Origin: Eubacteriales bacterium
GTDB taxonomy: Bacteria; Bacillota; Clostridia; Oscillospirales; CAG-272
Assembly (NCBI GenBank): GCA_045632065.1
Contig: JAZQWA010000087.1
Coordinates: forward strand, 1 to 59,440
Direction: 5' to 3'
DNA: 59,440 bases
In this document: in pieces, positions 1 to 59,440 of the stretch
Layout: every line of letters starts with the position of its first letter
Numbering within the stretch: position 1 is the first letter of the stretch
Made by a program: the position numbers and the translations under genes
Notes under the pieces: model-generated
What the model was told of the DNA's origin: nothing
The model's input: only the letters and a program-made list of their open reading frames with translations
The model's database searches: none

Positions 1-53
1 CAAAGTCCTACCTTTATGCCTGTTCCGCCAAGGTCAATTCCAATAGTATACAC
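1..53 (-). CDS. ROK family sugar kinase (glucokinase-like), 5' end only, runs off the window
   Basis: Not in the ORF track. The minus strand reads GGAGG-tttacc-GTG, then MYTIGIDLGGTGIKVGL; GIDLGGT is the N-terminal ATP-binding motif of ROK kinases. Confidence 0.85.
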   Translation of the reverse strand, partial: MYTIGIDLGGTGIKVGL

Positions 54-81
54 GGTAAACCTCCAAAATTCTGATATTTTA

Positions 82-110
82 ATTATATTAGAAAAGCCCC
101 TCGTTGTCAA
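82..110 (-). promoter_or_regulatory. sigmaA promoter of the ROK kinase gene
   Basis: Minus strand TTGACA (110-105), 17 bp spacer, TATAAT (87-82): perfect consensus. Confidence 0.8.
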
Positions 111-169
111 GCATAATTGCACAAAAAGATTGGTTCACAAAAAATTAACATTTTACATTTATAAATCTA

Positions 170-198
170 TTGCAATCTTTACAAAAATAGTATACAAT
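170..198 (+). promoter_or_regulatory. sigmaA promoter of iscS-iscU
   Basis: TTGCAA (170-175), 17 bp spacer, TACAAT (193-198); divergent from the ROK promoter. Confidence 0.6.
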
Positions 199-239
199 AT
201 AATCCGGTAAAATAATAATATAAAAAGGGGATAAAAACC

Positions 240-1424
240 TTGAAGAGAATTGTATATGCTGACAATGCAGCTACCACACCGGTCAGCCGTGAGGTTATAG
301 ATGCTATGATGCCTTGCTTCGAGAGCGATTTTGGTAATCCCTCAAGCCCCCATTCGCTTGGTATCGAGGCAAAGGATATTCTTGATGATGCCAGAGCGCG
401 TATTGCAGACGTTCTCGGCTGCAGCGCAGGTGAGATTTACTTCACCAGCGGTGGTACAGAGGCTGATAACTGGGCAATCAGAGGCGCGGCAATGCGTATG
501 CGTGCAAAGGGCAGAAATCATATTGTTACAAGCAAAATTGAGCATCACGCAGTGCTTCATACTTGTGAGGCGCTGGAAAAAGAGGGATTTGAGGTCAGCT
601 ACGTTGGCGTTGATAAGTACGGCGTGGTTGATTTGGACGAGCTTGCACGCGTTGTTACTGATAAAACGGCCGTTGTGGCAATAATGTTTGCCAACAACGA
701 GATTGGTACTATCGAGCCTATTGAAAAAATCTGTGAAATCGCTCACGCAAAGGGCGCTCTTATGTTTACCGACGCCGTTCAGGCGGTTGGTAACGTTGAT
801 ATTGATCTCTCCAAGATAAAGGTTGATATGCTCGCTCTTTCGGGACATAAGCTTCATGCTCCAAAGGGCATTGGTCTGCTCTTTATCAGAAAGGGTGTTG
901 TAATTAACAATCTTATTGAGGGCGGAGGACAGGAGAAGCGTAAGAGAGGCGGCACAGAGAACGTTCCTTATATCGTAGGACTTGCCAAGGCGCTTGAACT
1001 TGCAAAGGAAAATATGAAAGAGCTTCCCAGAGTTGCAAAAATGCGTGACAGACTTATTGAGGAGCTTACGAAAATTCCATATTCTTCGCTTAACGGCCAC
1101 CCTACAAACCGTCTGCCCGGCCTTGTAAACGTAGGTTTTGAGTTTATCGAAGGCGAGAGTATGCTTCTTTGGCTTGATATGGCGGGAATCTGTGCATCCA
1201 CAGGCTCTGCCTGCTCATCCGCATCGCTTGACCCGTCTCACGTGCTTTTGGCGACAGGAGTGCCTCATGAAAAGGCTCACGGCTCACTCAGACTCTCTAT
1301 ATCCAAGGATACAACCGATGAGGATATAGATTATATCATTGAAAACGTTGCTCCCATAGTAGAAAGACTCCGTAATATGAGTCCTCTTTGGGAGGAAGTA
1401 GTAAAAAAGGACGCCTTGGTGTAA
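240..1424 (+). CDS. iscS: Cysteine desulfurase (IscS/NifS type)
   Basis: YADNAATTP, GNPSS, FTSGGTEADN, PLP lysine motif SGHKLHAPKG, catalytic STGSACSS; TTG start. Confidence 0.96.
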   Translation: MKRIVYADNAATTPVSREVIDAMMPCFESDFGNPSSPHSLGIEAKDILDDARARIADVLGCSAGEIYFTSGGTEADNWAIRGAAMRMRAKGRNHIVTSKIEHHAVLHTCEALEKEGFEVSYVGVDKYGVVDLDELARVVTDKTAVVAIMFANNEIGTIEPIEKICEIAHAKGALMFTDAVQAVGNVDIDLSKIKVDMLALSGHKLHAPKGIGLLFIRKGVVINNLIEGGGQEKRKRGGTENVPYIVGLAKALELAKENMKELPRVAKMRDRLIEELTKIPYSSLNGHPTNRLPGLVNVGFEFIEGESMLLWLDMAGICASTGSACSSASLDPSHVLLATGVPHEKAHGSLRLSISKDTTDEDIDYIIENVAPIVERLRNMSPLWEEVVKKDALV

Positions 1425-1454
1425 TAAAAGGCAGTTTCAGGAAAGGAAATTAAA

Positions 1455-1871
1455 ATGAAATACAGCGAAAAGGTTATGGACCACTTCACCAATCCCAGAA
1501 ACGTTGGTGAAATCGAGAATGCCGACGGCGTTGGCGTAGTAGGCAACGCAAAGTGCGGCGATATTATGAAAATGTATCTTAAGATTGATGAAAACGACGT
1601 TATTACCGACTGTAAGTTTAAGACGTTCGGATGCGGCGCGGCTATTGCAACCTCATCTATGGCAACCGAGCTTGTAAAGGGACACACCATTAAGGAGGCT
1701 CTCGAGCTTACAAATCAGGTGGTTGTCGAGGCTCTTGACGGACTTCCTCCCGTAAAGGTACACTGTTCTGTTCTTGCCGAGGAGGCTATTAAAACCGCAG
1801 TTGCTGACTACTATAAAAAGATTGGCAGAGAGGTCGATTTCGAAATCGAAAAAGCTCACGAAGAAGAGTAA
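1455..1871 (+). CDS. iscU: Fe-S cluster scaffold protein (IscU/NifU N-terminal type)
   Basis: YSEKVMDHFTNPRNVG, CGD, FGCGAAIA, LPPVKVHCS; directly after iscS. Confidence 0.96.
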   Translation: MKYSEKVMDHFTNPRNVGEIENADGVGVVGNAKCGDIMKMYLKIDENDVITDCKFKTFGCGAAIATSSMATELVKGHTIKEALELTNQVVVEALDGLPPVKVHCSVLAEEAIKTAVADYYKKIGREVDFEIEKAHEEE

Positions 1872-1897
1872 AATGCCATAAAATGAGAACAAATATT

Positions 1898-1936
1898 TGC
1901 AAAATTCCCGCTTTTTGCAGGAATTTTGCATTTTTT
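1898..1936 (+). terminator. Intrinsic terminator after iscU
   Basis: TGCAAAATTCC...GGAATTTTGCA inverted repeat followed by TTTTTT. Confidence 0.7.
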
Positions 1937-1950
1937 GGAGATAAAGATTT

Positions 1951-2976
1951 ATGAAAATTCTTGTAGGAATTAGTGGCGGTGTTGACAGCGCATACACAGC
2001 GAGAAAGCTTATCGACCAAGGTCACAAGGTCGAGGGCGCAGTACTTGTTATGCATGAATATACCGAGATAGGCGCTGCCAGAGAAGCGTCAGAATCGGTA
2101 GGCATCAGACTGCATGAGATTGACTGTCGCGCGCCCTTCAATCAGGTGAAGGAAAATTTTGCTTCCGAATATATAAAAGGAAGAACTCCGAATCCTTGCA
2201 TTATATGTAACGAAAAGGTAAAGTTTAAGTATCTCTATGATTTCGCTATGGAAAACGGCTTTGATGCCATAGCAACAGGCCATTATGCAAAAATAACACA
2301 GGTTAATTGCGAAAATAAACCTCGTTATACGCTTTCGATAGCCGAGGATACAAAAAAAGACCAGACGTATATGCTTTACAGGCTTGGTCAGGACGTGCTC
2401 TCACGCCTTATTTTGCCTCTTTACGAGGGAACAAAGGCGCAAATTCGTGAAAAAGCCGAGGAACAGGGAATTTCGGCGGCAAAAAGGAGCGATAGCCAGG
2501 AAATTTGCTTCTTACCCGAGGGCAATCACCCCGAATATATCGAATCTGTAATGGGCAAATGCGAAAAGGGCAGCTTTATTGATGAAAACGGCAATGTTCT
2601 CGGTGAGCACAGGGGAATTATTCATTACACAGTAGGTCAGCGCAAAGGGCTTGGAATTGCCCTTGGCGAAAGAGTTTTTGTTACAGATATAAATGCCGAG
2701 GATAATACCGTGACTCTCTCTAAGGAATATCCGGGAAAACGGATTGTGAAAATAACCGATATGGTTTACTCCGGAATGACTGAGCCTACCACTCAAAGCT
2801 CTCTTCGAGCCAAGGTAAAGCTGCGTTATTCTGCTCCCTTGGTTGACTGCGAGGCGCGCCTGTATCCCGATAAAACAGCTGAGCTTATTCTTGATGAGCC
2901 ACAGCGATTTTCACCCGGGCAATCTGCAGTTTTATACCTCAACGACTTCGTTATTTGCGGCGGTTTTATAGTATAA
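1951..2976 (+). CDS. mnmA: tRNA 2-thiouridine(34) synthase
   Basis: SGGVDS, TPNPCIICN, ATGHYA, KDQTYML, DSQEICF, YTVGQRKGLG, SPGQSAVLY. Confidence 0.96.
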   Translation: MKILVGISGGVDSAYTARKLIDQGHKVEGAVLVMHEYTEIGAAREASESVGIRLHEIDCRAPFNQVKENFASEYIKGRTPNPCIICNEKVKFKYLYDFAMENGFDAIATGHYAKITQVNCENKPRYTLSIAEDTKKDQTYMLYRLGQDVLSRLILPLYEGTKAQIREKAEEQGISAAKRSDSQEICFLPEGNHPEYIESVMGKCEKGSFIDENGNVLGEHRGIIHYTVGQRKGLGIALGERVFVTDINAEDNTVTLSKEYPGKRIVKITDMVYSGMTEPTTQSSLRAKVKLRYSAPLVDCEARLYPDKTAELILDEPQRFSPGQSAVLYLNDFVICGGFIV

Positions 2977-3034
2977 TAGCGACTGAAATGCACGCAGCTT
3001 TTGACCACCCAAAAATAAAATAAAGTATAAAAAT

Positions 3035-3077
3035 ACAACCGATGACTCTGAAAAATGGGTTTTCGGTTGTTTTTTTT
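3035..3077 (+). terminator. Intrinsic terminator after mnmA
   Basis: ACAACCGA...TCGGTTGT stem followed by a T tract. Confidence 0.65.
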
Positions 3078-3374
3078 GTGAAAATGAGGTGTAGAAATTT
3101 TTGTTCAAATTTTGTGCAACATTAACAGAGGATGGAATAAATGCATTTTGGTAATTTTTTTATAGCAGAAATGTAAAAATAATTTACCTTTGCACTAAAA
3201 CCCAAAATTTATCGTGAAAAAACGTTGCAGAAAAGTAAATTGAATTTACTTCACCGCCTCGATAACTTTTTTATGTCCCGAGGCGCGTAAACAACTATTT
3301 ACATTTAATTTTTTTAAAATCATTTTTCCACTTAAACAAAGTTTCCTTATATATATTATATAATAAAATGATTC

Positions 3375-3403
3375 TTGACTATTTTTGTCACGTGTGATAT
3401 AAT
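3375..3403 (+). promoter_or_regulatory. Extended -10 sigmaA promoter of the transport operon
   Basis: TTGACT (3375-3380), 17 bp spacer, TATAAT (3398-3403) preceded by TG at 3395-3396. Confidence 0.8.
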
Positions 3404-3466
3404 GCTTTTGTAATACGCGGGCGTAATACGCCTGTTTGCGGATTAAATATTTGGAGGAAATTGCAA

Positions 3467-6400
3467 ATGAAAAGAAAATTGTTTCAGAGGGCTGTTTGCT
3501 TAATACTTTCTGTTACGACCTTCCTTGGCGCATTTGGTATAACCACGTCGGCTGCCGGCTCAACCCAGTCTAATACGAACTCGGGTACTGCCGCAACTCT
3601 CGACCAGATGTCTGCGCTCCTTGGTATGTCCAGCTATGCAGAGTATTCGAGCAGATACAACCCTGCGGATTGGAACAAGCAGCTGTCCGAAATCGTTATT
3701 GCAGGTGATGACTTGTTTAAGTTTACCGGCAATGCGGGTTCTATAACCAAGGATAGCCAAGAATGCTTGGATTCGTTTACCGCTGATCCTTCCAATTGGG
3801 AGAATTTCACAGAATCTGATTGGAATAACACGGTTTACGTTCCTACCGTTTCAAACGACGGTAAGCAGGCTGCAAGTATTACCTGGCAGTTTGAGCTCAG
3901 CGAGGCTCAGACAGGACTTTATCACATTGAAATCGAGTATTTCAACTGTGTAATTTCCAAGAGCGATATTGGTAATAAGAGTAGCGTAAGCTCTATTGAG
4001 AAGGCCTTAAAAATCGACGGTAAGGTGCCCTTTGACGAGGCGAGCAGTCTTACCTTTGATAAGCACTGGGCTTATAACAACATCTCGGTGAGCGACCCCA
4101 CCCCCGTAACAGACGGTGAGTACACCGAAGCTGGTACCTACGTTAGCTACGAGCGTATCAACAAGTACAAGGGTGACGAGACAGAGAAGAACGGCTATTA
4201 CAAGTATTCCACCAAGGTATACTCCGAGAATGGCGTTCTTATGAAGCAGACTACAACCTACAAAATTAAAGAGGATATCAACGGTAACTCCATTTCCCCT
4301 GAAATTCAGGAGCTTTCCGTTTGGAGTACATATATTTGTAGAGATACCACCGGCTATCACGACGGTTATTTCACATTCCTCTTTGACGAGGACAAAACAT
4401 ATAGCCTCACTCTCGAATCCCAGCGTGAGCCTATCATTATCAAGTCTATCAAGCTTGTTCCCGCAGGTAATGCGCAGAGCAGCATTCCCTCTTACGAGGA
4501 ATATCTTGAGAAGTATAAGGATAAGCCTAATGCAAAGGGTGATATTACCTTTATTCAGACAGAGTTCCCGGACGCAGTATCCGACTCAGCGGTTGCGCCC
4601 TCTAACGACAACTCCTCTGCGGTTAACTATCCCATCTCCTCTTCCTCACAGCTCTTCAACGTTATCGGAGAGACCGGCTTCAGCGCGGTAGGACAGTGGG
4701 CTGCGTATAAGTTTACCGTAAATGAGAGCGGTATGTATAACCTTTCGATGAGATATTTGCAGGATACCCTCCAGGGTATGTTTGTTTGCCGTTCCATTAA
4801 GCTTGCGGGCGGTGACTACGGCCTTGCAGACGGAAGCCCTGCTTCTCCTTATCGCGAGGCGCAGATGATTCGTCTTGACTATAACAAGAAATGGCAGTCG
4901 GATCTTCTCGGCTATTACGTTTACAAGGATGTAAACGGCAACGTTATCAGCTCTGCCGACACTCACGCGATTGACGGCAAGTTTGTTGATAACAACGGCA
5001 ACCCCGTAAGCATTGAGAAGGTTGACTGTAAGTTCTACTTTGAGGCAGGCGTTGAGTACACAATCTATCTTGAGTGCTCGCTTGGCTCCCTTAGAGAATA
5101 CATAGAGAGAGCAGAGACCTCGCTTGCTAAAATCAACGAGTGCTACCTGCAGATTCTCCAGCGTACAGGCTCTGAGCCTGACCCCAACACCGACTACCTC
5201 TTCTACGAGGTTATGCCCGAGGTTCTCGTAACTCTGCTTAACGAGGCAGAGGAGCTTAACGATATCGCGAGAAGCCTTGAGGCTCTTTGCGGAACGACGG
5301 GCTCGCATATCGCCACCCTTGATACCGTAGTGCGTGTGCTTCGCATTATGGGCGCTGATTACGGTGACGAGATTGCGGCTAACCTGTCCAACCTCAAAAC
5401 ATATCTCGGTACTCTCGGTACCTGGATTAACGATTCGAAGCAGGGCGCGGTTACCATTGACAGCATGGGCATCGTTCCTGTTGAAACAGAGGAAAAGCTT
5501 CCCAAGGCAAAGGCAGGCTTCTTCCGTTCTTTGTGGTTTGAAATTTGCTCCTTCATATATTCGTTCTTCACCAACTACGACCAGATGGGTCTTACCAAGG
5601 TTCCTGAAAAGGGAAAGGAGGCTGTATCGGTTTGGTTTGCAGCAGGACGTGACCAGTCGCAGATATGGCGTTCTATGGTTGACTCCGACGACGGCTTCAC
5701 CAACACTTACAACACAGCGGTTGAGCTTAAGCTCGTAACCAGCGGTACGCTTCTGCCCTCGATTCTTTCGGGTAACGGTCCTGACGTATACATGGGACTC
5801 AGCTCTGCTGATGTAATTAACTACGCTATCAGAAGTGCGGTAATCGGTATCAGCGGTAATGACAACAAGAATCTCAGCGAGGACGAAAACGTTATCTTCC
5901 GTTCCTACGTTTATGAAAATGGGGCAGGGGATAAGGTGTTTGTTGAGCAAACTCCCGCAGGCCCTGTTTACAGAAAGCAGTCGGGTGATAAATTTGTTGT
6001 TATGAATGCTGCCGAGGCGCAGACATTCTCTGCAAATATAGACTCCTACAAGCTTGTTTCGCTCCCCTATCACGTTATAACCGGTGAGGAGAACTTTGCT
6101 CCCGCTGCGGTAAGCACTCTCGAGCTTCTTGAGGTTTATTACGGCGTTCCCAACACCATGAACTTCGCAATGATGTTCTATCGTATGGACGTTCTTGCTC
6201 AGCTCGGTCTTGAGGTTCCTGAGTCCTGGAATGAGCTTATCTCCATGCTCTCCGAGCTTCAGACCAAGAATATGTCTATTGGTGTATCTTATATCTCAGC
6301 TCTTGACTTTATGATGTACCAGATGGGCGGTAATATGTGGAAGTACACCGACGCATCGGTTTATGATCCCATTTATGCAGGCTCGAAGATCGACCTTGAT

Positions 6401-7087
6401 TCTCCTATCGCAATCGAGGCGTTTGAGTTCGTATGCCGACTTTACACCGACTATTCGCTTCCTGTAAGCTACGATGCAGCTAACCGTTTCAGAACGGGTG
6501 AGATGCCTATCGTTATCGGAAGCTATGAGGCGATTTACAACACTCTCGTTGTATACGCTACCGAAATCGAAGGACGTTGGGAGTTCTGTCCGCTTCCCGG
6601 CTCGAAGAACGAGTTTGAGGAGGACGGCTTCAATTACGATTCTCTTGCAACCGTTTCCGCAACCGTAATTCTTAACGGCTGTGACGACCTTCTTACTGCA
6701 TGGCAGTTCGTTCAGTGGCAGACCAGCGCTTCGGTACAGGCTGAATACGGTAACAGAATAGTTGCCCTTATCGGTCCTGCAGCGAAGTATGAGACTGCAA
6801 ACGTTCAGGCTATCAACGACCTGTCCTGGACAGCAAGAGAGAAGGCTGCTATTAAGGACCAGATGGCTAACCTTAACGCAATCAAGAACTATCCCGGTTC
6901 TTACATCTATTCAAGATATATGAAGTTTGCATTCCTTGATGCATACAACAACGGCGCAGATCCCTATGAGGCAATGATGTCTTATATTCCTGCTATTAAC
7001 GCAGAAATTGAGCGTAAGCGTCAGGAGTTCGACCTCCCTGTTGCAGAAACAGCAGAGGACGCGCTCCGTCAGATTACACAAAACTAA
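3467..7087 (+). CDS. Very large extracellular solute-binding protein of a carbohydrate ABC transporter (CBM-like N-terminal domains plus C-terminal family 1 SBP domain)
   Basis: Sec signal peptide; two beta-sandwich-like segments (ITWQFELSEAQTGLYHIEIEY, GQWAAYKFTVNESGMYNLSMRY); SBP motifs LLPSILSGNGPDV, MFYRMDVL, VPESWNEL, FRTGEMPIVI, WEFCPLPG, AWQFVQW. ATG 3467 fits GGAGG (3453-3457) better than TTG 3461. Confidence 0.88.
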   Translation: MKRKLFQRAVCLILSVTTFLGAFGITTSAAGSTQSNTNSGTAATLDQMSALLGMSSYAEYSSRYNPADWNKQLSEIVIAGDDLFKFTGNAGSITKDSQECLDSFTADPSNWENFTESDWNNTVYVPTVSNDGKQAASITWQFELSEAQTGLYHIEIEYFNCVISKSDIGNKSSVSSIEKALKIDGKVPFDEASSLTFDKHWAYNNISVSDPTPVTDGEYTEAGTYVSYERINKYKGDETEKNGYYKYSTKVYSENGVLMKQTTTYKIKEDINGNSISPEIQELSVWSTYICRDTTGYHDGYFTFLFDEDKTYSLTLESQREPIIIKSIKLVPAGNAQSSIPSYEEYLEKYKDKPNAKGDITFIQTEFPDAVSDSAVAPSNDNSSAVNYPISSSSQLFNVIGETGFSAVGQWAAYKFTVNESGMYNLSMRYLQDTLQGMFVCRSIKLAGGDYGLADGSPASPYREAQMIRLDYNKKWQSDLLGYYVYKDVNGNVISSADTHAIDGKFVDNNGNPVSIEKVDCKFYFEAGVEYTIYLECSLGSLREYIERAETSLAKINECYLQILQRTGSEPDPNTDYLFYEVMPEVLVTLLNEAEELNDIARSLEALCGTTGSHIATLDTVVRVLRIMGADYGDEIAANLSNLKTYLGTLGTWINDSKQGAVTIDSMGIVPVETEEKLPKAKAGFFRSLWFEICSFIYSFFTNYDQMGLTKVPEKGKEAVSVWFAAGRDQSQIWRSMVDSDDGFTNTYNTAVELKLVTSGTLLPSILSGNGPDVYMGLSSADVINYAIRSAVIGISGNDNKNLSEDENVIFRSYVYENGAGDKVFVEQTPAGPVYRKQSGDKFVVMNAAEAQTFSANIDSYKLVSLPYHVITGEENFAPAAVSTLELLEVYYGVPNTMNFAMMFYRMDVLAQLGLEVPESWNELISMLSELQTKNMSIGVSYISALDFMMYQMGGNMWKYTDASVYDPIYAGSKIDLDSPIAIEAFEFVCRLYTDYSLPVSYDAANRFRTGEMPIVIGSYEAIYNTLVVYATEIEGRWEFCPLPGSKNEFEEDGFNYDSLATVSATVILNGCDDLLTAWQFVQWQTSASVQAEYGNRIVALIGPAAKYETANVQAINDLSWTAREKAAIKDQMANLNAIKNYPGSYIYSRYMKFAFLDAYNNGADPYEAMMSYIPAINAEIERKRQEFDLPVAETAEDALRQITQN

Positions 7088-7102
7088 GAAAGGAGCCATA
7101 AT

Positions 7103-8074
7103 ATGTCACTTAAAGTGTCACTTAAACCCAAAGCGCCAGCAGATCCTAACAGACCTGTAGCGCGAGATGAAATGACAAAGCTTCAGTGGACTTGGAAAGA
7201 GATGAAGCGTAATAAGACGGCCTATTTCATGCTGGCTCCGTTCCTTATTCTCTTCATAATCTTCACAGTTTTACCCGTTGTACTTTCGATTTTCTTAAGT
7301 CTTACAGACTTTAACATGCTTGAAATGCCCGGATGGGTTGGAATTGACAACTATACCAGATTGTTCCTTGAGGACGAGATTTTCATGCTCGCCTGCCAGA
7401 ACACTCTGATATTCGCGGCAGTTACCGGTCCCGTATCCTATCTTCTTTCGCTTCTGGTTGCTTGGTTTGTAAACGAGCTTCCTCCTAAGATTCGTGCGGT
7501 AGTAACCCTTATCTTCTATGCTCCCTCCATTTCCGGTCAGGTTTACCTGATTTGGAAGACTCTGTTCTCCTCCGACTCTTACGGTTGGGCAAACGCGACG
7601 ATGATGAACCTCGGTATGATTACCGAGCCTATACTCTGGTTCGAGGATGCAAAATACGTAATGGGACTTTGTATCGTAGTTGCTCTTTGGACATCTCTCG
7701 GTACAGCATTCCTGTCCTTCATCGCCGGCTTCCAGACGGTTGACCGCTCGATGTACGAGGCAGCGGCAGTTGACGGAATCAAGAATCGTTGGCAGGAGCT
7801 TTGGTACATAACTCTTCCCACCATGAGACCGCAGATGATGTTCGGCGCAGTTCTTGCGATTACCAACTCCTTCGGCTTCGGTGGAGTAGTTACCGCGCTT
7901 TGCGGCTTCCCCTCAGTTGACTATGCGGCGCATACCATAATGCACCACCTTGACGACTACGGCGGATTACGTTATGAAATAGGCTATGCATCTGCAATAG
8001 CCGTGGTGCTCTTTATAATAATGTACGGCGCAAACCGCATTATTAAGAAGGCTCTTTCGAAGGTAGGTGAGTGA
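7103..8074 (+). CDS. Carbohydrate ABC transporter permease (MalF/UgpA-like)
   Basis: About 6 hydrophobic segments; GIDNYTRLF; EAA loop MYEAAAVDG..WQELWYITLP. Confidence 0.93.
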   Translation: MSLKVSLKPKAPADPNRPVARDEMTKLQWTWKEMKRNKTAYFMLAPFLILFIIFTVLPVVLSIFLSLTDFNMLEMPGWVGIDNYTRLFLEDEIFMLACQNTLIFAAVTGPVSYLLSLLVAWFVNELPPKIRAVVTLIFYAPSISGQVYLIWKTLFSSDSYGWANATMMNLGMITEPILWFEDAKYVMGLCIVVALWTSLGTAFLSFIAGFQTVDRSMYEAAAVDGIKNRWQELWYITLPTMRPQMMFGAVLAITNSFGFGGVVTALCGFPSVDYAAHTIMHHLDDYGGLRYEIGYASAIAVVLFIIMYGANRIIKKALSKVGE

Positions 8075-8076
8075 TA

Positions 8077-8958
8077 ATGGCAGCAACTAAGAAATTAAGA
8101 ATCAGAAATCACAGAGTCGTACTCAACCGTTCTGCGGGAGGCGACGCAGGCATTACCTTTATGCTCACTCTTTTGGGCATTGTAATGTTTGTACCTATGT
8201 ACTACGTTGTTATCCAGTCGCTCAAGCCCCTGGATGAGCTGTTTATGTTCCCCCCCAGATTCTACGTAAGCAACCCCACATTTGATAACTTTGCCGACCT
8301 GTTCACTCTCATGGGTGACTCCTGGGTACCCTTCTCAAGATACATATTCAATACTGTATTCCTTACCATTTGCGGTACTCTCGGCAACCTTGTATTTGCT
8401 TCAATGGCTGCGTATTCGCTTGCAAAGCTCCGTTTCCCCGGACGTAATGCAATATTCCAGCTTATCGTAACCTCCCTTATGTTCCATTCTACGGTAAACC
8501 AGGTTACTCACTTTATCATTCTTTCTTCCTTTGGATGGATTGATACCTACCTTTCTATTATCGTACCTTCTATGGCAACAACAATGGGTCTTTACCTTAT
8601 GAAGCAGTTCATGGAAACATCGGTGCCCGACACAGTTCTTGAATCTGCAAGACTTGACGGCGCCAGCGAGTTCCGTACGTTCCTTATTATAGCAATGCCT
8701 ATGGTTAAGCCCGCTTGGCTTACCCTTATGATTGAGTGCTTTAAGACGCTTTGGAACTCTGGCTCTTCGATTTACATTCACTCCGAGGAGCTTAAAACCT
8801 TTAACTATGCGATTAACCAGATTGTATCCGGCGGTGTTGCCCGTTCAGGCGCAGGCGCTGCTGCGATTGTAGTTATGATGAGCGTTCCCATCACGATTTT
8901 CGTTATCAACCAGAGTAAGATTATCGAGACCATGGGCTCATCGGGTATGAAGGACTAA
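8077..8958 (+). CDS. Carbohydrate ABC transporter permease (MalG/UgpE-like)
   Basis: SLKP, AAYSLAKLRFPGR, EAA loop LESARLDGASEFRTF; alternative GTG start at 8071. Confidence 0.93.
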   Translation: MAATKKLRIRNHRVVLNRSAGGDAGITFMLTLLGIVMFVPMYYVVIQSLKPLDELFMFPPRFYVSNPTFDNFADLFTLMGDSWVPFSRYIFNTVFLTICGTLGNLVFASMAAYSLAKLRFPGRNAIFQLIVTSLMFHSTVNQVTHFIILSSFGWIDTYLSIIVPSMATTMGLYLMKQFMETSVPDTVLESARLDGASEFRTFLIIAMPMVKPAWLTLMIECFKTLWNSGSSIYIHSEELKTFNYAINQIVSGGVARSGAGAAAIVVMMSVPITIFVINQSKIIETMGSSGMKD

Positions 8959-8969
8959 AAAGGAGGAAT

Positions 8970-11603
8970 ATGATGAAAACAAAATTAACTAAAATATTGC
9001 TCCTTTCGTTCGTTCTCGTAATGATTTTCGGAACAGTTGCTCCCGCAGCCTTCGAGTCTTACGATACCTACACCTACTCCATTGACGGAAATCCGCTTCC
9101 TTCTCCCCACGCCTATACCCCCGACGTAGAGACCTATGATTCGGTTAGTATGGGACTTGTGGCAGGCTATTATTGGAGATATGAGAACGGCGCGGTAGGC
9201 ATCTGGACAGGAAACGGCATGAAGCCCGAGACGCTTGACGCAGAGTTCAGCTCCGAGCATCTTACCTACGAAAAGACTGCTGACGGCAAGGCTTATATTG
9301 TAACAGGACTTACCGAAGCAACCGCTTATCTTGCAATTCCCGCAACATACGAGGGACTTGACGTAGTTGCTATTGCAGAAAATGCTTTCTCCGCTAATGC
9401 AAATGCTATTACCGCTGTTATAATCGGTGAGAACGTTGCCACAATCGGAAATGGCGCATTTGCAAATGCAAAATCGCTTAAAACCGTTTACACCGAGCTT
9501 GACTCGGAGGAGTGGAAGAGCGTAGTCGTTGGCGACAAAAATGCGTCTCTTACCGCATCCACACTTTATTACTACTCGGAGATTATCAAGTTCGGTAACA
9601 CCCCTCTTTCCAAGGGTACTAACGACATTATTGCCGATAACGAGGGTAATCTTTATGTTGCCGATACAGGTAACAACCGTATCGTAATTCTCAGTAAGTA
9701 CGATTATAAGGTTATCGGTGTTATCAAAACCTACGTTGACGAGTACGGCAACGAGCAGGGCTTCGACGGACTTAACGGTCTGTACGTTACCAATTCCGAC
9801 GATATGGTTGACGGCTCCGCTCAGATTTTCGCCTGCGATACTAACAACAAGAGAGTTGTAGTATTCGATAAGGAGACCTACGAGTACGTAAGAACCATTG
9901 ATGAGCCCGATAACGCGCTCCTCAGTGAAACAGACTTCGCTCCCTACGCTATTGCAGTTGACCTTTACGGCAGAATTTACATAGTTTCCCGTAACTGTAC
10001 CAACGGTATTATCGTTCTTTCGGGCGAGGGCGAGTTTACAGGCTTTATCGGCGCGCAGAAGATTACCAGCAGCCCCTTTGAGCAGATCTGGGAGAAGTTC
10101 CAGAGCGCAGAGGACAGAAAAAATGCGAAGCGTAATCTTTCTATTCCTTTTAATAATATAACGGTAGACAAGGACGGCTTTGTTTACGTTACTATTAACT
10201 TTACCAATGCATCCGAGCTTTCACAGCAGATGACTGCTCTCAGAACTAAGACCGCCACTTACTCACCCGTAAAGAAGCTTAACTCTCGCGGTGTTGAGAT
10301 TATGAAGCGTAACGGCTTCTTTGACCCAGGCGGAGAGGTTATTTCTGCGGCGCAGGGAGCAACTGTAAAGGATCTTTCTGTTATCACCGACATTTCCATC
10401 GGAAATCACGGAACATGGACGATTCTTGACAGCTCGAGATCCAGAATGTATACCTACGACCAGAACGGAAACCTTCTGTTCGCCTTTGGTGACAAGGGCG
10501 CTCAGGTTGGCAACGGTGTAAAGTACGTTGCCATGACTTATCAGGTAGTTGACGGAGAGTATAATCTCGTTCTGCTTGATAACGCAGGTACAACAGGAAT
10601 TTCGCTTACCATTTTCCATCCTACCGATTACTGTGATATCATTATGGAGGCAATCTATAATCAGAATATACACAATTATTCGGAAACCATTGAAAACTGG
10701 GAAGCAATTCTTACTCAGAACACCAACTTCGACCTTGCTTATATCGGTATAGGTAAGGCTCTCTACAACCAGGGCAAATACGAGGAAGCAATGGATATGC
10801 TTGCCAGCGCTTATGAAACCGAGTATTACTCCAAGGCGTTTGCAGAGATAAGAAAGGACGTAATTGCAAAGTGGATGATTCCCATGCTTGCAGTAGTAAT
10901 CGCTCTTATCGTTCTTCTTGTTAAATTCCTTGGTTGGGCAGGTAAGAAGAATAAGGCAACCTCTCTTAAGGTGGGACGTAAGACCTACGGTGAGGAGATG
11001 CTTTACGTATTCCACATTATATTCCACCCCTTCGACGGATTCTGGGATTTGAAGCACGAGAAGAGAGGCTCGGTAAGAGCTGCATTGACCATTCTCGGTA
11101 TAACTATCCTTGCTTTCTTCTATCAGGGTATTGGTCAGGGATATATGTTTAACCCCAGAGGAACCGTATCTACTATATTTGATCAGCTTCTTGCAGTAGC
11201 AGTGCCCGTTCTTCTTTGGGTTGTTGCAAACTGGTGTCTTACAACACTCTTTGACGGAGAGGGAAGCATGAAGGACGTATTCGTAGCGACCTGCTACTCC
11301 TTGGCTCCTCTTCCTCTGTTCGTTATTATTTCTACCATTCTTACTAACATTCTTACTGTTGGTGAAGGCTCTATCGTTAACCTTCTCGTTACTATCGGTT
11401 ACGTTTGGGTTGGCTTGCTTCTGTTCTTCGGTATGGTTGTTACTCACGACTATTCTACAGGAAAGAACGTTATTACCACGTTAGGTACAATTGCCGCAAT
11501 GGCAGTTATTATGTTCATTATCATATTGTTCTCCAGCCTTGTAATGAAGATGGGAACATTCGTAATTTCGCTGATTAACGAAATCGGCGGCAGAATATCA
11601 TAG
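8970..11603 (+). CDS. Membrane-anchored NHL beta-propeller / TPR / Yip1 fusion protein with an inserted BspA-type LRR module
   Basis: Signal peptide; NHL repeats (GNLYVADTGNNRIVIL, IFACDTNNKRVVVFD, PYAIAVDLYGRIYIV); TPR (AYIGIGKALYNQGKYEEAM); TM helix; Yip1-type C-terminus (FHPFDGFWDLKHEKRG, NWCLTTLFDGEG, ATCYSLAP, VTHDYS). Confidence 0.8.
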   Translation: MMKTKLTKILLLSFVLVMIFGTVAPAAFESYDTYTYSIDGNPLPSPHAYTPDVETYDSVSMGLVAGYYWRYENGAVGIWTGNGMKPETLDAEFSSEHLTYEKTADGKAYIVTGLTEATAYLAIPATYEGLDVVAIAENAFSANANAITAVIIGENVATIGNGAFANAKSLKTVYTELDSEEWKSVVVGDKNASLTASTLYYYSEIIKFGNTPLSKGTNDIIADNEGNLYVADTGNNRIVILSKYDYKVIGVIKTYVDEYGNEQGFDGLNGLYVTNSDDMVDGSAQIFACDTNNKRVVVFDKETYEYVRTIDEPDNALLSETDFAPYAIAVDLYGRIYIVSRNCTNGIIVLSGEGEFTGFIGAQKITSSPFEQIWEKFQSAEDRKNAKRNLSIPFNNITVDKDGFVYVTINFTNASELSQQMTALRTKTATYSPVKKLNSRGVEIMKRNGFFDPGGEVISAAQGATVKDLSVITDISIGNHGTWTILDSSRSRMYTYDQNGNLLFAFGDKGAQVGNGVKYVAMTYQVVDGEYNLVLLDNAGTTGISLTIFHPTDYCDIIMEAIYNQNIHNYSETIENWEAILTQNTNFDLAYIGIGKALYNQGKYEEAMDMLASAYETEYYSKAFAEIRKDVIAKWMIPMLAVVIALIVLLVKFLGWAGKKNKATSLKVGRKTYGEEMLYVFHIIFHPFDGFWDLKHEKRGSVRAALTILGITILAFFYQGIGQGYMFNPRGTVSTIFDQLLAVAVPVLLWVVANWCLTTLFDGEGSMKDVFVATCYSLAPLPLFVIISTILTNILTVGEGSIVNLLVTIGYVWVGLLLFFGMVVTHDYSTGKNVITTLGTIAAMAVIMFIIILFSSLVMKMGTFVISLINEIGGRIS

Positions 11604-11620
11604 AAAGGGAGGTAATGTAA

Positions 11621-14600
11621 ATGAAATTGAATAAATTAGTATCATCCGTACTTGCATTTGTAATGATTGTTACAAGCTTTGCTGCGTTGCTTCCCGTTGT
11701 AGCTTCTGCTGCATCCCCGATAGCCGTTAACGTTAAGACAGACGACGACAGAGTCTCTGATATGGAAGCCGTAATTGAGATTTGTAATGACTATATGTCA
11801 TATAATTTCAGCACGGCAAAGGAAATGCTTGATTACGAGCTTGAGAAGGGCTACCTTGACAGCATCACTCGTGGCAATTTTGCAGTGTATATCAACCGCT
11901 TCACAGGTGTTATGTACTACGTTAATAATCTTACAGGTCAGATTCTTACCAGTAACTTTATTGACCCTGCATATCAGACAATCGAGGGCGGTCAGACGGT
12001 AACACTCGACAAGACCTATCTCGGACAGGTAAGCGTTAGCGCATTTAACATTGACGGTACAGCTAAGTATGAGTACAACAGCTTTGAATGGATAATGGAG
12101 GGCTCGCTTCTCTCTGTTTCCAAGAGCGCAGAGGATGGAATTTCCGTTGAATACATTCTCGGTAATGCCTTCGACGCATTTATCATCCCCGATGTTATGA
12201 CGCTTGACACCTTTAATAAGGACATACTTCATCCTGCATTTGAGAAGCTTCAGTCGCTTTTGAATGAGTGCTGCGGTCCCTTCAATAGCGCGACTGCCGC
12301 TGCTGCTAAGGCAGAGACATCTTCTCCTTCGTTGAACTGGAGAATGAAGTCTACAAGCTACAACATTTTAGAGGACGATATTTACAGAAAAGAAGTTTAC
12401 TTCGAGACCTATTTATCGTCTGCGCTTGATAACTATGTTAAATACGCAGCTATTCACCTCGGCGAAGGCTTTGAAAGCAACGCGAAGTATATCGAAATTT
12501 ACAATCACGTAACCTTCATCAAGTCATTCTTTGAGAACTATAACATTATCAAGGCTGATAATACAAGTGATAAGAAGAATGAGAGAATTCCCGTAATCCT
12601 TGACGGCGTTATGGTTGTTCTTCTTGATGGAGCAGAGGATAAGACCTCTTCGATTATCAACAAATATCGCTCGGTTGAAAAGGCCATCAAGTATCTTCGT
12701 CCCGGACTTACTCAGGAGCAGGTAGATATCTACGAGCAGGAGTGTGGATTCACAGCTGATGAATCGAACATTCCCTCCTTCAAGGTAACTCTTGTTTACA
12801 CCATTGATGAGGACGGCAATCTTGTTGTTGACGTTCCTGCAAATGCGATTTCCTATGATAAGGAAATTTACTCGGTAGCCAGCGTTTCTACCCTTAAGTA
12901 CTTCGGCGCAGGAAATATGATTGACGACGGTTACGTATTCTATCCCGACGGTAGCGGTACTGTTATTGATTTTGATGACTTCTACTTCACAGAGCCCGGC
13001 AGAGTAAGCCCCTCTGTAAACGTTGAATCTAAGGTATATGGCGCAGATTACTGCTATTCGGCTATTACAGGAGCTCACCGCGAGCAGATTACAATGCCTG
13101 TTTACGGTATTGTAAGCCAGGTTAATGCAAATAATCTCGGCTACTCCGCAGGTCTTGGTCAGGTTACCAACGGCTTCCTTGCGATAATCGAGGATGGCGC
13201 ATCTCTTACCAGTATTGTTGCTGAATCCCGTGGTTCAACACACAAGTATATGGGCGCTTATACCATCTTCGCGCCTTTCCCCTCTGATACATACGACCTT
13301 TCTGCATCCTTGTCGGTAGGTTCGCTTTCCAACTATACAGTAGTTGCTCCTGCTTTCTATGAGGGCAAGCTCAGAACAAAGTACGTAATGCTTGTTGATG
13401 AGAGCATTTATGCAAAGGCTCTTCTCGTTGATCCCGGATTTGTCGGATATATCCCCAGTTACGTTGGTATGGCAAATTGCTATCGCGATTATTTGAAGAA
13501 CAACGGTGTTCTTTCGGCTCTTGCAAAGCAGGACAATACAGCTCCTCTCTACGTTGAGGTTCTCGGTTCAATGAAGGTTTCCAAGAGATTCCTTTCGTTC
13601 CCCATAACCGTTTCCGAGGCTCTTACAACCTTCTCCGACGTGGAAAGAATGTATAACGAATTCTCAGGCGCAAAGGCAACTCTCACAGCTAAGGCGCAGG
13701 CGCTCAGAGCTGAAGCAGATAAGCTTAGAGAAGAGGATGCGACAAAGCATAGCGTTGAAATTGCTAAGAAAATTGCAAAGGCAGAGGAGTACGAGGCTCT
13801 TGCAAGCAAGTGCTCCAATGCAACCGATGTTAACTTCAGATTGACAGGTTTTGTAAACGGTGGTTTACATTATACCTATCCTGCAAAGGTAAAATGGGAG
13901 AAATCTCTTGGCGGTAAGAAGGGAATAAATGCGCTTCTTGATACCGCAAAAGAGGTGAATGCAAGTGGTAACGGCAACTTTGGCATATACCCCGATTTCG
14001 ACTTTATGTATATCAACAATACTTCTTGGTTTGACGGAATCAATCCTAAGAAGGCTGGCGCTTTGATGGTTGATAACCGTTATGCGTCCAAGCAGAGCTA
14101 TAACTCCATCAGCCAGCAGTTTGAAACACTGTTTGCTCTTGCAGTTTCTACCGACTCAATGGCAGAGCTTTATCAGAAGTTCCTTAAGAAATACTCTAAG
14201 TTCGATATGAACGGAATTTCGGTATCCACCATGGGTTCTGATCTTAACTCTAACTTTGACAGTGATAATCCCGTTATTCGTGAAAACAGCATAGCAGGTA
14301 TCACTTCACTCCTTAATACCATGTCCGAGACCTACAGCGTTATGACCGATAAGGGAAATGCTTACACCTTGAAGTACGTTGACCATATTCTCAACGCATC
14401 TCTTGATGCAAGCCATTTCAACTTCTCCTCTTACGCAGTACCCTTCTACGGAATGGTGCTTCACGGATACGTGCAGTATGCAGGTACTCCTCTTAACTTC
14501 TCCGGCTCTCCCAGCTACGAGATTCTTCGTTCAATCGAGAGCGGCGCATCTCTTTACTACGTTCTCTGCGCGCAGAATTATAGCTACTTGAAGGAAGATC

Positions 14601-15349
14601 CTCTTCTTTCCAAGTACTACGGTGTGTACTATGAGAACTGGTTTGAAAAAATCATAGAGCAGTACTCAATTCTTAACAGCGCGGTTGGTGATCTTCAGAA
14701 TCACGGTATAGTTGACCATTCTATTGTCTATGCCGAGCGTGTTCTTAATCCCTCCGAGCAAAACGTTAATAACAACAACCTTATTGAAGAGTTCCTTTCG
14801 GAGCTTAGCGATGTAATCTCCGATGGTATTTACGCCAAGAGAAGCGAAATGAGAGATGATCCTGCAATGATAGGAAAGGGCCTTGAGTTTGTAGTGACCG
14901 ATGCTGATAAGGCTGTTCTTGCCGAGCTTTGCGCACAGCGACTTAACGTTAGCGTGGATGAGCTTAATGCTTATAGCTTCGGTGAGAAGCTTTCCGCTAC
15001 CATTGAGAGCTACCGCAAGAACCACAATAGCGGTGAGGTTAAGGTAAATCTTGCCGATATGATCTCCAAGGTGGACTACAAGTCCAAGTACAGCTACGTA
15101 ACAGACTCCTTCGCGACCGATAAGGACTATGTTGAAACCGATTACACCTGTGACAACGGTAACGTTGTTCTGGTAACTTATGAGAAGGAAGAGAACGGCG
15201 TGAAGAGCACCGTAACCTTCATTCTTAACTACAACCTGTTCTCCGTTAAAATCAAGGTTAACGAGGATACCCATGCTAATTACGCAGAGTACTGCGATGC
15301 AGACGGATACATCACTCTTGATAGCTACGGATACGTAAAAATTCAGTAA
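11621..15349 (+). CDS. Large secreted DUF5696-like protein
   Basis: Signal peptide ending ASA; LKYFGAG, GYVFYPDGSG, VYGAD, MPVYG, SYVGMANCYRDYL, LTTFSD, VPFYGMVLHGYVQY. These motifs and this gene context match my recollection of DUF5696. Confidence 0.75.
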   Translation: MKLNKLVSSVLAFVMIVTSFAALLPVVASAASPIAVNVKTDDDRVSDMEAVIEICNDYMSYNFSTAKEMLDYELEKGYLDSITRGNFAVYINRFTGVMYYVNNLTGQILTSNFIDPAYQTIEGGQTVTLDKTYLGQVSVSAFNIDGTAKYEYNSFEWIMEGSLLSVSKSAEDGISVEYILGNAFDAFIIPDVMTLDTFNKDILHPAFEKLQSLLNECCGPFNSATAAAAKAETSSPSLNWRMKSTSYNILEDDIYRKEVYFETYLSSALDNYVKYAAIHLGEGFESNAKYIEIYNHVTFIKSFFENYNIIKADNTSDKKNERIPVILDGVMVVLLDGAEDKTSSIINKYRSVEKAIKYLRPGLTQEQVDIYEQECGFTADESNIPSFKVTLVYTIDEDGNLVVDVPANAISYDKEIYSVASVSTLKYFGAGNMIDDGYVFYPDGSGTVIDFDDFYFTEPGRVSPSVNVESKVYGADYCYSAITGAHREQITMPVYGIVSQVNANNLGYSAGLGQVTNGFLAIIEDGASLTSIVAESRGSTHKYMGAYTIFAPFPSDTYDLSASLSVGSLSNYTVVAPAFYEGKLRTKYVMLVDESIYAKALLVDPGFVGYIPSYVGMANCYRDYLKNNGVLSALAKQDNTAPLYVEVLGSMKVSKRFLSFPITVSEALTTFSDVERMYNEFSGAKATLTAKAQALRAEADKLREEDATKHSVEIAKKIAKAEEYEALASKCSNATDVNFRLTGFVNGGLHYTYPAKVKWEKSLGGKKGINALLDTAKEVNASGNGNFGIYPDFDFMYINNTSWFDGINPKKAGALMVDNRYASKQSYNSISQQFETLFALAVSTDSMAELYQKFLKKYSKFDMNGISVSTMGSDLNSNFDSDNPVIRENSIAGITSLLNTMSETYSVMTDKGNAYTLKYVDHILNASLDASHFNFSSYAVPFYGMVLHGYVQYAGTPLNFSGSPSYEILRSIESGASLYYVLCAQNYSYLKEDPLLSKYYGVYYENWFEKIIEQYSILNSAVGDLQNHGIVDHSIVYAERVLNPSEQNVNNNNLIEEFLSELSDVISDGIYAKRSEMRDDPAMIGKGLEFVVTDADKAVLAELCAQRLNVSVDELNAYSFGEKLSATIESYRKNHNSGEVKVNLADMISKVDYKSKYSYVTDSFATDKDYVETDYTCDNGNVVLVTYEKEENGVKSTVTFILNYNLFSVKIKVNEDTHANYAEYCDADGYITLDSYGYVKIQ

Positions 15350-15361
15350 AGGAGGGGCAAA

Positions 15362-16342
15362 ATGAATAAAATACTCAATATTTTTAACAAGGATGCCGAT
15401 AAGCGCTTTAACTTGAAGCTTCCTTTCAAAAAGGCCTCTCTTGATGCTAAGAAGGCAAGGGCAGGCTACGCTTTCGTAGCCCCCTTCCTGATAGGTATAT
15501 TCCTCATTTATATTCCTATCCTTGTTGACTCTATATGGTTCAGCTTCAGCGAAATTAAGCTTAACGCTGCCAGCGCCACCATTACTCTTAATCCTGTTGG
15601 CTTTGACAACTATGTTATGGCATTTAAAAACGCAAGCTTTATTAAGAATCTTCTTGCAGCATTGCAGGAGCTTGTGTTCCAGGTGCCCGCAATTATAGTA
15701 TTCTCACTGTTTATTGCAGTAGTTCTTAACCAGAAGATGCTTGGTAGAGCAATGTTCCGTGCTATCTTCTTCATGCCCGTTATTATTGCTACAGGTGTTA
15801 TGGCGAGAATTATTGCAAATGCCGAGGAATTCTCCAAGGGCGCTGAAATTGACGACGGTTCAGGTCAGGCAAGCGCGTCTGATTTGATTTCCGCGCTTGA
15901 CGTTGAGGCCCTGTTCTCGAAAATGAAGGTTGGTACTGAGATTGTTGGCTACGTAGTTCAGCTTGTAAACGACGTTTACACTATTGTTAACTACTCCGGC
16001 GTACAGATGCTTATCTTCCTTGCAGGACTTCAGTCTATTTCACCCTCTATCTACGAGGCATGCCGTATTGACGGCGCTTCGGGATGGGAAACCTTCTGGA
16101 AGGTTACATTCCCGATGATATCCCCGATGATTTTGGTAAATGCTATTTATACAATTATAGACTCCTTTACCAGACCCACAAACCCTGTAATGAAGTACAT
16201 TACCACTGAGGCTCCGCAGAATACTTTAAGAGATACTGTGCCTCTGGCGATGTCGTGGATTTACTTCGTTATAGTAATCCTTATTATAGCGGTTGTGGCG
16301 GCGATAGCGTCCTCGTTTGTATTCTATCAGAGAAAGGATTAA
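15362..16342 (+). CDS. Carbohydrate ABC transporter permease (MalF/UgpA-like)
   Basis: GFDNY, FRAIFFMP, IFLAGLQSISPSIYEACRIDGASGWETFWKVTFP. Confidence 0.93.
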   Translation: MNKILNIFNKDADKRFNLKLPFKKASLDAKKARAGYAFVAPFLIGIFLIYIPILVDSIWFSFSEIKLNAASATITLNPVGFDNYVMAFKNASFIKNLLAALQELVFQVPAIIVFSLFIAVVLNQKMLGRAMFRAIFFMPVIIATGVMARIIANAEEFSKGAEIDDGSGQASASDLISALDVEALFSKMKVGTEIVGYVVQLVNDVYTIVNYSGVQMLIFLAGLQSISPSIYEACRIDGASGWETFWKVTFPMISPMILVNAIYTIIDSFTRPTNPVMKYITTEAPQNTLRDTVPLAMSWIYFVIVILIIAVVAAIASSFVFYQRKD

Positions 16343-16355
16343 GGAGGTGCTTACA

Positions 16356-17405
16356 ATGGAATCAACAAAACCCGTTATTACAAAAGAAACCAAAAACAAG
16401 ATTTCTGTTGATTATGAAGGCAAGCTTCCCCTTAAGGAAAGAATAATCAGAAAGCTTAAAGCGTCTAACACCTGGGTTGTTGCAGGCGTTAACGTGCTTC
16501 GCTTTATTCTGATGCTTGGTATATCCTTCGTAATCCTTTATCCCTTCTTTGCAAAGATTGCAGGCTCGTTTATGACTAAGGAGGACGTAGTTGACGCAAC
16601 TATTCTCCTTATTCCCAAGAACTTTACTCTTGAGCAGTATAAGTGGATTATAGTAGATAACCGTTATTTCGAGGCATTCTTCAACACTCTGTTCCTGTCG
16701 CTTTTATGCGCCCTGATACAGACCTTTGTTGCCTGCCTTGTTGGTTACGGACTTTCCAAGTTCAAATTCAAGGGTAATAAGCTGGTTATGATTGCCGTGG
16801 TAATTACAATGGCAATTCCTGCAAACACTCTTATGCTTTCTATGATGAGACACTTCACGTTCTTTGATTTAGGAAACATAATGGCTCTTGGAAAACCCGG
16901 TATATTAACGAGTATATTTGGCAAAATCGAGCTTATAGACACCTTCTGGCCATTTATTATCCTGTCGGTTTGCGGTCTCGCATTTAAGAACGGACTTTAT
17001 ATCTATATGATGCGTCAGTTCTTCAAGGGCGTTCCCGATGAGCTTGAGGAGTCTGCATACGTTGACGGCTCGGGTACCTTCCGTACTTTCATTCAGATTA
17101 TTATTCCTCTTTCTGTGCCTATGATGATTACCATCTTCCTCTTTGCATTCTCATGGCAGTGGACTGATGAAACATATTGGCAGAACTTTATGCCAGGATG
17201 GAGTGAAAATGCGCCTTGGATGATGCCCAACGTTGCAAGACAAATCCCCAGTCACCTTCAGGTTACCTACGCAGGCCAGGCGCTTTATGAAAACGTAATT
17301 CAGAATACCGCAGGTATGATGATTATTGCGCCCCTTATCATTATGTACCTCTTCTGTCAGAGATACTTGGTGCAGGGTATAGAGCGTTCCGGTATCGTTG
17401 GCTAA
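16356..17405 (+). CDS. Carbohydrate ABC transporter permease (MalG/UgpE-like)
   Basis: GYGLSKFKFKG, MRQFFKGVPDELEESAYVDGSG, YLFCQRYLVQG; ATG 16356 follows AAGGAGG. Confidence 0.93.
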   Translation: MESTKPVITKETKNKISVDYEGKLPLKERIIRKLKASNTWVVAGVNVLRFILMLGISFVILYPFFAKIAGSFMTKEDVVDATILLIPKNFTLEQYKWIIVDNRYFEAFFNTLFLSLLCALIQTFVACLVGYGLSKFKFKGNKLVMIAVVITMAIPANTLMLSMMRHFTFFDLGNIMALGKPGILTSIFGKIELIDTFWPFIILSVCGLAFKNGLYIYMMRQFFKGVPDELEESAYVDGSGTFRTFIQIIIPLSVPMMITIFLFAFSWQWTDETYWQNFMPGWSENAPWMMPNVARQIPSHLQVTYAGQALYENVIQNTAGMMIIAPLIIMYLFCQRYLVQGIERSGIVG

Positions 17406-17641
17406 TCAAGTGATGCCATATTTGGCAAAATCATAAAATTACCGCCGTTTGCTGTACTCTCGACGTAGGTAACTACGCCTTCGGTCGCAAACGGCGGTTT
17501 TTGCTCAAATCTGCATATCACTTGATATAGGAAAAACAGCATATTTGCGCACATGCCGTCAAAGGCTCGCTTGGAGTATGTGAATACACCGTCGCTTGCC
17601 TAAGACGCCCTGCGCATCAAATCTGCTCGGTTTTGATTAGC
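17401..17641. repeat. Composite palindromic element holding two copies (A 17406-17525, B 17538-17627) of a structured repeat, bounded by a 9-bp inverted repeat
   Basis: GCTAATCAA (17401-17409) / TTGATTAGC (17633-17641); TCAAGTGAT...ATCACTTGA closes unit A; both units run CATATTTG...CAAATCTGC around a GTAN-N4-NTAC hairpin; a third copy lies at ~53260-53482. Confidence 0.8.
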
Positions 17642-17664
17642 AGAAACAAAGATAAATGCAAAAT

Positions 17665-17702
17665 GCTCCTCGCAACAAATGTTGCGAGGAGCTTAATTTT
17701 TT
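17665..17702. terminator. Intrinsic terminator between the transport operon and the convergent AbrB gene
   Basis: GCTCCTCGCAACA-aa-TGTTGCGAGGAGC perfect 13-bp stem with T-rich and A-rich flanks. Confidence 0.85.
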
Positions 17703-17716
17703 TATTCTTGTTACTG

Positions 17717-17944
17717 TTATTTATGATAATTTTTCAATATTTTCTCAATGCATGATTTGCATAGAGGAATCATGCTATCATCCGAAATTTTGTCTCTGCA
17801 TATTTTACAGCAAGGTTCGTAAGCTACAACTGTAACACCTTTACCCGAATCAAGAAATTCAATCGTTGTACCTTCGTCTAAACCGTATTTTTGCCGTAAT
17901 TCCTGCGGAATAACTATCCTTCCGAGTTTATCAACTTTTCTCAT
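17717..17944 (-). CDS. AbrB/MazE/SpoVT family transcriptional regulator with C-terminal CxxC...CxxC
   Basis: MRKVDKLGRIVIPQELRQKYGL is the AbrB signature; CKIC and CKSC; ATG 17944 follows GGGAGGG (ORF track start is TTG 17956). Confidence 0.9.
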   Translation of the reverse strand: MRKVDKLGRIVIPQELRQKYGLDEGTTIEFLDSGKGVTVVAYEPCCKICRDKISDDSMIPLCKSCIEKILKNYHK

Positions 17945-17954
17945 AATCCCTCCC

Positions 17955-18167
17955 AAAAATAAAAAGTGCGCCTACCGAAGCAGACGCACAAAAACGCAAA
18001 CTTCAATAGTCGCCAAACTAATCATTGTAAATTGGTTTCCCATACATCACAAAGTGAAATTTGCATTTTATCAAATTTAAATTTTGTAATGTACAGAAGT
18101 ACAAAAAGAGCATATTTTCCCCGGTGAGAAAATAAACCTATTTACAATATTTGATTAGTTTGGCATA
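17955..18167 (-). ncRNA. Putative structured leader RNA / attenuator (or sRNA) ending in an intrinsic terminator upstream of the AbrB gene
   Basis: 13-bp perfect long-range helix 18164-18152 with 18024-18012; 15-bp helix 18069-18055 with 18005-17991; terminator GTGCGTCTGC-TTCG-GTAGGCGCAC-TTTTTATTTTT (17989-17955). No known family recognised. Confidence 0.6.
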
Positions 18168-18170
18168 TTT

Positions 18171-18199
18171 ATTATAACATCTTTTTTTTAATTTGTAAA
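18171..18199 (-). promoter_or_regulatory. sigmaA promoter of the structured leader/AbrB unit
   Basis: Minus strand TTTACA (18199-18194), 17 bp spacer, TATAAT (18176-18171) with extended TG. Confidence 0.7.
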
Positions 18200-18220
18200 G
18201 ATGTTTTGCTTATTATGTGT

Positions 18221-18262
18221 AAAAAAAAATAAGCTCTCCTCGAAATCGAAGAGAGCTTATTT
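18221..18262 (-). terminator. Intrinsic terminator of the aromatic amino acid operon
   Basis: AAATAAGCTCTC...GAGAGCTTATTT stem with a T tract on the minus strand. Confidence 0.85.
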
Positions 18263-18297
18263 CTGTTTGTGTTATTTATAATATTACAAAAGTGATT

Positions 18298-19329
18298 TTA
18301 TAATTGTTCTGCAATATCGTAAATAAGCCTTTCGGTCTTTTCCCAGCCGAGGCAGGGGTCGGTTACGGATTTTCCATAAACCAGGTTGTCGCAGATTTTC
18401 TGCGCTCCGTCTTCAATATAGCTTTCAATCATCAGACCCTTAACAATGCTGCGAACATCCTTGGAATATTTACAGCTATGCACGACTTCCTTGGCAATTC
18501 TGGGTTGTTCAAGATGCTTTTTGCCCGAATTTGAGTGGTTGGTGTCCACGATTACCGCAGGATTTGCAAGACCGGACGCGGAATACTTCTCATAAAGGTC
18601 ATAAAGATCCTCGAAATGATAATTAGGATGAGATTTTCCGTGCTTATCCACGTAACCGCGCAGAATTGCATGCGCAAGGGGATTACCCTCGGTTTTTACC
18701 TCCCAGCCTCTGTAAAGAAAGACGTGAGAGCCCTGCGCCGCCTTGATAGAGTTCATCATAACGTCAATATCTCCGCCTGTGGGGTTCTTCATTCCAACGG
18801 GAATGTCGAGTCCGCTTGCGGTCAGTCTGTGCTGCTGGTCTTCAACCGAGCGCGCGCCAACTGCAACATATGCTAGAAGGTCGGAAAGATATCTGTGATT
18901 TTCGGGATAGAGCATTTCGTCTGCGCAAGCAAAGCCTGTTTCGCTTAGCGCGCGCATGTGCATCTTTCTTATTGCAACAATGCCTTTAAGCATGTCCGGC
19001 TTTTGATTGGGGTCGGGCTGATGAAGCATACCCTTGTAGCCCTCGCCGGTTGTTCTCGGCTTGTTGGTATAAATTCTGGGAACGATAATAATCTTGTCGG
19101 AAACCTTTTCTTGAACAGAACGAAGCCTTGAAATATAGTCGATAACAGAATCCTCTCTATCCGCAGAGCAGGGACCTATAACGAGTATAAACTTGTCGCT
19201 CTCACCTGTGAAAACCTTGCTTATAGCATCTCTTTGTGAGCTTATGATGCCTTTTTGTTTATCTGTAATTGGAAACTGCTCTTTAATTTCCTGTGGTACA
19301 GGCAGTTTCCTGTAAAATTGCATATTCAT
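18298..19329 (-). CDS. aroF: 3-deoxy-7-phosphoheptulonate (DAHP) synthase, class I
   Basis: VIGPCS, KPRTTGEGYKG, AVGARS, VGMKNPT, HAILRG, DTNHSNS, GLMIES, YGKSVTDPCLGW. Confidence 0.93.
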   Translation of the reverse strand: MNMQFYRKLPVPQEIKEQFPITDKQKGIISSQRDAISKVFTGESDKFILVIGPCSADREDSVIDYISRLRSVQEKVSDKIIIVPRIYTNKPRTTGEGYKGMLHQPDPNQKPDMLKGIVAIRKMHMRALSETGFACADEMLYPENHRYLSDLLAYVAVGARSVEDQQHRLTASGLDIPVGMKNPTGGDIDVMMNSIKAAQGSHVFLYRGWEVKTEGNPLAHAILRGYVDKHGKSHPNYHFEDLYDLYEKYSASGLANPAVIVDTNHSNSGKKHLEQPRIAKEVVHSCKYSKDVRSIVKGLMIESYIEDGAQKICDNLVYGKSVTDPCLGWEKTERLIYDIAEQL

Positions 19330-19346
19330 AAAAATTTCTCCCTAAC

Positions 19347-20210
19347 TTACTTTTGTGGCTTGTCAAAAAGCGACCTTCTTGATGAGGATGAGCGCATCTT
19401 TTCTCTCATGCGCTTGCCATCGCCTGCCGCAAGATAGTCTCTGAATTCCGTAAATTCCTCTAAGAATCTATCCATTTCTGAAAGCAGAGCATCCTTGTTC
19501 ATAAGGAAAAGCTCTGACCACATTCTATCGTTTATTTTTGCAATTCTCGTTAAATCCCTGAACGAGTCGCCTGTATATTTTTCAAGTACGTCAGAATCAT
19601 TGCAGTTCATCAGTACAACGGCGATACAGTGCGTCAGCTGGGAAAGGAATGCTATCATCTCGTCATGCTCCTCGGGGCTTAACTCCGAGATACGAGCGAA
19701 GCCAAGCTCCTCTCCAAGCTTTTTACAAAGCTTAATTGCCTCAAGTGAATTCTTATCGGTAGGTGTTACTATGTAGTTAGCTCCCTCGAAAACAGAAGGG
19801 TCTGCAAATTCAACTCCCGAGCGCTCTCGGCCTGCCATAGGATGCGCCGCAATAAACTCCACGTCGTCTCGGAGCATTTCCTGCACCTTATATACAACAC
19901 TGCCTTTTACGCCGGTAACGTCTGTGATAATGCAACCTTTTGTAAATAAATGTTGATATTTTGCTACCCAATCAATAAAAGCATTGGGGTAGAGCGCGAA
20001 AATTATCAAATCAGATTTTGCAACCAAATCAGGTTCAACCTCGGTCGAACCATAGCAAATCATACCTTTTTTAAGACCGAATTTTATGTCTTGTGCCTCT
20101 TTGGTTATACAGCTTACCTTATAACCCTTACAGCTCAGCGCCATAGCGTAGCTTCCGCCTATGACTCCAAGTCCTATAATCAAAATGTTTGTGTCCTTAT
20201 CTAATTTCAT
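19347..20210 (-). CDS. tyrA: Prephenate dehydrogenase
   Basis: IIGLGVIGGS, DVTGVKG, HPMAGRE, EEHD, SQLTH, SFRDLTRIA. Confidence 0.93.
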   Translation of the reverse strand: MKLDKDTNILIIGLGVIGGSYAMALSCKGYKVSCITKEAQDIKFGLKKGMICYGSTEVEPDLVAKSDLIIFALYPNAFIDWVAKYQHLFTKGCIITDVTGVKGSVVYKVQEMLRDDVEFIAAHPMAGRERSGVEFADPSVFEGANYIVTPTDKNSLEAIKLCKKLGEELGFARISELSPEEHDEMIAFLSQLTHCIAVVLMNCNDSDVLEKYTGDSFRDLTRIAKINDRMWSELFLMNKDALLSEMDRFLEEFTEFRDYLAAGDGKRMREKMRSSSSRRSLFDKPQK

Positions 20211-21402
20211 ATGCCTTTATTCCTATTTTTTCCAAATCTCCGAAGAAATCAGGGTAGCTCTTGCTTATTGCCTCTGCCCCCTCAATTACTCCGCCGAAAA
20301 TACTGCATAAAACGGCGAGCGACATGACAACCCTGTGGTCGTTATGTCCGCAAAGCACCTCGGTGGGAGTATGCAAAGCTGCCTTTTTGACAATTACTCT
20401 GTTTTCTTCCACACTTATATCCGCTCCGAATTTAGAAAGCTCAGCTCTCATAACCTCGGCTCTGTCGCTTTCCTTGATTTTCAGCCTTCTTGTGCCGATA
20501 AATTCAGTTCCGTGCTTAAGTGTTGCGAGAGTAAACAGAATCGGGGCAAGGTCAGGGCAATTTTCAATGTTAAGTTGTGAAAATCCATCGCTTAACTTTT
20601 CGAAATATTCAGGGTAAACCCTGTCTGCCTGCTCGCTTGAGCTGTTCAATCCCTCGACACTCACCTCACCGCCAATGAAGTTAAAGGCATTCACAAATGC
20701 AGCGCCCGAGAAGTCACCCTCAACAGAAACGGTGGCAGGGTGATACTCTTGTCCGCCTTTTATTATAAGCTTGTCGCCCTCCCAGGCGATTTTAACTCCA
20801 AATTCCGAAAGCGAAGATATTGTCAGGTCGATATAAGGTCTGCTTTCAATGGCAGTTGTAAATTTAATTTTTGAATCCTCTTTAAGTAGCGAGAGCGCAA
20901 ATATAAGTCCTGTGACGAATTGACTGCTCACGTCCCCTCTCACAGAGTATTCTCCTGCATGGAGTGCGCCCCCTACAACAATTCCACTGTCACGTCTGAA
21001 AACAAGTCCTTGACCAAGAGCAATTTCCTCGTAAACGCCAAACGGACGGCTCATAAGCTTGTCGCTACCGACAAACCTTACCTGATTTTCAGAAAGCATA
21101 GCAAGGGGAATAAGGAATCTTATCGTGCTTCCGCTTTCTCTGCAATTTAAATCACCCTCTGCCTTGGCAACGGTAAAATCAATTCCTTGTACTTTTGCAT
21201 TTGCGCCGTCTATCTCAATTTTCGCGCCAAACGTGCGAAGGCAATCGATTGTTGCCATAACGTCGTCACACAGTGAAATGCCCTCGATTACACTCTCGCC
21301 TTGACACATAGCCGCAGCAATCAGAAGTCTGTGGGAATGGCTTTTTGACGCAGGCGCAGTAATTGTACCGCTTGCGACACCCTTTTCAATTTTTATTTTC
21401 AT
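20197..21402 (-). CDS. aroA: 3-phosphoshikimate 1-carboxyvinyltransferase (EPSP synthase)
   Basis: PASKSHSHR, ESGSTIRF, SSQFVTGL, PDL, RLKIKESDR, HNDHRVVM, KSYPDF. Confidence 0.95.
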   Translation of the reverse strand: MKIKIEKGVASGTITAPASKSHSHRLLIAAAMCQGESVIEGISLCDDVMATIDCLRTFGAKIEIDGANAKVQGIDFTVAKAEGDLNCRESGSTIRFLIPLAMLSENQVRFVGSDKLMSRPFGVYEEIALGQGLVFRRDSGIVVGGALHAGEYSVRGDVSSQFVTGLIFALSLLKEDSKIKFTTAIESRPYIDLTISSLSEFGVKIAWEGDKLIIKGGQEYHPATVSVEGDFSGAAFVNAFNFIGGEVSVEGLNSSSEQADRVYPEYFEKLSDGFSQLNIENCPDLAPILFTLATLKHGTEFIGTRRLKIKESDRAEVMRAELSKFGADISVEENRVIVKKAALHTPTEVLCGHNDHRVVMSLAVLCSIFGGVIEGAEAISKSYPDFFGDLEKIGIKAYEIR

Positions 21403-21833
21403 TTTGAATACTCCAAAAGGAAATCAACCGCCTCGGTATATCCGTCAAAACCCTTGCCGCTTATAGTTTTCACACAAGCCGCTCTTATGTAGCTTACCTG
21501 CCTGAAATCCTCTCTTTTTGAAAGGTCGGAAATATGCACCTCAACAGTAGGGATATTCACCGCCTTTACAGCGTCCAGAATGGCAATGCTTGTATGTGTG
21601 TAAGCGCCGGGATTGATAACAATTCCCCCAGCGCCCTTAAAATATGCCTCTTGGATTTTATCAACCAAATCTCCCTCGTGATTGGATTGATAAAACTCGG
21701 CGACCACGCCATTTTTCCTGCAATGCTCGGTGATAAAATTCACTAAATCACCATATCCGCTGCCACCGTAAATTTCGGGCTCGCGGATGCCGAGCATATT
21801 AAGATTAGGGCCGTTTATTACATATATTTTCAT
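21399..21833 (-). CDS. aroQ: Type II 3-dehydroquinate dehydratase
   Basis: INGPNLNMLGIREPEIYG, QSNHEG, INPGAYTHTS, EVHIS. Confidence 0.96.
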   Translation of the reverse strand: MKIYVINGPNLNMLGIREPEIYGGSGYGDLVNFITEHCRKNGVVAEFYQSNHEGDLVDKIQEAYFKGAGGIVINPGAYTHTSIAILDAVKAVNIPTVEVHISDLSKREDFRQVSYIRAACVKTISGKGFDGYTEAVDFLLEYSK

Positions 21834-23053
21834 AGGTAATTCTCCAATATGTCGTTAGCTACGTCTTTTGCCGAGCCTCCGACGTTTACGTGTATATCAC
21901 AGTTGGCTTTATATATCGGATATCTCACGTTGTAAAGTTTTTCAATCGATGCTCTGTCACGTGACAGCGGTCTGTTCTCTGTGGCAACCAAATCATCAAG
22001 CGGTCTGTCGATAAACACTATTTTGCCGTTATATTTGAGGGCATAAATGTTGTTTTCGTTCAAAACCACTCCGCCACCTGTGGCAATGACGTGGCCTGTC
22101 AGACCTGCGATTTCCTTGACTACCTCATGCTCAACCCTGCGGAATTCATCCTCTCCATGTAGCGAGAAGAAATCACTGATTGGCATTTTGATTTTTGCTT
22201 CTATCAGCTCATCCGTATCGATAAAGCCACATCCTGTCATCTGCGAAAGAAGACGTCCTACCGTGCTTTTGCCTGACGATGGCATACCGATAAGCACTAT
22301 GTTTTCCTTTTCTGCCCGAAGACCCTCGTAAACAATGTCTATTGTATATGATGGGTAGGTTGTTCCAAGGAACAGTCCCGAGGCGATTACCGCCTGAGAG
22401 ACGAGCATGTAAAGCCCTGCCTCTGCCTTGATGCCTCTGATTTTTGCATCTCTGACGAGCGTTGTTTCAAGGGGATTATAAACTGCGTCTATCACACCAC
22501 AAAGATTATCAAAACCGCTAATGTCAACAGGCCTATCAAAAATGTCGGGAAACATTCCTTTGGGCGTGGTATTGACAATTATTTCGGTATCTCTGTGCTG
22601 CTTGTAAAATTCGTCATAACCAAGCTCACCGCTTCTGCTGACTGTGATGATTTCGTCTGCTCCCAGCGACTTGAAAAGCGCTCTTGCGGTTTTTGACGTT
22701 CCGCCACTGCCTAATATAGCAACCTTCTTTCCAGCAGGGTCTATTTCCGCATGTGAAAGAAGCTCCCTCATGCCGTAAAAATCGGTGTTATATCCGTAGA
22801 GCTTGCCCTCGCGGTTAACTATCGTGTTTACCGCTCCGATTTCCAAGGCAGGACCATCTATAACGTCAAGATAGGGAATTACATCGCTTTTATAGGGCAT
22901 AGTCACGTTTATGCCGAGAAAATCCCTTGCACAAATGAACTTTTCAAGCTCGTCCCTGGGAATGCTTTTAAGCTCGTAGTCATATCCGAGCCTTTCGTGT
23001 ATTTCCTTTGAGAAGCTGTGGCCGAGCCTCTCACCAATAAGTCCGTATTTCAT
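21830..23053 (-). CDS. aroE: Bifunctional shikimate dehydrogenase / shikimate kinase (AroE-AroK fusion)
   Basis: N-terminal GHSFS, NVTMPYK, GAVNT, GYNTD, LGSGGT; C-terminal LIGMPSSGKSTVG, DTD, ATGGG, RPL. Start set at MKYGLIG, just after the aroC stop. Confidence 0.92.
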   Translation of the reverse strand: MKYGLIGERLGHSFSKEIHERLGYDYELKSIPRDELEKFICARDFLGINVTMPYKSDVIPYLDVIDGPALEIGAVNTIVNREGKLYGYNTDFYGMRELLSHAEIDPAGKKVAILGSGGTSKTARALFKSLGADEIITVSRSGELGYDEFYKQHRDTEIIVNTTPKGMFPDIFDRPVDISGFDNLCGVIDAVYNPLETTLVRDAKIRGIKAEAGLYMLVSQAVIASGLFLGTTYPSYTIDIVYEGLRAEKENIVLIGMPSSGKSTVGRLLSQMTGCGFIDTDELIEAKIKMPISDFFSLHGEDEFRRVEHEVVKEIAGLTGHVIATGGGVVLNENNIYALKYNGKIVFIDRPLDDLVATENRPLSRDRASIEKLYNVRYPIYKANCDIHVNVGGSAKDVANDILENYL

Positions 23054-23054
23054 A

Positions 23055-24152
23055 TCATTTTTTCTCGGCAAGGTAGTCAGTGCCGAATCTCTCTGTAAGC
23101 AAATCGGCAATAACTAATGCGCAAACTGCGTCAACAACCGCCCTTGCTCTGTGAATTATGGCAGGGTCGTGTCTGCCTTCGATTTTCAGCGTTGTATTCT
23201 CTTTTTTAGAGAGAGAAACGCTGGACTGTTCTTTATAAATAGAGGGCGTAGGCTTAATTGCGGTACGGAAAATTATAGGCATACCGTTAGTAATACCGCC
23301 ATTAATGCCACCGTTGTTATTAGTTTCAGTAATAACTCTGTCGCCGTCCATTCTGAAACAGTCGTTTGCCTCGCTGCCGTAGGTGTCAGCAAAGGCAAAG
23401 CCTAAGCCGAACTCCACTCCCTTAACACCTGGAACAGAGAACAGAGCGTGGGAGAGCATACCCTCAACGCTGTCGAACCATGGCTCGCCAACACCTGCAG
23501 GAGCGCCGATAACGGCAGTTTCGAGAATACCGCCAACGCTGTCGCCCTTAGCCGCCGCCTTCTCAATTTCCTCGGTCATACGAGCCTCTGCCTTGTCTGA
23601 CAAAACAGGGAAGTGGCGGCTCGAAAGCAGCTTAATGTCACCTTCGTAGTCCTCAAAGGAGCGGTCAAATGCTCCGTGAAGCTCTGTTATATGCGAGCCG
23701 ATTTTAATTCCCTTGCCCTCAAGCGCCATTTGAACAATAGCGCCTGCCGCAACCAATGCCGCAGTAATTCTGCCTGAAAAATGACCGCCGCCCCTTACGT
23801 CCTGGAAGCCGTGATACTTTTCATTCGCTGCAAAATCCGCATGAGAAGGTCTGGGAATGTCACGAATAGCCTCATAGTCCTTGCTGCTCTTGTTTTCGTT
23901 GGGAATAAGAATACAAAGGGGCGCGCCTGTGGTGTATCCGTTATACGCTCCGCTGATAATGGAAAACTCGTCCGCTTCACGTCTTGCGGTGGAAATTACA
24001 CCGCTTGGACGGCGCAGGGAAAGCTTTTCTTTAATATATTCCTCGTCAATTTTTATCCCGGGGGCAATTCCGTCAAGAACTGCTCCAATATAATCGCCGT
24101 GGCTTTCGCCAAAGAGGGTAATTTTCAAGCTGTTTCCAAAGCTGTTTTTCAT
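23055..24152 (-). CDS. aroC: Chorismate synthase
   Basis: FGESHG, PRPSHAD, GGGHFSGR, GDSVGG, NNNGGINGGITNG, KPTPSI, GRHDP. Confidence 0.96.
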   Translation of the reverse strand: MKNSFGNSLKITLFGESHGDYIGAVLDGIAPGIKIDEEYIKEKLSLRRPSGVISTARREADEFSIISGAYNGYTTGAPLCILIPNENKSSKDYEAIRDIPRPSHADFAANEKYHGFQDVRGGGHFSGRITAALVAAGAIVQMALEGKGIKIGSHITELHGAFDRSFEDYEGDIKLLSSRHFPVLSDKAEARMTEEIEKAAAKGDSVGGILETAVIGAPAGVGEPWFDSVEGMLSHALFSVPGVKGVEFGLGFAFADTYGSEANDCFRMDGDRVITETNNNGGINGGITNGMPIIFRTAIKPTPSIYKEQSSVSLSKKENTTLKIEGRHDPAIIHRARAVVDAVCALVIADLLTERFGTDYLAEKK

Positions 24153-25156
24153 TTTTTATACCCCTCCTCTATAATTTTCTCTAATTCGTCAAATGTAATT
24201 TTCTTAATTTCAAAGCTGCCGATTTTATCGACGAAAACGCAGAAGATTCCATCGCCCTCTGCCTTTTTGTCCATCTTCATATGCTCCGAAAGTGAGTTAA
24301 CGCCTTTATACTCGGTGGGAAGCCCCACCTTTTTTAAAAGATTTTCTATTCTATCTCTCGCTTCAGACGTCGAAAAGGGAAGCATACCAATTCCAACGCA
24401 CTCACCGTGATAATAATCGCTGTTAACCTCTATTGCGTGACCGAGAGTGTGACCAAAATTCAGCACTCTGCGAAGTCCAGCCTCGCGCTCATCTGCCTCT
24501 ACAACCGATTTCTTTATTTTCAATGCGCCGACAATGATTTTTTCAATATCCTCGCTCCCAAAATCGCTGTTTTCAATAAATTGGAACAGCTCTTTGTCGC
24601 AGGTGGCAGCCATTTTTACGACCTCACAAAGTCCATTTTTAAATTGCCTATCGGGCAGAGTTTTCAGAGTGTCAACGTCAATAAGCACGCCTTTCGGTTG
24701 ATAAAATGCGCCAACAATATTCTTCACACCGCCAAGATTCAACGCAGTCTTGCCGCCAATAGACGAGTCAACCTGAGAAAGCAGGGTAGTGGGAATGTTA
24801 TAAAAATCAATTCCTCGCATATACGATGCGCTGACAAACCCTGCAAGGTCGCCAACGACTCCACCTCCAACTGCAACAACGCAGTCAGCCCTCGTCATGC
24901 CGAATTCCAGCATCTCGGAAAGCGCCTTTTCATAAATCGCAATGCTTTTTGAGCCCTCACCCTGACCTACGGTGAAAATCATGGTCTCCTTGCAAAGCTT
25001 CTTTACCGTATCAGAGTATTCCGAGGGCACACCCTCGTCTGTGATAATGAATACTCGTCTGTCAAGGTTGAAATATTTGTCTGCAAGCCCGAGAATGCCT
25101 CTGCCTATGCTTATATCGTATCCTATTTCATCTAAATTAAGATGTAATGTAGCCAT
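24149..25156 (-). CDS. aroB: 3-dehydroquinate synthase
   Basis: GEGSKS, VGGGVVGDLAGF, PTTLLSQVDSSIGGKT, LNFGHTLGHAIE, HGECV. Confidence 0.96.
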   Translation of the reverse strand: MATLHLNLDEIGYDISIGRGILGLADKYFNLDRRVFIITDEGVPSEYSDTVKKLCKETMIFTVGQGEGSKSIAIYEKALSEMLEFGMTRADCVVAVGGGVVGDLAGFVSASYMRGIDFYNIPTTLLSQVDSSIGGKTALNLGGVKNIVGAFYQPKGVLIDVDTLKTLPDRQFKNGLCEVVKMAATCDKELFQFIENSDFGSEDIEKIIVGALKIKKSVVEADEREAGLRRVLNFGHTLGHAIEVNSDYYHGECVGIGMLPFSTSEARDRIENLLKKVGLPTEYKGVNSLSEHMKMDKKAEGDGIFCVFVDKIGSFEIKKITFDELEKIIEEGYKK

Positions 25157-25166
25157 AAAAAACCTT

Positions 25167-26255
25167 TTAAACCTTTATGTAAGTTCCCGCAAATTTGATT
25201 TTGTCGCAACAGCATTCAAGCGCCTTTATAAGCAATTCGCCTCTTTCGCCCTGAGCGTTTCCTTCCAGCTCAACGTAGAAATAATATTGCCAGAGCAGCT
25301 CCTTCATTGGACGGCTTCTCAGGGTAATCATGTTAAAGCCCTGATTTCCGATAACCTCAATAGCTCTTGCAAGTGCACCTGCCTCGTTAGGAACGGTGAA
25401 GAGCAGGACGGAGTGAACTCCGCTGCTGTTGGCCTGACGTGCAGAAACTCGGGAAAATACCGCAAATCTCGTCGAGTTGTTTCGACTTGCATTGATATCG
25501 TGATCCAAAACCGCAAGTCCGAAAATATTTGCGGCCTCACGACTTGCAATAGCGGCGGTATTACGTGAGCCCGACTCCTTTACCCATTTCGCAGCAAGAG
25601 CGGTATTCACAAATTCACGCCTCGAAAAATTATGTCTGTCAATATATTCGGAGCACTGACCGAATGCCTGAGGATGACTTACAACCTCGGTAATTTCATT
25701 GATTTTCACTCCCTCGTTTGCAAGTAAATCCTGGGTAACCGGCAAATCGAACATTGCATTTATAAATAGAGAGCCCGAGAACATCAAATCGGTGACCTGA
25801 CCGACCTCACCGTTGTAGCTGTTTTCAACGGGAAGCACTGCTACGTCGCATTCACCACACTCAACGGCACGGTATGCGCTTGAAAAATCAGCATAAGCAA
25901 TCTTCGTTGCCGTGGGATATAGCTTGCAAGATGCGATGTGGGCAAAAGCACCCTCTGTTCCCGAATATGCAACTCGCATACCCGAGGTAATTCTGCTTTG
26001 ATAGGCACGAGAAACGGCCATGTTGTTACGCAAAAAGCTTACGTAATATTCACGCAGACCCTCGTCCTCAACCATAGTGGAGTTTAGTCTTATAACCTCA
26101 GCCTCTCTTTTCTCGTCGAGTATTGGTAATCCACGCTCCGCCTTGTATTCTGCAATAGCTCCGACCGCCTGCATGCGTTTTACGAAAAGCTCGGCCATCT
26201 CAGCATCAATTTTATTTATTTCTTTTCTTGCTCTGTCAAGAGAATTGTTGTCCAT
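25167..26255 (-). CDS. pheA: Chorismate mutase / prephenate dehydratase (P-protein) with ACT domain
   Basis: N-terminal chorismate mutase (LDRARKEINKID), PVENS, SHPQAFGQC, NSTRF, ACT domain (LRSRP..WQYYFYVE). Confidence 0.93.
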   Translation of the reverse strand: MDNNSLDRARKEINKIDAEMAELFVKRMQAVGAIAEYKAERGLPILDEKREAEVIRLNSTMVEDEGLREYYVSFLRNNMAVSRAYQSRITSGMRVAYSGTEGAFAHIASCKLYPTATKIAYADFSSAYRAVECGECDVAVLPVENSYNGEVGQVTDLMFSGSLFINAMFDLPVTQDLLANEGVKINEITEVVSHPQAFGQCSEYIDRHNFSRREFVNTALAAKWVKESGSRNTAAIASREAANIFGLAVLDHDINASRNNSTRFAVFSRVSARQANSSGVHSVLLFTVPNEAGALARAIEVIGNQGFNMITLRSRPMKELLWQYYFYVELEGNAQGERGELLIKALECCCDKIKFAGTYIKV

Positions 26256-26259
26256 TGTC

Positions 26260-27444
26260 TTATTCCTTGTATGATTTTGCCAGCGCCTCGAATGCCCCGA
26301 ATGCCGCAGTAATCTGCTCGGTCTTTACGCAATAAGAAAGTCTTGCGTAGCCGGGACAGCCGAAATCGTCGCTGGGAACTATTAAAATTTCATGCTTTTT
26401 AGCTCTCTCGGAGAACTCGCTTGCATCACCCGAGGGAGATTTTATAAATAGATAGAATGCGCCCTCGGGACGAATAACCTCGAAGCCAAGGCTGGTGAGC
26501 TTGTCGAGAAGCAGCCTTCTGTTTCTGTCGTAAATTGTAATATCGGAAGTTTTTCCAAGGCAGTAGGGAAGCAGCTTCTGAAGCATACTTGGAGCGCAAA
26601 CGAAACCAAGAGCTCGTCCCGCTCCGCAAACAGCCTGATAAACCTCGGTAAAGCTCTCGCACCTCGGTGAAACAAGAACGTAACCGATTCTTTCACCGGG
26701 AATGGAAAGCGATTTACTAAAGGAATAGCAAACTATGGTGTTATCATAGTATTTCGTCAGATAAGGAACCTTAACTCCGTCGTAAACGAGCTCACGATAG
26801 GGCTCGTCGGAAATGAGGTATATGGGGTGGGAATACTTGTCCTCGGCATCCGAAAGAACCTTCGCAAGCGCCTTGATATTATCCTCACCGAACACCGCAC
26901 CTGTGGGGTTGTTAGGTGAGTTTATGATAATAGCCGACGTCTTTTCGTTGATAGCAGCCTCAATTGCCACAGTGTCAAGCTTGAAATCGGGAGCGCAGGG
27001 CACTTCCTTAATAACTCCGCCGCATCTTTCGATAAACACCTTGTATTCAGGGAAATAAGGAGTTGGAACGATAACCTCTTCCCCTGGATTTACAAGAGCC
27101 GTCAGCGAGCAGGTAAGAGCCGCCGCAGCTCCAACGCTCATATAAAGGCAATCAGCGTTGATGCTCTCGTCTTGCGTGCGATTGATGTAATCGGCAATTG
27201 CCTGTCTTACTGCCAAATCACCCTGAGCCGAGGTGTATCCGTGCAAAAGCACCGAGTTTTCCTCTCTGAGCATTTTTACGATACTGTCGTTCACCTCATC
27301 GGGCGCAGGCACGCTGGGGTTGCCGAGAGAAAAGTCGTATACGTTCTCCTGGCCGATTTCCGCCTTGCGCTTCTTTCCGTACTCAAAAAGCTCTCGAATA
27401 ACCGATCTTTTTGCGCCAAGGCCTCTCATTTTCTCGTTAATCAT
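26260..27444 (-). CDS. PLP-dependent class I/II aminotransferase (probable aromatic/aspartate aminotransferase)
   Basis: SLGNP, IINSPNNPTG, DEPY, SFSKSLSIPGERIGY, GAFY; first gene of the aro operon; ATG 27444 follows GGAGAG. Confidence 0.9.
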   Translation of the reverse strand: MINEKMRGLGAKRSVIRELFEYGKKRKAEIGQENVYDFSLGNPSVPAPDEVNDSIVKMLREENSVLLHGYTSAQGDLAVRQAIADYINRTQDESINADCLYMSVGAAAALTCSLTALVNPGEEVIVPTPYFPEYKVFIERCGGVIKEVPCAPDFKLDTVAIEAAINEKTSAIIINSPNNPTGAVFGEDNIKALAKVLSDAEDKYSHPIYLISDEPYRELVYDGVKVPYLTKYYDNTIVCYSFSKSLSIPGERIGYVLVSPRCESFTEVYQAVCGAGRALGFVCAPSMLQKLLPYCLGKTSDITIYDRNRRLLLDKLTSLGFEVIRPEGAFYLFIKSPSGDASEFSERAKKHEILIVPSDDFGCPGYARLSYCVKTEQITAAFGAFEALAKSYKE

Positions 27445-27480
27445 AAAAACACTCTCCAAAATAAAATATTTATATAAAAT

Positions 27481-27509
27481 ATATTATACCCAAAATATTA
27501 AAAAGTCAA
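27481..27509 (-). promoter_or_regulatory. Probable sigmaA promoter of the aromatic operon
   Basis: Minus strand TTGACT (27509-27504) with TATAAT at 15 bp or TAATAT at 17 bp spacing. Confidence 0.5.
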
Positions 27510-27550
27510 GTAAAAAAACTGTAAATATATGCATCTGATGGGCAAAACGG

Positions 27551-27579
27551 TTGACATAACCCTATTTTTGATGTATAAT
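27551..27579 (+). promoter_or_regulatory. sigmaA promoter of the FAD oxidoreductase
   Basis: TTGACA (27551-27556), 17 bp spacer, TATAAT (27574-27579). Confidence 0.8.
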
Positions 27580-27605
27580 TACATAAAAAAGAGAGGAGAA
27601 GCGCT

Positions 27606-29192
27606 ATGATTAAAACCAATATAAAGTTACCAATAAGCTATGACACCGAAGCGATAAAAGACGCTCTCCTTGCTCATATTCCGATAAAAAAAGACGAAAT
27701 TCATGATATAAAAATTCTGAAAAGAGCCCTGAATCTTAACGACAAATCGGACATTCATTATGACGTAACCGTAGGCGTCGCACTTTCTGCCGAAAGGGAA
27801 TCAGGACTTCTCAAAATGCGCAAAAAAGTGTTTGAGTGCGAGGATTTAACCCTGAATTTGCCGAAATGCAATTTTGATAATCGCCCCGTTGTCATAGGCG
27901 CAGGCCCTGCAGGTCTGTTTTGCGCTCTTCTTCTCGCAGAGGCAGGAGCAAAGCCGATACTTTTCGAAAGAGGACTTGACGTAGACTCCCGAGCGCAAAA
28001 GGTTGATACCTTTATCAAGCTTGGCGTACTTGATTCCGAGTGCAATATCCAGTTTGGCGAGGGCGGAGCAGGTAGCTTCTCCGACGGTAAGCTGAAAAGC
28101 GGAAGCATTGATAGGTACAAAATGAAAATTCTGTCCGAATTTGTGGACGCAGGCGCTCCCGAGGACATTTTGTACTCCGTAGGCGCTCACGTAGGTACGG
28201 ATAAGCTTCGCGAAATAGTAAAGAAGATACGGAATAAAATTATATCTCTTGGCGGTGAGGTGCATTTTGGTGCAAGGCTTACCGAGATAACCTTAAATAA
28301 TGAAAGGGTAGTCGGAGGAGCGGTAGAAAACGCTGGGGGCATAAGCAGATTTGATACTGATATTCTCGTTATGGCAACAGGCCACAGCGCAAGGGACAGC
28401 TTTGAGCTTCTGCGCTCCATAGGCGCTCCAATGCAGGCAAAGGGCTTTGGCATTGGAATGAGAATAGAGCATCCGAGAGAGTATATAAACGACCTTGTAT
28501 ATGGCAAGAATGCGCCCGATGAGCTTGGCGCCGCAAGCTATCATCTTGTAACTCACCTGAGCGGTGGCAGAAGCGTATATAGCTTCTGTATGTGCCCGGG
28601 CGGAATAGTTGTTCCTGCCGCAAGTGAGGAAGCTGGCATCGTTACCAACGGTATGAGTGAATACGCAAGAAATGCCGACAATTCCAACTCCGCGCTTTTG
28701 GTATCAGTGACACCCGAGGACTTTGGCTCGGACGACGTCCTTTGTGGAATAGATTTCCAAAGAAAAATCGAGCGCCGGGCATATAACGTTGCAGGTGGGA
28801 GCTATAAAGCTCCGTCAATCTCGATTCTTGGCTTGATGAATGACGATTATAAGTCGGAATTTTCGTCAGTCACCCCATCATATCCCATAGGAACCGTAAA
28901 GGCATCGCCTTACGACTATCTTCCGGAGTATATCGTTGACTCTGTAAAGGCAGGAATGCTTGATTTTGACGATTGGATGCCCGGCTTCAACTGTCCTGAG
29001 GCAGTCCTCACAGGCCCCGAAACAAGAACAACCTCACCCGTGAGAGTGCTACGCGACGAGAATTTCGAAACAATTGGAATAGCAGGACTCTATCCTGCAG
29101 GCGAGGGCGCAGGCTATGCAGGAGGAATAATATCCTCGGCTCGCGACGGTCTGCTCATAGCGGAGAAAATCATAGAAAAAAAGTTGATTTGA
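27606..29192 (+). CDS. Uncharacterized FAD-dependent oxidoreductase (COG2509-like)
   Basis: VIGAGPAG, QFGEGGAGSFSDGKL, HVGTD, ATGHSARD, SFCMCPGG, TNGMS, ETRTTSP, GEGAGYAGGI. Confidence 0.88.
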   Translation: MIKTNIKLPISYDTEAIKDALLAHIPIKKDEIHDIKILKRALNLNDKSDIHYDVTVGVALSAERESGLLKMRKKVFECEDLTLNLPKCNFDNRPVVIGAGPAGLFCALLLAEAGAKPILFERGLDVDSRAQKVDTFIKLGVLDSECNIQFGEGGAGSFSDGKLKSGSIDRYKMKILSEFVDAGAPEDILYSVGAHVGTDKLREIVKKIRNKIISLGGEVHFGARLTEITLNNERVVGGAVENAGGISRFDTDILVMATGHSARDSFELLRSIGAPMQAKGFGIGMRIEHPREYINDLVYGKNAPDELGAASYHLVTHLSGGRSVYSFCMCPGGIVVPAASEEAGIVTNGMSEYARNADNSNSALLVSVTPEDFGSDDVLCGIDFQRKIERRAYNVAGGSYKAPSISILGLMNDDYKSEFSSVTPSYPIGTVKASPYDYLPEYIVDSVKAGMLDFDDWMPGFNCPEAVLTGPETRTTSPVRVLRDENFETIGIAGLYPAGEGAGYAGGIISSARDGLLIAEKIIEKKLI

Positions 29193-29206
29193 CAACAAAA
29201 GATTAC

Positions 29207-29253
29207 AAAATCAGCGGTACATAGCACTTTTTGCTCTGTACCGCTGATTTTTT
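29207..29253. terminator. Bidirectional intrinsic terminator
   Basis: AAAATCAGCGGTACA...TGTACCGCTGATTTT between convergent genes. Confidence 0.85.
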
Positions 29254-31202
29254 TAGTTGATATTTCCTGATTCATATTCCTGCAAAAGAAGCATTAAATC
29301 TGCGATTTTTTCACGGATTTTTGCTCCCTTGTCGGTTTGCCTTACACGCATTTTATCTGCCTTGTGCTCGAATATTACCGTTTCTGAAACAATGTCGAGG
29401 TTGCCCTTTATAGCTTCCTCTCTGTTAAAGAACGGCTCGTGCGCTTGCAAACGAATTCCGTCAGCGTTGTATATCAGCGTGTAACCGCCAATTCCTGTGG
29501 AGCCGTGATATGCCTTGCAGAAGCCGCCGTCAATCACAATAATTCTTCCGTTAGCCTTCAGAGGATGCTCGCCCTGCTTTACAGGCAGATGTCCGTTTAT
29601 AATATGAGAGCCAATGCTGTTAAGTCCGAATTCTTCAAGAATTTTTATAGCTATTTTCTCATCGTTCCATGAGTTGTAGTAGGCGTTTTTAGGCTCATTC
29701 CAAGCGCCTTCATCGCTTATAAGCAATCTCTCAAAGGTTGCTATTTTCTTTCTTGCGCAAAGCGGAGAGTCCTTTCCACACCATAAGAACCAGAGAAAAT
29801 CCTTGCCGTCACGCTTTTCGATTGTACCGTTTTTGGCAAAGTAGCCCACTCTCGCCTTTTTGTCGCAGTAGTCCATAAGCGCCTTGCCCGAAAGACCGCC
29901 TGCCGCCTCAAGCGCCATAAAGCTGCCATCCTCGTTCATTGGAATACAGCCGTGGTAGAGAAGATTGTTGTTGTAGACGGTATACATTCCGCCCCTGTCG
30001 TATAGGAATCGGATTTGCCTTTGCAGCTTCTCCGAGCGCATAAATGCCACTCTCAAATACTCCATAACCGCGCTTTCCTCTTCGGTTAGCAGATACGAGC
30101 CTTTTTTAACTGTCGGCAGGTCTGTGTCTTTCAGAGCATATTCCTTTCCGTCGATTTTCACGCTGCCTTTTTTCTTGTCAATTTTCTCGGTTATAAGCCG
30201 TTCTTCCATTTTGAATTGAGGGTTGCGCCTTATAGTCTCGCTTTCCAGCTTAAACTGAATAATGCTTATAGCCTTGTGCATTTTTGCAACAAGAGTATCG
30301 TCTGTACCGGCATAATAATTACCGCCCGACTCACCCTTTGGGAGAAAGGCGCTTATATCGCTTTTGCCGTAAACCTTCTCGGCAAAAAGAGCAAGAGGTC
30401 TTAACGATATGCCGTAACCTATCTCAATAACGTCAAGATTCTTGTAGGTGATGGAGTTGTTTAGCACGGTGGCAATACAAACACGAGAGCCTGCCGCAGC
30501 GCCCATCCATAGCGCATCATGGTTGCCCCATTGAATGTCAATTGATTTTTCACCCATCAACTCATCTAAAATCATATCTGCTCTCGGGCCTCTGTCGAAG
30601 ATATCGCCTACAATGTGCAGATGGTCTATAACGAGGCTCTTGATAGCAGAGCAGAGCGCCACAATCACGTCATCGGATGCTCCGATTCGCACCGCAGTTT
30701 TGATTATGCTCTCGCAATAGGCGGACTTTTTAATATCGTCGCCCTCGCTGAGAAGCTCCTCGATAATATATTCGTATGCCCCCGCGCGCCTGTTAAGATG
30801 CGAGCGAACAACCTCTCTGGTGTATTTACTGCCAACAAGTCGACATACCTCAAGCAGTCTTATAATAGTGTCGGAATACCACTTCGAAAGCTCATCTCCA
30901 CGTGTCTTTACTGCCGCAAGCTTTTCCTCGGGATAATAAATAAGGCTTGAAAATTCTGCCATCTCCTCGTCGGACATCTCTTTTTCAAAAAGAAATTTAA
31001 CCTTGCTTCGTATAACACCCGATGCGTTGCGTCTTATGTGAGAGAATGCCTCCCACTCGCCGTGCAGGTCGCTTAAAAAATGCTCCGTGCCCTTAGGCAA
31101 ATTCAGTATGGCGTTAAGTCTGATAATTTCTGCTGCCACAGCAGACCTTGTAGGATATTGCTTGGAGAGCTCTAAAAGATATTTTCTTTCTGTCAAGGAC
31201 AT
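29253..31202 (-). CDS. fbp: Fructose-1,6-bisphosphatase class 3
   Basis: LNLPKGTEHFLSDLHGE, GDIFDRGP, QWGNHD, YHGCIP, IINGH, IDGGF, TGIGGYTL; ATG 31202 follows GGAGG. Confidence 0.93.
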   Translation of the reverse strand: MSLTERKYLLELSKQYPTRSAVAAEIIRLNAILNLPKGTEHFLSDLHGEWEAFSHIRRNASGVIRSKVKFLFEKEMSDEEMAEFSSLIYYPEEKLAAVKTRGDELSKWYSDTIIRLLEVCRLVGSKYTREVVRSHLNRRAGAYEYIIEELLSEGDDIKKSAYCESIIKTAVRIGASDDVIVALCSAIKSLVIDHLHIVGDIFDRGPRADMILDELMGEKSIDIQWGNHDALWMGAAAGSRVCIATVLNNSITYKNLDVIEIGYGISLRPLALFAEKVYGKSDISAFLPKGESGGNYYAGTDDTLVAKMHKAISIIQFKLESETIRRNPQFKMEERLITEKIDKKKGSVKIDGKEYALKDTDLPTVKKGSYLLTEEESAVMEYLRVAFMRSEKLQRQIRFLYDRGGMYTVYNNNLLYHGCIPMNEDGSFMALEAAGGLSGKALMDYCDKKARVGYFAKNGTIEKRDGKDFLWFLWCGKDSPLCARKKIATFERLLISDEGAWNEPKNAYYNSWNDEKIAIKILEEFGLNSIGSHIINGHLPVKQGEHPLKANGRIIVIDGGFCKAYHGSTGIGGYTLIYNADGIRLQAHEPFFNREEAIKGNLDIVSETVIFEHKADKMRVRQTDKGAKIREKIADLMLLLQEYESGNIN

Positions 31203-31225
31203 AATAGTTCCTCCGTAAAAAAATA

Positions 31226-31726
31226 TTATTGAATCAGTCCCGCTCCTTGTTTTTTGATTAGATAATAAAGTCCCGTGCCGCCTATACCTGCGCACACTAT
31301 CTCGCCAACTGCTACCGAAATCATAAGAAGCCAGTATGCATCAGGAACGCCATAAGCGTAAATCAGCACGAAAGGCACTATGATTGCATTGGCTAATATT
31401 GTGGGCAGAGTGCAAACCCACTTAAACTTTTCGGGCAGCTTAATAAGTAATCTTGCGCCAATAGCGCCAATCAAGGTTGCAAGACTGCCGAAAATTACGT
31501 CCCACACCACGCATCCTGATAGAATGTTGGATATTAGGCAACCGATAAATAATCCTGGCACAGCCTCAGGCATAAAAATCGGCAGAATACACAGCGCCTC
31601 TGAAATACGGAACTGGATTGCTCCGCTGGAAAGTCCGACAGCAGACGCTATGGCTGTCAGGGCAACGTAGATGGCGGCAATAAGAGCGCCGCGTGTGGTG
31701 TAAAGAGTCAGATTCTTCTTTTTCAT
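31226..31726 (-). CDS. queT: QueT family queuosine-precursor transporter (ECF S component)
   Basis: ALIAAIYVALT, GAIQFRISEAL, GLFIGCLISN, DVIFGSLATL; preceded by a preQ1 riboswitch. Confidence 0.9.
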   Translation of the reverse strand: MKKKNLTLYTTRGALIAAIYVALTAIASAVGLSSGAIQFRISEALCILPIFMPEAVPGLFIGCLISNILSGCVVWDVIFGSLATLIGAIGARLLIKLPEKFKWVCTLPTILANAIIVPFVLIYAYGVPDAYWLLMISVAVGEIVCAGIGGTGLYYLIKKQGAGLIQ

Positions 31727-31736
31727 TTTTTCTTCT

Positions 31737-31800
31737 TCCTTAGTTTTGTTTTTTTTTGCCGAAATCTCGGCTCGGTGAGGATGGTTACGAACTCACCGCT
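31737..31800 (-). ncRNA. preQ1-I riboswitch
   Basis: Minus strand CGGTGAG-TTCGTAACCATC-CTCACCG (P1 and loop), extra hairpin GCCGAGATTTCGGC, A-rich tail ending AAAACTAAGGA; directly upstream of queT and downstream of TGATATAAT. Confidence 0.85.
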
Positions 31801-31918
31801 TCTTATTATATCATAAATTCCTTGTCAAAACAACACCTTTATAAAAATTTCTCTTACAAGGTAACAAATCGCCACCTCGCGCAGTATAATGACAGAAAAA
31901 GAACATGGGCGGTGCAAT

Positions 31919-32506
31919 GTGGAGTTTTTGCTGATTGGAGAATCTAAGCTTAAAATTGTAGTAACCGAGGAGGAAATGGCTATTCATAATCTTGAAAATC
32001 CCTCCGAGGATAAGGCAGGCGTCAAGCTCAGACGCGCGATATGGCGAGTTCTGGATATGGCGAAGGCAGAGGTTGGATTTGACCCCGCTGGAGATAAGGT
32101 GCTTATACAGTTTTATCCCATAAAAAGCGGCGGTTGCGAGATTTTTGTAACCAAGCTTGGCATACTTCCCGAATCCTCCGCAAGACTTGTATCAAAATCA
32201 AACAAAATTTCCATGCTTTCAAGAAGTAAGAGCTTTTACGTATTCTCAAATATTGATGACCTTATTTGCGCCGCGAGAGCAGTAAAAAGGCTTACGGATG
32301 ACGTACCAACCGTAAGCGACGTTTATTTTTGCGGAGATAGATATTATCTCGCCATTGAGGAGTACGGAAAAGGCGGCGAGCCTATGGAATTTCCATGTAT
32401 TCTGGAATTCTCATCAGGACTCGCCGCCGATTTTGGAGCATATATCACCGAGCATGCCACCCGTCTCACAAGCGGCAATGCCGTAGAGATATTTTCAGCT
32501 CTGTAA
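31919..32506 (+). CDS. mecA: Adaptor protein MecA-like
   Basis: MEFLLIGESKLKIV, FDPAGDKVLIQFYP..GGCEIFVTK, YVFSNIDDL, SDVY, YITEHA; GTG 31919 follows GGCGGTG. Confidence 0.75.
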   Translation: MEFLLIGESKLKIVVTEEEMAIHNLENPSEDKAGVKLRRAIWRVLDMAKAEVGFDPAGDKVLIQFYPIKSGGCEIFVTKLGILPESSARLVSKSNKISMLSRSKSFYVFSNIDDLICAARAVKRLTDDVPTVSDVYFCGDRYYLAIEEYGKGGEPMEFPCILEFSSGLAADFGAYITEHATRLTSGNAVEIFSAL

Positions 32507-32509
32507 TAG

Positions 32510-32953
32510 TTACTTATTCTCAATATCCATCATCATTTCCACGCGTACTGCATGGCGGCCGCCCTCAAACTCTGCGCTGAGGAAGGCGTCAACAATGTCA
32601 AGAGCAAGGCAGGAGCCGATAACTCTCGCGCCCATGCAGAGAACGTTTGCGTCGTTGTGGCATCTTGTCATTCTTGCAGAGTAGGTGTCGGAGCAGAGAG
32701 CAGCTCTGATGCCCTTATGCTTGTTTGCGCACATAGACATACCGATGCCCGTGCCACAAACAAGGATACCATAGGAATTTTCGTCGCTCTGTACTTTCTC
32801 GCAAACCTTGCTTGCAAATTCGGGGTAGTGACAAGATGCGGTAGAGTCGCATCCGCAGTCAATAACCTCGTATCCCATAGCTGTAAGATGCTCTATAACC
32901 TCTCTCTTGAGTGTAAATCCCGCGCTGTCTGCGCCAATGTAAATTTTCTTCAT
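32510..32953 (-). CDS. rpiB: Ribose-5-phosphate isomerase B
   Basis: CGTGIGMSMCANK, HNDANVLCMGAR, FEGGRH. Confidence 0.94.
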   Translation of the reverse strand: MKKIYIGADSAGFTLKREVIEHLTAMGYEVIDCGCDSTASCHYPEFASKVCEKVQSDENSYGILVCGTGIGMSMCANKHKGIRAALCSDTYSARMTRCHNDANVLCMGARVIGSCLALDIVDAFLSAEFEGGRHAVRVEMMMDIENK

Positions 32954-32956
32954 TTT

Positions 32957-33661
32957 TCAGTTTTCCTTTACTTTTTCCTTTTCAAGTCTTTCACGCTCAG
33001 CCTGAGGCAGTCTTAAATACATGGGGGATAACTCGCGGTCGGTGGTAATCTCGCCGGCATTGTATTTTCTGAATGCAACCTTAGCTACCGAAACTGCATT
33101 CTGGCAGATAAGAAGCTCGGGCGTGTCACAAAGCTTAACTCCCTCAGCCAAAAGCGCCTTTTTCGCCACCTCGTATCCGTCGCCCACAAGATAAACAGGT
33201 TCGCTATATTCCTTTAATTCCTCTGCAAGAGCAGAAAGAGCGATAGCCCTGTCCTCGCAAAGCCTCTCAAGATTCTCACCCTTGAAGGTTGCGGTGTAAA
33301 CCTGGGCGCGTCTTGCATCCATGCAGGGAACAACAATTCCCGAAAGTCCGCGGAGATTTTCAGCCAGCGCCTCAATGGTGGAAACCTCAACGCAGGGAAT
33401 ATCTCTGCCAAAGGCAAGTCCCTTAATAAGCGAAACACCTATACGAACTCCTGTAAATGAGCCCGGGCCAACCGATGTTGCATAAAGGTCAATGTCAGAA
33501 AAGGATAATCTCAGCGATTTTAAAAGATTTTCGGCCATAGGAAGCAAAAGCTCGCTCTGTGTCAGACCGTTGTCTATGGTGTAATAGCCAAGCGTCTTAT
33601 CACCGTCGCAAACCGCAACGGTAGCAGCCTTTGCCGTGCCGTCAAATGCAAGTATTTTCAT
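32957..33661 (-). CDS. tsaB: tRNA t6A biosynthesis protein TsaB
   Basis: ILAFD, SELLLP, GPGSFTGVRIG, DARRAQVY, PMYLR. Confidence 0.94.
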   Translation of the reverse strand: MKILAFDGTAKAATVAVCDGDKTLGYYTIDNGLTQSELLLPMAENLLKSLRLSFSDIDLYATSVGPGSFTGVRIGVSLIKGLAFGRDIPCVEVSTIEALAENLRGLSGIVVPCMDARRAQVYTATFKGENLERLCEDRAIALSALAEELKEYSEPVYLVGDGYEVAKKALLAEGVKLCDTPELLICQNAVSVAKVAFRKYNAGEITTDRELSPMYLRLPQAERERLEKEKVKEN

Positions 33662-34083
33662 AATTTTATCTCTATTTTCCTTTCTTCACTGTCCCCGTCA
33701 GTACGGGAAATAGTGACGAAAATTGCGTCAGAGGGGATTTCGTCCTCAATATTCTCCGACCACTCGGCTATAAGATAGCCCTCGGAGCTTACGTAATCGT
33801 CGTAGCCGACCGAATATAAGTCGTCGCCGTCTGAAATTCTATACATATCAAAGTGGAAGATGTTGGCCTGTCCCCTGTACTCATTAACGATAGTGTAGGT
33901 AGGGCTTTTTACTCCCGAAATGCCAAAATGTGAGGCAAATCCACGGGTAAAAGCAGTCTTGCCGACTCCCATCTCGCCTCTCATGGCGATAAAGGCGGAT
34001 TTTCTTCCCAAATCGCATAGCTCTTTTGCCAGAGCCTTGCCCGCAGCCTCTGTTTCAGCGGTTGATTTTGTTAATATTGTCAT
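33658..34083 (-). CDS. tsaE: tRNA t6A biosynthesis ATPase TsaE
   Basis: GEMGVGKT, SPTYTIVNEY, HFDMYR, AEW. Confidence 0.94.
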   Translation of the reverse strand: MTILTKSTAETEAAGKALAKELCDLGRKSAFIAMRGEMGVGKTAFTRGFASHFGISGVKSPTYTIVNEYRGQANIFHFDMYRISDGDDLYSVGYDDYVSSEGYLIAEWSENIEDEIPSDAIFVTISRTDGDSEERKIEIKL

Positions 34084-34084
34084 T

Positions 34085-35269
34085 CTAATTTATCTCCGAC
34101 AGATAATTGCAAGCATTTTCGCTAAGAAGAAAACGAAGTGTCGCTTCGTACTCTTCTTTTGCTTTTTGCTTTGCATTTTCTGTCATTTTTTCGTTTTTAA
34201 TAGCCTTTATAAGCGTGTTTTTTGGAGTATTCTCGGGGTCTGTCAGCTCAAGAGCTGAAACGTTATATCCGTTTGCCACAAGTCGCTTCAAGCGCAGCGA
34301 ATCTGTAATCGCCTCGCATAGCTTGTTTGAAATATGCGGGTAATCGGTAACAAAGGAAAGCTCCCCCGCTACGATTTTGCCGTTCAGGTAGTTGTGACAG
34401 CAGGGAGTGGACAAAATAATCTTCGCGCCCATTCGAATAGCCGAATTTATCACAATATCGGTGGCAATATCGCATGCATGCAAGGAAATAACCATATCGG
34501 GCATTTCGGTGGGATTTATTTTAGAAATATCGCCAACCTCAAAGTGCATACCCGAGTATCCAAGCTCACGCGCCAGATTCTCGCACCACAAAATTACGTC
34601 GCGCTTTAAGTCAACGCAATACATATAAACCTTGCGACCTTTTACTGCGGTAAGATAGTAATAAACCGTAAAGCTGAGATAGCTTTTTCCACAGCAGAGA
34701 TCGTAAATTTTCAGCTCGCCATCACCGTTTAATTTAGGATAAATTTCCTCAATGTGCTCCAGGAATTTATTAATCTGCCTGAATTTACCCTGCTTTTTAT
34801 CGTGAATTCTGCCGTTTTCAGCGCTTACACCGAGCTTTATTAAGAAGTCCTCACTGCCTGTCAGTATGTAGTTCTTTTGCCTGTCCAGCGCCTCGATTGC
34901 CGATTCGAAATCGGGGGATTTGCCATCAAGCTTGCGCTTTAGATTGTCACCGCCAAGCACGATTTCTTTACCGCCCTTTGACATCTTCCATTCCGCGTCA
35001 CCAAGCGTCGTAATCAGATTTGCCTGTCTGTACTCCTCAAGTAGCAATTCAATTTCTCCGAGAAAATCGGCTTCAGTCAGGTTTTTGTGAGAAACGGTGT
35101 TTCCCGGCAGGGAATATTCCATAGCCAAAAGCCGTCTTCCGCGATGAGCGCAAAGACGGCAGGATATTTTACTGATTTCGCTGCTCTTGGGCCTTGACAG
35201 GACAAGCTTTTTCAGCGTCTCTTTTTTGAATGATAATTCAATAAGCTGTAAAAAATCCGATTTAGTCAT
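34085..35269 (-). CDS. SAM-dependent methyltransferase (Methyltransf_32-like)
   Basis: KFRQINKFLE, DLCCGKSYL, SLHACDIATD, PCCH, TPKN. Confidence 0.85.
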   Translation of the reverse strand: MTKSDFLQLIELSFKKETLKKLVLSRPKSSEISKISCRLCAHRGRRLLAMEYSLPGNTVSHKNLTEADFLGEIELLLEEYRQANLITTLGDAEWKMSKGGKEIVLGGDNLKRKLDGKSPDFESAIEALDRQKNYILTGSEDFLIKLGVSAENGRIHDKKQGKFRQINKFLEHIEEIYPKLNGDGELKIYDLCCGKSYLSFTVYYYLTAVKGRKVYMYCVDLKRDVILWCENLARELGYSGMHFEVGDISKINPTEMPDMVISLHACDIATDIVINSAIRMGAKIILSTPCCHNYLNGKIVAGELSFVTDYPHISNKLCEAITDSLRLKRLVANGYNVSALELTDPENTPKNTLIKAIKNEKMTENAKQKAKEEYEATLRFLLSENACNYLSEIN

Positions 35270-35996
35270 TTTCCTCTTTTTTTACCTTCTTGAAGGAAAT
35301 TTTATTTTCGGTTCTTTCCGAAATACGCTTCAGGTTGGCTCTGTGACACCAAACGATAAAGATTGCAAGAATAATGCAGCAAAGCGCCGTAATGCCCGAA
35401 AGCTCCATGCCGAGAACCAATCTGCTGTTAAATCTTACGATAACAGGGTAAAGCACCGCAACGCAAACCGAGCCGAGAGAAACGTATCTTGACATAGCTA
35501 CAATAGCCACGAAGAGCGCAAGTAAAATCACAAAGGGAATAGGTGTGAGAATCAGCGCCATAGTAGCAGTTACAAGCACGCCCTTGCCGCCCTTAAATCC
35601 GTAGTAAACAGGGAATACGTGACCTAAAACCGCAAACAAGCCTGCCATATAGCAATATCCGTCGTGGTGGCTCATTCCGCCTACGTAATGGAAACCGAGC
35701 AGAAGTCCGGTGAAGAGCAGAGCCAGAGCGGTTTTAAGCATATCGCCCACAAGCGTCAGCGCTGCAGCCCCCTTGCCGTATGTGCGGAGCATATTAGTCA
35801 TACCCGCATTACCACTGCCATATTTACGTATATCATCTCTATACAGAATCTTGGATATAATAATCGCAGAATTAACGCTTCCGAGAAGGTAGGAAACTGC
35901 AATTGAAAGCAAAATAAATCCTATCCAGGTAGCATAAACCTGCCATGTCTCATTAAATTGTAAAAGTGAGATTAAACCGTTGTTTAAAAGATTCAT
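35262..35996 (-). CDS. plsY: Glycerol-3-phosphate 1-O-acyltransferase
   Basis: YLLGS, DIRKYGSGNAGMTN, GHVFP, FKGGKGV, RYVSLGS, HRANLKR. Confidence 0.94.
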   Translation of the reverse strand: MNLLNNGLISLLQFNETWQVYATWIGFILLSIAVSYLLGSVNSAIIISKILYRDDIRKYGSGNAGMTNMLRTYGKGAAALTLVGDMLKTALALLFTGLLLGFHYVGGMSHHDGYCYMAGLFAVLGHVFPVYYGFKGGKGVLVTATMALILTPIPFVILLALFVAIVAMSRYVSLGSVCVAVLYPVIVRFNSRLVLGMELSGITALCCIILAIFIVWCHRANLKRISERTENKISFKKVKKEEND

Positions 35997-36027
35997 AAGA
36001 AGCCACTTTCTAAAATTTTTTCATTTA

Positions 36028-36093
36028 ATTATAACATTATAGGCGCATAATGTCAAGAAATATCTTGCAATTTCGTTTTCGTTGTTGTATAAT
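36028..36093. promoter_or_regulatory. Divergent sigmaA promoters (plsY operon and queG)
   Basis: Minus: TTGACA (36056-36051)-17-TATAAT (36033-36028). Plus: TTGCAA (36065-36070)-17-TATAAT (36088-36093). Confidence 0.75.
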
Positions 36094-36116
36094 CGTTGTG
36101 AAAGGCGGTGAAATAT

Positions 36117-36932
36117 ATGTATAGCGAGCTGAAAAACTATTTTTCAATGATGAATATAGAGTATTTTTCCACACTTTCATATACCGATTGCCGTGAAATT
36201 AACAAAAGCATAGCGGATAGGGAAAATTTTGTCCCTAAAAGCGTTATAATATATCTTTTGCCTTACTACACAGGCGAAACCGTTAATATTTCAAGATATG
36301 CCGCGTCCTATGATTACCACCTTGCCATTCGCGAGATAAACGAGGGTGCAATAAAGCTTCTTCAGGAGCGATTTCCCGAAGCCTCGTTTAAGGGCTACGG
36401 AGACCATAGTCCTATTGATGAGCGACAAGCAGCCCTAATCAGCGGCCTCGGTATCGCAGGGGATAACGGCCTTATTATTAACGAAAAATACGGAAGCTAT
36501 ATCTTTATCGGAGATATTGTTACCGATATAGAGCCAGAAGAATTAGGCGCAGTCGCTCCTATGTCAATTCTTCGTTGCGAGGGCTGCGGAATTTGCAAGG
36601 CCTCATGTCCTACGGGTATTCTCCGAGGCGAAGGTACAGATTGCCTTTCCGCCATAACGCAGAAAAAAGGGGCTCTCACCGAAGAGGAGCAGCAGTTGAT
36701 GCTCGATAATAACACCGTTTGGGGCTGCGACCTTTGCCAGATTTACTGTCCGCATAACCTGTCTGCCGTGAAAACTCCCGTGGAGTTCTTCTACGTCAAC
36801 CGTATTGACTCTCTTAACCGAGAGGTGCTTGATTCTATGGATAAAGAGGAATTTAACCGTCGAGCATTCGCATGGAGAAAGAGAGCGACGGTAGAGCGCA
36901 ATATCAGCATTTTTGAGGAAAAATGTAAATAA
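36117..36932 (+). CDS. queG: Epoxyqueuosine reductase QueG-like protein (cobalamin, 2x 4Fe-4S)
   Basis: ISRYA..DYH, ERQAA..GLG..GDN, YGSYIFIG, CEGCGICKASCP, CLS..TQ, WGCDLCQIYCP; alternative GTG start 36108. Confidence 0.82.
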   Translation: MYSELKNYFSMMNIEYFSTLSYTDCREINKSIADRENFVPKSVIIYLLPYYTGETVNISRYAASYDYHLAIREINEGAIKLLQERFPEASFKGYGDHSPIDERQAALISGLGIAGDNGLIINEKYGSYIFIGDIVTDIEPEELGAVAPMSILRCEGCGICKASCPTGILRGEGTDCLSAITQKKGALTEEEQQLMLDNNTVWGCDLCQIYCPHNLSAVKTPVEFFYVNRIDSLNREVLDSMDKEEFNRRAFAWRKRATVERNISIFEEKCK

Positions 36933-36993
36933 TTATTTGCGAAAATGGCAAAAATAATTAAAATAAGGCGAAAATAAGAGAGGAAATTGGAGT

Positions 36994-38085
36994 ATGGAAA
37001 AAAGAAAAAATAAATTTTTTTCATTCTTTTCGATTGCTTCAATCGCAGTTTTTTTGCTCACTATTGGAGTGTATCTCTTCTCATTATCCTCTTATGAAAA
37101 TGCCGACATTATAAACGAGGGTATCTCACACTCCTTCAGAAGTCTGCTTGCAGATGTTACGGGTATAGTTGATTTCTCGCTTTTTGAGATTTTGATAATA
37201 TCGTTGCCTGCAATAATAGCCATCGTAGTCTTTTTATCGGTAAAAAGCTTCAAGGAGCGTGGCAGGGCTTTGCGATTTTTGGTAAATTTAGCATCTGTGG
37301 CTCTTTTGCTTTTCTCAGGACATATTCTTGCTCTCGGTGTGGGATATAAAGCAACGCCCATAGCCGACAGAATGGAGCTACCCGAGGTTATCGTCACCGA
37401 GCAGGAGCTGTACGACGTCGCATCTATATTGCGAGACGAGATTAACGGCCTTTCCGACGAGGTCAGCCGTAATTCTGACGGAGTATTTGAATCGGGATAC
37501 AGCTATTCCCAGCTTGGCGACCTTATAAATCAATCCTACGGCAACCTTACTAAAATTTACGACCTTCCGCCGTCGCACAACGGCAGGGCAAAGGGCATAA
37601 AGAACGGCTGGGCAATGTCATATCTCGGCATTACAGGCATTTACACCTCGCTGACAGGCGAGGCAAACGTCAATACCTCATACCCCGATTACGTCACAAT
37701 CTTTACTGCCGCCCACGAAATGTGTCACCAGCGTGGTATTTTGCGTGAAAACGAGGCAAACTTTGTTGCCTATCTCATAACGGCAACCTCTGAGGATATA
37801 AACCTTAGATATAGCGCCGCGCTTAATATGTTCAGCTATATAACCTCTGCGCTTTATAAAACCGATAAGGATAGCTACTACGAATTGTGGAATAGCCTTT
37901 CCGATAGCGCGCGAGACGATTACAGAGCCGCAAGCGAGGTGTCAGAGAAGTACGGAGATACAATTTTTGAGAAAATATCAGATTGGGTGAACAATTTGTA
38001 CCTCGAGAGCAGCGGAGACCAAGGAATAATCAGCTACTCCAAGGTTGTAGAGCTCACCCTGGCATATTACAAAAACAAAAAGTAA
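36994..38085 (+). CDS. DUF3810-like membrane protein with HEXXH zinc motif
   Basis: 3 N-terminal TM segments; FSLFE, GITGIY..TGEANVN, AHEMCHQRG..RENEANF, RYS. Confidence 0.8.
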   Translation: MEKRKNKFFSFFSIASIAVFLLTIGVYLFSLSSYENADIINEGISHSFRSLLADVTGIVDFSLFEILIISLPAIIAIVVFLSVKSFKERGRALRFLVNLASVALLLFSGHILALGVGYKATPIADRMELPEVIVTEQELYDVASILRDEINGLSDEVSRNSDGVFESGYSYSQLGDLINQSYGNLTKIYDLPPSHNGRAKGIKNGWAMSYLGITGIYTSLTGEANVNTSYPDYVTIFTAAHEMCHQRGILRENEANFVAYLITATSEDINLRYSAALNMFSYITSALYKTDKDSYYELWNSLSDSARDDYRAASEVSEKYGDTIFEKISDWVNNLYLESSGDQGIISYSKVVELTLAYYKNKK

Positions 38086-38138
38086 CCCCTAAAAGCGCTT
38101 CCGAATAAGATATACTAATTATCTTTTCGGGAGTGCGT

Positions 38139-39365
38139 ATGAAGAAAATCATAGTAAACGGCCCTGCAAGGCTTCGGGGCGGTGTAAAAATAGGCGGCTC
38201 GAAAAATGCCGCATTGCCCATTCTGTTTGCCTGTATAATTGCCGAGGGAGTCTCGGAAATTGAGGGATTGCCCGATATCGGTGACGTAAGGGTTGCTATG
38301 GAAATTCTTACCGATATGGGCGCTGAAATTACTCAGAACAGTGGCATAACCTACGTGGATTCGAGAAATATGCATTACCACGCGCCAAGGGAAGAGCTTA
38401 TTTCCAAAATCCGAGCCTCGACCTATCTTATAGGCGCCTGCCTTGGCAGGTTTGGCAGATGCCTTTTGCAGAGCTATGGCGGCTGTAACTTTTCCCATCG
38501 TCCCATAGATATGCACCTTTATGCCACTCAGGCGCTTGGGGCAGATAAAAACGGCGACCTCTTATGCGCAGGTAAGCTTACAGGAGCAGAAATTTCATTT
38601 GATAAGGCATCTGTTGGCGCAACGGTGAACTCTATTTTGCTTTCAGCGACTGCCGAGGGTAAAACACGAATTCGGGGCGTAGCAAGAGAGCCTCATATTG
38701 ATTGCCTTATCGATTTTCTCACATCCTGCGGGGCGGAGATACATAAAACCGATGATGAAATTACAGTGGTTGGCAAAAGACTGCATGGCGGTAAAATAAA
38801 AATTATTCCCGACATGATTGAAGCAGGCAGCTATCTTACCCTGGGGCTTTTGCCTGATGCAGAAGTCGAGGTGGCAGAACTTCCAATCGATGATATGCTC
38901 TCGATTTTTGATGCCCTTCGGCGTTTTGGAGCAGAAATCAGTATAAATGATAATCGCGCCTGCCCTCATGTGCATAAACCGAAAGCCTTTTCGGTAAATG
39001 CTATGCCGTACCCAGCATTTCCCACCGATCTTCAGCCGATAATTGCGCCCCTTATGGCAATTTACCGTGGCGGTGAAATTACCGACGAGGTCTGGAGTGA
39101 TAGATTCGGCTATCTCAAAACGCTTTCTGCATTCGGAGTCAAATATAGCCTCTGTGGCAATACGGCCAAAATATATCCGTCAAAAATTTTTCCCGCAAGC
39201 GTTACAGCGCCCGACCTTCGAGGCGGTATGGCGTGCATTATTGCCGCACTTACGGCAAAGGGGCAGAGTGAGATACGCTCGGCTGAAATCGTTTTACGTG
39301 GATATGAAGATTTAGTTAAAAAATTAGGCGCTCTTGGCGCCGACATTGAAATAAAGGAGACCTAA
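38139..39365 (+). CDS. murA: UDP-N-acetylglucosamine 1-carboxyvinyltransferase
   Basis: GSKNAALP, RAS, GGC....RPIDMH, SVGAT, AREP, PDMIEAG, FPTDLQP, DLRGG, RGYE. Confidence 0.93.
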   Translation: MKKIIVNGPARLRGGVKIGGSKNAALPILFACIIAEGVSEIEGLPDIGDVRVAMEILTDMGAEITQNSGITYVDSRNMHYHAPREELISKIRASTYLIGACLGRFGRCLLQSYGGCNFSHRPIDMHLYATQALGADKNGDLLCAGKLTGAEISFDKASVGATVNSILLSATAEGKTRIRGVAREPHIDCLIDFLTSCGAEIHKTDDEITVVGKRLHGGKIKIIPDMIEAGSYLTLGLLPDAEVEVAELPIDDMLSIFDALRRFGAEISINDNRACPHVHKPKAFSVNAMPYPAFPTDLQPIIAPLMAIYRGGEITDEVWSDRFGYLKTLSAFGVKYSLCGNTAKIYPSKIFPASVTAPDLRGGMACIIAALTAKGQSEIRSAEIVLRGYEDLVKKLGALGADIEIKET

Positions 39366-39366
39366 A

Positions 39367-40197
39367 ATGAAAAGAATTGTAACAATCCAGGACATTTCCT
39401 GCGTTGGAAGATGCTCGCTCACCGTAGCCCTGCCCATCATTTCGGCAGCAGGCGTAGAAACAGGTGTAATTCCTACGGCAGTGCTTTCCACGCATACTAT
39501 GTTCCCCAAGTTCACCTTCTGTGACCTTACCGGTGAGATTGAGAAAATCTCAAAAACCTTCACCGAGCTTGACATTGACTTTGATGCCATTTATACAGGC
39601 TATCTCGGTTCGTTTGAGCAGTTATCTCTTGTGTCTGACCTGTTTGACCGTCATAAGAGCGATAAGTGCCAGATAATCGTTGATCCCTGCATGGCAGATA
39701 ACGGCAAGCTTTATCCCGGCTTCAGCCCCGAGTTTGCCAAGGCTATGGCTGGCCTCACCGCAAAAGCTGATTTGATTATCCCCAACCTCACCGAAGCCTG
39801 CTTTATGCTGGATATTCCGTTCCCCGAGAGCTACGACGAGGCGTTTATCCGTGACGTGCTCAAAAGGCTCACAGGCCTCGGCGCAAAGCGCGCAGCCCTC
39901 ACAGGCATCACATTTGATAAATCCAAGCTCGGCGTGTATTCCTACGATAGCACCACAGACAGCTATTTCTCATACTACAACGACTATATGCCCGTGGCAT
40001 ACCACGGCACAGGCGACATTTTTGCCTCTGCCACCGTTGGCGCAATGATGAGAGGACATAGCGTAGAAAGCGCCCTTGCAGTAGCAGTGGATTTCACCCT
40101 CGAATGTATCAAGCTCACCATGGCAGACGAAAACCGCCGTACATACGGAGTGAATTTCGAGGAGGCTCTGCCTTTCTATATCGAAAGACTGAAATAA
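39367..40197 (+). CDS. pdxK: Pyridoxal/pyridoxamine kinase
   Basis: QDISCVGRCSL, PTAVLSTHT, YTGYLG, DPCMAD, PNLTEA, HGTGDIFAS. Confidence 0.9.
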   Translation: MKRIVTIQDISCVGRCSLTVALPIISAAGVETGVIPTAVLSTHTMFPKFTFCDLTGEIEKISKTFTELDIDFDAIYTGYLGSFEQLSLVSDLFDRHKSDKCQIIVDPCMADNGKLYPGFSPEFAKAMAGLTAKADLIIPNLTEACFMLDIPFPESYDEAFIRDVLKRLTGLGAKRAALTGITFDKSKLGVYSYDSTTDSYFSYYNDYMPVAYHGTGDIFASATVGAMMRGHSVESALAVAVDFTLECIKLTMADENRRTYGVNFEEALPFYIERLK

Positions 40198-40201
40198 ATG
40201 C

Positions 40202-40235
40202 AATAAAAAATGCGGCATTTGCCGCATTTTTTATT
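40202..40235. terminator. Bidirectional intrinsic terminator
   Basis: AATAAAAAATGCGGCA-tt-TGCCGCATTTTTTATT between convergent genes. Confidence 0.85.
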
Positions 40236-40632
40236 TTCTATGCTTTCTGCGCTTTTTCTCCCTCGAGCCTAAAAAGGCGGAGAATAAAGCTATGCCCATA
40301 TAACATCCGTAATTCATTAAAGCGCTGCCGCTGACCTTGCCGCCAATGATAATGCAAACTACAAGCATAATCAGCGCTACCGAAAACGCAACGATGGCGG
40401 GTAAGAAAATGTTTTTCTGCTTATTGAATTTTGCCCCAAACACACCGCAAAAGACTCCCGAAAGCACCAGAGCAACGAGCGAGAGTATATCGGTAAGTCC
40501 TCCCGGATTTTCAGTTAGGGAGGCAACGAGAGCCATAACGAAAGAGAAGATCAGCATAGTAAGAGCAGACGCCCCAAGGCAGATAAAATAGCTCGCAATC
40601 GGGCTATCGATTTTTTTAAATCTTTTAGTCAT
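40231..40632 (-). CDS. Small 4-TM membrane protein (TIGR04086/YrzE-like)
   Basis: Four hydrophobic helices, basic C-terminus, position downstream of yajC; ATG 40632 follows GGAGG. Confidence 0.7.
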   Translation of the reverse strand: MTKRFKKIDSPIASYFICLGASALTMLIFSFVMALVASLTENPGGLTDILSLVALVLSGVFCGVFGAKFNKQKNIFLPAIVAFSVALIMLVVCIIIGGKVSGSALMNYGCYMGIALFSAFLGSREKKRRKHRK

Positions 40633-40633
40633 A

Positions 40634-40678
40634 GAAAAAACCTCCGAACAAGTCCTAAATAAGACTATTCGGAGGTTT
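40634..40678 (-). terminator. Terminator of yajC overlapping the RBS of the next gene
   Basis: AAACCTCCGAA...TTCGGAGGTTT stem then T tract; the GGAGG in the 3' arm is the downstream RBS. Confidence 0.65.
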
Positions 40679-40693
40679 GTCTTTTTATGACAA

Positions 40694-41116
40694 TTACTTT
40701 TTCTTACCGAAAAGCGATTTCTTCTTAGCTGGAGCCTCAGCCTCTGCCTTTTCCTCGGTAGCGTCTGCTTCCTTGGTTTCAATAGCCGCAGCAGTTACGT
40801 CAGCAATTCTCACGTCAACGCTTCTGATAGCGCCCTTAAGGAATCTGATGTGAGTTTTTTCCTTGGTGGTCTCGAGAACGAAGGTCTCATCCTTGATGGA
40901 AACAACCTTACCGATGATACCGCCGATAGTAGTAACCTCGTCGCCAACCTGAAGGGAATCACGCATATCCTGCGCTTCCTGATCTCTCTTCTTCTGAGAG
41001 CGGGATGTCCACCAGAACATACCAATAATCAGCGCAAAGGGAACAATCCAAATAAGAATGTCCATAGGACCGCTCTGAGGCGCTGTTGATTCAAGCATGA
41101 AAGATAAATTATTCAT
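40694..41116 (-). CDS. yajC: Preprotein translocase subunit YajC
   Basis: One TM helix, QKKR, LQVGDEVTTIGGIIGKV; upstream TTGAAA-17-TATAAT (41176-41148). Confidence 0.93.
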   Translation of the reverse strand: MNNLSFMLESTAPQSGPMDILIWIVPFALIIGMFWWTSRSQKKRDQEAQDMRDSLQVGDEVTTIGGIIGKVVSIKDETFVLETTKEKTHIRFLKGAIRSVDVRIADVTAAAIETKEADATEEKAEAEAPAKKKSLFGKKK

Positions 41117-41207
41117 TTAAATACTCCTAATTTTTTAATACACGTATATTATACACTGTAAATTTGAACATTTCAAGAATAAATCAAAATTTTACCAATT
41201 TTTTAGT

Positions 41208-44200
41208 TTATTCCTCTTCGCCCTCGCCATCATTAGACAAGGCAGCCTTGCTTATCGCCTTAGGCGGCTTGCCGCTGGTGCGATTTTTTTCAGCAACGTT
41301 AACTATTGAACGAACAACCCTCGCAGGTGAGAGCCACCAGTCACGGCACCAGACTCTTATAATGGTCCAGCCTCTCTGCTCGAGGAACTTGGGCTTGTAA
41401 ACGTCGCGCTCCATAGCCGATTCCGAACCCGCGAAGGCATCCTTGTCAAGCTCAACACCAACAAGATACTTGTCGGTGGTGTCATCGTAAACCGCAAGGG
41501 AAATACGGCTGTTCTTGTTTCCAAGACCAATATCCACCTTGTAGCCAAGCTTTTCAAGTCTTTCCTTCATCTGCTCCTCGATGGTGGGCGCAGAGGTGAG
41601 AATAAGGCTCTCAGCTTCCGCCTCATCAGGAGAAAGTCCACGAAGAATTGCTCTGGCATGCTCCTTGTCACCGTCTGAAACAGCGCGCACGTAAGCAAGA
41701 TATTCACGAAGAAGCTTGGGACCTTGGTTTTTCGAAGTGTCAACCTTAAGCTCCTCAGGCTCAATACTCGTTACAACGATAATCTTAGTTTTCGCTCTTG
41801 TAATAGCAACGTTAAGGCGGTTTTCACCACCGTCAGCCGAAAGAGAGCCGAAGTTGGTATAAACTCTGCCTTGCTCGTTTTGCGCATAGCCGATAGAGAA
41901 GATAATAATATCTCTCTCATCGCCCTGCACGTTTTCAAGGTTCTTAATAAACAGACCCGTATCCTCGCCGCCGTCATTTCTCATACGCTCGTTGGTTACA
42001 GCGCTACGGAATGACGAGTCAACCTTTGCCGCAGCGTCAATGGCGTCGGCAATACAAGCCTGCTGCTCGCTGTTGAAGGTGATAATACCAATGCTTTCAT
42101 TGTTCTTTCTCGTAGCAAAAATGTCCTTGATAATATCAACAACCTTTTTTGCCTCTACAATGTTCTTTCTGTCAATCCACCTGCCGTCAACCTTGTATCT
42201 TTCGATGGGACGAAGGTTTTTGCCTGTATAAATGTTAGGCGCAACCTGAAGATTTGACGAATAGAATGCGCAGTTAGAGAAATCAATAAGCTCTTGATGA
42301 CGGCTTCTGTAATGGTAGGTCAGATTTGCACTGGTGTATCTCGCAACTGCAAGGTCGAGAAGGCTCTCAACCTCAAGCGCCGCCTGCACCGAGGGGTCCT
42401 CAAGCGTTTCGGGGTCAGCGCCGAGATAACGCTTCATAAATGTAGCCGAGGGACGAAGCTGCTTTGCATCACCCGCAACTACGATATTCTTACCGCGGTA
42501 TATTGTGGGAATAGTGCTCTCAATAAATACCTGAGATGCCTCGTCGAAGATAACTACGTCAAAGAGGTTCTTCTGAAGAGGAAGCAGGGTAGACACGTTT
42601 TCGGGAGAGAGAAGCCAGCAGGGGAACAGCGAGAAGATAAAGCTGCCGTAAACCTCCATAGACTTTCTGATAGGCCAGAAATTCTTGTCCTTGGAAATCT
42701 GGTAGAGGTAGTCCTTGCCGTTCTCTGCGCCCTCGTAAATTGCAGAATAATCCTTGCTTGCCTTCGCCTGACAAATCTTGTGAGAAACGCCAAGCTGAGC
42801 CTCCTTGAGCTTATAAATACGAGCCGAAATGTTGGGATAATCCACAATTTTCGCAAGCTCATTCTTGCATTTGTCCTCAATAACCGTCAGCTCGTGATAC
42901 ATACGAATCACAGGGAGCTTGTCGAGTATATCAACGTAGTTTGCATAGTTCTTGCTGGTAACGTATGCAAAGTTGAGAATAGCAAGCATGTTCTTGTCAA
43001 GCGTGCCGATAAGCCTGCTTACGTCGCGATAGGCGATGTAATTGTCAAGCACCTCGTGCACAAGCTTGATATAAGAGGTGTTACCTCTTAAAATATTGTC
43101 AATAACGGCAATATAGCCGTCCTTGGTCATAACTCTGAGAAGACAGTCGTATTCCTTGACGTACTCACCGATTGCCGCCATTGTTTCCTTAAGCTTTTCT
43201 TCCATATCCTTCGACTTAGCGCCAAGGAATATGGATGTGGGGTTTTCAAGTCTGCTTTCCATTTTAGCAAGAGCGTGCATGGAAGCAGGATTTTCAAGCA
43301 GGACATAGTGAGCCAGCACCTGTCTTGTGTAGGGATATTTCGAAATGTCAAAATAACCCTTGCGCGACTTCTGAATATACGTCAGCTCGCCCTTAACGTC
43401 AGCAAGCGTGGGAATATCAATGTTGTCGAGCATGCTGTCTATGAGAGGGTTCTTTTCCTTTGCCAAAACAAAGGTGTGATAGGTTTCAGCAAGATTGTTT
43501 GCCTTTATTGCAAACAAAGCATCCGCCATTTCCTTGTAGTTCATCGAAAGAACCGCCTTGGAATTAAGCAATGAAAGGTATGCCGCGTATTCTGCCGAAT
43601 TTTTCGGAAGCATATAAGATGATGAGTACATCTCCGAGAGGGAAAGCCCAAACGAGCGCTTGTCATTAAGGATGTGACAAATCTCGTTAAGCGTTCTTTC
43701 CTCGCCGTCAATCCTTGCCTGAAGGGAATTGTACTCCTCAAGTAGCGCCTCAATGTTGGTGTGCTTGGTTACGTCGTTTTTCTGATGCGCCGCATAACAG
43801 CGCTCATAGAACTGACGCTTTTCCTTGCCCTCATCGTTTAAGTACATCGCCTTTTCGTTGAGATGTCCGAGACGTGAGTAAACTACGTCAAGCGCAGCCT
43901 TCTTCTGCGAAACTACAAGCACCTTTTTGTTTTTGCTTAATGCGTCGGTGATAATGTTTACTATGGTCTGTGATTTACCTGTGCCGGGAGGGCCGTAAAT
44001 AACCATATTTCCCATTTCATCGACCTTCTTAACAACCTCGGACTGCGCATAGTCAAGCATTTTTACGATATAGCTTGCCTTGGTAACCGTTCTTCTGGCG
44101 CGCAGCTTCTTGTTGTTGCGAAGCTTATGGATAACGATAGCGCGTTTCTTTGCAAACTTACCGCCTGTACGAAGCAGCTCGTCGATTGCATCGTTGGTGA

Positions 44201-45071
44201 GCTTCTTTCTTTCAAGGACCGAATAATCGTTATAGACAGAGTTGGATATAGGGAATCTGCCCAGTACCGCCGCATAGCGAACTGAAAGGTCACCCTTTGT
44301 GGGGTCGGGCTCCTTGAATCTTGAGTAATTGTAAATCTTCTTTGACGAGTTAGCGTCGATTTTTATTCTCGCATCGCCAAGATGATTGATAATAGAAAGC
44401 ACGCTTCTGAATGCCGAAAGGTCGTCGAATTCAAGCTCAAGATTATCAATATTCATCTTTTTAGACTGCGCGTATGCGAAAATCAAAGCCTTGTTAATCT
44501 GAATCTTCTCGGCGCTGTTAATTCGAATTTCAACGGTCTCGTCGTCCTCAATGTCAATCTTGACAGGGAAGAGAAGCAGAGGCGCTTTTATAAGAGTTCG
44601 CGACGGTCCCTGTTGAATAGAGCCGAAAACAAAGGGATATCCAATGTAAAGCTCGTATTTACCCGTCTCACGCTCGATTTCCTCAACCTCACGCTTAAGC
44701 TCTTTGACCTTGGCAACCTCGGTATCATAAAGCTTGTTTTCGTCAGAAGCAATCTGCCTTGCGCGCTTCTTCTTCGCCTTTTCGCGCTCCTCTGGAGTGT
44801 CGGTGTAGCTGACAGGCTCCTCGGGCGCAGGCTCATAGCCGAGATTCTCTATTAATTCACGTTTTTCATCCTTGGAAATAAGGGTGAGCGGCTCCTTGCC
44901 GCCGTACCATAAAAAGTCTATAAGCTGGGCAACCTTGTCCTCGCGGCTCTCGAAAATCTTTCCGATATCGTAGGCGCTTTTACGGACAACGTTCTTTAAA
45001 TAAAGGCATTTATTTTTTCCGCCTATCTCAATAAGGCGTTCTTTGTAGTAAGTATAAATACTCTTGCCCAT
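41208..45071 (-). CDS. DUF4011-like / superfamily 1 (Upf1/Dna2-like) helicase / C-terminal Vsr-like endonuclease domain protein
   Basis: N-terminal YKERLIEIG..N.CL, LYIGYPF, APLLLFPV; Walker A GPPGTGKS; VVSQKKAAL; FDVVIFDEASQ; VAGDAKQLRP; HYRS; IITFN; NVQGDERD; RLNVAITRA; C-terminal VGVELD, ERD, GWTIIRVW. ATG 45071 follows GGAG. Confidence 0.87.
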   Translation of the reverse strand: MGKSIYTYYKERLIEIGGKNKCLYLKNVVRKSAYDIGKIFESREDKVAQLIDFLWYGGKEPLTLISKDEKRELIENLGYEPAPEEPVSYTDTPEEREKAKKKRARQIASDENKLYDTEVAKVKELKREVEEIERETGKYELYIGYPFVFGSIQQGPSRTLIKAPLLLFPVKIDIEDDETVEIRINSAEKIQINKALIFAYAQSKKMNIDNLELEFDDLSAFRSVLSIINHLGDARIKIDANSSKKIYNYSRFKEPDPTKGDLSVRYAAVLGRFPISNSVYNDYSVLERKKLTNDAIDELLRTGGKFAKKRAIVIHKLRNNKKLRARRTVTKASYIVKMLDYAQSEVVKKVDEMGNMVIYGPPGTGKSQTIVNIITDALSKNKKVLVVSQKKAALDVVYSRLGHLNEKAMYLNDEGKEKRQFYERCYAAHQKNDVTKHTNIEALLEEYNSLQARIDGEERTLNEICHILNDKRSFGLSLSEMYSSSYMLPKNSAEYAAYLSLLNSKAVLSMNYKEMADALFAIKANNLAETYHTFVLAKEKNPLIDSMLDNIDIPTLADVKGELTYIQKSRKGYFDISKYPYTRQVLAHYVLLENPASMHALAKMESRLENPTSIFLGAKSKDMEEKLKETMAAIGEYVKEYDCLLRVMTKDGYIAVIDNILRGNTSYIKLVHEVLDNYIAYRDVSRLIGTLDKNMLAILNFAYVTSKNYANYVDILDKLPVIRMYHELTVIEDKCKNELAKIVDYPNISARIYKLKEAQLGVSHKICQAKASKDYSAIYEGAENGKDYLYQISKDKNFWPIRKSMEVYGSFIFSLFPCWLLSPENVSTLLPLQKNLFDVVIFDEASQVFIESTIPTIYRGKNIVVAGDAKQLRPSATFMKRYLGADPETLEDPSVQAALEVESLLDLAVARYTSANLTYHYRSRHQELIDFSNCAFYSSNLQVAPNIYTGKNLRPIERYKVDGRWIDRKNIVEAKKVVDIIKDIFATRKNNESIGIITFNSEQQACIADAIDAAAKVDSSFRSAVTNERMRNDGGEDTGLFIKNLENVQGDERDIIIFSIGYAQNEQGRVYTNFGSLSADGGENRLNVAITRAKTKIIVVTSIEPEELKVDTSKNQGPKLLREYLAYVRAVSDGDKEHARAILRGLSPDEAEAESLILTSAPTIEEQMKERLEKLGYKVDIGLGNKNSRISLAVYDDTTDKYLVGVELDKDAFAGSESAMERDVYKPKFLEQRGWTIIRVWCRDWWLSPARVVRSIVNVAEKNRTSGKPPKAISKAALSNDGEGEEE

Positions 45072-45277
45072 TGCCAAACTCCTGTATAAAATGCAAATTT
45101 TTACAAGTAAAATTATACCACAGTATTTCCAAAAAATCAACATAAAACCCATTTATTTAGGTAATTTTCTAAAAAATATTTTTAACCCTTGTAAAATACA
45201 AACTTGTATGGTAAAATGAATAAAACAAGCCCGAAATCATAGTATGATAAAAGAGAAATCCAAACAGGAGATTTGAC

Positions 45278-46129
45278 ATGGCGGAAAGAGAAAAAATCGA
45301 TAGACTTTTGAGCGCGCTTGATGATATTGATAAAAGCAGAGAGGGATATTTCACCAAGCATACCGTGATGGTGCCCACAAGGGAAGAAATTGTCGGTATA
45401 ATTGAAAATATGCAGAAGCTGATGTTTCCCGATTATTTCACTCGCTGCGATAAAAGCAAGGAGTGCAGGGGAAAGCTTGCTGAAGGGCTTTTTTTAGACC
45501 TGAAAAGGCAGATTACAGCATCATATTCCTTCTACGGTGAGGATATGGTGGTTAATACCGAGGAACTTGCATACGAAATTATGGAGGAAATTCCTAAAAT
45601 AAAAGAAAAGCTCTTAAAGGACGTAGAGGCGATATACGACGGTGACCCCGCGGCTCGCTCGCCTGAGGAAATTATACTTTGTTATCCAGGATTTTTCGCA
45701 ATATCCATATACCGTATCGCACATGCGTTTTACGAAAGAAATATTCCTTATATTTCAAGAATGATGACTGAATATGCTCACGAAAAAACGGGAATTGACA
45801 TTCACGCAGGCGCGAAAATAGGTGAATATTTCTTTATAGACCACGGCACGGGCATCGTAATCGGTGAAACCACCACAATTGGCTCTCACGTGAAGATTTA
45901 CCAGGGCGTGACCCTTGGCGCAAAGAGCTTTGAGCTTGATTCGGACGGCAATCCCATTAAGGGAATCAAGCGCCACCCCGACATTGGCAACAACTGTGTA
46001 ATATATGCAAACGCTACTATTCTTGGCGGCCAGACTAAAATCGGCGACGGCTGCATTATAGGCGGAAACGTGTGGCTTACCCGCTCGGTGTCACCCGGCG
46101 AAAAGGTGTATTATAACGTTAAAATGTAA
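45278..46129 (+). CDS. cysE: Serine O-acetyltransferase (EpsC-like long form)
   Basis: GDPAA, YPG, YRIAH, TGIDIHAGA, IDHGTGIVIGET, YQGVTLG, KRHP. Confidence 0.9.
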   Translation: MAEREKIDRLLSALDDIDKSREGYFTKHTVMVPTREEIVGIIENMQKLMFPDYFTRCDKSKECRGKLAEGLFLDLKRQITASYSFYGEDMVVNTEELAYEIMEEIPKIKEKLLKDVEAIYDGDPAARSPEEIILCYPGFFAISIYRIAHAFYERNIPYISRMMTEYAHEKTGIDIHAGAKIGEYFFIDHGTGIVIGETTTIGSHVKIYQGVTLGAKSFELDSDGNPIKGIKRHPDIGNNCVIYANATILGGQTKIGDGCIIGGNVWLTRSVSPGEKVYYNVKM

Positions 46130-46141
46130 ACAATAGGCGAC

Positions 46142-46179
46142 AAAATGCGGCTAAATCTTAAATTTAGCCGCATTTTTTT
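46142..46179. terminator. Bidirectional intrinsic terminator
   Basis: AAAATGCGGCTAAAT...ATTTAGCCGCATTTT between convergent genes. Confidence 0.85.
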
Positions 46180-46188
46180 GTTTGCAAA

Positions 46189-47571
46189 TTATAAATATTT
46201 GTTTTGAATTTCTTCCTTGATTTTGCCAAATAGATAGTAGCTATATACAACAAATACGAGGCAGAAAACGAAGGAAATAGGCCAAAGCCCCCTGATGTGT
46301 CCTCTTGTCAGAGTGATTATCAGCTTCACAACCTCAACAACAACTCCAATAGCAACCCAGCCGATGCATTTTTTCTTCATACCAAGGTGATATTCGGCAT
46401 CAAGCGAGCCGTAATTTTCGCTTTTTTTACTTATACCTGTGCGTTTTTTTACAAATTTAATAAGAGCATCGCCAACAAACACCAAAAGCAATACAAAGGC
46501 TAAAAATTCTAATATCGAAGTAAGTATTACAGTCATATATTTTGCATCCGCAACCGTGGAAATCGGAAGCTGCTCGTATGTAAATTTGTTAAGGAACAGT
46601 ATCTCAAGAATATATCTCACAAGCGAGGTAACAGTGAAGACTGCCGAGGTAATAATAATCTTACCTGTCCCCTTGATAAAAGCAGATGCCATTGCAAATA
46701 TAAATATCACAGCAATTCCGAAAAGGAAATCTGGGACAATGTTTATACCGTCAAGCTTTCTGGCTGAAAAATCGAAGAGCAGAATAGTTGAAACGGTCAT
46801 TAGAGTTAAAAAATTCTGTAATTTTTTTACATTAATCCTGCTTTTTATTTCTTCGCGGCGTATATCGTCAATCATGCCGTCTGCCGCAGATTGAATTTTG
46901 CCCTCTTCACATACAGTCTTAATGAATTTAGAAGCAATATATGTGAAGATAATGCCGAAAATAAGGATTGTTAAAAAGGCAGCCGTGATTGTATAAGGAT
47001 ATAGGAGCGTAGCGTTAAAATACTTGGGATTAAGCTCCGCATTTGTGCTTGTGAGGAGTAAAAACTCGGGTAAAATGTTCAAAGCGCCCCTGCATACCGC
47101 AAAAACGTAGCACAAAATACGAAGTCCGTCAGGGCTCATATCCTTTGTGCCCGAAAGCTTAAATGGGGTAATAAGCGACGCAGCATCCGAGCGCTGACCG
47201 AGATATGAAAGCGCCGAAAACAGATTGCTTATGGCATTTATGGAAAGAAAAATCTCAACCACCGCAAAAACAAAGGTAAAGAGCACTCTTACGTCACTCT
47301 CACGCAGGTTTTGCGAGGTTATTCTTATCATTAATATAAATGTAGGTATTTTTGCAAGACTGAGAAGCCCCAGCTTGAAAAATGCATTTCTTGCTTCTTC
47401 AAAATACGGCGTGCGCTGCGCATAGTAACCCAGCGCCGAAACCATTATAAAGCAACCGATAAAGTCGGGGAAGTAATCGAAAATATTTACAAGGGGATTG
47501 CTCAGCATTACTACCGCAAGGATGAGAAGTCCTGGCGAAAGCTGCCCCTCGGGCCTTCTTTTAGAAGACAT
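46189..47571 (-). CDS. Hypothetical polytopic membrane protein with an apparent internal duplication
   Basis: 460 aa, about 11 hydrophobic segments; NIFDYFPDFIG and GINIVPDFLFG begin two similar halves; tightly coupled to the upstream gene. Confidence 0.75.
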   Translation of the reverse strand: MSSKRRPEGQLSPGLLILAVVMLSNPLVNIFDYFPDFIGCFIMVSALGYYAQRTPYFEEARNAFFKLGLLSLAKIPTFILMIRITSQNLRESDVRVLFTFVFAVVEIFLSINAISNLFSALSYLGQRSDAASLITPFKLSGTKDMSPDGLRILCYVFAVCRGALNILPEFLLLTSTNAELNPKYFNATLLYPYTITAAFLTILIFGIIFTYIASKFIKTVCEEGKIQSAADGMIDDIRREEIKSRINVKKLQNFLTLMTVSTILLFDFSARKLDGINIVPDFLFGIAVIFIFAMASAFIKGTGKIIITSAVFTVTSLVRYILEILFLNKFTYEQLPISTVADAKYMTVILTSILEFLAFVLLLVFVGDALIKFVKKRTGISKKSENYGSLDAEYHLGMKKKCIGWVAIGVVVEVVKLIITLTRGHIRGLWPISFVFCLVFVVYSYYLFGKIKEEIQNKYL

Positions 47572-47573
47572 AG

Positions 47574-48260
47574 CTATTTTTTCCTTTGCTTTTTATTTTT
47601 GCTTTGCATTTTCTTCAGCTTGTACTCGGCAAATTCACGACTTTTTTCTTCTTCACGACGTCTGAACTCGTTGACAAACCCGAATTTAGACGGCTTCTCC
47701 TCCATCTCATAATCCTCAGGCATACAAATTCTCATGTAACAGGAATAAATGGAGCAGAGATTCATTACTATCACCGCCAGCGTAGCCACTATGGTGAAGG
47801 CATACAGAGTTACCAGAACCTTTGGCGCAATGAATTTGGCAAGCAGTGCGCTTTCGAGGAAAATATTCAATGCGTACACGCCAACGCTCATATATGACCG
47901 TAGCCTTGCCTTTGCCGCAATTTCACGAAGCCCAACCTCGTCGGCCACCTCGCGAATACCGTTCAGTATAAGGAAGCTTAATGCGGCAACTATCAGATGC
48001 CTGAATATCGCAGGCAGGAATATAAGAGCCGATGCGCTGTCAATGTGGATAAACATACCAAGGCAGGCAACCGCAAGCTCGAAAATACCAAGCAGGGTGA
48101 AGCCCACCGAGCCGTAAAATGCGAACCTGAAGCCGTCGTTGATTTTATACAGCTTGTATAGCGCGTACATAATCAACACGGCAGAGGCAGCATCGGTGTA
48201 GTCACAGTAGGGGAAATTAAGCAGGAAGAAATAGCCTATAAAGAGTATTCCAAATCCCAT
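47574..48260 (-). CDS. Hypothetical membrane protein
   Basis: 228 aa, about 6 TM segments, basic C-terminal tail; starts 3 bp after the secA stop. Confidence 0.78.
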   Translation of the reverse strand: MGFGILFIGYFFLLNFPYCDYTDAASAVLIMYALYKLYKINDGFRFAFYGSVGFTLLGIFELAVACLGMFIHIDSASALIFLPAIFRHLIVAALSFLILNGIREVADEVGLREIAAKARLRSYMSVGVYALNIFLESALLAKFIAPKVLVTLYAFTIVATLAVIVMNLCSIYSCYMRICMPEDYEMEEKPSKFGFVNEFRRREEEKSREFAEYKLKKMQSKNKKQRKK

Positions 48261-48263
48261 AGC

Positions 48264-51014
48264 TTAATCTCTGTCTGCGGTTTCGTTGAGACCGCAGCAT
48301 TTTTTGTATTTCTTACCGCTTCCGCAGGGACAGGGATCGTTTCTGCCAACTTTCTTGGAAACAGCAGGCTTTCTGACGATTTTATTTTCACCGCCGAAGC
48401 CCTCGGAGGTAGGCTTTGCAACCTGAACACGCTCGGTAGCCTGAGGTCTCGGAACAACCGAAAGCACCTGCCTTACGGTGTCCTCCTTAATGTCGTCAAC
48501 CATCTGGTCGAACATATCCGCGCCCTGAATTCTGTATATAGCAACAGGGTCTCTCTGCGCATAAGAGTTAAGACCAACGTATTCCTTCAGCTCATCCATA
48601 GCCTCGAGGTGATCCATCCACTTCTTGTCTACGTTCTGAAGAAGAATAACCTTTTCAACCTCACGCATAGCGTTTTCCTTAATGCCGGGAAGAGAAGAGA
48701 ACAGCGCATCCTTGGACTTGTAAATTTCAAGAGCTCTCTCTACAAGCTCTTCCTTCCACTCGTCCTTGTCGATGCTTTGGAGCTCCTCTTCGGTGTAGTT
48801 AAAGTTCTTCTTGTCGGTGAGAATTCCGAGATAGTGGTTTCTGAACTCGTCGAACTTCCAATCCGCAGGAGTATCAACGCCGAAGCAGAAATCAAAGGTC
48901 TCCTCAACCGAGTTTCTTATCATAGAAGTAATCTTTTCCTGAACGTCATCGTTAAGAAGCACCTCGGAACGCTGCTGATAAATAACGTTTCTCTGCTGGT
49001 TCATAACGTCGTCGTAGGTGAGGACGTTCTTTCTTCTGTTGAAGTTGTTATCCTCAATCTTTTTCTGTGCATTTTCAATAGAGCCCGAGAGAATCTTCGC
49101 ATCAATGGGAGTGTTCTCGTCAAGTCCGAGACGCTCGCACATTACACCGATTCTGTCCGAGCCGAAAAGACGCATAAGGTCGTCCTCGAGAGAGAGGAAG
49201 AATCTCGATTCGCCTGGGTCACCCTGTCGTCCTGAACGTCCGCGGAGCTGGTTGTCAATACGTCTTGACTCGTGGCGCTCCGTACCGAGAATGAACAAAC
49301 CGCCCGCATCCCTTACTTTTTTGGCCTCGGGAGCAATTTCCTCGCGGTATTTCTCATAAAGCTCTCTGAACATTGCTCTTGACTCGTTGACAGCCTCGTC
49401 ATTTGAGGGGGCAGAGCTTGTAGCCATAGCAATAAGTCCCTCGTCAATGCCCTTTTTGCGCATATCCGATTTAGCCATATACTCGGGGTTACCGCCAAGC
49501 ATAATGTCAGTACCACGTCCCGCCATGTTGGTGGAAATGGTAACTGCGCCAAATCGACCTGCCTGAGCAACGATTTCGGCTTCCTTTTCGTGATGCTTTG
49601 CGTTAAGAACGGTATGAGGAATTCTCGCTCTCTTAAGAATGTTAGAAAGCTCCTCGGATTTGTCAATAGACACAGTACCTACAAGCACAGGCTGGCCCTT
49701 TTTCTGACACTCGGCAATCTGGCTTATTATTGCGTTAATTTTGCCGTTGTATGTGGTGAATACCGCATCATTATGATCTTTTCTGATCATAGGTCTGTTT
49801 GTAGGAACCTCAACAACGTCGAGTGCGTAAATCTGCTTGAACTCGTCCTCTTCTGTAAGAGCAGTACCGGTCATACCGGAGAGCTTCTTGTACATACGGA
49901 AGTAGTTCTGGAAGGTAATTGTCGCAATAGTGCGGGATTCACGCTGAACGTCAACGCCCTCCTTTGCCTCGATAGCCTGATGGAGACCGTCGTTGTAACG
50001 ACGACCGGGCATAAGACGGCCTGTGAATGCGTCAACAATAATAACTCCGCCGTCCTTAACGATGTAGTCAACCTCGTTCTTCATAACGCCGTGAGCCTTG
50101 ATAGCGGTGTTAACGTGATGGTAAATGCTTGTATTCTGAGGATCGGAAAGGTTGTCGATGTTGAAGAATCTCTCTGCCTTTTCAATACCGTGCTGGGTGA
50201 GAACGGCAGTACGAGCCTTCTCATCAACGATGAAGTCCTCCTCGTAAACATCGAGGTCCTGCTTTGTGTCAACCTCCTTGATTACGTGACGGCTCATAGT
50301 GCGTACCAGCTTATCCGCCATAGCGTAAAGGTCGGTGGACTTTGAGCCCTGACCTGAAATAATAAGAGGAGTTCTCGCCTCGTCTATAAGTATGGAGTCA
50401 ACCTCGTCTACGATGGCGAAGTTGTGGCCTCTCTGTACCATTCTCTCCTTGTAAACCACCATGTTGTCACGAAGATAGTCAAATCCGAGCTCGTTGTTGG
50501 TGGCGTAGGTAATATCCGCGTTATACGCCTCTCTCTTCTCATTTCCGTTCTGACCGTGAACGATAAGACCTGTCTTAAGACCGAGGAAGCCGTAAACTCT
50601 GCCCATCTCGTCGCTGTCACGCTTTGCAAGATAGTCGTTTACGGTAACAATATGCACGCCCTTGCCTGAAAGAGCGTTAAGATATGCGGGCAGGGTAGCA
50701 ACAAGAGTCTTACCCTCACCGGTTTTCATTTCTGCAATACGTCCCTGGTGGAGAAGTATACCGCCTATAAGCTGAACTCGGAAGGGTCTTTTGCCAAGCA
50801 CGCGCTCGTCAGCCTCGCGTACCAGAGCAAATGCCTCAGGGAGAATATCGTCAAGAGTCTTGCCGTCAGCAAGGTCTCCTTTAAGCTTTTGAGTGTATTC
50901 CTTCATCTCGTCGTCGGTCATAGCCCCAAACTTGTCGGCAAGGCGCTCAATCTCTTCAACGATAGGCATAATCCTCTTTATCTGCTTTTCACTGTATGTT
51001 TTGAAAAATCCCAT
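48264..51014 (-). CDS. secA: Preprotein translocase ATPase SecA
   Basis: AEMKTGEGKT, VDEVDSILIDEARTPLIIS, TNMAGRGTDI, RRIDNQLRGRSGRQGDPG, SEC-C motif GRNDPCPCGSGKKYKKCCG. Confidence 0.98.
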   Translation of the reverse strand: MGFFKTYSEKQIKRIMPIVEEIERLADKFGAMTDDEMKEYTQKLKGDLADGKTLDDILPEAFALVREADERVLGKRPFRVQLIGGILLHQGRIAEMKTGEGKTLVATLPAYLNALSGKGVHIVTVNDYLAKRDSDEMGRVYGFLGLKTGLIVHGQNGNEKREAYNADITYATNNELGFDYLRDNMVVYKERMVQRGHNFAIVDEVDSILIDEARTPLIISGQGSKSTDLYAMADKLVRTMSRHVIKEVDTKQDLDVYEEDFIVDEKARTAVLTQHGIEKAERFFNIDNLSDPQNTSIYHHVNTAIKAHGVMKNEVDYIVKDGGVIIVDAFTGRLMPGRRYNDGLHQAIEAKEGVDVQRESRTIATITFQNYFRMYKKLSGMTGTALTEEDEFKQIYALDVVEVPTNRPMIRKDHNDAVFTTYNGKINAIISQIAECQKKGQPVLVGTVSIDKSEELSNILKRARIPHTVLNAKHHEKEAEIVAQAGRFGAVTISTNMAGRGTDIMLGGNPEYMAKSDMRKKGIDEGLIAMATSSAPSNDEAVNESRAMFRELYEKYREEIAPEAKKVRDAGGLFILGTERHESRRIDNQLRGRSGRQGDPGESRFFLSLEDDLMRLFGSDRIGVMCERLGLDENTPIDAKILSGSIENAQKKIEDNNFNRRKNVLTYDDVMNQQRNVIYQQRSEVLLNDDVQEKITSMIRNSVEETFDFCFGVDTPADWKFDEFRNHYLGILTDKKNFNYTEEELQSIDKDEWKEELVERALEIYKSKDALFSSLPGIKENAMREVEKVILLQNVDKKWMDHLEAMDELKEYVGLNSYAQRDPVAIYRIQGADMFDQMVDDIKEDTVRQVLSVVPRPQATERVQVAKPTSEGFGGENKIVRKPAVSKKVGRNDPCPCGSGKKYKKCCGLNETADRD

Positions 51015-51196
51015 TTTATATGTCCTTTCGGGAAATTATAATTAACCAATGTGTTATAACAAATATTATAACACATAAAAAAGGAAAAATAAAGTAATAA
51101 TTTGAAATTTATTATTTTTTTACATTCTGAAAACAACCCTTGTAATTTTTTGACCTTTATGATAAAATATCATTAACAAAATTCAAGAGGACAAAA

Positions 51197-51658
51197 ATGA
51201 TTAACATAGTATTATATTCGCCCGAAATTCCGCAGAATACGGGTAATATTTCACGTACCTGCGCCGTAACGGGAGCAAGACTTCATATTATCAAGCCAAT
51301 CGGTTTTGAAATTTCCGACCGCACCCTGAAGCGAGCAGGGCTTGACTATTGGGATAAGCTCGACGTTACGTACTACGAAAATTACGAGGACTTTTTAAGC
51401 CGTAACGACGGCGCAGTTATGTATTTTTTCACTGCCCACGCAGAGAAGAGATTTGCCGAGGTGGAATATCCCGATAACGTCTTTCTCGTCTTTGGCAGAG
51501 AGTCGGTTGGACTCCCGAAGGAGCTTGTAGAGGCAAACAAGGAGTGGACTCTGCGTATTCCCATGCGTAAAACACTTCGTTGCCTGAACCTGTCAAACTC
51601 GGTTGCCATAGCCGTATACGAGGTTTTGAGACAGCAGGACTACAAAGGACTTGAATAG
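51197..51658 (+). CDS. trmL: tRNA (cytidine/uridine(34)-2'-O)-methyltransferase
   Basis: PEIPQNTGNI, KRAGLDYW, FGRESVGL, RIPM, LNLSN. Confidence 0.94.
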   Translation: MINIVLYSPEIPQNTGNISRTCAVTGARLHIIKPIGFEISDRTLKRAGLDYWDKLDVTYYENYEDFLSRNDGAVMYFFTAHAEKRFAEVEYPDNVFLVFGRESVGLPKELVEANKEWTLRIPMRKTLRCLNLSNSVAIAVYEVLRQQDYKGLE

Positions 51659-51668
51659 GAGAATACAT

Positions 51669-52799
51669 ATGAAAAACAAAGGCAGAAAAGCGATTGCAGG
51701 CTTTTTATCAAACCTGCTTTTAGGTGTGCTTATGGGCGTATCCATGTGCGCTGTTGGGGTAAGCATGCTTTTTGCAGTTCTAAAATCTGAATCATGGCAG
51801 ACCTACCTGATATTTGCCATTGCAATTCTCGAATACGTCATTTTAACCGCTGCCCACGAGGCAGGACATCTTGTTTTTGGACTTATAAGCGGATATAGCT
51901 TTTGCTCGTATAGAATAGGTAGTCTTATGTGGATTAAGCTCCCCGAGGGCATAAGGCTTCGCAAAATGTCTCTTGCAGGCACAGGCGGACAATGCCTGAT
52001 GATACCGCCCGAGGCAAAGGACGGTAAAATTCCCGTGTTCCTTTACAACATGGGAGGCGTGCTGGCGAACCTGGTTATAGCCTGTGCGCTGCTCGTTTTG
52101 TGTATTCTCGTATGGAGTATGCCTGTTCTTCCTTATGCATTTATCATTGGCGCTGAATTTTCGCTTATTATGGCGCTCTTTAACGGCTTGCCTCTTAGGG
52201 TTGGGGGAATCGCAAACGACGGTATGAATGCCTTTTCCTTGAGAAAGGATATTCATGCCAACGATGCCTTTCGCAAACAACTGCTCATAAATGGCGAGCA
52301 GACCCGCGGTATCAGGCTTTCCAATATGCCTATGGAATGGTTTAGTATGCCTAAAAATACCGATATGAATAATCCTATCTGTGCCTCTGTTCCTGTGCTT
52401 TATTGCAACCGTCTTATTGATTCGGAGAATTTTGATGAGGCAGAGAAGTCTATTTTGAATTTGATAAATGACGATAACGGACTTATCGGAATGTATCGCA
52501 GTATGCTTATTTCCGACTTGATTTACTGTCTGCTTCTTAAAGGCGAGAATGACCGCGCCGCCAAATATTACACAAAAGAGCAGAGAGCCTTTATGAATTC
52601 ATTAAATAGCATACCGAGTATTCTTCGTACCGAATATGCCCTTGCAATCTGTAGAATTGATAACGCTCGAAATGCGGAAAAAATCAAAAAGATTTTTGAA
52701 AAAATAGCAAAAAAATATCCCTATCAAACCGATATTGCACTCGATAATAAGCTGATTTCTTTGATAGAGGCAAAAATGAAAAACCAAACTATAAATTAA
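51669..52799 (+). CDS. M50 family (site-2 protease-like) membrane metallopeptidase with helical C-terminal domain
   Basis: AHEAGH after TM helices, GGVLAN, NGLP....NDG; ATG 51669 follows AGGAG. Confidence 0.8.
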   Translation: MKNKGRKAIAGFLSNLLLGVLMGVSMCAVGVSMLFAVLKSESWQTYLIFAIAILEYVILTAAHEAGHLVFGLISGYSFCSYRIGSLMWIKLPEGIRLRKMSLAGTGGQCLMIPPEAKDGKIPVFLYNMGGVLANLVIACALLVLCILVWSMPVLPYAFIIGAEFSLIMALFNGLPLRVGGIANDGMNAFSLRKDIHANDAFRKQLLINGEQTRGIRLSNMPMEWFSMPKNTDMNNPICASVPVLYCNRLIDSENFDEAEKSILNLINDDNGLIGMYRSMLISDLIYCLLLKGENDRAAKYYTKEQRAFMNSLNSIPSILRTEYALAICRIDNARNAEKIKKIFEKIAKKYPYQTDIALDNKLISLIEAKMKNQTIN

Positions 52800-52813
52800 G
52801 GCAGAATCAAAAA

Positions 52814-53281
52814 ATGAAGAAAATAATGTTTGTATGCCACGGCAATATCTGCCGTAGTCCAATGGCGGAGTTTGTCTTTCTTGATATGCTGAAAAAACGC
52901 GGCCTTTCTGATAAAATAACCGCACTTTCCTCTGCCACCTCTACAGAGGAAATCGGCAACGACGTCCACCGCGGCACAAAGGTAATTTTAACAAAATACA
53001 ACATCCCCTTTAAGCGCAGAGAAGCGGTACAACTCACCCGTGGCGACTATGATAAATATGATTTGTTTGTCGGAATGGACTTGGCAAATATTCGCAATAT
53101 GCATCGCATCTTCGGTACTGACCCCAACGGCAAAATAGTCCGTCTTCTCGACCTTACCGACGAGCCTCGTGACGTTGCAGACCCTTGGTATACAGGAAAT
53201 TTTGAAGTCACCTATCGTGACGTAGTAAAGGGGAGCGAAGCGCTTATCGAACACATAATAAGGGGCTGTCATATTTGGTAA
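52814..53281 (+). CDS. Low molecular weight protein-tyrosine phosphatase
   Basis: FVCHGNICRSPMAE, MD..N, DVADPWY. Confidence 0.93.
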   Translation: MKKIMFVCHGNICRSPMAEFVFLDMLKKRGLSDKITALSSATSTEEIGNDVHRGTKVILTKYNIPFKRREAVQLTRGDYDKYDLFVGMDLANIRNMHRIFGTDPNGKIVRLLDLTDEPRDVADPWYTGNFEVTYRDVVKGSEALIEHIIRGCHIW

Positions 53282-53482
53282 AACCGAAAAAGTCCGAAAA
53301 GGGTACAAAAAAGCACGTACGATAAGCAAAAAAACTGTAAATTAGACAGTAGTAATGCCGAAATCCTACGGATTTCTATAATTTTATGGACTTTTTCTAC
53401 CGCGTTTTGCTGAACTCTCGTCGTACCTATGTACGCCTTCGGTCGCAAAACACGCTTTTTCCTCAAATCTTCCTATCCCCTT
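53260..53482. repeat. Third copy (C) of the structured repeat element, with an extra internal hairpin domain
   Basis: 53399-53470 aligns with 17441-17512 (CTCTCG.CGTA......TACGCCTTCGGTCGCAAA...CTCAAATCT); begins CATATTTGG at 53270; GAAAAAGTCC/GGACTTTTTC encloses a ~110-nt insert. Confidence 0.8.
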
Positions 53483-53489
53483 TCAAGAG

Positions 53490-53531
53490 AAGAGGCTGTC
53501 TCAAATGCAGATGCATTTGAGACAGCCTCTT
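53490..53531. terminator. Long hairpin, probable bidirectional terminator between LMW-PTP and glnA
   Basis: AAGAGGCTGTCTCAAATGCA-ga-TGCATTTGAGACAGCCTCTT perfect 20-bp inverted repeat. Confidence 0.75.
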
Positions 53532-53541
53532 ATTATTAAAA

Positions 53542-54966
53542 TCAAAGATTATAATATTTATCAAACTCTGCAGGGTGGGGAATCTTCGCCATTTCAGCGC
53601 ACTCGGCTCTCTTGGTCTTAACGAAATTCTTGAGAAGCTCCTCGGGGAATACACCACCGACTGTAAGATAATCGTGGTCAGCCTCAAGCGCATCAAGAGC
53701 CTCATCAAGAGAGGTGGGCAGTCCTTTGAGCTTTGCCTTTTCCTCGTCGGAGAGGTGGAAGAGGTTGAAGTCGTAGGGGCCCCAGCCTTCCTTGTGAGGA
53801 TCAATCTTGTTCTTCACACCGTCAAGACCTGCCATAAGAATTGCCGCATAGCAGAAGTAGGGGTTGCAGGTTGCATCGGGGTTGCGAAGCTCGAAGCGAC
53901 GCTTGTCAGGGCTCTTTGCATAAGCAGGGATTCTGATAACCGCACTTCTGTTAGAGGTGGCGTAACCAACGGTTACAGGAGCCTCAAATCCGGGAACAAG
54001 TCGCTTGAAGGAGTTTGTAGAGGGGTTTGTAATTGCGCAAAGTGAAGCGATATGCTTCAGAATACCGCCCATGAAGTAGTGCGCAGTCTCAGAAAGATGA
54101 GCATAGCCGTTGTCATCAGAGAATACAGGTTCACCATCCTTGAAGAGAAGCATATGCACGTGCATACCGCTGCCTGCCTCACCGTAAATGGGCTTGGGCA
54201 TAAAGGTTGCGCTCTTGCCGTACTTAAGAGCAGTGTTGTGAATGATATACTTTATCATCATGGTAGCATCAGCCATGTGCACAACCTCGCCGAGCTGAGG
54301 CTCAATCTCAAACTGACCGCTTGCCGCAACCTCGGGGTGATGATAGTTTATCTCAATTCCTGCATCAAGCATGTGCAGACACATCTCGCTTCTGCATTCG
54401 TAGGAAATGTCGAAGGGCTTTGCAATATGATAGTTCTTCTGCTTGGGCACGATAACCCCCTTGCCCTCGACAGCGCTGTTCCAGTAGGACTGCTTTGCAT
54501 CCATAGAAACACCGATGCTGTTAGGAGCAACCTCCCAGCCAATGTCGTCGAAGAGATAGAACTCGAACTCTGGCAGAATCTTCATTTCGTCTGCAACACC
54601 GCTCGCCTTCATGTAATCAACTGCCGCCTTGATAATGTTTCTGGGATACTGGGGCAGGGGACGGTTCTTAGGATAATCAATAATCATCGCATTTCCCGTC
54701 ATGGAAAGTGTGGGAATCTCGCAGAATGGGTCAACAAGCGCAGTATCGGGGTCGGGAATAAACACCATATCACTCTTTTCAACCATTGCGTATCCGTAAT
54801 TGGAAGCATCGAAGCCGATACCGCTCACCATAACCTCCTCGGAGAAATTCTCCGCGGGAATAGTCACGTGACGGTACTGACCGTTGATGTCTACCATCTT
54901 GAAATCAACCATCTTGATTCCGTTTTCTTTTATAAACGTCAAAACGTCCTGAACGCTCTTTGCCAT
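53542..54966 (-). CDS. glnA: Glutamine synthetase type I
   Basis: FDAS, EFEFYLF, HHPEVA, ATFMPKP..GEAGSGMHVH, NSFKRLVPGFEAP, NRSAVIRIP, RFELRNPD; upstream TTGAAA-17-TATAAT (55038-55010). Confidence 0.96.
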   Translation of the reverse strand: MAKSVQDVLTFIKENGIKMVDFKMVDINGQYRHVTIPAENFSEEVMVSGIGFDASNYGYAMVEKSDMVFIPDPDTALVDPFCEIPTLSMTGNAMIIDYPKNRPLPQYPRNIIKAAVDYMKASGVADEMKILPEFEFYLFDDIGWEVAPNSIGVSMDAKQSYWNSAVEGKGVIVPKQKNYHIAKPFDISYECRSEMCLHMLDAGIEINYHHPEVAASGQFEIEPQLGEVVHMADATMMIKYIIHNTALKYGKSATFMPKPIYGEAGSGMHVHMLLFKDGEPVFSDDNGYAHLSETAHYFMGGILKHIASLCAITNPSTNSFKRLVPGFEAPVTVGYATSNRSAVIRIPAYAKSPDKRRFELRNPDATCNPYFCYAAILMAGLDGVKNKIDPHKEGWGPYDFNLFHLSDEEKAKLKGLPTSLDEALDALEADHDYLTVGGVFPEELLKNFVKTKRAECAEMAKIPHPAEFDKYYNL

Positions 54967-55093
54967 AATAAACCTCTTTCGTTTTTCATGTAATTATTTT
55001 TGCAAATTTATTATAACATAATCAAAAAGATTTTTCAACATAAAATAAAGAAATATTGAGTTGTTGTTTAAACCATATTTTTATCAATTTCCC

Positions 55094-55121
55094 TTGCCAT
55101 TTTCAATTTTTATGGTATAAT
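55094..55121 (+). promoter_or_regulatory. sigmaA promoter upstream of the TraX-like gene
   Basis: TTGCCA (55094-55099), 16 bp spacer, TATAAT (55116-55121) with extended TG. Confidence 0.6.
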
Positions 55122-55157
55122 AGAGGTGCTTTTTTATATTATCAAAAGGAATAATAA

Positions 55158-55904
55158 ATGAAAATTAGCTCTGTTCGTTGCCTAAGCGGCAACGTTTTGA
55201 AAATAATTGCGGCAATCTGTATGGTTATCGACCATATGGGAATTCTTTTCTTCCCAAAGGTAATTGCGTGCAGATATATAGGCAGACTTGCCTATCCTAT
55301 CTTCGCATTTATGATTGCCGAGGGCGCGAAATATACCAAAAACAAGCTGAAATATCTTGGAATGATATCAGGCCTTGCATTAATCTGTCAGCTTGTTTAC
55401 TATTTCGCAATGGACGATCTCTATATGTGTATTTTGGTGACCTTCAGCCTTTCCATTGTCACAATTTACGCATTACAATACCTAAAAAAATCTCTTTTTG
55501 CAAGTGAGAGAAATTCACGTGATATAGCTCTCTCTATGACGTTGTTCATACTTACCGTAGCTATGGTTTACGTTGCTAATATGCATCTTGAGATTGACTA
55601 CGGATTTTACGGTTGTATGGCGCCGGTTTTCGTGTCGCTCTTTGATTTCAGAGGCATCGACGTGCCAAAGAAGCTAAAAAACCTTGATAATCATTACGTA
55701 CGCCTAATTATGCTTGGCATCGGAATTCTCGCAATTTGGTTTTCTATGGAAACCAAACAGGATATCCTGTTTGCTTTATTTGCGCTAATGGCGCTTATCC
55801 CGCTTTTCTTCTATTCCGAAAAGCGCGGAAAGGTAAATATGAAGTATTTCTTCTACATCTTCTACCCACTACATCTCGTAGCTCTGCAGGGAATACATTT
55901 TTAA
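55158..55904 (+). CDS. TraX family membrane protein (acyltransferase-like)
   Basis: LKIIAAICMVIDH, GRLAYPIFAFMIAEG..YT, DYG, KYFFYIFYPLHL. The C-terminus may be clipped by a 1-nt deletion (the other frame ends FLINKG at 55918). Confidence 0.85.
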   Translation: MKISSVRCLSGNVLKIIAAICMVIDHMGILFFPKVIACRYIGRLAYPIFAFMIAEGAKYTKNKLKYLGMISGLALICQLVYYFAMDDLYMCILVTFSLSIVTIYALQYLKKSLFASERNSRDIALSMTLFILTVAMVYVANMHLEIDYGFYGCMAPVFVSLFDFRGIDVPKKLKNLDNHYVRLIMLGIGILAIWFSMETKQDILFALFALMALIPLFFYSEKRGKVNMKYFFYIFYPLHLVALQGIHF

Positions 55905-55924
55905 TCAACAAAGGATAAGACACA

Positions 55925-56380
55925 ATGAATGAAAACAAAATTAAAGAAGCAATCAGAGCCCTGAAATTTTTGGTTATTTCAATCAGCGCAGGAGTAATAC
56001 AGCTTGGAAGCTTCACTTTGTTCTACGAGCTATTTAAATGGGCTTATTGGCTTGCATACTTTGTCAGCCTCTTGCTATCTATTATTTGGAACTTCACAAT
56101 CAACCGAAAATTCACCTTTAAATCTGCAAACAACGTCAGAAAGGCGATGCTTCAGCTATTGGCGTTCTATGCAGTTTTCACACCCGTTACAATGCTGCTC
56201 GGACAGCTCGTTGAGGGCGGGGGAGTTGACGGACTGATTGTTGAGTCTGTAACTATGGTTTTGAACTTCGTTCTGGAATTCCTTTATTGCAGATTCGTTA
56301 TCTACCGAGATTCCTGCGATACGGCAGCCAAAAATGATAATTCCTTTGACAACGCTACAAAAAGCGAGGCAGAGGAATAA
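55925..56380 (+). CDS. GtrA family membrane protein
   Basis: KFLVIS, WNFTINRKFTFKS, VLNFVLEFLYCRFVIY; 4 TM segments. Confidence 0.87.
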   Translation: MNENKIKEAIRALKFLVISISAGVIQLGSFTLFYELFKWAYWLAYFVSLLLSIIWNFTINRKFTFKSANNVRKAMLQLLAFYAVFTPVTMLLGQLVEGGGVDGLIVESVTMVLNFVLEFLYCRFVIYRDSCDTAAKNDNSFDNATKSEAEE

Positions 56381-56403
56381 AAGCTTCGAATAAAAAAGAA
56401 TAA

Positions 56404-56545
56404 ACGCAGCCCATCGGAGCATTAAGCTCCGTTATCGGCGTCAGTGACGTCGATGTTAAGGAAATCGCGGTGAAAATCCGCGGCAACAGCCATTACCGTA
56501 ACTCTGCCACGAGCAGTCAAGTCGGAATGCTTATCGAGCTGTGAG
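56404..56545 (+). ncRNA. Cobalamin riboswitch
   Basis: TTAAGGAAAT-CGCGG-TGAAAAT-CCGCG-GCAACAGCCATTACCGTA core and AAGTCGGAATGC B12-box-like end; GAGCATT/AATGCTT closing helix; upstream of DUF4430 and CbrT-like genes. Confidence 0.85.
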
Positions 56546-56620
56546 TCGTAAAGGTCTCTTGGGCAAAATGAGGAGTCTTTAGCGAAAAAAGAGCAAGCCA
56601 CCACTCTCATTTTTTTAGCT

Positions 56621-56652
56621 AAAAGCGCCTCGTTGGAGAGCGCTTTTGCTTT
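56621..56652 (+). terminator. Probable expression-platform terminator of the cobalamin riboswitch
   Basis: AAAAGCGC...GCGCTTTT stem followed by T-rich sequence, upstream of ATG 56687. Confidence 0.6.
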
Positions 56653-56686
56653 ATCCTTTTTTATATATAAATGAAAGGATGAAAAA

Positions 56687-57148
56687 ATGAAAAAAATCGC
56701 ATTATCACTTTTAACCGTCGTTTTAGCGGCGTCGCTTATCTTTGGACTGTGCTCCTGCAATCAGCCCGAAGCGCCCGAAGGCTCAGCCGAGGGCTCTGCA
56801 ATAAACCGCGTTGGACTTTGGGCTGACGCAGATTACGTTGAGGACACTACCTTCGGTAGTGGCGCAAAAACCGTTGTGGTTGAGGTAAAGGTTGGAGAGG
56901 AATCGGTAACCTTTACTATTAAAACTGACAAGACTATACTTGGCGAGGCTCTCATAGAGCACAATCTTATCGCAGGAGAGGAAGGCCCCTACGGCTTGTA
57001 TATAAAGCAGGTTAACGGTATTACCGCTGATTATGACATCGACCAGAGCTATTGGGGCTTCTATAAAAACGGTGAATATATGATGAGTGGCGTTGATACC
57101 ACCGAAATTTCAGATGGGGAGCATTACGAGCTTGTCTATTCAAAATAA
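56687..57148 (+). CDS. DUF4430 (transcobalamin-like C-terminal domain) lipoprotein, probable cobalamin-binding protein
   Basis: Lipobox GLCSC; GPYGLYIKQVNG, YWGFYKNGE, GVD....DG; under a cobalamin riboswitch. Confidence 0.83.
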   Translation: MKKIALSLLTVVLAASLIFGLCSCNQPEAPEGSAEGSAINRVGLWADADYVEDTTFGSGAKTVVVEVKVGEESVTFTIKTDKTILGEALIEHNLIAGEEGPYGLYIKQVNGITADYDIDQSYWGFYKNGEYMMSGVDTTEISDGEHYELVYSK

Positions 57149-57161
57149 GGAAGAGGGAAGA

Positions 57162-57695
57162 GTAAAGAAAATCCGTTCAAATCAGGTGTTTGAAACCTGC
57201 ATTTTCGCAATGCTTGCGTCAATTATGCTTTGCTCCAAGCTGATTATGGAGGCTCTGCCCAACATTCATCTGCTTGGCGCCCTTACCATGGTGTATACTT
57301 TGGTATTTCGCAAGAAGGCTTTGATACCGATTTACTTGTACGTCTTTTTGAACGGAGTCGTCGCGGGATTTAATTTATGGTGGTTTCCATATCTTTATAT
57401 ATGGACTATTCTTTGGGGCGTTACTATGCTTCTGCCTAAAAATATGCCTCGGAAAGTTAAGATGATAGTATATCCTGCGGTTTGCTGTATGCACGGCTTG
57501 CTTTATGGCATACTCTATTCGCCTGCTCAGGCGCTGATGTTTAAATTTACCTTAAAGCAGACTCTGGTATGGATTGCCGCAGGCTTTCCATTTGATTTGC
57601 TTCACGCCTTCGGCAATCTCTTGGCAGGACTGTTGATAGTACCGCTGAGTGAACTTTTAAAAAAACTTTTGAAACAGATTTACACAGGAAAATGA
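57162..57695 (+). CDS. cbrT: ECF transporter S component, CbrT-like cobalamin transporter (start codon uncertain)
   Basis: LPNIH, IYLYV, WWFPY..W, GLLYG, AGFPFD..HAFGN. The in-frame codon after the GAGGG SD is GTA (57162); GTG 57186 and ATG 57210 are alternatives. Confidence 0.75.
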   Translation, partial: VKKIRSNQVFETCIFAMLASIMLCSKLIMEALPNIHLLGALTMVYTLVFRKKALIPIYLYVFLNGVVAGFNLWWFPYLYIWTILWGVTMLLPKNMPRKVKMIVYPAVCCMHGLLYGILYSPAQALMFKFTLKQTLVWIAAGFPFDLLHAFGNLLAGLLIVPLSELLKKLLKQIYTGK

Positions 57696-57727
57696 CCGTT
57701 TGAGAAAAACAGTTAAGGAGAAAAAAT

Positions 57728-58949
57728 ATGAAGCTTAATAATGTTGACTTTGAAACCTACTTTAAAAATTATCCCGATCCTGCTGGATTCTTCGGCAAAT
57801 ACGGCGGCTCGTATATTGAGCCCGAGCTCCAGGTGGCTATGAAGGAGATTGCCGATGCCTATTTTACTATCTGTAAATCATCGAGATTTATTTCCGAGCT
57901 TCGCAGAATAAGAAGGGAATTCTAGGGCAGACCTACGCCTATATCCTACCTTGAGCGCCTTTCCAACAGCATTGGCACAGGTGTGCAGCTTTACGTAAAG
58001 CGTGAGGATTTGAACCATACGGGAGCGCATAAGCTTAATCACTGTATGGGCGAGGCGCTTCTTGCAAAGTATATGGGCAAGAAGAAGGTTATTGCCGAAA
58101 CAGGAGCGGGTCAGCACGGTGTTGCTCTTGCGACGGCTGCGGCTTATTTCGGACTTGAATGTGATATTTATATGGGTGCAGTCGACATTAAAAAGCAGGC
58201 TCCTAACGTTGCCAGAATGAAGATTCTTGGCGCAAGAGTTATCGAGGTTACCGAGGGACTTGCAACCTTGAAGGAAGCAGTTGATGCGGCATTCAAGGCG
58301 TATTGCAACGAGTACAAGGATGCAATTTACTGCATAGGCTCGGTAGTTGGCCCCCATCCTTTTCCTATGATGGTTCGTGATTTCCAGAGCGTTGTGGGTA
58401 TTGAAGCGAGAGAACAGTTCCTTTCTATGACAGGTGAGCTTCCCGACGCGGTAGTTGCATGCGTTGGCGGCGGATCAAACGCTATGGGTATGTTCTCGGG
58501 ATTCCTTAACGATCCCGTTGATATTTACGGCATCGAGCCCCTCGGCAGAGGTACGAAAATGGGCGACCACGCAGCCAGCCTCCAATACGGAGAGGAGGGC
58601 ATTATGCACGGCTTCAACAGCGTTATGCTGAAGGACGAAAACGGCGAGCCTGCTCCTGTTTATTCGGTTGCCAGCGGTCTTGACTATCCCTCCAGTGGCC
58701 CTGAGCACGCATTCCTTCGTGACCTCGGCAGAGTAAAGTACGACGTGATAAACGACGATGATACAATAGATGCATTCTACACACTTTCTCGTCTTGAAGG
58801 AATTATTCCTGCAATCGAGAGTGCCCACGCAGTTGCCTACGGGCATGAAGCTGGCAAAAAATATGGGCAAGGGCTCAATCCTTATTTGCCTCTCGGGTAG
58901 GGGAGACAAGGATATGGATTATATAATCGAAAAATACGGTATAAGATAA
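57728..58949 (+). pseudogene. trpB: Tryptophan synthase beta subunit, interrupted by an in-frame TAG (57923-57925) and a +1 frameshift (58841-58843); pseudogene or sequence error
   Basis: [64 protein letters not shown]. Removing one G restores [27 protein letters not shown]...IR* ending at 58949. Confidence 0.9.
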
Positions 58950-58958
58950 TTACAGATG

Positions 58959-58985
58959 AAGGCTGGCCTTGTGTCAGCCTTTTTT
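58959..58985 (+). terminator. Intrinsic terminator after trpB
   Basis: AAGGCTGGC...GTCAGCCTT followed by a T tract, just after the restored stop at 58949. Confidence 0.8.
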
Positions 58986-59058
58986 GTGACAAAATCACGG
59001 AAATATTATCAGTATTAGGTTATAATATGAATAGAAAAGAAAAAAAGGAGTCAAAACG

Positions 59059-59440
59059 ATGACTGCAAATAACATAGACCACATTTACGATATGATAATA
59101 ATCGGTGGAGGACCGGCAGGCTACACCGCAGCATTATACGCAGCACGCGCAGGGCTTGCCGTTGTTCTTTTTGAGAAGATGGCGCCTGGTGGACAAATGG
59201 CGCTTACAGGTGAAATCGATAATTATCCCGGCTTTGACGAAGGAATTGACGGCTTCACACTTGGTATGAAAATGCAACAGGGCGCAGAGCGATTTGGAGC
59301 TAAAACTATATATTCTGCCGTGGAAAATGTCCATGTTTCTGATAAAATCAAGAAAATCGAAACGGACAGTGGCGAGTATTTCGCAAAAACTATCGTAATT
59401 TCCACAGGCGCAAGTCCTCGTGAACTCGGCATCGACGGTG
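59059..59440 (+). CDS. trxB: Thioredoxin-disulfide reductase, 5' part, runs off the window
   Basis: Not in the ORF track. AAGGAG then ATG 59059: MTANNIDHIYDMIIIGGGPAGYTAALYAARAGL...GGQM...IDNYPGF...ISTGA. Confidence 0.9.
   Translation, partial: MTANNIDHIYDMIIIGGGPAGYTAALYAARAGLAVVLFEKMAPGGQMALTGEIDNYPGFDEGIDGFTLGMKMQQGAERFGAKTIYSAVENVHVSDKIKKIETDSGEYFAKTIVISTGASPRELGIDG

Follow-up and report, generated by a model that had tools for sequence, protein, structure and literature searches.

The minus strand of the window, meaning the whole 59,440-nt stretch of DNA that was analysed, encodes upstream of a small abrB gene a leader RNA that is, by sequence comparison, one copy of a multicopy promoter-plus-leader family in gut Clostridia. 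The predicted two-state RNA is strongly conserved, uncatalogued, outside all Rfam families and attenuator-like. New here is that near-identical RNAs of the family stand ahead of unrelated genes, with an identity that appears to end at the terminator U-tract. It is rather probable that this portable leader is a transcription attenuator acting as a pause-timed kinetic switch, the cargo of which is exchanged by recombination in or behind its 3' end.

Locus architecture and family distribution

The unit lies between aroF (DAHP synthase) and an ABC permease gene, within an accessory cassette on the minus strand that extends approximately over 17657-18294 and measures ~640 nt, compared with ~125 nt between the same flanks in the relative G044. 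A terminator-like hairpin of the upstream aroF gene (18221-18268) would insulate the unit. The original prediction described a TTTACA-17-TATAAT promoter, and the site at 18199-18171 scores as a SigmaA/70-type promoter with a TG extended -10 and 11 of 12 matches to consensus; it is the top of 15 sites in 16500-19500 (shuffles gave 7.6 ± 2.9). Family members place the end of the -10 box 6, in some cases 7, nt ahead of the G with which helix P1 begins, a spacing that makes G18164 the predicted +1. The leader RNA of ~205 nt (17960-18164) ends in the terminator U-tract, and the segment between G18164 and the U-tract (17961) has a folding energy of -73.4 kcal/mol (z = -8.75), a value equalled by none of 200 shuffles.

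The long-range pairings that had been proposed were recovered. P1 joins 18164-18152 to 18024-18012 with a complementarity of 13/13, and its extension, P2, joins 18148-18134 to 18038-18024 with a complementarity of 93%; the P2 sequence varies among copies and the pairing is retained. P4 (18094-18082 with 18053-18042) closes a large apical loop that holds the P5 hairpin (18057-18078; 18078-18072 pairs with 18063-18057). The crossing helix, read off the sequence as 15 bp including two G-U pairs, is a putative pseudoknot that joins 18069-18055 in the apical loop to 18005-17991 and competes with P5. Its 3' strand (17990-18005) has a U5 tract at its end, a candidate NusG-type pause motif. The intrinsic terminator expected ahead of abrB occupies 17961-17989 (10-bp stem at 17989-17966, UUCG loop, U-tract), and identity among near-identical copies stops at its end. 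It is followed, as had been described, by a Shine-Dalgarno sequence (17954-17948) and an ATG at 17944, which opens a gene (17717-17944) for a 75-residue AbrB/MazE/SpoVT-domain protein with a C-terminal CxxC..CxxC (PF04014, E 5.9e-9; TIGR01439, above cut-off). A bidirectional terminator-like hairpin (17665-17692) closes the cassette. REP-like palindromic elements lie between the permease gene and the cassette at 17401-17530 and 17531-17640, the former with 22 BLAST matches in its own genome including itself and the latter with none but itself at E 1e-4. In G044, elements related to them stand on either side of the empty site.

Neither of the two small internal hairpins of the original prediction is a family feature. 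The one at 18132-18115 is specific to this copy, and homologues carry instead a U-rich strand and a different small hairpin, P3, which are missing in short variants. The other, a TCAC/GTGA hairpin, lies partly on the bases that form the 3' strand of the long helix P4. The TGTATGGG landmark suggested for collecting homologues is not conserved among them, and the pattern gave 0 matches in viral contigs.

The view that the RNA resembles no known riboswitch or T-box consensus agrees with the Rfam search, in which all matches of the window fell below the gathering score even when hits with E up to 10 were listed. No Rfam 15 family, including T-box, the known riboswitches, raiA, drum, skipping-rope, ARRPOF, HEARO and 6S, reached its gathering score in the window, nothing was found on the element itself in 20 related loci including short variants, and nothing was found in six own-genome paralogues at E 0.01. 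Some loci have catalogued RNAs or tRNA genes beside the element. A drum RNA (RF02958, 76 bits) at L178:706-823 lies ~200 nt upstream of three tandem promoter-plus-RNA units (1033-1698), a Gut-1 RNA match at L026:1740-1810 immediately precedes a family copy recovered without its 5' part, and a tRNA gene stands within 400 nt upstream of 20 of 242 copies, mostly on the same strand (e.g. L061, L304, L064).

Homologues with conserved, covarying pairing do exist, as the original prediction required, and 45 of them were aligned (the window, 6 paralogues and 38 picked from 130) and used to build a covariance model. The window's own genome, G000 (1.59 Mb, 79% complete), holds seven full copies and one truncated by a contig end. 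Covariance-model searches found the family in 122 of 150 same-genus genomes, in 34 of 149 same-class genomes and, in a phylum-wide draw, in 1 of 150 other genomes, itself of the same class. The richest genomes carry at least 15 copies; the best 15 candidates per genome were scored, so that the counts per genome are lower bounds. An exact 28-nt pattern, which fixed most of the linker and thus selected most loci by linker sequence, matches at least 120 loci and an estimated ~1800 stretches in the genome collection; the 80 matches listed are all from Clostridia and nearly all from metagenome-assembled genomes. The carrier genomes examined are without exception metagenome assemblies, and repeats may be joined wrongly in them.

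The median pairwise identity among copies is 65%, and many families of Clostridia retain the architecture. Copies of only 150-190 nt, the short variants, have no U-rich junction, and their three-way junction is lost. In one of them (L195:1502-1668) the RNA begins with a sequence almost the same as that of the terminator 3' strand, so that P1 and terminator strands are interchangeable. A strict promoter pattern is passed by 87 of 130 copies, and most others have a degenerate box in the same place. A phage- or plasmid-borne element was considered and no sign of one was seen: three family patterns gave 3, 0 and 0 matches in viral contigs, plasmids gave 0 matches to the family pattern and phages gave 1 partial match. 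A longer-spaced pattern gave 3 matches in metagenome contigs. No description of this RNA family was found in the literature covered, which contains few subscription papers, and a listing among the candidates of PMC8040213 is possible. The accessible parts of PMC11109978 and PMC8040213 contain no such motif, and six motif strings are absent from those supplements of PMC8040213 that were searched.

Alternative pairing in the 3' region

Comparison of the copies has shown two mutually exclusive sets of predicted helices, the pseudoknot with the terminator and P5 with an antiterminator. The antiterminator, which was overlooked in the original prediction, emerged from mutual information in 130 copies as a pairing of the post-P1 linker with the loop and 3' strand of the terminator. 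In the window its 5' strand, which consists of the linker and the start of the pseudoknot 3' strand, lies at 18001-18013 and its partner at 17968-17980, so that pseudoknot and antiterminator compete for the same bases. In the 45 aligned copies, where covariation figures count sequences and not evolutionary events, P1 is 98.5% paired with both sides changed in 9 of 13 pairs, the pseudoknot 98.6% (4 of 14), the terminator 100% (5 of 9) and P5, which shares the pseudoknot 5' strand, 90.8% (4 of 7). The antiterminator is 90.1% paired and 6 of its 13 pairs covary, whereas slid registers are only 29-53% paired (the control was the whole structure with the P5 helix misplaced by one column).

The key position between linker and terminator pairs in 117 of 130 copies. 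In the larger set it pairs in 234 and is mismatched in 27 of the 261 copies that could be parsed (38 of 299 were unparsed). Where the variable linker position is a G, as in 15 copies, the base opposite is C in 13 and U in 2. The energy comparison covered 157 copies, after 8 of 165 were dropped for a missing loop motif. The antiterminator is the strongest same-length window of its own RNA in 145 of these and beats all 30 shuffles in only 110; its own partner is better than swapped partners in 130. For the pseudoknot the own partner is better in 132 of 157, with a mean margin of only 1.2 kcal/mol, and its strands may also pair in trans between paralogues.

In the window copy the nested folds are near-equal, at -72.7 kcal/mol with the terminator and -71.6 kcal/mol with the antiterminator, and the pseudoknot duplex is worth -15.1 kcal/mol before the loop penalty and the loss of P5; the pseudoknot is therefore predicted to be the part able to decide between them. 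In the nested ensembles of 130 copies the antiterminator is preferred 69 times and the terminator 57 times. The geometry of the pseudoknot is demanding, because the linker of 6-9 nt must span the 24-51 bp between the P1 base and the apical loop; in the OFF state P1 may therefore open, with no classical pseudoknot being made. The linker repeats part of the P1 5' strand and can form a short hairpin with the P1 3' strand, which in the window is 4 bp long (18020-18017 with 18010-18007). This hairpin requires the P1 base to be opened, reaches at least 4 bp in 153 of 157 copies compared with 56% of shuffled linkers, and is still possible in L189, where its sequence is entirely different. A triplex between the U-rich strands and the pseudoknot, also considered, would involve strands that short variants do not have.

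Downstream genes and their exchange

The genes behind the terminator are mostly surface and membrane genes, as far as their predicted products indicate, and share no common pathway. A Shine-Dalgarno sequence and an ORF of at least 40 residues stand within 100 nt behind the terminator in 250 of 290 copies, at a median of 27.5 nt. Among 218 downstream ORFs, 57 are lipobox-like by a crude pattern and 118 have a hydrophobic N-terminal segment. A Pfam scan of 113 downstream products returned LRR_5, zinc-ribbon, Flg_new, SHOCT, DUF4234, SLOG, AMP-binding, Ltp and superinfection-immunity domains, along with many unnamed proteins, and a glycosyltransferase family is also present. The scan of these 113 proteins found no transposase family and no ToxN, CptN or TenpN toxin family, and clustering of 335 neighbours revealed no recurring family other than LRR proteins. 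The link to AbrB in the original prediction proved incidental, as the AbrB motif occurs in 6 of 218 downstream ORFs and 2 of 7 own-genome copies, and 4 of the 6 MazE/AbrB matches in the Pfam scan (including the window) came from a BLAST query that contained abrB. Further AbrB-family genes are found on G000 contigs C70, C82, C28, C22, C72 and C75, where no RNA copy was found. A small Cys-rich family with a CCCDEC motif recurs as cargo (L155, L157, L014, L075, L097, L049, L349, L365); it has no Pfam or NCBIfam match where scanned and is sometimes fused to a second unnamed domain, which is found with another N-terminus in L098.

To judge from identity among copies, the downstream gene is often replaced and the RNA is portable with its promoter. 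The comparison used 299 distinct copies (333 found; 34 further partial matches dropped). RNA identity reaches at least 90% in 95 pairs, which are not independent of each other; 78 of them have unrelated and 12 related downstream DNA, and 5 could not be assigned. In 26 independent pairs identity reaches background by ~8 nt past the terminator stem. The promoter and RNA appear to move together because promoter likeness is still above background in 19 independent close pairs (discriminator 0.65 vs 0.46, spacer 0.54 vs 0.38); the left edge of the exchanged unit is not sharp, and the same promoter recurs ahead of different genes. Mobility bounded by the transcript was considered as a general rule and dropped in view of this position profile of identity. 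In G535 and G536 the unit is 98% identical, the genes are unrelated and the downstream sequences rejoin at 75-87%. Pairs with related downstream DNA have RNAs less than 80% identical in 41 of 54 cases, and most of these belong to one Cys-rich gene family.

At the window locus itself, none of 29 other aroF loci of the genus has the RNA or abrB (2 of them have almost no downstream DNA), and the aroF-permease order occurs without the cassette in seven relatives. The form seen in the window is present in sequencing run X1. Runs X3 and X5, from different samples of the same study as X1, each yield a contig that is 99% identical (4 differences) over 17560-17970 and then diverges for 66 nt. The divergent letters, known for X3, belong to a different terminator of the family, in which 7 of the 14 central positions differ and pairing is intact along the whole stem. 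A joint that skips the cassette was seen in none of 7 distinct runs.

Homologous recombination in the conserved 3' block would be the simplest route to such exchange. Purifying selection on the RNA over a long time can explain part of the contrast between RNA and flanks, and misjoined assemblies can explain part of the exchange pattern. A bolder reading, which is possible but rather doubtful, is a dispersed gene-capture system free of recombinase, in which the RNA switches would be sockets, the conserved 3' 60 nt would be the place where defence-like genes and genes for surface and membrane proteins are swapped, and all would obey a single common signal acting on the RNA. Two loci show other rearrangements. 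Upstream of the promoter, the unit in L066 follows the 3' end of a gene that we take from its translated C-terminus to be rpsI, compared with only a 15-nt copy of that end in L125, an arrangement that resembles an island attachment site. In L108:1640 the promoter is apparently deleted between two short repeats, and the RNA and downstream sequence match L068.

Proposed switch, rival explanations and known systems

In the proposed OFF state the apical loop would pair with the strand before the terminator, forming the pseudoknot, and the terminator would form; in the ON state P5 would occupy the apical loop and the post-P1 linker would pair with the loop and 3' strand of the terminator. The available part of PMC11602163 describes the B. 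subtilis NusG pause signal as TTNTTT spanning -11 to -6, together with a hairpin 11-12 nt upstream, and reports that NusG pauses precede the terminator/antiterminator decision in several riboswitches. By analogy, the polymerase would pause a few bases beyond the U5-6 tract, within the terminator 5' strand, and such a pause would expose approximately the first 10 nt of the pseudoknot 3' strand. The tract has 5 U in 176 copies, 6 in 88, 4 in 13 and 7 in 2 (279 of 299 parsed); the exact TTNTTT occurs in only 90 of 279, and the window copy reads GTTTTT. A pseudoknot formed during the pause would deprive the antiterminator of its GAAG/GGAG half and lead to termination; if no pseudoknot formed, the near-equal nested folds would let a fraction of transcripts read through. 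The switch would thus be kinetic and OFF most of the time, and elongation rate or a protein that influences whether the pseudoknot forms would tip it; low or conditional expression of accessory, mostly envelope genes would be the outcome. The nature of the trigger is the weakest step of this proposal, and its chances against the rivals are about evenly balanced.

Two sequence features of an attenuator are present: an intrinsic terminator lies between promoter and gene, and a conserved helix excludes it. Among the 20 short variants (<190 nt), five have this helix displaced or of low stability (-2.8 to -8.0 kcal/mol). The earlier suggestion of a read-through switch thus gains from the comparison of copies, in which a conserved, covarying antiterminator excludes pseudoknot and terminator, while its tie to AbrB finds no support. 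RNA run X20, in which 0.04 of the words occur, contains contigs over the conserved 3' block (17972-18038) and none over abrB; they represent relatives' copies, may come from DNA and do not count towards the proposal. A role for the RNA itself would fit the 40 of 290 copies in which no ORF was detected and the tandem promoter-plus-RNA units that have no gene between them (three in L178, two in L228, two in L049). P1 beginning at +1 would hinder decay from the RNA 5' end because B. subtilis RppH, according to the accessible part of PMC3997798, requires at least 2 unpaired 5' bases.

The same features bear on readings other than an attenuator with a kinetic trigger. An orphan riboswitch for a common signal, such as a second messenger or an ion, would use its ligand to stabilise the pseudoknotted fold and turn a surface regulon OFF. 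The terminator/antiterminator platform, the high copy number in some genomes and the envelope-rich downstream genes agree with it, and envelope-rich gene sets resemble cyclic-dinucleotide regulons. It is nevertheless unlikely: a few unpaired bases are conserved (AAUA after P1), but nearly every invariant base belongs to a helix and has two or three possible partners, short variants have no three-way junction, and the AbrB, SLOG, AMP-binding and glycosyltransferase families share no pathway. A metabolite riboswitch in particular, for which downstream genes of a single pathway would be expected and were not found, has little support because the alternative pairings explain nearly all conserved bases and no pathway is shared. 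A constant dimmer, meaning a portable promoter with fixed low or stochastic read-through that would make new genes safe without any sensing, is very unlikely. It would suit the difference of ~1 kcal/mol between the nested ON and OFF folds in the window copy and the fast turnover of unrelated genes, but a leaky terminator would need less than the 200-nt architecture of five helices that many families of Clostridia have kept.

Other readings make the transcript itself the product or the mobile unit. That the terminated 205-nt RNA acts in trans or as a protein scaffold, with the genes as leak-expressed passengers, is quite unlikely. Nearly every copy has its own promoter and terminator, the P1 start at the predicted +1 would suit a stable RNA under the RppH requirement cited above, and gene-less tandem units exist; however, a covarying antiterminator would be purposeless in a constitutively terminated RNA, most copies are followed closely by a ribosome binding site and ORF, and the preference of the pseudoknot for its own partner is also against it, albeit by the small mean margin noted. 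A non-autonomous retro-element, whose transcript would be inserted at transcription start sites, is highly improbable. The RNAs of G537:C32 and G538:C15 are 100% identical from +1 to the U-tract behind different promoters, and the terminator-to-start-codon spacing is like a short 5' UTR. The promoter nevertheless travels with the RNA in the 19 independent close pairs and recurs with different genes, the other pair with 100% identity (L068/L108) is apparently the result of a promoter deletion, and no RVT_1 match came from G000 (79% complete) or from four of five further carriers, most genomes being incomplete.

The family is abundant (~1800 stretches by the estimate from the 28-nt pattern), absent from Rfam and unusually clear in its two-state design, so that the trigger of the proposed attenuator can be tested directly. 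It would reveal how variable surface genes are expressed and replaced in uncultured gut Clostridia. Should a dedicated process underlie the swapping at the terminator, the result would be an integron-like system that lacks an integrase and is linked to a switch made of RNA.

Type III toxin-antitoxin loci (ToxIN, CptIN, TenpIN) consist of a promoter, a pseudoknotted RNA, an intrinsic terminator and a short gene expressed by read-through. The present units have the same order, but they have no short tandem repeats in the RNA, no downstream toxin family and no constant partner protein, and they have an antiterminator; ToxI/ToxN is mentioned in the available part of PMC8040213. The riboswitch and attenuator platforms of Firmicutes with NusG pauses (fmnP, tenA, mgtE, lysP, mtnK), as described in the accessible part of PMC11602163, share with this leader an exclusive terminator and antiterminator, a T-rich tract before the decision point and an upstream fold that hides the antiterminator strand. 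Here, in contrast, there is no known aptamer or Rfam match, the unit has its own promoter and many paralogues before unrelated genes, and the hiding fold would be a 15-bp long-range pseudoknot on a rod of 30-50 bp. The closest printed concept is that of the mobile attenuators of Naville and Gautheret 2010 (PMC2965389, available part), which are shared terminator elements upstream of unrelated genes and derive from IS elements. In the present family the whole promoter-plus-switch is conserved with covariation, and the 113 downstream proteins include no transposase.

At the Pc/attI site of an integron, unrelated promoterless genes are exchanged behind a resident promoter region. Exchange behind a promoter is common to both systems; here no neighbouring integrase was seen, and the sites are instead dispersed, each serves a single gene and each carries a predicted RNA switch.
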